Shown here one piece after another: positions 1-64,000 of a DNA stretch of 64,000 nt. The position numbers were made by a program, and so were the translations under genes. Each line of letters begins with the position of its first letter. The stretch's first letter is position 1. This DNA comes from Hormiphora californensis (taxonomy: Eukaryota; Animalia; Ctenophora). Below the pieces are notes generated by a model. That model did not search any database and was not told the origin of the DNA. It was given only the letters and a program-made list of their open reading frames with translations. The stretch spans positions 3,472,001 to 3,536,000 of the forward strand of contig CM035361.1 of assembly GCA_020137815.1 (NCBI GenBank), in the 5' to 3' direction.

Positions 1-58
1 TAATAAATAGCGATTGAAAGCCCTCGCAAGTTACCGAAATATAAGGTGTTGTAGTTTA

Positions 59-511
59 CTAGATCCAAAAACCAAACAAGTTTGGTGGATAGCCGGGGCC
101 GCAGAAATTAAAAAACGTGCGAAAGTTTTGATACATGAACTTTCGGGGCCTGGGGTGCTGTTAAATTCGCGTTTCCATGATTAATATAACCAATAACATT
201 TTCAAACTATACGCCAGGAAAACTAGTGCAATGATCAAACCATTAATTTATTCCACATTATCACATGTCACATCCACACATGTCACATATATTTACTGTG
301 CAGTGTGCACAGTGGGTCGTTTCAGAGTCTGTTTTACAGAATAATATTATTATGATAATAATAGTGTGTTTTGAAAGAACGGCTAACTATAATGGAAACG
401 CGAATTTAACAGCACCCCAGGCCCCGAAAGTTCATGTATCAAAACTTTCGCACGTTTTTTAATTTCTGCGGCCCCGGCTATCCACCAAACTTGTTTGGTT
501 TTTGGATCTAG
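59..511. mobile_element. MITE with ~120-bp terminal inverted repeats, TA target duplication (Tc1/mariner-type)
   Basis: 57-178 is the reverse complement of 392-513 (TACTAGATCCAAAAACC... / ...GGTTTTTGGATCTAGTA); TA on both flanks. Confidence 0.85.
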
Positions 512-634
512 TATCAGGCATTTTGTTATACTATGACATGCTGCATGCATTTTGTAATACTAGCTTAATTTAATAAACGCGGATTGAGGATTCACGGACT
601 TTTTAAATCGTAGGTACTAGGTAGCCTCATAATA

Positions 635-950
635 ATCGCAGATATCCAATCTCGGATATCAATCGCGAATAACTAATATCATAGTAATCGCAGACAACCA
701 ATCGCGGATAACTTATCAGTTATCAATCCGTTATAAGTTATCGCGATTAGTTATTGCGATTAGCTATCACGATTAGCTATCGCGATTAGATATTCGCGAT
801 TGGTTACTATTATATTACTTATTTCGCGATAAGTTATCGTGGTTAGTTATCCGCAATTGGTTCTCCGCGATTGGTTCTCCGCGATTAATCTATGATTTTG
901 ATTATTAGTCACGGATAATGATCACGGATAAGCATTAATAATCAGATATA
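635..950. repeat. Degenerate ~13-bp tandem repeat (TTATCGCGATTAG-like)
   Basis: Recurrent ATCGCGATTAG/ATCGCGGATAA units. Confidence 0.65.
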
Positions 951-1503
951 TCTGATAAAATCAGGTTCTAGATGCTAATTCGCTCTTTTCTCGGTGGTTT
1001 TTAAAATCGTCTTATATTTAAGACAGTCATACCTCTAGATATGACTACCAATTACAACTGAAAATGCGGCAGTAAGGCTAGCTTTATAAATTAAATCTGA
1101 TTCAATGTTAATTTAGACTCTGAATCGCTTCTTTGTAGGTGTTTTTAAAATCGTCTTAAATTTAAGACAGTCATAAATATAGATATGACTACCAATTATA
1201 TCTGAAAATACAGCAGTTAACCCACGTTTGAAAAACATGTATGATAAAATCATGATTTATAGTTTAATTTGCTCTTTTCTAAGTTTTTTTGAAAATCGTC
1301 TTAAATCTTAATACAGTCAGATGCCCATAACTGACGAACCGCAACTCGGATTTGCTTGAAATTTTGAACGTGTGTTCAAGATGTCAAGGCAACACCACGT
1401 ACCAAGCGGCGTATTTGTAGAACGACGGGAAGGCTGTCTTAAACCCCAAAGAAAACTTAAGACAGTCATAACTTTTGTTATGACTGTCCGTTTTCTCTGT
1501 CCA

Positions 1504-1617
1504 AGCTTTAATACAAGGTACACCACGAGATCTACCGACTCCCAAAGTTTCATGGTGATATATCACCATGAAACTTTGGGAGTCGGTAGATCTCGTGGTG
1601 TACCTTGTATTAAAGCT
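1504..1617. repeat. Perfect 114-bp spacerless palindrome
   Basis: Centre CATGGTGATA|TATCACCATG at 1560/1561; 57-bp arms match perfectly. Confidence 0.95.
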
Positions 1618-2161
1618 ATAGCTTTAAAACTGTGGCCTCTATTGTTTACGCAAAAAGGTTGTACAATCAAGGTCGTTCGTGACCCTAAAACGGACATTTT
1701 GTCTAAAATACGACCCTCTGTAACGTAAAAACCGTAACTCCGATTTGTATGAAATTTTGAACGTGTGCTCTAGGTGTCAAGGCAACACGAACTACCAAGC
1801 GGCAAGTTCGTAGGACAACGGGAAGGTTGTCTAAAATAAAGTTGAAATTGCCGATTTCAGACAATAAGTATAGTAGCGCTGTCAAAATTTTCAAAAATTT
1901 TCAAAAAATTCAAAAAAATTTTTTTTTCGCAATTTCGATTTTCTTTTTACTGGGAGGAAAGATGCTTGTTAGAGGGACAATTTGGGGGAAATGATGGTTG
2001 GGGGGAGGGAGGATTGGGCCCCGGGCGCTTGCCAGCGCTATGATTATACGAACCTGTGTGACATATAATAATTAATACTAAACCCACGTGTGCTGCAGTA
2101 CAGCTACATAATATAAGTATAGTAATTATTGGTACATGATGCATTAAATTTAGACCCTTAC

Positions 2162-3352
2162 CTGCTCTGTAGAAGTCAGATGCCGTGTCATCTTTAAACC
2201 TGATCTCCTTCACAACATCACCACCCCACCTTGTAACACATTTGTTATCTGAACTATCTGTGAACAGGTAGTTCAAAACCTCAACATTATTACATGTGAT
2301 GATCCAGGCGGTCTCTGTTTTGGTGATCGTCCAGATCTTATCCACCTCCACCGGTGGTTGCACTGGCAGGTCTATGTAGGAGTTGCAGAAGGCTATATAA
2401 TACTGCATTGGGGAGGAGAACTTCACAATCACACCACCCATATAGTTGCCGTACACCATTACCCAGATCTTCTCATCACTACCAAGTGCAGAGTCTGTCT
2501 TTATCTGGAGAGATGTTCTCTCCAGGTCCCAGGGTATACTCACTTCCTGCCCTGGAGCTGTCCAGTCTGAAGGGTATAACGTATTTTAATTTATTGAACG
2601 AGCCTGTTTGATAGATATGATAGTGGTTGGAGGCCGAGTTGTCAATCGAGAGATCCGTACATACTGAATGATATTGTTTAAAAACTAGTAACTGAAAAAG
2701 CAGTGAGAAAAAGACAAAAGAAAGCTGGAAAAATTGATACTGAAGTTTTACTTTTTGTATATATACGTGATTTAATGCTAAAACCATGTGCTGTTAAGTG
2801 GTACACATTAAGTTTACCTGCTCTGTAGAAGTCAGATGCTGCGTCATAATGGTAAAACTGGATTTTATCCACAACATCTCCACCCAACTTAGCAGCACAA
2901 TAGCTCTCTGAACTATCTGCGAACAGGTACTTCAGCACCTCCACATTATTACATGTGATAATCCAGGCGGTCTCTGTTTTGGTGATCGTCCAGATCTTAT
3001 CCACATCAACCGGGGGCTGCACTGGCAGGTTTGTCCATTCGCTGGTGCAGTAGGTTATAAGATACTGCACTGGGGAGGAGAACTTCACATACACACTACC
3101 GATATAGTTGCTCTCCTTGTACATCCTCACATAGATCTTCTCATCACTGCCCAGTGTAGAGTCTGTTTTTATCTGGAGAGATGTTCTCTCCAGGTCCCAG
3201 GGTATCTTTACATACTTTTCTACAGCTGTCCAGTCTGAAGGGTATAACGCATTGTATTTTACTAGTGGACCCAGGCCATCCTACGGATGGCATAAACTGA
3301 TTGGTTTTCATGTCTCTCACTTCTCAGTTTCCTCTTAGTCCTACCTCTCTGT

Positions 3353-3407
<55 letters not shown>

Positions 3408-6288
3408 TCTTTGTCTATTTTACCACTCTATATGGGGGATCTCATCACGCACAGTGGACTACTAGGTGAAATGTGGGATCTGATACTCACTGGGATGATC
3501 TGATAGTCACTGGGGTGGGGTGATCATGGGTGGGGTGATCTGATCCTCAGTAGGGTGATCTGATCATGCATGTTGGGTGCTCCTAGCATGCTGCTTGTTA
3601 CGTGATCTGATCTTGATGACGACGATTTAGGGACCACCAAACATGCATGGGAGGGATCAAGTTTCGGGTGTTTTTGCATTATATAGTAAGATTGAACGAG
3701 CCTGTGTGATATATGATACATATTTTATGGAAAACTCATGGGTACTGTACCTTGCAGTTCATGGTAGCTTTGACCCAGCTTACGTGATATATAGTACATA
3801 GTATATTGATGCATCAAATTTAGATCCTTACCTGTTCTGTAGAAGTCAGATGCTTTGTCACTTTTATAACTAAACTGGATCTTCTCCACAACATCACCAC
3901 TCCACTTTGGAACACAGTCGCTATCTGAACTATCTGCAAACTGGTAGTTCAGCACTTCCACATCGTTACATGTGATAATCCAGGCGGTCTCTGTTTTGTT
4001 GATTGTCCAGATCTTATCCACCTCCACCGGTGGTTGCACTGGCAGGTCTATGTAGGAGTTGCAGAAGGCTATATAATACTGCATTGGGGAAGAGAACTTC
4101 ACAATCACACCACCCATATAGTTGCCGTACACCATTACCCAGATCCTCTCATCACTGCCAAGTGCAGAGTCTGTCTTTATCTGGAGAGATGTTCTCTCCA
4201 GGTCCAAGGGTATCTTCACATTTCGCTCTACAGCTGTCCAGTCTGAAGGGTATAACGTATTTTAGTTTATTGAACGAGCCTGTTTGATAAATATGATATT
4301 GGTTGGAGGCCGAGTTGTCAATCGAGAGATCCGGGCATTCTGTAATATGATATTGTGGTGTTTAAAAACTAGTAACTGAAAAAGCAGTGAGAAAAAGACA
4401 AGAGAAAGCTGGAAAAATTGATACTGAAGTTTTAATTTTTGTATATATACGTGATTTAATGCTAAACCCATGTGCTGTTAAGTGGTACACATTAAGTTTA
4501 CCTGCTCTGTAGAAGTCAGATGCTGTGTCCATGTAACTGACAAACTGGATCTGCTTCACAATATCACCACTCCACTTTGGAACACAGTTGCTATTTGAAC
4601 TATCTGCGAACAGGTACTTCAGCACCTCCACATTATTACATGTGATGATGAGGGTAGACTCTGTTTTGGTGATCGTCCAGATCTTATCCACCTCCACCGG
4701 GGGTTGTACTGGCAGGTCTTTAAAGCCGCTGATGCAGTAGCCTATTATATACGTCATTGGGGAGGAGAACTTCACAACCACATAACTGATCCAGCTGCTG
4801 TCCTTGTCGTACATGTACACATAGATGTCCTTACCACTACCAAGTGTAGAGTCTGTCTTTATCTGGAGAGATGTTTCCTCCAGGTCCCAGGGTATCTTCA
4901 CATCATCCCGTTCTACAGCTATCCAGTCTGAAGGGTATAACGCATTGTATTTTATTGAACGAGCCTGTGTGATATATGATACATATTTTATGGAAAACTC
5001 ATGGGTACTGTACCTTGCAGTTCATTGGGGGGGGGGGGCGGCTGGAGTTTTTGAAGTTTTTGAAGTCGACTTCAAAAACTTCAAAAACTAAAAAGGGTAG
5101 GAAAATTCAAAAACTTCAAAAACTTCAAATCCCTATAAACCAGGAAATTATCGAAATTTCGGCTTGATTTTGTTCAATTAGGTGGTTTTTCGATATTCTG
5201 GATGGTTTAAGTGGAAAACAAATTAAAAATACGAAATTTTAAAAAACAAAATCGAAAGTCATTTTTGTAATATGATTTGAGTTTCGAAATTTTCAGGATA
5301 CTTTTTTCTATAAAAACTCATGGAGAGCACTAATTCTGAAAAAAAAATTTTAGAAATTTTTGAAGTCAACTTTTGAAGTCAACTTTTGAAGTCAACTTTT
5401 GAAGTCAACTTTGCTGAAAAATTTGTGTTTCATGATCCCATGATCATATGTATTAACATGTTAAACATGTCTATCCCCTGTAAAAAGCTCAGATTTTTTT
5501 TTTAAAAGCGCCAATAAAGAATTATCAATACTTTTGAAGTTTTTGAAGTCGACTTCATAAACTTCAAAAACTAAAATAGGTAGGAAACTTCCACTTTAGC
5601 CCCCCCCCCGTTCATTGTAGCTTTGAACCAGCCTACGTGATATGTTACTAAACCCACGTGCTGTGCAGTACCTACATTAAATTTAGACCCTTACCTCCTC
5701 TATAGAAGTCAGATGCTCTGTCAGTACTGTGATCAAACTCGATCTCCTCCACGACATCACCACCCCACCTTGTAACACATGTGTTATCTGAACTATCTGC
5801 GAACAGGTAGTTCAGCACCTCAACATTATTACATGTGATGATGAGGGCAGACTCTGTTTTGGTGATCGTCCAGATCTTATCCACCTCTGCCGGGGGTTGC
5901 ACTGGCAGGTCTGTGGTGCTGCAGCAGAAGCCTATCCCATACTGCATTGTGGAGGAGAACTTCACACCCACATTACCGATGTGGTTGATGTCCTTGTCGT
6001 ACATGTCCACAAAGATCCACTCATCACTACCAAGTGTAGAGTCCGTCTTTATCTGGAGAGATGTTGCCTCCAGGTCCCAGGGTATCTTCACATCATCCCG
6101 CTTTACAGCTGTCCAGTCTGAAGGGGATAACGTATTGTAGTTTTTTGAAGGAGCCTGTGGGCTAAAAAATAACACGTTTTATGAACTATATAGCTATAAA
6201 GCATCAAATATTTTATATTGTTTGACAAACCTGCAGTGAGAACAACTGTTCCACACAATGCAGCTGTGAAGAGAAGGAGGCGTATCAT
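2162..6288 (-). CDS. Secreted/surface protein with tandem ~140-aa beta-rich variable domains (3' end not seen)
   Basis: Signal exon 6288-6231 (MIRLLLFTAALCGTVVLTA, phase 1), then exons 6117-5695, 4927-4502, 4242-3832, 3234-2818, 2566-2162. Each has a CTTCAG acceptor and G|GTAA donor, is a multiple of 3 (423, 426, 411, 417, 405 nt), is open, and encodes DW..PWDLE.TSLQIKTDS...VDKIWTI.KTE...TCN.VEVL...ASDFYR. Confidence 0.9.
3262..3691 (-). mobile_element. Non-autonomous Helitron (430 bp)
   Basis: Minus strand starts TCTTACTATATAA and ends with hairpin GCCATCCGTAGGATGGC + CTGGGTCCACTAG; inserted between A and T with no TSD; the empty site GCATTGTATTTTA|TTGAACGAGCC is present in the paralogous intron at ~4942-4965. 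Confidence 0.9.
5028..5609. mobile_element. Non-autonomous DNA element with poly-G/poly-C termini, TTTTTGAAG subterminal repeats and 8-bp TSD
   Basis: GTTCATTG duplicated at 5020-5027 and 5610-5617; empty site in paralogous intron at ~3751-3780; sister copy at 61958-62796. Confidence 0.85.
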
Positions 6289-6513
6289 TTCAACACTCAC
6301 ATGTCACTTAATAGTTGAGGGTGTTAAGTAAATTATTTATAGCTTTTACTGTGCTGAGTTAATTTATGCTAGTATGTCACAACTTGATTATTAATTTATT
6401 TGGTCCAAAAATGTATTTTTGCGAGAATGAGATGAACGATATAAATAAGACAGAAATGTGATACCCTACTGCAATGGAATGGTGTTACATTTCCGTCTTT
6501 TTTCTTAGTTATA

Positions 6514-6683
6514 CAGTCGCATCGGACCCCGATTTACCGGGATGCTCGGGGGAAAGGGTTTTGCCCGGTAAATCGGGGTGCCCGGTATATCGGGGTCAAA
6601 TACCGTTAATTTCCTATATCGGGGGAATTTTATCCTCCCGGTAAATCGGGGTTCCGGTAAATTGGGACCCGGTAAATCGCTGT
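6514..6683. mobile_element. CAGTCGGACCCCGATTTA-family MITE (Tc1/mariner-like, TA TSD)
   Basis: TA-CAGTC start, internal CCGGTAAATCGGGG repeats; more than ten family members or fragments in the window (e.g. ~8230, ~12110, ~13990, ~23905, 24805, 31685, 42622, 43281, 54289, ~60667). Confidence 0.75.
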
Positions 6684-7261
6684 GTAATTTTATCAGAACT
6701 CAATTAAAGAAGTTATTCAAAAAGGACGTCCAGGGGAGGGGGATCAGGTAGCCAATTTCGGAAATCTCTGGACAGGGGGGAGACCTCAGCAATAAATAGT
6801 ATAAACGAATTTTTAAAATCGGAGGCGCTATAAAAGTGCTTCAAGTATAAGCGCTTTTAAAGCGCTATAAAAAGGCTTTAAATGCATTTTGTGCGCTTTG
6901 AGGCGGTAAATAGCGCTGTATTATGTCTCCCATATATTGCAAATTATAAAAAACTTTAAAAGCGCTATACTTCGTGTATTTTATAACAGAAGAAACAGAG
7001 GGAACTCAGCTACAAAGATCATCCAGACAGGGGAGAGCTAGATAGCTTGTTGTTCTGCAGTACTGGGCATTGTAAGTGAAAAACCATCGCTATAACGTGT
7101 CAGCCAATGGCGTAGTAGAGAAAAGCCACGTGTTCCTCATGTGAAATCTTTTCAGCCAATGGGAGAAGGCAACGATCAGTACTGCAGAACAGAGTCTAGC
7201 TCAACGAGAGGATTTGAACAGAGGGAGAGCAGAATGAATCAGCAGTAGAGATAGAAATAGG

Positions 7262-7735
<474 letters not shown>

Positions 7736-8599
7736 AATGGGACTCAGCTGATGTTTCTAAGTTTGGAAAATCGGGAATAGAGAGGACCGTTTATTGTAGA
7801 GATAGATTTAGAAAAGTGCAAAAAGGAAAATGTGTGTGCTATCACCCCTAAAAATGTTCCAAATCAGAGCGCTTTCCAGCGCTCAGCCGTACGAGTTTTA
7901 ACATTCTTGTACTGAAAAAGTGTAATCCTAGAAGCGCATAGTTTATGTTACTGTCACTCCTTTGCTTTGTATCTAATCAAAGAATGAGCCTCAATTTTTG
8001 TATATCTCGAAGAGATCTTTCGATAACTTGAGGGTCATTTTTTGATCGGATGCGAAATGAAGGAGGTTCAGGCACGACTGTTTTCCCCGTATTTATTGCA
8101 TCTGAAATATGCATTGGAACACACTTTTTCAGTACAATAATGTTAAAAGTCACGCAGCAGAGCGCTGGGAAGCGCCCTCATTTTGGAATTTTTTTCTGCA
8201 CGCCAAAAAATCTGAAAAAATAATATATAGTCGGACCCCAATTGAGTGGTCCCCATTTTAGTGGCACCCCGATTTAGTGCCAGGATTCCCCCCCTCCCCC
8301 CGAGGATGCCATTAAATCGGGGTCCGACTGCAGTTTAAGGTAGCGACTGGCTATTTGAAACGGCGGCTAATTTGAAAAACCCCCTCTACAGGCCAGCAGG
8401 TGCACCCGATTTGGATTTTAAGAAATCAGTGGGCTTGGCATGAGTACTGCAACTAGCCCACTGATGTCTAAAAATCCAAATCTGGTGCAACTGCTAAGCT
8501 TTAGAGGGGGTTTTCAAATTACGCCATTTAAATGCCATCGCTACCTAAAGCCATTTTACACTTTTCACCCCCCAACCGTGCGCGTGCGATTTTTTTTTA

Positions 8600-11412
8600 C
8601 CTGCGCGCCTCCGTTAACATGTGTTTAGACGCGCAAAAAATTCCGGCACAATTTTTGGGGGGGAAACAGTTAAAAAAAAAAGGACATTAAAGCAATTTTA
8701 ATCTTCTAAAAGTGGTTAAAAAAGGGTTAAAAAGCAAATTCTTCGTGATTTTAATAAAAGGGAAACGGGGGGAATCGCTACAAAGATCTCCAGACGGGGA
8801 AGGGGCAGTTTTAGCTTGTTTTCGATACAGGGCATTGTAGTGAAAAACCACGTATAACGTTCCCAAAACGGGGTTAGAGAAAAGCGCGTTTTTCCTCATG
8901 GGGACAGCTTTTCACCCAATGGAGAATGCAACGATCATCCTGCAGAACGGGGTTTATAGCTCAAGGATAGGATTTGAACGAGGGAGAGCAGACTGAATCA
9001 GCATTAAAGAATAGATAATAAGGGGGAAGAGAGGGAGAAGAGGAGAGAGAGGAGAGAAAGAGAGAGGAGAGAGAGAGAAGAAGAAAGGACAGGAGAGGAG
9101 AGGAGAGAGGAAAAGAGGGGAGAAGAAAAGAAGAGAGAGGCGGGAAAAAGAGAGAGAGAAGGGGAAAGAAGAGAAAAGGGAAGGGGGGAAAAAAAGGGAA
9201 AAAGAAGGGAGGGAGAGAAATAGGGAAGAGGGGGAGAGGAGAGAAAGAGAAAAGAAAAAGGGAGAAAAGAAATAAAAGGGGGGAAAAGGGGGGGGGGAAA
9301 GGAAAAAAAGGGGGGGGGAAAAAAGGGGGGGGAAAAAGGGGAAGGAACCTAAGGGTTTCGCTCTTTTCTAAGTTTGGGAATGGGAAAAGAAGGAAAAAAA
9401 TTTGTACCGCCGGGCCCAAAAAATAAGGGTACTTTCCTTTTTTCTCCTAGAAATTAAAATTTCAACACTTTTGGTTTTTTTGTCAAAAATTTTATGGTTA
9501 CCATTCGAGAAATCCGGGATTTCACCCCTCTGAATGAAAATTCTTTTTTTTTTTTTTTTTTTTCGCCGAATGAAATTTAATAAACCCAAAAAAGGGGCCC
9601 CAATTTTTGGTACCAAAGTTTACAAATTTTTTTGGGCTATCGTTTTTTTCTTTCAAACGCGACCAGTTTTATTTAATTGGGTCACCACAAAATCACAGTG
9701 ACCATTTTTCCTAGCCCAGGTTGGGTCATGTGATCCCCACAAATTATACGTGTTTTGGCCCCAAGAGAACTTCATTAACGGCGCTTATCGGTATACCCCC
9801 TAATTTGCAATTGAACGTATACGCGCCGTTTTACCGCTTTGGCATTAGTAATGACGCGCGTTCCCAAAAGGGGTCACTTTACCAGACCAGTTCGGAAAAG
9901 TGGCCACTGTGTCTCTTGGGTGGTCCAATTTAGCTAAAAATAGTTCGGTTTTAAAAAAATCGTTACCCAAAAGGGGCTTGAAATTCCGGTTTTTGGGAAA
10001 ACCTTTTTTGTTTTTCAATTTTATTTAGGATTCATTCCAGTCGTAAAAATGAATTTTAGATAGAGAGCCGAAACTCTAGCTAACATCAATATCGTTTAAG
10101 TGTAATGGCCGTACGAATTTTTTGCGCCTGAATTTTCAAATTTTTGTCAAAAAGGGGTTAAAAACATTTTGGTAAAATGCCGTTTTTAATAATTTTTTTT
10201 CACTACTAACTTTTTCTTTTTAATAAAACCGGATTGCCATTTATTTTTGTTTTCTCTAACAGGTTGCATTTTTGAATAAAAACGAATTTTGCCATAAAAA
10301 CGTGAAAAACCCAAAAAAAAAAAAAATGGGTTCATTCGACTTCACACTTTTTTTTTGAAACCCGGATTCCTCGAAGAGTAAACCAAAAAATATTGTGACA
10401 AAATTAGAGTGATCAAATTAAACTTTTTGGGAGAAAAGAAGGCCAACGTAAACCCTTAGTTTTTTTTTTGGCCCCGCGGGAAGATATATTTTGAAAAGTG
10501 CAAAAAGGAAAATGTGTGTGCTATCACCCCTAAAAAAAAGTTCCCCAAAAAGAAAACCTTTCCAGCGCTCAGCCTACGAGTTTTTAAAATTCTTGTACGA
10601 AAAAATGTAATCCTAGAAACTCATGTTTATGTTACTTCACTCCTTTGCTTTGTATTAATCAAACAAAACCTCAATTTTTTTTTAGATCTCGAAGAGATCT
10701 TTTTATAAATTGGGGTAATTTTTTTATCGGGTGCGAAATGAAGGAGGTTTAGGGCCCCTGTGTTCCCCCTATTTTTGCACTGAAATCTGCTTGGGCCACT
10801 TTTTTCAGTACAATAGTTAAAAAGCACGCAGCTTTTGCCTGGGAAGCGCCCCCATTTTTGGGAATTTTTTTTTTACCGCCCAAAAAATCTAAAAAAAAAT
10901 ATATGTCGGACCCCAAATTTAGTGGCCCCCCTTTTATGGGACCCCGATTTGTGCGGGTTTTTTTGGGTTAAATTAAAATGGGGTGTGAGTCAAGGGAACT
11001 GGCTTTTTTGGGCGGTTTTCCCCCAAAGGCCGCTCCGTTGTTTTTTCCTGGGGGTTTCTGGTTTTTGCACCCCCTTTCTTCCTTGTGACCTGCTTTTTAT
11101 AAGGGGGGGTTTTTTTCCCCTTTCCCCAAAAACCTCCTCCTGTGCCCTTTATGCTTCTTTTTTTTTCCTTCGCTTTTTCTTTTTTTGGGGGGTCGCCAAA
11201 AACCCGGGGCTTTTTTGCCCTTTTTTTCCGTCGGGGATTGATAAAAAACCCGTTAAACTTCCCTCTTCCTGTCCCTTGCCTTTCCCTAGGGCACACGTTC
11301 CTTTTTTGGGTTNNNNNNNNNNNNNNNNNNNNNNNNNNNNNNNNNNNNNNNNNNNNNNNNNNNNNNNNNNNNNNNNNNNNNNNNNNNNNNNNNNNNNNNN
11401 NNNNNNNNNNNN
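8600..11412. other. Low-quality duplicated sequence followed by 100-N assembly gap (11313-11412)
   Basis: ~8770-9030 is a corrupted copy of ~7000-7260 and ~10485-10950 of ~7800-8280; homopolymer inflation typical of read ends. Confidence 0.8.
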
Positions 11413-11428
11413 ACCCACAGGAGAAGAG

Positions 11429-11504
<76 letters not shown>

Positions 11505-12752
11505 TAGAGACTCAGCTGACCTTGCTAAGTTTGGGGAATCGGGAGAGTGAGGGAGAGATAAAAATCCTCGAGGACCGTTTATTTTAGAGATAGATGTAGA
11601 AACGTGCAAAAAGGAAAATGTGTGTGTTAGCACCTCTAAAATTAACGATAACAATTAATAAATATGCTGAGATTCGAAATTGATATTATACATTTCTACA
11701 ATAAACTCTACTCATTTGTGCAGACATCAGATCCACATTCCACCTGTACCAAGATCAGGATACACAGAGCTGCTGACGGTGCTTCTCTATCATGGTTGTA
11801 AGGCTTGGACGACTATCATGCAGAAGGAAATGCTCCTAAAAGGACACAAGTAAACAACCAATCACAACTCGGTATTTAGGTCACGTGATTGGTGATCAGC
11901 CAATCAGGGACCAGTATTTCCTGATTCCTAAAAGTTGACCAAAGAAACACGTGGTAGCTGGTGACGTCACAATTCTGCCTCATCTCCCTTAGATGTATAC
12001 CAATCATTGGGGGAAACAGTTGTTCAGGTCAGTACGGTTATTTAATATTTACCCCTGAAACCTGAAGCCTCAGGGCTATTCTTCCCTGAAAGGGAATAGC
12101 TGCCACGAATACAGCTGGACCACGATTCACTTGGCCCCGATGGCCGATTTACGAACCCCTTTCCCCCGAGCATCCCGGTAAACGGGGTCTGGATGTATTA
12201 ATAAGAATATTCCAGAATGCACCGTTTCCTAGGTTTCTGAAAATATAATCATCCTGATACACCTTACTCGCTGTGTTAGTAACTGTACAAGCTTTCCCAC
12301 ACCCATTTTACCTCGAGAATTTCCCACGCCCTCTTTATATCGATCTGTGCTCAAGGCGTGCTTTATCATCATTTGGCGGGGTATAAGCTTGGGTACTTAA
12401 CGACGCAAAGTCGTTAAGACAGGAGCTAGCTCAAAGTGAAAAAAGAGAGGGAGAGAGGGAGAAGGAGAGAAGGAAGGAGAGAGAAATGAAAGACAAGCAT
12501 GGATCGATATATGGCGCGATAAAACGAATGATCTGGAGACAGATCAAGTCATCTGGGAAACTCTATTCTCAATCAGGTGTAGTTAAAACTGCCATTTGAA
12601 TCTCTATCACTAGTTACCTTTAAACTCATTCTTTGTCGTGGTGAGATATCTTTCTTTGATAATATCTCGATAACGTTCCGTGATATCCTGATATTGGAAA
12701 CAAACAGAAGCAGTCATATTTCTTTGACTGAACTCGGAAGATTGAAACAAGG

Positions 12753-13611
12753 ATGTCTTTTGGGAAAATGCTGGTTGTGATTCTGTGGTTTTTACAGAAT
12801 GCAAATGCCACTGATCAAGGTAAGGAAGTTTTACCATTTGTTCCACTGATGTCCTCTATAATTGATAGTAATATGACTGAAACTATAATCAATTTTAGAG
12901 GGTTCTCTCGATTTGGTTCTCCGATAGGGTCTGCGGCGCCATGCAGAGGTTTCTAGGGTACTCGAACTTTAATTACCTTAGAAACCTTGATTTACCTTGC
13001 CTTGCTCGACATTCTTTCCGTGCAAATGTAAAGGAGGGGTAGATCAATATTTACCGAACCTATATGAAGCAAAATGAGGTGTGAGCTATAGCTACGCAAT
13101 AGGAACCCTGAAATCCAATTACTGACCATGTGTTTTTCCTTTATTTCAGTTTGTGGAGAGACATGTGGTTTCAGTGAAGTACCAAGTTGCACAAAACCTT
13201 GGGACCTTCGTTCAGAGAAACTTCACATCAGTTATAAGCTCTCAACTGGGACGGTTTCAGTTTATTTTGATTTATCTAATTACATTAGAATCATTTATGT
13301 TGAACCTGCCGGGTTTCAAATTGCAGAGTTCCAAAACGGAATAAACAAGGTTTCAACTGTGAAACCATACGATGATCTGGATGGCTACTTTGACAATTCC
13401 AATATCATTAATTTGGTAATGGAATATAAAACGAACCACACACTGACAATCCTCTGGAAAAACGTGAAAGACCAGGAATTTGATTTTCTCCACTCTACCT
13501 CAACCCTCGACAATCTTGGTGTGGCGGGAGATACTGCAGCAATCTCTATTGGATACGATTTAAACGATAATAATGATTGCTTGGAATTGAAATCAGATAA
13601 AATTGAAGCAG
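12753..13611 (+). CDS. Secreted protein, signal exon plus one 154-codon phase-1 domain exon (3' end not identified)
   Basis: Exon 12753-12819 MSFGKMLVVILWFLQNANATDQ G|GTAAGG; exon 13150-13611 (TTTCAG acceptor, G|GTAAG donor, 462 nt, open) containing KPWDLRSEKLHI. Confidence 0.7.
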
Positions 13612-14253
13612 GTAAGACACCACATGTTTTCTGTAAAGGAAAACCTTTTTTGTTTTTTTATTTGTTTACTTGTGCAAGCTAGCATGTCACTGTATGCCAC
13701 AGCATGAGAAAGCTCAATTCACTTAAATTTGTTAGTACAAATATTTTGGATTGGCCACTTGCATATGCCGATATCGGCCATTGCATTTCCATGTCATCAA
13801 TAGTAACTCAGAAATCTTAGTGTCAGCTGTAGCTCCCAAGAAAGAAATATCTGCAAAAAGATTAATACGTTTGTCTAAAATTTGGTTTTACTTCTACAAT
13901 TGTGTAGTTTCATCAGGCACTATTTGAGATGTATGAAGTATATTGCTAACCCAATTGCCACTGAAGAATTGCGGACTGTTATTAATACTGGGCCCCGATT
14001 CACCGGAACCCCTAATCCCAATATACTTTCTCCCGATCAGCATCCCGATAAATCGTGGTCTGACTGTGATAATTGTTGAGATACTAACATCACTAAAATT
14101 TACTTGGCTAAGCGTTTCATTTCCTGCATTATAAAGCTCAACCCCCCCCCCCCCCCGAATTTATCTCTGCAGCTTAGTAAGTTTAATATTTACTAAATAT
14201 GCTTTCTCTTTCCGCCCTTACTGTGCAGTATATCCGCTTTACGCTCACACGTG

Positions 14254-14450
<197 letters not shown>

Positions 14451-15141
14451 CCTCTATACAACACAGGTCCAGTCTTTGTTTGGGCGCTCTGCGACCAGTT
14501 ACATGCAGAAGTTCTGCTGCAAAGCTCTCCCTTTTTGTTCCTTGTACCACTTATATCCTTATTAGTGCAGCGGCCCATTGGAGAATTGTATGTTAACTAC
14601 ACAGCTGTTATATAGACAACCCTCGTAACTTATACTTTTCATATCATTTTTAGTCATAATACAGGGTGTCCCAGTGTCTTTGCATCACCTGCGATTTTGG
14701 GTCATGACCGGGCTCCATTAAACTAACCAAAACTCATCGAAAAATTGATCAAAATGGTCTAACAAAAACCAGTGTTCTGGCGAACATGTTGGTGGCAAGA
14801 TTGACGTTCTAAGTCTTACCAATCGTCAGATATATCGTCGTAAAGTCAAAAATACATGTTCATGACATCCGACCGGGGTTCACGTTTTGAAAAATTCACA
14901 AATGCAAAGTTGCTCGGATCACATTGCATCCCTTATAAGAGTTGTAGGAAATTGTCTGGCGGTCATATTGGTACCCGGGTTTTTGTCCTAGCTCAATGTT
15001 TAGAGTGTCTTATTCCTATATTGTAGACTTTATTTCGCTCGAATATTTTAGACTTGATTTCGCTGGAATATTATAGACTTGATTTCGCTTAAATATTGTA
15101 GACTAAATCAAGCTTGATTTCGCTTTAATCTATAAACGTAT

Positions 15142-15250
15142 CAAGAACCGATCGAATCAGGAAATACTGGTCCCTGATTGGCTGGTAACTAGTCACGTGA
15201 CCTAAATAACGAGTTGTGATTGGTTGTTTACTTGTTTCGGTCGGTTCTTG
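15142..15250. mobile_element. 109-bp hAT-like MITE (CAGGAACCGACCGA family)
   Basis: Short TIRs CAAGAACCGATCGAA/TTCGGTCGGTTCTTG; 8-bp TSD AAACGTAT. Confidence 0.85.
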
Positions 15251-15402
15251 AAACGTATAATTGTCGTCTACAGAGTTAACTCTGATCTAAGTTAACTGAG
15301 TTAACAGACCCCGACAGTGCACTCACGAGATGGGGTCTGCGGCGCCAGAAGGAGTTAACTCTGATCTCAACTCTGAGCTATAAATTTATAGATCACAGTA
15401 TA

Positions 15403-17468
15403 GGCAATTTTGCATTTGCGGGCATCGCACTATAGACGCAGTACCCACGTACTATAGACGCATTATAAACGCATTATAAACGCATTATAGACGCATTATA
15501 GACACACGCAATATAGACGCAATTTCGTAAGCAGCACTATAGACGCAATATAGACGCATTATAACAGCAATATAAACGCATTTTTATAGACGCGACGCAG
15601 TATAGCCGCATTATAGGCGCACTACCCACCCCAAAATCACCTTATAGACGCACTATAGACGCATTATAGACTGACTATAGCAGCACCATAAACGCTACAT
15701 AGACCCATATAGACGCATGATAGAAGCATTATAGACGCAAATCGCTTTTTATAGACGCCGCGTCTATAAAAAACGTGCTTTTTAAAGAAGCACTTTAGAC
15801 GTACTCCAGGCTACAGTGCGATATTTGAGGCGCAGTTGGGCGTTTTATAAACGCATTTTTGTCGCATATAAAAGGAAGCAGTATAGACGCATTATAGACG
15901 CATTATAGCCGCATGTGTGCGAACGCGAAATCGATAAAGACGTAATATAGACGCAAAATAAAAAGGAGAGGGAGAGAGATCTCTCTCCCTCTCCTCCCTC
16001 GAGGGAGGGAGGGAGGGAGAGGGAAGGAGAGGGAAAGAGAGGGAGGGACTGAGGGAGGGGTACAGGGACAGAAACAGACGGATAAAGACCTGAGACAGAA
16101 GGACAGAGTAAGATGGGAAGATAGTAAGATGGGAAGATAGTAAGATGGGAAGATAGTAAGATGGGAAGATAGTAAGATGGGAAGATAGTAAGATGGGAAG
16201 ATAGTAAGATGGGAAGATAGTAAGATGGGAAGATAGTAAGATGGGAAGATAGTAAGATGGGAAGATAGTAAGATGGGAAGATAGTAAGATGGGAAGATAG
16301 TAAGATGGGAAGATAGTAAGATGGGAAGATAGTAAGATGGGAAGATAGTAAGATGGGAAGATAGTAAGATGGGAAGATAGTAAGATGGGAAGATAGTAAG
16401 ATGGGAAGATAGTAAGATGGGAAGATAGTAAGATGGGAAGATAGTAAGATGGGAAGATAGTAAGATGGGAAGATAGTAAGATGGGAAGATAGTAAGATGG
16501 GAAGATAGTAAGATGGGAAGATAGTAAGATGGGAAGATAGTAAGATGGGAAGATAGTAAGATGGGAAGATAGTAAGATGGGAAGATAGTAAGATGGGAAG
16601 ATAGTAAGATGGGAAGATAGTGATATAGGGACGGAGTGAGACAGAAAAAGAGTGAGACAGAAAAAGACAGAGATGGAAACAAACGGACAGAGACAGACGG
16701 ACGGACAAACACGCGCTTATTATCTCCCTCTCTGTCTCACTCTCTCTCTCCACTCTCCATCTTAATCTCTCTCCATCTTACTCTGTCCGTCTGTCTCAGA
16801 TCTGTGCTGTGTCCATCTGTCTCTGTCTGATCTGTCTCTGTATCCCTCCCTCTTTCCCTCTCCTCCCCTCTCCCTCCCTCCCTCCCTCCCTCTAGTCTCT
16901 CTCCCTCTCCTTCTTATTAATTGCGTCTATATTGCGTCTTTATCGATTTCGCGCACATGCGTCTATAATGCGTCTATAATGCGTCTATACTGCTTCCTTT
17001 TATATGCGACAAAAATGCGTTTATAGTTCGCCCAACTGCGCCTCAAATATGGCAGCGTGCGTCTGAGTACGTCTATAGTGCTTCTTAAAAAAGCACGTTT
17101 TTTATAGACGCGGCGTCTATAAAAAGCGATTTGCGTCTATAATGCTTCTATTATGCGTCTATATGGGTCTATGTAGCGTTTATGGTGCTGCTATAGTCAG
17201 TCTATAATGCGTCTATAGTGCGTCTATAAGGTGATTTTGGGGTGGGTAGTGCGCCTATAATGCGGCTATACTGCGTCGCGTCTATAAAAATGCGTTTATA
17301 TTGCTGTTATAATGCGTCTATATTGCGTCTATAGTGCTGCTTACGAAATTGCGTCTATATTGCGTGTGTCTATAATGCGTCTATAATGCGTTTATAATGC
17401 GTTTATAATGCGTCTATAGTACGTGGGTACTGCGTCTATAGTGCGATGCCCGCAAATGCAAAATTGCC
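15403..17468. mobile_element. Foldback/Mutator-like element with long TIRs and central 16-bp minisatellite
   Basis: GGCAATTTTGCATTTGCGGGC... and ...GCCCGCAAATGCAAAATTGCC arms of ~600-700 bp built of TATAGACGCA repeats; 9-bp flanks CACAGTATA / CACATTATA. Confidence 0.85.
16107..16620. repeat. 16-bp minisatellite (AGTAAGATGGGAAGAT) ~32 copies
   Basis: Perfect tandem array. Confidence 0.95.
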
Positions 17469-19544
17469 CACATTATATATCAGTAAAATTGAAATTGTAC
17501 AGTATGGCAAATTAGTGGTTTGAAATTGTTTTAGTAAAATTTGAATTCCACAGCGAGACCTGCTGTACATTAGATCGACCATCGAACAATTCTAATCGAG
17601 GTATTTAGTATCAGTGGAAGATCCTTGCGCGACCACAATACTTTTTGATCTCTCAGCTGAAAATTTTATAATGCGCATCATTGATTTTTGAAAACTGTTG
17701 AATAAATTTGATATATGGTAGAAATTAAAACTGATAGCGGAAATATATTTTTGTACCAATTTACTGTAGAACATATACCACGCATCTAATTGTTATGTTC
17801 TAACGTATATGAAACGTTCTGTATTATATCTTGTATATATATCTGTTTAAGGCCTCTATCGATATTTAATTGACCAATTATACAGTTTCATCTGGTGTAG
17901 TATAGAGTTTATATATATTATATATAGTTTATACCATATCCGTCTACCGAAATACCTTTATAGTATATCTAGCTGATATACCACATTCGAATGATGGCAG
18001 TTTAAGAAAAAAATCCAAATCGAAATTGTCGAACAGTGAAGTCCATTGTTAAATTTAGTGATGTGATTATAAAATTATAGAAGCTTGGTATTCAGATTCT
18101 TCGAAGCTTACTGCGGTAGAGCTGCTGTAGCAAATCGATTTAAAGATACAATTTGAACAGGCCTCGTCTAGACACTACTGTGTTACTTTTGAGCTAGTGT
18201 ATATAGGTCCGTGTATATATAGGTAGTACATATACTATCTAAACGTATATAATCGGCCCTATAATACAGGTATATTGCATCGTTTTAACGCATTCTTTTT
18301 GGCCTAAAAAGGGCAGATTTTTTGATACTTTCCATGGACGCTTAGATAGTAAACGCAGGTAATCGAATTGTCGAAAAGTTTAATATTTATTTCGCTCTAT
18401 GAAATAAATGATCATCGAATTCTATCAATTGATATGCAGTGCAGCTCTGTGGCTACACACACAATCAATGCTTGATCCTTTATAGGCTCACTCAGATGTA
18501 TTAGATGGTCGTTAGGCTCAGTATATCCAGTCTTGTATCCATAGTTACATTTGATCCCTTAAATTGTTTGTTCTTTTATGCTCTTTATCATAAATGCACA
18601 TATTCAGCCATATCCTAAACTCATCTCTAACTGATATTCAATATACAAAGCAGCTTGTCTACAGTTTAAGTTAGCTCACTATATGTATCCGTGAGTATCA
18701 GTGATCAGTTTTGTTTAATTTCGGTTTATTTGAATGGATTTCCCTATAAATTATTATAATACCGACTTATAATAGTTCAACACGCCAAGTAGTATAGTGT
18801 AGCCGATTAGTTAGCTATAATAATTTACCCTAGGTATAGACGTCTACTACATGCATTGCATGTAGTAGACGTCAGAGATCAGTGACGTTCATTGAGTTTG
18901 CGTTTACAATTGTAGTATAAAGACTTCCGGTCCCCGTTACATGTAGAGATCTGTAGATATAGCTGTATATCAACTGTGTACATACTTGAGTCTTTAGTTT
19001 TGGGTGTGGTATCTACTGGATCGTTTAGGCTTCTATATAATGCTAGTATAGTTGAGTGTATCTAGTAGCTATAGCTGTGTAGTAGTGGATGTGTAAAGTC
19101 GACCCCCCTGTCCCTTGATTAAAAAATCTGACTTCATCTGGGTATTATTTAGGCTACTATATATATAACTAAGCTAGCTAGCTGTAGTGGGTGTGGTATC
19201 TAGTATCTATACCGTTTAGGCTTCTACTATCTAGTAGAATGTGCTTAGGATAAGGAACTTGCATATTTCTAATTGCCATTCAGATTGCCTTTCGTCCTCT
19301 CGATAACGATTTAAACGACTTTTTATTGCTGAAAGTTTGATGTTCTTTGCATTTTTTGTTTTTGCCATTCTTTAGAACGTCATAAATAATAAAACTTTGA
19401 GCCATCGAAAGCTCGATCGATTAGCAAAGTATTAACTCTTTTTAGACGTATTTTCTAGCCTTATTTGGGCATATTCAACACGTACTTTTGGTCATATTTG
19501 CTCACTAGTGAGCAAATATGATTGTATTGTGTATTATAGCACAC

Positions 19545-21496
19545 TCAAAACTTTTCACTTAGAAACTCTTGCTTCCTATCATCATCATCATCATCACCAC
19601 TTCCCCTAGAAGTAGATTTTAGTGTTCTCAACACCATCGCAGCAATTGTCCCACCCAGCACAAAAAACACAATGTAAACACTCTTCAAACTTCCTGCATG
19701 AATCATTAAATCCACATAAGGTCCGAATAATGTTCCCAAAAAGGCACTGCCAAAGAGCATCCCATTTGCGGTTCCCCTCAGCGCAGGAGGGAACACCTCC
19801 ATTGCCAATAGACTCAGAACATGAACAATACCCCCAACAACAGCCGCCGTCACGAGAGCACCTAGCAGCAGGAGAGATCCCGATATACAGTACATTTGGG
19901 TGATGAGAGAGGGAATTAGGAAGCCGAGGAGAATGAATAGAGCGTTAGGCCGGGAAGTGTTCCGATCCGTCAACAATCTGTGGGTCAAATACCCTCCAAA
20001 GATGAGAGAAATGTAGACAAAAGTAAGAAGAAGATACTCAAAATGATCATTCCAAGTTTCAGTTTGAACCTTCATATCCTCCAGAATGTCAGCAAGATGG
20101 CAGTAGCGCGCGCCAATCATTATAGGAAGTACAAAAGTTACCATTGTAAGCACTGCAGTACAGGTGAACCACGCGCAGCTGAGGGTGAGCACCGGACCGA
20201 AGAATCGGGCCATTAGTCCCTGCCAGCTTCCTCGCTCAGCCACCGTAGATTCACCAACCCTTTCCTCTTCAATACTCCACTCGAACTTGACCCTGTTAGT
20301 CATCCTGATCTTGGCCAGAACGTACAATTGTCCTTCAGTGTGCCCACAGAGCCCGTACCACCGTGGACTCTCGTCAATCACAAAGTAACTCAGAAAGAAT
20401 GAGATAGTGTGGGGGATTGCTAAGAGAGCGTAATGCCATCTCCACCCCACATCACGCAGCCCAAAGTAGGTAATTGTACAAATGACAAGGTTTATCAGGT
20501 AGGTTGTGGAATTGAGGAGGAAGAGAGAGAAGGATCTGGTTGTGGTCGGAGTCGCTTCACTGTATAATGTAGTTGAGAGCACCAAACTCATTCCAATAGC
20601 AGTCCCCGCCACCACACTACACACAATGAACAAGTAGTAATGGGGTGTAATTGAGCCAATTAGCATGGAAACTGAGCTAATTAGCGTTGTGGGGATTATC
20701 AGAGTTCGCCGGCCGTGGAGATCTCCGAACTTACCACCCACCACGCTACCTGCAATGGAGATGAAGAGGGTCCAGCTATAAGCTAAAATAAAGAGGGATC
20801 AGGGCCGTCAGAGCAAATTGGCCTGACCCTATTCTCGCAAGAATTATGGTCAGATCATTGGCAGCTAACAGAGGAGGGAGAGATGAATCTAATGAATATA
20901 TTTCCAATAAAACATACCAATTAGGCAGAAGAGAGCGAAGAAAGTGTAGACTAGACGATCCTCAAGGAGGGAAAGGTGCCAATAGGTGTTTTGATTGCTT
21001 ACAACTGCCGTACCTGGAATACAATTTATTATAGCTCCTCAATCATGGGATTATGCGAGAAGCGGAATTATGTTAAATTAAATTAAAATTTAGCTAGAAT
21101 GAAGTTGAAAGCTAAGCCAGGTTAAAAAAGAAAGTTTAATGTTAATAAAAGTTTAAAGTTAAAATTTACCCAGAATTATGTGAGAGAAAGCCACACTCCT
21201 CGCCAGCGCTGTCGCCACCAACAGAGTGTACTGGTACCTGGAGAAGAAAAGAGAAATGTTGTTTCAAGTAGCCAGCCACTATGATTTTTGCCGTACATAA
21301 GGCCGGGTGCAAAACACGATTTTCAAAGAAATGGGAGAATACCAGCTCTACAATGTTATTTAACTAATTGATTAATTAACTAATTAATTAATAATTACCT
21401 TCCAAAACCATATTTATCCAGCACATCTCCAGCTGGAAGTGCCTGTTGTGTGAGGGAGGTGTCCAGAAGGAAGGAACACTCTGAACCTCCACCCAT
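19545..21496 (-). CDS. MFS transporter, SV2/SVOP (SLC22-related) like, ~488 aa
   Basis: Exons 21496-21399, 21237-21170, 21013-20918, 20749-19545 splice in frame (1467 nt). Motifs DVLDKYGFGRYQ, GKFGDLHGRR (MFS motif A), GWRW, DESPRW, EVFPPALRGTANG; many hydrophobic helices. Confidence 0.9.
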
Positions 21497-21793
21497 CAAT
21501 ATTTCATTCACACCTGTGCAAGGGAAGAGTGAAAACTGAAAACAATCTGGCTTTGACCGGGAATTGGACCAGGGACTTTCAGAGAGAATTGCTATACCGA
21601 ATCCCGTCATATGACATGGCAAAACTGCAAAGAAATACAGTTGACAGACTTGAAAAGGGGCATTGTTATTGGCGGTAAGTAGAGAGCTTCCGCGTTGTTG
21701 ATACACTGCTACAGCTGGGGTGTGAGAGAAAGACAATATATGCAAACCTTTTACTATAACCTGGACTAGTGGAGGGAGAGAAGGGAGAGAGGG

Positions 21794-21895
<102 letters not shown>

Positions 21896-22806
21896 GAGAG
21901 AGTTTAGAAGAGGAATGTATAATGCGGCAAGCGAGTGTAGCAACAACAACCTCCATACACTATGATACCAAATACCAACAACAAAAACATGAATTCTGCA
22001 GTTCCCGGCATCCTAAAATAACAAATCCCTTCTGTTACACTATATATTCTAGAATCTATAGAGAGTATACTGAATAATTGATTAACTAAGATGAGAATGT
22101 TGAGATACAATTCTCTCATTCTCAACATACCCGGGATATGGAATTACCCAAATCCTCTAATAGACTTACTAATTTACTAGGCCGAGTATCACAGAACGGT
22201 GTTTGATATGTTTTTTATAAGAAACAGAGAATCTATATCATGTTCGATGAAACTGTCTACACACTAGTTCGAACTACGTACCAGGATTTAGATCCCAAGA
22301 TATATTCCATGAAACACATGTATCATTTCTAGGAAAAAGTAGTTAAAGCTGGGGGTCTTTTCTCTTAGTAATTTAGTTTACAACACTGGACCATAGCTCC
22401 TTCTAAGTAAATTCAATTTGATTTCACATCCACTATCCAGCATATTCTATAATAGACCTCTTCAAAAAGTCCCTATACTCTGCCAGAAAAATATGGCCCA
22501 TTTTTATAAAGCTTACTCTTATTTTATTATTTTTATTTTATTTTATTTTATCAATTGTGTGGCTCACATCGTAATTTTATGTCTGTGAGGGTTCGGTATA
22601 GATCAACCTTATATCTATCTCACCCTGATCCCCTTTTTAGCAAGACCACGTGACACCCATGAGATAACAAGTAGAACAGTCTCGAAGCTACTCTGTATCC
22701 TTCGAGGATAACTGATTGGGATCAGACCTAGATAGGAAGAGCAGACCTAAATAGGAAGAACAGGGATCTAGATCTAGAAGAACAGATACGAACAACATAT
22801 CTAGAT

Positions 22807-36250
<13,444 letters not shown>

Positions 36251-36712
36251 TATATACTGTTGAAATCAGAAGTTTTAAATTCGCTGTGAAGTATATATTT
36301 TTTTAACGAAATATATTGTGATGTCATGTTTAAAAATTATCATATTTTGCGAAAGTTGGTACTGACCGTGTTGATTTAAAATGTATAGTTTTAATTGATG
36401 TAAAGATTTGTGTTTTTGAAATTTAATTTAATCAACGACAATGGTAATAAATGGTCATAACATTTCATGGTCAATATATTACAATCATAAGTAATTCTAT
36501 TAATCAGCACAATATAATCAATTAATAAATTATGTACGATTCAAGGGTTTATCAGTCTTTCGACATTCATGTCTTATCAGTTCGACACAGCTATCACGTG
36601 ATTCAATACTCTTCAGCTTCTAACACTGCACGTGCAAATTTCAACTTTTCCTCTGCAACACGTTGCACGTGCAAGTATCTACTTTTTCTCTCTAATTCTG
36701 CACGTGCAGATT

Positions 36713-39256
<2,544 letters not shown>

Positions 39257-39750
39257 CTATAGGGGGTATGATGAAACTATTAAAGTCAAAGAAATCATAT
39301 TTCCAACATATTTCTTACAAATTCTTTAAAACTGAAAATGCAAGCCGATATGAGAACACATTGATATAGGAGCTATCCGGAATTTACGGGACCAACAACG
39401 ATAAACACCAAGATTCAAGAATTCTGTAATACCAAATCTGTTATATGTTGGTCAATTCTCGGCCAATAGAAACCGTGGGAGCAGAGGATTAATATATTGT
39501 TAGCTGGGAAAAACATAACATTAACCACAAAGGCGATAACTGGTCATAAGGGGTGGGAGCCACACTATGTAGTAACATTGGGAATTGGGGAAAATCTCGA
39601 ACTCCGGAACTTTGTTGAATGCTCTGTCAGGGCAATACTCTGATCACAGTTCTCGCACGCTCCGAAAGAACTGATAATTGGGTCAGACCAATGATCTGAC
39701 AGTGGTAGCTCTAAAACTAAGGACGTAGGAGTCGTGGATATCCGCATTAC

Positions 39751-40012
39751 TTTATTGGATGTCATTTGGGCTCTTGACGTCCATCGTTGGCATGGTAACC
39801 CGGAAACTGTCTTCGAAACAGTTCCTCTGTATTCTTCCCCTGTTGGGTCGTCCCTTTCAACGCACTCTAAGAGGGTTGTTATTATTATTATTTTAGGTTA
39901 ATTTCTATAGGTCAATCATTAATCACCGTTAAAAAACAGTACCTTTTGCGGAGTTTATTATAAACACAGCTTTTGCTAATAAGAAGATCAGAAGCACCAA
40001 GTGTTTCTTCAT
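39751..40012 (-). CDS. Signal-peptide exon plus N-terminal half of a kringle domain (gene fragment or 5' exons of the zinc-finger gene)
   Basis: 40012-39943 MKKHLVLLIFLLAKAVFIINSAK, G|GTACTG donor; from 39866 ECVERDDPTGEEYRGTVSKTVSGLPCQRWTS matches the kringle consensus C...G..YRG..S.T.SG..CQ.W; no NYCRNPD half found. Confidence 0.65.
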
Positions 40013-40152
40013 CGTCAGATCTATATGTAGGGTTTTTAAAATGGTATCCTAGGAATCCACCGGTTCAAAGTCACCTACGAAATAATTAAAATAAGAATGA
40101 TGATTATCCATTGTCGATTTTACTGATGTGACAAAATATAATGATACTTTTA

Positions 40153-40575
40153 TAGTAGAGTCGATAACTACATCGACCTCTCCCAATTGTTCCAGTTTTT
40201 GTCACATCTGTTTGGAGCCTCGACACGACCTCTAAACAGGTGTTACTTTTTTACAAACTGTTTTCATCTTGGTGTAATCAGCAGTTGAAATGTTGCTAAT
40301 CATAACAAAAACCTGACTAAATTTTTTCAACTTGGGGTAAAACCATGGGTGTCAAAAGTTAGCTCTAGGTCCCCTGAGTAACCATCCGGAGACTCCAAGA
40401 GATATTTCAAGCCGTTCTCCTGTAATCATTAATCCCGGTAGAGCACATATTTGAGTATGAATGAAAACAGTTTGTGAAAAAGTAACACCTGTTTAGAGGT
40501 CGTGTCGAGGCTCCAAACAGATGTGACAAAAACTGAAACAATTGGGAGAGGTCGATGTAGTTATCGACTCTACTA
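40153..40575. mobile_element. MITE with ~115-bp TIRs
   Basis: TAGTAGAGTCGATAACTACATCGACC... / ...GGTCGATGTAGTTATCGACTCTACTA. Confidence 0.85.
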
Positions 40576-41390
40576 TTAGCACTTACGTCTTTTTACATCG
40601 TTTCAAAAAGAGCAAACAAAATATCCTGGAGGCAACCAGTAAAAGTATCTAGCTGTAGTTTGTCCAAGCTTTGCTAGATTGTATGGGAGTAATGGTATTC
40701 AAAAAAGACGTTTGATAGATGGTATAAATAGTAAAGACTAGCACACTTCTTCACGTTTTTGGCCGTTTTCTTAGGCTCATTGGAAAGAGGACATTCATTT
40801 CTTTCAAATGAGCCTAAGAAAAAGAAAATCGGTGCAAAATGTATGGCGTTATGGTGCAAAATGCGTAGACAGACATGTCATGATCTACCCGTGTGTACCG
40901 GCCAGTTTCAAAATCATAAAGAAACCATAGCTGTCAATTCAGCCCTGTATCAACTGAGGAACGGCAAGAGATATACACTGTTTGAAGGAACGATTATAGA
41001 GATATCACGCTCTCGAAAGCACACCATCCGTCAGCAATGGTTTTAAACATGTCTCGACTCTCCAAATAGGCAGCAATTAATTTAATGATTTCCTGCTGAT
41101 GGCAAGAGATAGAAAGCAAATATCATAGAAACACACGTGGACGCTCGAGATATTAGTTTTCCGATGTAGAACTGGGATAGGAATATAGATAAGGAAACAT
41201 TACCACGTGGACTTGAATTAGAAGGGAAAGATATATCAGACAGAAGACAGACTAGACAAGCTAGAAGGATTAGAAATAATTGAATTGGGCAGAGATTCAT
41301 CACGAAATTTTGATCAAAATTAATCATTTTTAATTTGGGATGGTCAATGGTGGAATTTTGAATATATAATGAAATCAAGTTAAATCCCTT

Positions 41391-41830
41391 CATCTAACCC
41401 TCCTCTCGACCCTCTCATCAGCCCATCCCTCTAACGCTCCCCTCTATCTCATCCCTCTACCCCACCCCTCTATCCCACCCATCTACCCCTCCCCTCTAAC
41501 CCATCCCTCTACCCCACCCCTCTATCCCATCCCTCTACCCCACCCCTCTAACCCACCCCTCTACCCCACCCCTCTAACCATCCCCTCTAACCCACTCCCC
41601 TCTCTTCTCTAACCCACTCCTCCCACACCCCTTTAACCCACCCCTCTAACCAACCCCTCTAACCCATCTCTCTATCCCACCCCTCTATCCCAACCATCTA
41701 CACCTCCCCTCTACCCCTCCCCTCCACCCCACTCCTCCCCCCCCCTCCTCACCCCACCCCTCTAACCACCGCCCCACCCATCCCACCTCTCTAACCCACC
41801 CCTCCTCACCCCAACCCTCTAACCCCCTCC
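41391..41830. repeat. Degenerate ~13-bp C-rich tandem repeat (CCCCTCTAACCCA-like)
   Basis: Direct observation; G-run-rich opposite strand. Confidence 0.8.
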
Positions 41831-41839
41831 TGATTTCAG

Positions 41840-42383
41840 GTTGACGTTGGCCAGGTTGGAGTGAACGTGCCCATTCCCGTTCCCCTGCCCATGTTCAGTT
41901 TCACTGGTTCCAGGGGTTCCTTCCTGGGTGACGCCAACTTCTATGGAAAGGCTGGAATGAACTTCTACACTCAGTGGAAAACAGGTAGGTAACTATGGTA
42001 ACCATGGTAACTGTGAGCAGTGGAAAACAGGTAGAGATTTTATAGAATTAGAACTAGAGGTGATACAGGGTGTCCCATATAATGTTCTGTGGGTCGGTTG
42101 GAAAACAGGTAGGGATTTTGAAAGGATCTTTCGATATATATATCATATATGAACAGTTTCAAGTGCAAGCAATAAGATTGCTGCATTGCCAAACTTTTCA
42201 ACCTAGCATTTTTCTAGACTTGGACAATTCGAACAAGCATCCATCAAATTTTTAGAAACAAAAAAATCAAAATGACCTTCTTTCTTGTTGAGTACTGAAC
42301 AACTTCTTTCAGTTACTACATTGTGGAAGGAAGAAGATGCGAAGACAGCAAGCGCTGAAGTTGCTATGCCACGAATGCAGTAA
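41840..42383 (+). CDS. ALDH6A1: Methylmalonate-semialdehyde dehydrogenase, last two exons only
   Basis: 41840-41984 [48 protein letters not shown]; 42313-42383 [23 protein letters not shown]; characteristic ALDH6 C-terminus; upstream exons not found in the window. Confidence 0.9.
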
Positions 42384-42856
42384 CCATGGTAACTGTGGTA
42401 ACCATGGTAACTGTGGTAACCATGGTAACAGTGAGCAGTAATGAATTACAATCATCAAGTTGGTAACTACAACATTAACGATAAGTTTTGAGATTTCTGC
42501 TGAAGAGACCCTCAGTAAATTATTTAGAATAACATTGTGTGTTTGTGTGTTTGTGTGTACATCATGAGAGAAATATTTTTAGCGTTTCCAAAATCTGACC
42601 TATTTTTTATTTATTGCAATACAGTCGGACCCCGATTTACCAGAACCCCGATTAACCGTATCCGGTATTACCCCGATTTACCGAACGGCTACACTTCCTC
42701 CGATACCTCAAATCAATCCTCAAACAGCCCTGTAAATCGGGGTCTGACTGTAATTCTTCAGTCCACCGGTTTCTTCACTAAGCGTATCTCTAGATGCCAT
42801 AACGATACCACTTCTTCATCGTTTTCCCACGACTCAGTTTCAACCGACAACTTGTT

Positions 42857-42943
<87 letters not shown>

Positions 42944-43194
42944 CGTATCCGGTTGGCCTAGAGGAAGGGAGAATCCCTATATGCTGCAGAAACTAACACG
43001 CCCCTATCCATTTTTTGTCTACACTGTGTATATTTTCTCCGAAGAATTTATATCTAAGCTGAACTTTAATTATTGTGGAGCTACCAAAACTGAACGGACG
43101 TTGTAAAACTGCAGCATTGGTGGTGATCCAGTGGCATCCAGTGGTGGATTGAGTAACTCAGTAAGAGTTGGAGCAAGGCAAATCTAGTGGTAAA

Positions 43195-46100
43195 ATGCCG
43201 TTCAAGCAGTTTTCCGTTTTACTTGATAATCCAGCTAGCATCTACTACTCAGGTAAAATGCTGTTTTAATTTTGAGTATACAGTTGGACCCCGATTTGGT
43301 GGCCCCCGATTTAGTGGCATCCTGATTTAGTGACAGGATTTTCCCCCCGAGGATGCCACTAAATCGGGTTCCGACTGTACCTCCGTTTGTTTTGTTTGAT
43401 TTCTTTAGTTACTGATCTTTCACCTTTTCTCTGATCCTAGATCTGAACATTCCCCATCTATCTACAGGTCAATTAGTGACGGGTAGAGTCCTCTTAGCAC
43501 CCAATAAAGACAGGGTATTTTCTAGTGTCACTCTGGCGGTGGTTGGGGAAGCTAATGTATACTGGACAGAGTAAGTATCTCACAAAGTCACCCATTTTAT
43601 TGCATAATAACTAAGGATTAATTTCATAACCAACGGTAGTAGAATATAGGATTTGGGCAAATTGCTGACATTTGGGCAAGTCGAGAGATTGGATACTCCA
43701 TGCCCCCCTCCCTGAAATTCGAACTTTGGAGTTTCCTATCTTGCTAGCTCGAGTCTTTGATACCCTGACCGTAATCCGATTATTTTCAGGTATGAAAGCA
43801 GGAAAGGGAAACAGATGGTTCACCACACCAACACAGAACCTTACTTCGAGCAATCATTCCTTCTAATGTCTAAAAATGTGTTGATCAAAACAGGTATACA
43901 TGGGTGGAGGGAAAGGCCAAAAAACCAAACCCGCTTTTTTTTAGCTTTTTGGCTTTATTCCCGACAATTTCTGGCTTTTTTGATATGGCTTTTTTTTTGA
44001 TCTGGCTTTTTTGATCTGGTTTTTTTGATCTGGTTTTTATTGATGTTTTTCCCTAAAAATGTATGTCCAAAAAAGTCAAACCCGCCCTGAAATCCGGGAT
44101 TGATCTGGCTCTTTTGGCCTTACCCCATGCCACCCCCCCCCCCCTTACATTGAACTTTCCTATTGGGTCCTGTTGTCACTGTCAACAAGACATGATAATT
44201 GCATCTATAATTAATTCTTCTAATTCTATAATTATTACAGGTGTTCACCTTTTTCCGTTTAAGTTTCAACTTCCCCAGTCCCTACCTTCCTCGTTTGAGG
44301 GGGAATTTGGATCGGTCAGATATCGAGTAACCTGTATAGCTACTAAATCAGGTATGTATTATTGTGTTTTACCATAATTAATGGTAATTATGTAATTAGT
44401 CTCTAATTATCCCCCACCCCACCTTCAGTTTGGTGTTATTTGCGGGCATTTGCCCTGGAAACAGTTACATTTTACACACAAGCTTTAATATGTGTTTTAG
44501 AACTGTCTGGCGCCTCGACCCCATCTGAGCCGCTCATCATACCCCATTTGATTCGAAGACAGTGCGCTCACTGCCAAACAGGTTTTAGAGCAGTCAGAGA
44601 ATATTTGCCTGACAGTGCCCTACAACAAATAAGTGACTCCCTTCCTACAGGAGACAAAAGGACAAGTTCCTCGACAGATATCACAGTGATCTCCCTATAT
44701 AATCTCAACATGGTTCCATCCAGTGCAGAACCTGTATGTCTGTGTAGATGCAAACAACTCCCCATCACCATCCAACCAGCAAATGCAGGTATGTAAACAG
44801 TTACCAATCACCATTCAACCAGCCAACGCAGGTACATCATTATATCGACTTCCTTCAATTTCGAAAGGTTTACAAAGGGCATGTCACCCACCCCTGGAAA
44901 CCAAAAGTCATCTTGTTTTTTTGGAATTGGTCTCCCCCGTCCCTGATTAGTTCAACTTATTCCCACTATCCCAGTTGCCAGTTCCACATTTTCTTTACTT
45001 TTCAGGTGTTGCCACGGTAACGATGACATGCCCCAAATCTGGATTTGTCCCGGGAGAGACGATAATAGCCAATCTGGAACTCAGGAATTGTTCGGACAAA
45101 GTTTTAAAAAGGGTGAGTTTTTAGATCTATGAAGCTAACTTGGTCCTTGATCAGTAGTTGTTATGCTCTACATCTAACCCTCCGTGCAGTCGTGGTGAAA
45201 CAGGATCAAGGCAAATCAGTGGAATAGTTCCCAGAAATGGGGATATATTCTTTTTCGGGTTCAAGACTGGACTTTTAGTACAAATTTTGTTTTATTTTCC
45301 ATGTTTCTAACCGTGAGCACCACAATTAATAATTGTAATTAATTAACACAATTAATATTTTACAGGTGTGTCTCCAGTTGGTCTCGGTGGAAACTTACAA
45401 AAGTAAAATGAGGTCCCGTACAATCAGACGGAGTGTCAGTGTCACACATTATGAGAACAGTCGCGTTTATCCTAATTGCTCATTGACATGGAATGAGGTA
45501 TGAGCCACCCCCTTTGTTCTGTCCCTCCCCCTTCTCCCTCTCCCGACATGTATATAATGAGCCTGAAATGAGCCTGAAATGAGCCTGACGTGGAATGATG
45601 TATGAGCTGAGCAACCCCAATCCCCATTCTCCATGTCCCTCCCCTTCTCCCCAACCCACCCCCTTCTCCCTCTCGATCCCTCCCCCTTCTCCCTCCCCCC
45701 TTCTACCCGAACCCACCCCCTTATCCCTCCCCTTCTCCCCGAACCCACCCTTCTCCCTCCCCTTCTCCCCAACCCACCCCCTTCTCCCGAACCCAGTCCC
45801 TTCTCCCGAACCCAGTCCCTTCTCCCGAACCCAGTCCCTTCTCCCGAACCCAGTCCCTTCTCCCGAACCCAGTCCCTTCTCCCGAACCCAGTCCCTTCTC
45901 CCGAACCCAGTCCCTTCTCCCGAACCCAGTCCCTTCTCCCGAACCCAGTCCCTTCTCCCGAACCCAGTCCCTTCTCCCGAACCCAGTCCCTTCTCCCGAA
46001 CCCAGTCCCTTCTCCCGAACCCAGCCCCTTCTCCCGAACCCAGTCCCTTCTCCCGAACCCAGTCCCTTCTCCCGAACCCAGTCCCTTCTCCCGAACCCAG

Positions 46101-47326
46101 TCCCTTCTCCCGAACCCAGTCCCTTCTCCCGAACCCAGTCCCTTCTCCCGAACCCAGTCCCTTCTCCCTCCCCTTCTCCCCAACCCACCCCCTTCTCCCG
46201 AACCCAGTCCCTTCTCCCGAACCCAGTCCCTTCTCCCGAACCCAGTCCCTTCTCCCGAACCCAGTCCCTTCTCCCGAACCCAGTCCCTTCTCCCGAACCC
46301 ACGGGCCACCCTCTAGTCTCGCCAACCCACTCCCTTCCCCTAGGCTCTCCCTAACCCTTCTCTCCTCAGCAGGAAATTCGTCATAGTGTTGTTTTTATGA
46401 CCACTCCCCAAAAAAAATACATGCCCGTATACTTTTATAACCCATGTTTCTCATCGACTCAGGTTTGTGTGATGGTACCCCACCGACTACCTCCCACTGG
46501 ACTCCCTTGTTGCAGTATCATCTCTATAAAGTACCTCCTTGAGCTGTCATTCAAAGTGGGAGGGGAACAGTTGGCTTTCTCAACTGAGCTAGTAATTGGG
46601 ACCATCCCTCTCCGGCAACGACAGGTGTGTGTCTCCTCACTTTAAGGGGGGGGGGGAGCCAAATCCGCCCTGAAATCCGGGATTGATCTGTTTTTATTGT
46701 CTTGTCCCCATGTGTTACTCAAATTTATTAATACACTTAATAAATTTAATTATTAGTTTAATTAATTGACCCCATTGCAGGGTGGAGGAGGCAACATGAA
46801 AAGAAGCAGGACCTACGAGAGAATATCCACATCATACGAGGATATCCCACCCGCTGTCAGCTCCGATCACCATTCTTCAGTTTTTGGCAACACGCCAGGA
46901 TCCTCCAGAAGCAGCAGAACTCGTAGTAAATCTGTTGGAGGGCCGGAGATGACATTTGATCAGATTAATGTACCGAAAAAGCCCCTCTCTCGTGTATCCC
47001 ACAACCACAGAAGTGTATCTACTCACAATTTGGACAATGTTGAATTTAATCGGGCTCTCCGGCTGACAGATCCAGGTGATACTCTGCTAAGCGCCACTCG
47101 GGGTCAAATTCCACACCATGATCTGCCTGAGGGGGTTTATGATCGGTATTCCAGTAGGAAAGAGGAACAGGGAGGTGGAGGAGGTACTGGTAGTGTTGGA
47201 CATGGTGGAGGTGGAGGTGGAGGTGGATCGTATGTTAGGTTGAATAGCAATTGGGCTCGTGGTGGTGGTGGTGAGGGTGGTTCGGGAGATGAGGAAACGT
47301 TTAATAAGATACTGATGTCTGTTTAG
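43195..47326 (+). CDS. Alpha-arrestin (arrestin domain-containing, ARRDC-like), 9 exons
   Basis: Exons 43195-43252, 43468-43570, 43790-43893, 44241-44351, 44651-44788, 45006-45112, 45366-45497, 46463-46624, 46781-47326. Motifs IYYSGQLVTGRV, GEANVYWTE, GVHLFPFKFQLPQSLPSSFEGEFGSVRY, PKSGFVPGETI, IISIKYLL, LVIGTIPL. Confidence 0.9.
45780..46300. repeat. 19-bp minisatellite (CCCTTCTCCCGAACCCAGT) in arrestin intron 7
   Basis: Tandem array of roughly 25 copies. Confidence 0.95.
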
Positions 47327-48004
47327 AGTTAAACACTGCAGTCATTTACTCATTTAGAGATTCGATCTATAGCTAGATGATCCAGCAAGATTAGAGAAGA
47401 TATTAAGGTGTACCCTTAAATGCAGTAGAATTCTATATGCATTATGCGTATATGAAAATTGTACAAACATGACAAGCATCGTTGTATCTAATTTCAAAAT
47501 GATGTTAAATTACAGTTCATATGTGATTAAATAAACGCTGAGCTTACACTTAATTTATACTAAATATAGCCCAAAACAAAACTGAAAGCTGTACTGAAAG
47601 GTTTTTTTGAAATTGAATCAATTTGATTGTATTTGAGATATTTTGTTGCTCTTTAGGCTTTACTAATTTTGATTAGTTTTAATTAAAATAATGTTAATAT
47701 CAACAATGTTAAATAAATAACACGATTCATTAAAAAATGAGGTTGGGGTGCGCGGCGCAGTTTTGCGCGTAACAAAAGCGCGCGGCTTTTTGGGATCTTG
47801 CCGAGTAAAAAAAATTAAATTTTAGAGCGGCAAACGAAAAAACTTGGCCCACGTTAAAATCTTGAAAAGCGCTGCCTTAAAAATAATATCCTATCGGGGG
47901 CCAGCAGCGTTTGCCAAGTTAAAATCTGGGTGTTTGGTGAGTGCTGACAAACGGTTTTTTAGGGTTAGGGCTAACCGCTAAAGTAGGGTTAGGGCTAGGC
48001 CTTG

Positions 48005-48441
48005 ACATTTCCTATCTGTGTGTATGTGTTTGTGATTGTCTGTTTGTCTGTTTGTCTGTGAATGTGTTTGTAAGTGTGTTAGTATGTTTTTGTATTAACC
48101 GTTTTGTATTGACTGTTGATGTTGTGTTTTGCGTCTGTGACTTTGTGTATTCTGTTTAATCTGTATTTATGTTTGTCTGCTTGTTTTGTTAGTTCATTAC
48201 CTTGTTTTCTATAACCCCTTGTTCCTCGTATTTTGTGCATCTAATGCTACTAGGATGTGTATCACTGTCTCTAAGTATTGTCTAAACCGCTTTAGGAAAC
48301 CGCTGATGTGAACTGTATATTTTCACCTCTCAGCCTTGTATCACTTTATTGGTGTATGGTGTAAGAGCGGGACGAAGTTATATATTAATTGTGTGACTTT
48401 GTGATAAATTGTGCGTAAACTTAAACTTAAACTTAAACTTA
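48005..48441 (+). mobile_element. Possible 3' end of a non-LTR retrotransposon
   Basis: GT-rich tract ending in an (AAACTT)4 tail, lying between inverted repeats TCTGGGTGTTTGGTG / CACCAAACACCCAGA. Confidence 0.35.
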
Positions 48442-49304
48442 CCAGATAAACTTTGAATTAGCCAAAAAGGTTGAGTGGTTTGGCGGTTAGAGCCATTTTA
48501 GTGCGCACCTGTAAACAGTCCACCAAACACCCAGATCGTAACGGTGCCCAAAAAAATTACAGTCCACTTTTTAAGTTCCTAAATCCTGATAAGATCATCC
48601 CGGGTGCATAGCAAAGGTCTTTCTCGTGCACGCGGGATGAAGTCTTCATCGTATCACGATGAAGTCTTCATCGTATGGATGAAGTCGTATGGATGAACTT
48701 CATCCGATGAAGTCTTCATCGTTTCAGAAACTGGTATCCCAGAAACAAACTTAACTGGGCAAATGTCAAATCCCTTTTCCCCGAGAATCACGGTCAATTG
48801 GGTTCCAACTAGCTCGCTATTCATGATAGAATAGAAACTTCATCCCAGTTGTGTTAGACAGATATGTGTAATTTGTAAGATCTATCGGGTACAGGATCGT
48901 TTGAAATTATAGCCCCCTGACTGTTTGCGGTAGGGCATACATTGCTAGCCGTTGTAAGAAACTCTCACTGTTGCTACACCCGTGTTGTATTGCTTTGCCT
49001 CACAGCGCTAGTTAGGGGACCATGTTACTTGTGTGACCCATCAGTCAAAAAATTCTGATAAAATGAAATGATACGTACTACCGCGATAGCTGTCAAGTCG
49101 ATATTATTATGTACCATACAATATGCTTTATTCCTCACTACGTTCTGTCAAGATAAATGTGAATATATGTGATTTTTGATTTTTCGTTGCTTCTCATGTT
49201 ACCACGTGTTATCACTTAACCAGGGATGGAGATAGCGTCGCCTCATTCCGGCCTACACTCTTCTAACATCTCTCTCTCTCTCTCTCTCTCCCTCTCTCTA
49301 TCTA

Positions 49305-49346
<42 letters not shown>

Positions 49347-49958
49347 ATCTCTCATTCTCCCGTACTCCCTGCTTATCTCAGCAACGGTTTAGCATCTCCC
49401 ATGCTTTTTATCCCTTGCTGTAATTTTATATTTTAATACCACAGTGCCTCATGTATTGTCTCTCTGTTTGATATTAAAAGTATAATAACTTTACACGTTT
49501 ATGAGTTACATATTTATGAATATAGAGTCCCAAAACTGATCATTCATCACAGTCCTTGTTGATACATATATTTCTCTTTTTTTTAGTACAAACTTGACAT
49601 AAACCAACTTGACAACAAAACTCATAGCATATCCAGTGGATAGCATATCCATAGCATATCCCATCCACAAGTAAAACAAGGAAGTTTTAGTTCAACAGTT
49701 TACACATGTTTCAATACAAATTGTATTTCATCAGAACATGGGAACAGATCGCATATCCCATCCACATAATTCCAGCCGTTCAATCAAATCAAAGTGAAAA
49801 GTTCGCCACCAAATACTAGATCCTTGTTTTACTGAGAACACCTGTCCACTAATATATCCCTCCTTTCCCAAGATTTAGGATAGAGAGAGATGGAGTTGTG
49901 TTTGTGCTGTTTTGAGCCCCGAGATGTAAGTACAGTCCAGTTATAATAATGATAATAA

Positions 49959-50577
49959 TCATACTACTTACTAAGCAAATTGTGTAACGGTGATCACCTA
50001 GCAACTACACTAAGTACAAGTCTTGCACGTGCAATTATTAGAGCGACCTGGAGAGATCTCTCCCGGTTGCAGAACTGGGTACCAAGGGGGAATTCAATTC
50101 TGCACGTGCATTCTTTTACTTCTGTCCTGAATCCTGATGTCTAGCTCTTCCACCCCAAGCGCTATTCGACAACGGTTATATGGGTCCAGAAGATCTGCTG
50201 CTGTCAGAGAGCAGGCTAGAGAATATGACAGATTACGCCAACGTGTTCAAGCGAGCCAATCAACCACTGAGGATAGCTTTACGGTAAAGCCTTTGCCCAA
50301 CCTCGCCCAAGGGTGATTACTCCAGTCGAAATATAGAAATCTCCGAATCGGCTACATAGCGGTCAAGTTTTCACGTGATGAGTTTCTGGAACAGCACTGC
50401 ACCTCGATGACATCGATCTCTTAAATTCGGACCTTGACATTGTCAGGAAGCCCAGAGCGTACAACACCATGAGAAGGGAGAAAGTGAGAGATGCTTGGAA
50501 AGGTGTGCGTGATGCGCTTCCCCAATCCCAAGTCCATTTTTCCCCCAAATTCGCCCTAGGGGGAAAGGGCCTACTAG
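49959..50577 (+). mobile_element. Non-autonomous Helitron-like element, copy 1
   Basis: Starts A|TCATACTACTTAC, ends GGGCCTACTAG|T; ~600-bp duplicate at ~50900-51503. Confidence 0.65.
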
Positions 50578-50899
50578 TTAATAAGGGTTTTTAGTATCCG
50601 CCACCCCCAACAGGGCGGTCTTAATGATCCAACACTGCCCAATTTAGACGGTAAACCCAAATGGTTTTAAAATCCATCCTTAGAACAAAATAGCCACTCT
50701 AATAATATATTATTACAATCATAGTGAATTGATATTAATAGTATTACAATCATATACCATCTAAGTGAATATTCGATGAATAGTTCATTCCACACTAAAC
50801 ACAATGAAACTCTAAACATAAAGTCTAAACAATGCTAAATATTAAAACACTAAAGATTACTAAACACTAAAACACAAAGATTACTAAGTTTAAAACATA

Positions 50900-51503
50900 C
50901 ATTACTAAGCAAATTGTTTAACGGTGATCACCTAGCAAAACACAAATACAAATCTGCACGTCAATTTTTAGAGCGCCTGGGGGGAATCTCTCCCGGTTGC
51001 AGAACTGGGGACCAAAGGGGGAAAATTTAAATTCTGCACGTGCTTTTTTTATTCTGTCCTGAACCCGAAAGTCTAGCCTCTTCCACCCCCCGCTATTCGA
51101 CAACGGGGTTTATGGGTCCAAAAACTGCTGCGTCAGAGAGCGCTAAAATATACGATTACCCAACGTTTCAGCGAGCCAAAAAACACTGAGGATAGCTTTA
51201 CGGTAAAGCCTTTGCCCACTCTCGCACAAGGGTGATTACTCACAGTCGAATATAGAAATCTCCGAATCGGCTACATAGCGGTCAAGTTTTCACGTGATGA
51301 GTTTCTGGAACAGCACTGCACCTCGATGACATCGATCTCTTAAATTCGGACCTGACATTGTCAGGAAGCCCAGAGCGTACAACACCATGAGAAGGGAGAA
51401 AGTGAGAGATAGGCTAGGAACGGATGGTGCAGGTGATGTCAGCGTTCCCTAATCAAGCTACCATTTCCCCGAAATTCGCCCGTAGGGCGAACGGGCCTAC
51501 TAG
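50900..51503 (+). mobile_element. Non-autonomous Helitron-like element, copy 2
   Basis: 3' hairpin TTCGCCCGTAGGGCGAA then CGGGCCTACTAG|T. Confidence 0.65.
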
Positions 51504-51588
51504 TTAATATCTACTGATTATCATGATTATACCTTAGCCACTTGTCAGATATGATAGATAGCAATATTATGATTAGCGACGGACGGAC

Positions 51589-52330
51589 CTGGAAGGGTTT
51601 ATATTCATCACTCTCTTCTATTCCCTGCATTACTAGCCGGCCATAATCAGTGAACAGGTGAAGGTGCTGCAGATCATCCTCTCGTATTTGCTGGAGAGGG
51701 GGATTGTTACTGGAGAGGGGGGATTGTTACTGGAGGGGGGGGGGGGGGAGAGAGATTGTTACTGGAGAGGGGGGGGGGGGGGGAATTGTTACAGAATAAG
51801 TAATCTCAGGATTAAGTAACTCTTACACCTCACTAAACACTCCCCTGACGACCCCAAATATAATAAAAATGCCACAATGCCTCAGAGTGGACCTAAACAA
51901 ATAAATACAGTACACAAAAACAAAACAAAAAGAGTGCGACAGCATTTAAAAACACTGTATATTGGTACCTGTGAGATGTTGTAGATCTGTACACTGCTAA
52001 GCATGGTAGATAGAGCGAATATTGTAGCACTATCCCTTACGATAGCTTGGTTATCAAATGTGCCCTGGGTGTCCATCAGCAACACTGCAACCTGGAGAAG
52101 GAGTTGAATACTTCGGGCTAAAAACAATTTAATACACCAGGAAATGAAAGACATAGATCTGACACAGTCAAGGACACCAGTTACCTTATTTTGCCTAGCT
52201 CGACCCTCTGGCCTCTCTTCACACGCTCCGTAAAATGTAAAAGAAGAGGGTTAGGAAATAACAAACCTTCTTGCCAGTCTTAGAGTTCACTTTGATAAAC
52301 GGTTGACCCCACATCCAGATACCACTCGTA
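51589..52330 (-). CDS. ATL: Atlastin GTPase, internal three-exon fragment
   Basis: ~52330-52267 [20 protein letters not shown]; 52091-51969 [41 protein letters not shown]; 51690-51589 [34 protein letters not shown]; P-loop exon and exons from the RD motif onward not found. Confidence 0.85.
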
Positions 52331-52571
52331 TATTTATATTCAAAGATTACTAATATGTTACTATTGTAAAAGTCTGAGGACGATGCTCCCCTTATACCTG
52401 ACAAGGGACCTGTTGACCAGGTTACAGTATATCTGTCTGTGTTTGTTAATCCCCCATCCACACTTTCTTCATCTCTTCTTTTGTATGTGCGGTATTCGAG
52501 AACGTTAAAATAATATACAGCAGCCCGTTGACCCTCCAACTACAGCGACGAGTTGGAGGAGAGAGAGAGGG

Positions 52572-52602
<31 letters not shown>

Positions 52603-52620
52603 GAGAGAGGGAGAGAGAGG

Positions 52621-52652
<32 letters not shown>

Positions 52653-52947
52653 GGGAGAGAGAGGGAGAGAGATGTAGCCTTGATGCCGGCAGCACATGGA
52701 ATATATTACTAACTTCACCTGTTCCCTTCAGCATTCTGCTAAGAATAATATAGTGTCTCGCATAGAATGTAACAACCCCTTTCTCTTTCTCTCTCTCTCT
52801 CTCTTTCTCTGTCTCTCTCTTTCTCTCTCTCTCTTTCTATCTCTCTATTTTTTTCTCTCTCCCTCTCGATCCTCCTATCCCTCTTTGCCTTGCTCGACCC
52901 GAGGGTTAGAACATAACAACTCCATCAGGGCCCAATCCCCACTGTAA

Positions 52948-53267
52948 CTCTCCTAGTTAAAGTAACAATCTCACCTGCTCTCTCCTAGTTAAAGTAACAA
53001 TCTCTCCTGCTCTCTCCTAGTTAAAGTAACAATCTCTCCTGCTCTCTCCTAGTCAAAGTAGCAATCTCTCCTGCTCTCTTCTAGTTAAAGTAACAATCTC
53101 TCCTGCTCTCTCCTAGTTAAAGTAACAATCTCTCCTGCTCTCTCCTAGTTAAAGTAACAATCTCTCCTGCTCTCTCCTAGTCAAAGTAGCAATCTCTCCT
53201 GCTCTCTCCTAGTTAAAGTAACAATCTCTCCTGCTCTCTCCTAGTTAAAGTAACAATCTCTCCCCAG
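52948..53267. repeat. 32-bp intronic minisatellite (CTCTCCTAGTTAAAGTAACAATCTCTCCTGCT) x10 ending at a splice acceptor
   Basis: Direct observation. Confidence 0.9.
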
Positions 53268-63445
<10,178 letters not shown>

Positions 63446-64000
63446 GGACCCACTACCAACATCAACTTGGTGATGTCATCCCCTCTTCTGGTAGTGGAGG
63501 AGTGATGTCATCACCAAACCACCATCAACCCGTATCATGCATGTGTTCGCTGTATGTGTGAGAAAAATGCACAAAATGGACGCTATATATCTCTCGATCC
63601 ACCACCCTCTCTCCACCCCTCTATTTTTCGTCACGGCGTCTCTGTTTACTCCTTGACTGCATCCTGTTAGGGGATGTATGTGCAACACTCCTCGACTAGG
63701 GGATGTTTGTCTTTTTAAGTGTGTTAAATCGCAAATGCTGGACATGATTTTTTTACAACAATAATTATTTTATGTGAGAAAGAGAGAGCGCTCCACGATA
63801 TATTTTTTTCTGAGAAAAAAAAGCGTGCGTGTGATGGAAAGTGGAGTTGAGGGAGAGATTCTAAAAAGAATTTTTATACTCATCTGACAATATATTAAAG
63901 AGAGTGTTTGAAGTAGCTAAGTGTTTATTTTGGTTGATTGATTTGAAAAATGACATTTGTTACCCCACTATTCGATAAAAAACTCGGTGTTTTTAATTTC

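Follow-up and report, generated by a model that had tools for sequence, protein, structure and literature searches.

A predicted galectin-fold domain array in Hormiphora californensis: one gene of a very large ctenophore-specific family and a candidate recognition repertoire

What kind of protein is encoded by an array of similar exons whose domains share a nearly invariant framework and vary strongly in a few segments, and does this variation mark a binding surface? The question is raised by a locus in a 64,000-nucleotide stretch of the Hormiphora californensis genome (contig CM035361.1, positions 3,472,001 to 3,536,000), which is called the window here. An original prediction, made from the sequence alone, had described the locus as a candidate variable recognition receptor with one diversifying face.

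Gene structure and predicted fold

Six-frame translation and a motif scan of the window revealed a unit of 134-141 amino acids in exactly five copies, all on the minus strand, and an HMM scan found no sixth domain copy in the 64 kb. The exons of the gene within the window are:

6231..6288, minus strand: signal-peptide exon, encoding MIRLLLFTAALCGTVVLTA plus one base; GT donor, phase 1
5695..6117 (in-frame reference 5699-6118), minus strand: E1, predicted galectin-fold module, phase 1-1; motif scan, alignment and AlphaFold model
4502..4927 (in-frame reference 4506-4928), minus strand: E2 domain exon; motif scan and alignment
3832..4242 (in-frame reference 3836-4243), minus strand: E3 domain exon; motif scan and alignment
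2818..3234 (in-frame reference 2822-3235), minus strand: E4 domain exon; motif scan and alignment
2162..2566 (in-frame reference 2166-2567), minus strand: E5, the final domain exon, with a donor leading out of the window to a sushi exon

The five domain exons are intact, encode about 140 residues each, and are all phase 1-1 with canonical splice sites. The acceptor before each of them reads TTCAG followed by AC, the donor after each reads xxG followed by GTAAG or GTAAA, and the exons end one codon and one base past DFYR. In a repeat search, the five copies shared 63-92% ungapped nucleotide identity. The predicted arrangement of one signal exon and five phase 1-1 exons with one domain each was therefore borne out by translation, motif scan and splice sites. 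The framework motifs and the three invariant Cys (C65, C96 and C114 in E1 numbering) are as originally stated, and the variable segments with in-frame indels can be seen in the exon alignment. The array was placed at 2162-6288, where the exons do lie; however, the gene does not end at 2162, as a sushi exon and a sushi-like exon lie beyond it.

A sushi exon is located outside the window, about 180 bases beyond its first base, and a second sushi-like exon at about 480 bases. The former (L032:9802-9981, minus strand) matches Pfam PF00084 at model positions 1-56 (E 3e-6, 28 bits, cut-off 20.7). The latter contains the four Cys, gave no Pfam match at E <= 0.001, and has two candidate ends (a GTAAGT donor or an RCKS-stop). 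The sushi exon at the locus is likewise phase 1-1; the same holds at paralogous loci, where domain and sushi exons occur in many orders. The search revealed neither a transmembrane nor an anchor exon, and in some paralogs the gene stops right after the last sushi-like exon. Past the last sushi exon, a comparison of 12 loci revealed no conserved C-terminal (anchor) exon, only microsatellites and an AATAAA-containing 3' motif common to some paralogs. The label "receptor" is therefore unproven, since a membrane anchor was not seen. The gene model is sequence-based: no RNA was found for the locus in H. californensis, and the one possible RNA run was blank. All searches were made exon by exon.

A first AlphaFold run with 33 close paralogs gave a pLDDT of 69 and was replaced by a run of E1 with 86 diverse sequences (pLDDT 97.2, pTM 0.90). 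Foldseek matched the model to galectin CRDs (E 2e-5, TM 0.5-0.62). Among 48,161 PDB representative chains compared by VIA-align, galectin CRDs occupied ranks 1-16 (Z 8.8-10.1), with 116-127 of 140 residues aligned, an rmsd of 3.0-3.7 and 5-12% identity. An earlier guess of a galectin/ConA-like β-sandwich is thus supported by a high-confidence model whose top 16 structural matches are all galectin CRDs. The predicted domain resembles the galectin CRD (Gal-bind_lectin; PDB 4ylz, 5nld and 5glt) in its length of about 135-140 residues and its two-sheet β-sandwich; however, the window exons match neither the Pfam galectin model nor any PDB chain sequence. Moreover, the window gene has a signal peptide, three invariant Cys per domain, and long arrays with sushi modules; whereas galectins are not known to have signal peptides and contain one or two CRDs. 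As the structural similarity to galectins, with a TM of about 0.6 at 5-12% identity, is moderate, and the galectin sugar-binding signature is absent from the domain, glycan binding is only one possibility.

Family size, relatives and mosaic exons

At least 460 candidate copies of the domain exon are present in the Hormiphora genome, a very high copy number in line with the original prediction. All of the 150 candidates scored reached E <= 4e-42, and 148 of them were stop-free. The signal exon is present in at least 40-70 copies in the genome (70 candidates, with 84-100% identity in the 40 scored). Sampling of 11 arrays of 10 kb gave the 72 unique exon copies analysed here, out of the at least 460. 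A profile search returned 1444 cluster representatives at E <= 1e-3 and 834 at E <= 1e-10, and the named homologs were all from the ctenophores Pleurobrachia, Mnemiopsis or Bolinopsis. The five window exons had no Pfam match even at E <= 10, the 86 family members matched no Pfam domain model at E <= 1, and PDB sequence searches with a single exon and with a profile found no match. The domain, which has no Pfam model, forms one of the genome's largest extracellular families. Matches in the ESM Atlas at 0.93 (a glucanase fragment and viral proteins) were rejected as unrelated clusters, being at most a faint echo of the ConA-like fold.

The Pleurobrachia entries match the exons at E 1e-39 to 1e-65 with 59-76% identity. 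They include eight sequence homologs from Pleurobrachia bachei, putative secretory peptide-15, -39, -41, -43, -47, -51, -54 and -55 (UniProt M4H1V7, M4H2I4, M4H265, M4H1R6, M4H1E0, M4H267, M4H2I9 and M4H1W5), which align over the whole domain (59-71% identity, E 1e-39 to 1e-51) and have the same signal peptide. For example, secretory peptide-47 begins with MIRLLLFTAVFCGTVVLTA, spliced straight to DWTAVE. These entries differ in being annotated as candidate prohormones, and they are mostly single-domain and cut off by intron read-through; no description of them as a family of folded domains, or of their variability, is known. The claim that the domain belongs to no characterised family is thus correct as regards Pfam and PDB sequences; however, Pleurobrachia members were already deposited in GenBank/UniProt under the above name. 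The relatives combine the domain with sushi and TSP1 modules in various arrangements, and Pleurobrachia protein models have 2-4 domains in series.

The domain exons are mosaics, as is seen in a conversion tract shared by E3 and E5. The features concerned, and an insertion nearby, are:

3990..4527, minus strand: tract of recent duplication or gene conversion (3' end of E2, intron, most of E3), pairing with 2310-2843
2310..2843, minus strand: partner tract (3' end of E4, intron, most of E5), pairing with 3990-4527
5033..5612, no strand: insertion in the intron between E1 and E2; terminal inverted repeats of 41 nt, ends G10/C10

The two tracts are 97-100% identical in 40-base windows; the identity is interrupted by a divergent patch at the exon N-terminus and stops before the C-terminal third. 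The central two thirds of E3 are 98-100% identical to E5. The two exons share their variable strands, so that the array holds four distinct variable sets, as the segment lists of the original prediction imply. The inverted repeat of the insertion (5046-5086 and 5532-5572) is 98% complementary. The insertion is flanked on both sides by "gttcatt", and the version without interruption is found at 3765-3790. The insertion accounts for the longer spacing between E1 and E2.

The variable sheet and its selection pattern

In the strands 34-40, 46-54, 59-65 and 125-129, positions with an entropy of 2.5-3.9 bits alternate with positions of 0-0.8 bits. The strands 21-25, 81-87, 91-96 and 99-105 show conservation almost throughout, with only T86 and L92 reaching about 1.5 bits. 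The hypervariable outward positions are 34/36/38, 46/49/51/53, 61/63 and 127/129, plus the adjoining loops, and Tyr, Trp, Lys, Arg, Gly and Ser are abundant there. The predicted model supports an assignment of the variable residues to outward-facing positions of one sheet, where the contiguity of the face is deduced from the alternation and order of the strands rather than from a surface map. By strand order and the topology of galectins, this would be the sheet that bears the sugar site in galectins, and the positions equivalent to the galectin sugar-binding residues are presumably the hypervariable ones.

As in the lamprey VLRs, a scaffold is repeated and varies mainly on one of its faces. 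VLR-type genes are incomplete in the germline and are completed by copying flanking cassettes that have no splice sites; whereas the exons of the present gene are complete, with canonical acceptors and donors and no sign of somatic assembly. Moreover, the variable strands are identical across contigs from different samples: contigs in runs from two samples equal the reference over the variable strands of E2, and contigs in runs X1 and X2 do so over those of E4. VLR-type somatic assembly was rejected on these grounds. The read runs consist of short unitigs, and thousands of paralogous pieces stack on the exons, so that differing letters are not readable as alleles, nor depth as copy number.

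Selection was estimated from NG86 counts, a coarse test, on 33 independent paralog pairs from outside the window, with site classes preset from the five window exons. The dN/dS was 1.50 (CI 1.23-1.95) in hypervariable codons and 0.23 (0.20-0.26) in framework codons, at a dS of 0.33 and 0.31; the 25 close pairs alone gave 1.65 and 0.21. In the structure-guided sets, the 11 outward strand positions reached 1.83 (CI 1.43-2.53) and the interleaved inward positions 0.14, with a dS of 0.42 and 0.40. These results agree with the idea of one diversifying face: dN/dS exceeds 1 at alternating outward positions of one sheet, and the interleaved positions are strongly purifying at equal dS. The variable loops alone gave 1.10 (CI 0.85-1.45), and no single site passed a binomial test after multiple-test correction.

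Alternative readings and biological meaning

If there were no adaptive diversification, the outward positions would be unconstrained surface residues, and a dN/dS above 1 would be an artefact of depressed dS, misalignment of the indel segments or the choice of sites. The loop value and the lack of significant single sites are consistent with this. Moreover, exon dS is just 0.1-0.3, whereas in about 25 of the 33 pairs the introns on either side have diverged to chance identity; saturated introns beside low exon dS suggest that homogenisation is limited to exons or that synonymous sites are constrained, and dS may underestimate the neutral rate. However, dS is alike in variable and framework codons, so that conversion or misalignment is not class-specific. 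The excess also persists with sites defined on exons other than those measured and in the close pairs alone, and the interval of the 11 outward positions lies well above 1. Omega is usually underestimated when NG86 is applied with no correction for transition bias. An origin of the pattern without adaptation is therefore unlikely. A further question is whether combinatorial splicing, with symmetric exons skipped or used singly as in Dscam, could yield many isoforms per gene. Since all exons are phase 1-1, any subset of them remains in frame, and in-frame cassette exons are a likeness to Dscam; however, this symmetry is a general property of shuffled extracellular modules, and mutually exclusive exon clusters are not evident. 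Two RefSeq isoforms of Bolinopsis LOC134814094 (1167 and 961 aa) differ by exactly one domain-plus-linker unit, the sole hint of cassette use; however, that unit is a near-identical repeat, at which read mapping can fake skipping. Several Pleurobrachia sequences consist of the signal peptide and one domain and then run into the next intron; these may be incomplete assemblies, and the 2-4 domains in series of the Pleurobrachia models disfavour mutual exclusion. No RNA was found for the locus, and hundreds of germline exons in paralogs already supply diversity. Splicing of the Dscam type is considered quite unlikely.

Venom-type families are confined to one lineage, secreted, expanded in tandem and quick to evolve at exposed residues, and the present family, with its predicted secretion, shows the same pattern. 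It might thus supply prey-capture, adhesive or toxin-like cargo of tentacle or gland cells, with variation arising from an arms race with prey or from the rapid turnover of secreted proteins. Colloblast candidate genes of Mnemiopsis are also enriched in signal peptides, ctenophore-specific genes and sushi/lectin domains (PMC6278862). However, no family member could be linked to lists of colloblast or tentacle genes, the family is also found in the lobates Mnemiopsis and Bolinopsis, and the strict split into an invariant and a variable sheet, together with many-module arrays with sushi, resembles binding modules more than toxins or glue. A prey-capture role is thus unlikely. The name "putative secretory peptide", carried by at least eight Pleurobrachia homologs among the 72 predicted prohormones of that genome, would instead suggest neuropeptide or prohormone precursors. 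This reading is extremely improbable: the domain is predicted with very high confidence to be a 140-aa β-sandwich, its hydrophobic core is conserved and its three Cys are invariant, sushi and TSP1 modules accompany it in arrays, and the alignment contains no repeated short peptides flanked by dibasic sites. Moreover, the short "peptide" entries end by intron read-through after DFYRAG into GTAAG.

The preferred reading, to which a probability of about 0.6 is given, is a ctenophore-specific, secreted modular family whose variable sheet is under positive selection, most likely for multivalent ligand binding. The gene would encode a signal peptide, then five tandem galectin-type β-sandwich modules of about 140 aa, and after these one or more sushi (CCP) modules and another that is sushi-like. 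In each of the galectin-type modules the core and one sheet would be invariant, and the other sheet would carry solvent-facing residues that are hypervariable from one paralogous exon to the next. The diversity would be germline-encoded: exons and genes would have duplicated in tandem, gene conversion would have exchanged patches between exons, and positive selection would keep the variable face diverse. Ligands may be bound by the variable sheet, and packing, oligomerisation or docking may fall to the constant sheet and the sushi modules. The most likely role would be multivalent binding of diverse ligands (microbial, prey or other non-self glycans or proteins). In their way of working, snail FREPs, sea-urchin 185/333, bivalve C1q and C-type lectins, and the VCBPs of amphioxus and Ciona may offer an analogy as large lineage-specific secreted families with concentrated variability. 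These are lectin-like or Ig-like multigene families with evidence of diversifying selection; however, their domains are unrelated to the ctenophore module. The ease with which ctenophore individuals fuse with one another (PMC11565835) does not favour a role in allorecognition.

The locus belongs to a very large ctenophore-specific gene family, which is a candidate recognition repertoire and shows the classic signature that diversifying selection leaves on a binding surface. The immune-receptor complement of ctenophores was described as reduced or unusual in surveys of Pfam domains (PMC11797021; PMC11565835), to which a domain with no Pfam model is invisible. A tentative extension would be that these hundreds of galectin-fold modules (in this genome at least 460 exons in some 40-70+ genes), diversified by exon duplication, strand-shuffling conversion and positive selection on one sheet, are the main system of ctenophores for recognising non-self (microbes or prey), an independent counterpart of the diversified receptors of other animals, possibly widened by cassette-exon skipping. 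The contrast of saturated introns with conserved synonymous sites makes the family a good case for exon-limited concerted evolution. Several Pleurobrachia "prohormones" would be reread, which bears on the counts of ctenophore neuropeptide candidates. If the ligands are microbial or prey molecules, the family would represent a recognition repertoire that is new and of independent origin, and would put the galectin fold to a new use.

Gene architecture and genomic context

The gene (2162-6288, minus strand) opens with an exon encoding MIRLLLFTAALCGTVVLTA plus one base and ending in a GT donor; by inspection, it appears to be a typical signal peptide. Five domain exons (E1-E5) follow.

Coding exons of the gene within the window
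6231-6288, minus: signal-peptide exon (reading of the translation)
5695-6117, minus: E1 (motif scan, splice sites)
4502-4927, minus: E2 (motif scan, splice sites)
3832-4242, minus: E3 (motif scan, splice sites)
2818-3234, minus: E4 (motif scan, splice sites)
2162-2566, minus: E5 (motif scan, splice sites)

TTCAG stands directly before each domain exon, and G/GTAAG or G/GTAAA closes it. The split codon leaves two bases at the exon start and one at the exon end, so all five are phase 1-1 and each holds one unit of 135-142 aa; the codon split between exons is G+AC (Asp) in every case. None of the five domain exons contains a stop or frameshift. The splice sites and intact frames confirm the original prediction of a signal exon with five phase 1-1 exons, one domain each, and the framework motifs, three invariant cysteines and variable segments with in-frame indels match its description. 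An HMM built from the family found no sixth domain copy within the 64-kb window.

The gene extends past position 2162. A minus-strand exon about 180 bases beyond the first base of the window (acceptor TTTCAG/TT, donor AAAG/GTAAT, phase 1-1) aligns to the full length of the Pfam Sushi model (E 3e-6, 28 bits). The next exon downstream has four cysteines and a sushi-like look, with no Pfam match at E <= 0.001; it ends at a CGAT/GTAAGT donor, or in RCKS-stop if read through. Some paralogs terminate directly after the last sushi-like exon (KCIRLSEF-stop), and an AATAAA-containing motif that recurs between loci lies about 80 bases past this stop. Such endings imply that at least part of the family would be secreted without an anchor. 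Three paralogs (L034, L035 and L042) have a conserved motif of about 50 nt (...ATCAAATAAAAGTAGCTCGGAACTTTTATTTGG...) close behind their stop codon; it is probably a shared 3' UTR/polyadenylation element.

The six-frame genome search with E1 returned at least 460 first-look candidates. Of these, 150 were scored: every one reached E <= 4e-42 and sits on one of the contigs C1-C13, and 148 have no stop. The signal exon gave 70 genome candidates, and the 40 scored were 84-100% identical. One copy of this exon with its flanks, about 113 kb away and outside the window (C12:3,591,302-3,591,379, plus strand), matches 78 bases of the 79-base query at 100% identity, which indicates a very recent paralog of the 5' end of the gene. 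In eleven 10-kb pieces sampled from other arrays, the signal, domain and sushi exons are always co-oriented and occur in many orders, for example signal-domain-domain followed by six sushi exons, alternating domain and sushi, or three domain and then three sushi exons. Since the sushi exons share phase 1-1 and the orders vary, the symmetry is an ordinary property of shuffled extracellular modules, and does not on its own point to regulated exon choice.

Several mobile or repetitive elements lie in and around the gene. The E1-E2 intron carries an insertion of about 580 bp (5033-5612) with G10/C10 ends, a duplicated 'gttcatt' flank and 41-nt terminal inverted repeats (5046-5086 / 5532-5572, 98% complementary). 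It has the appearance of a MITE, a non-autonomous DNA transposon, and the intron form without it is present upstream of E3. Downstream of E5, a 120-nt near-perfect palindrome (tccaagctttaatacaaggtacaccacgag... plus complement, 1500-1620), flanked by related direct repeats of about 115 nt (1328-1443 and 1721-1836), is probably another small foldback element. Beyond the second sushi-like exon there is a microsatellite. The adjoining loci L031/L032 (C12:3,452,001-3,472,000), also downstream, contain a gag-pol retroelement, whose two open frames (303 and 1049 aa) lie on the minus strand at C12:3,464,056-3,467,983, and several plus-strand C2H2 zinc-finger open frames in at least three related copies. 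A 399-aa open frame at 19545-20744 (minus strand) matches two transporter families (Sugar_tr, E 8e-22; MFS_1, E 9e-21) and is an unrelated neighbouring gene. Tandem repeats with units of 8, 13, 19 and 32 bp form many long arrays, which take up a noticeable share of the window.

Tandem-repeat arrays (window positions)
7184-8000; 14166-14541; 15947-16700; 33435-35546
42772-43300; 45627-46370; 56586-56883; 59980-60500

Predicted fold and the variable face

AlphaFold, run with 86 diverse sequences, gave an all-beta model (pLDDT 97.2, pTM 0.90) with strands at residues 21-25, 34-40, 46-53, 59-62, 66-70, 81-87, 91-96, 99-105 and 125-128 of the domain. Galectin CRDs were the top Foldseek matches in the PDB (E 2e-5, TM 0.5-0.62). 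In a second, independent structural alignment against 48,161 representative chains, galectins took ranks 1-16 (Z 8.8-10.1, 116-127 residues aligned, rmsd 3.0-3.7), followed by other ConA-like modules (GH32 and GH16 beta-sandwiches; LG domains). For the predicted model, the guess of a galectin/ConA-like beta-sandwich was therefore right at fold level. Identity to galectins in the structural alignment is 5-12% and their sequence signature is absent; the domain is therefore not classed as a galectin, and its likeness to the galectin CRD is in fold only.

Column entropy among 72 unique genomic copies alternates sharply within four strands, as had been proposed from the five exons.

Column entropy (bits) in the four variable strands
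34-40: variable 34 (3.3), 36 (3.6), 38 (3.9); conserved 35 (0.6), 37 (0.8)
46-54: variable 46 (3.0), 49 (3.4), 51 (3.4), 53 (2.6); conserved 47 (0.3), 50 (0.8), 52 (0.8), 54 (0.3)
59-65: variable 61 (3.4), 63 (2.9); conserved 60 (0.1), 62 (0.8), 65 (0)
125-129: variable 127 (3.4), 129 (3.1); conserved 126 (0.2), 128 (0)

Hydrophobic residues (I, V, V, F, Y, I, I, F) occupy the conserved partner positions; together with strand alternation and strand order in the model, this would place the variable residues on the solvent side of one sheet. The four strands form consecutive hairpins plus the C-terminal strand; from strand order and galectin topology, we take them to correspond to the galectin S-sheet. 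The S-sheet of galectins carries the sugar site. The 11 outward positions hold 12% Tyr, 5% Trp, 13% Lys, 10% Gly, 8% Ser and 8% Arg, so that 'rich in Tyr/Trp' was a fair description. The opposite sheet (21-25, 81-87, 91-96, 99-105) is conserved nearly throughout, with only T86 and L92 at about 1.5 bits, a sign that functional constraint may act on the outer face of this sheet as well.

Selection and possible exon homogenisation

Site classes were set from the five window exons alone, which avoids choosing sites by their own variability: hypervariable (HV) codons have at least three different residues among the five exons, and framework codons are identical in all five. The other 67 copies supplied 33 phylogenetically independent pairs of nearest neighbours, on which Nei-Gojobori dN and dS were then computed.

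Substitution rates by site class (bootstrap 95% CI in brackets)
HV (window-defined), 28 codons: dN 0.49, dS 0.33, dN/dS 1.50 (1.23-1.95)
Intermediate, 35 codons: dN 0.20, dS 0.22, dN/dS 0.91 (0.75-1.19)
Framework, 76 codons: dN 0.07, dS 0.31, dN/dS 0.23 (0.20-0.26)
HV, 25 closest pairs only, 28 codons: dN 0.40, dS 0.24, dN/dS 1.65
Framework, 25 closest pairs only, 76 codons: dN 0.05, dS 0.24, dN/dS 0.21
Outward strand positions, 11 codons: dN 0.76, dS 0.42, dN/dS 1.83 (1.43-2.53)
Interleaved inward positions, 11 codons: dN 0.055, dS 0.40, dN/dS 0.14 (0.10-0.19)
Variable loops, 18 codons: dN 0.35, dS 0.32, dN/dS 1.10 (0.85-1.45)

The predicted diversification of an exposed face is supported by the outward strand positions (1.83, versus 0.14 inward at similar dS), with the variable loops at 1.10; no single site was individually significant. 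With dS equal from class to class, the data speak against a local mutational hot spot, and likewise against misalignment or a conversion process that spared the variable segments.

The exons are mosaic in make-up. Over codons ~21-80, E3 matches E5 at 98-100% identity, as do the introns upstream of each (3990-4527 versus 2310-2843); the first codons, although inside the tract, are different (VERNVK versus PGQEVS). Past it, the C-terminal third differs by 11-17%, and here E5 resembles E1, and copies located on other contigs, more closely. Such a mosaic is the mark left by patchy conversion or by unequal exchange. Among the 33 pairs (loci L002-L043), the 150 intron bases on each side are at chance identity in about 25 (0.55-0.65; null 0.56), and yet dS within the exons reaches no more than about 0.1-0.3. 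Concerted evolution limited to the exons, or synonymous constraint, is suggested by this contrast: either short conversion tracts homogenise the exons and halt at the non-homologous introns, or the synonymous sites are constrained. Under either one, dS probably understates how far the copies have diverged neutrally; this is the main caveat on absolute omega, but it does not explain dN > dS in the same codons.

Across the variable strands, contigs from the sequencing runs of three samples equal the reference exactly for E4 (X1, X2) and E2 (X1, X5), and on this basis the diversity is germline, not somatic. The read runs consist of short unitigs swamped by paralogs and are informative only for this identity; the sole candidate RNA run contained no sequence of the locus.

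Relatives in other ctenophores

A profile built from 33 copies was searched against 1.84 billion cluster representatives, and matched 1444 at E <= 1e-3 and 834 at E <= 1e-10. Pleurobrachia, the sister genus, supplies the best protein matches. All named matches belong to Pleurobrachia bachei, Mnemiopsis leidyi or Bolinopsis microptera, and the remainder are unnamed short ENA contigs. As predicted, the domain matches no characterised family: there was no Pfam match in 86 members and no PDB sequence match, and a full-text literature search found no paper describing it.

At least eight Pleurobrachia members were deposited as 'putative secretory peptide-15, -39, -41, -43, -47, -51, -54, -55', and thus fall within the 72 predicted prohormones of that genome. 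In these entries the signal exon is properly spliced to a domain. Most of them are of single-domain length because they run into the next intron (DFYRAG-KG...); either genuine isoforms with a retained intron or incompletely assembled sequences could account for them. Other Pleurobrachia models have 2-4 domains plus sushi, and these multidomain models argue against mutually exclusive exon use of the Dscam type. The RefSeq isoforms of Bolinopsis LOC134814094 (1167 versus 961 aa) differ by one whole domain-plus-linker unit, a near-perfect repeat prone to mapping artefacts. Among distant members, the long ENA protein P0017 joins the domain to TSP1 repeats, and P0086 from Bolinopsis joins it to acidic linkers and a hydrophobic C-terminal tail.

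The gene belongs to a ctenophore-wide family of putatively secreted galectin-fold modules that had not been described before and is hugely expanded in Pleurobrachiidae. The family members may serve in the multivalent recognition of diverse ligands, which might be microbial, prey-derived or of another kind. In the predicted fold each module has one constant and one hypervariable sheet, and the modules are joined to sushi repeats.
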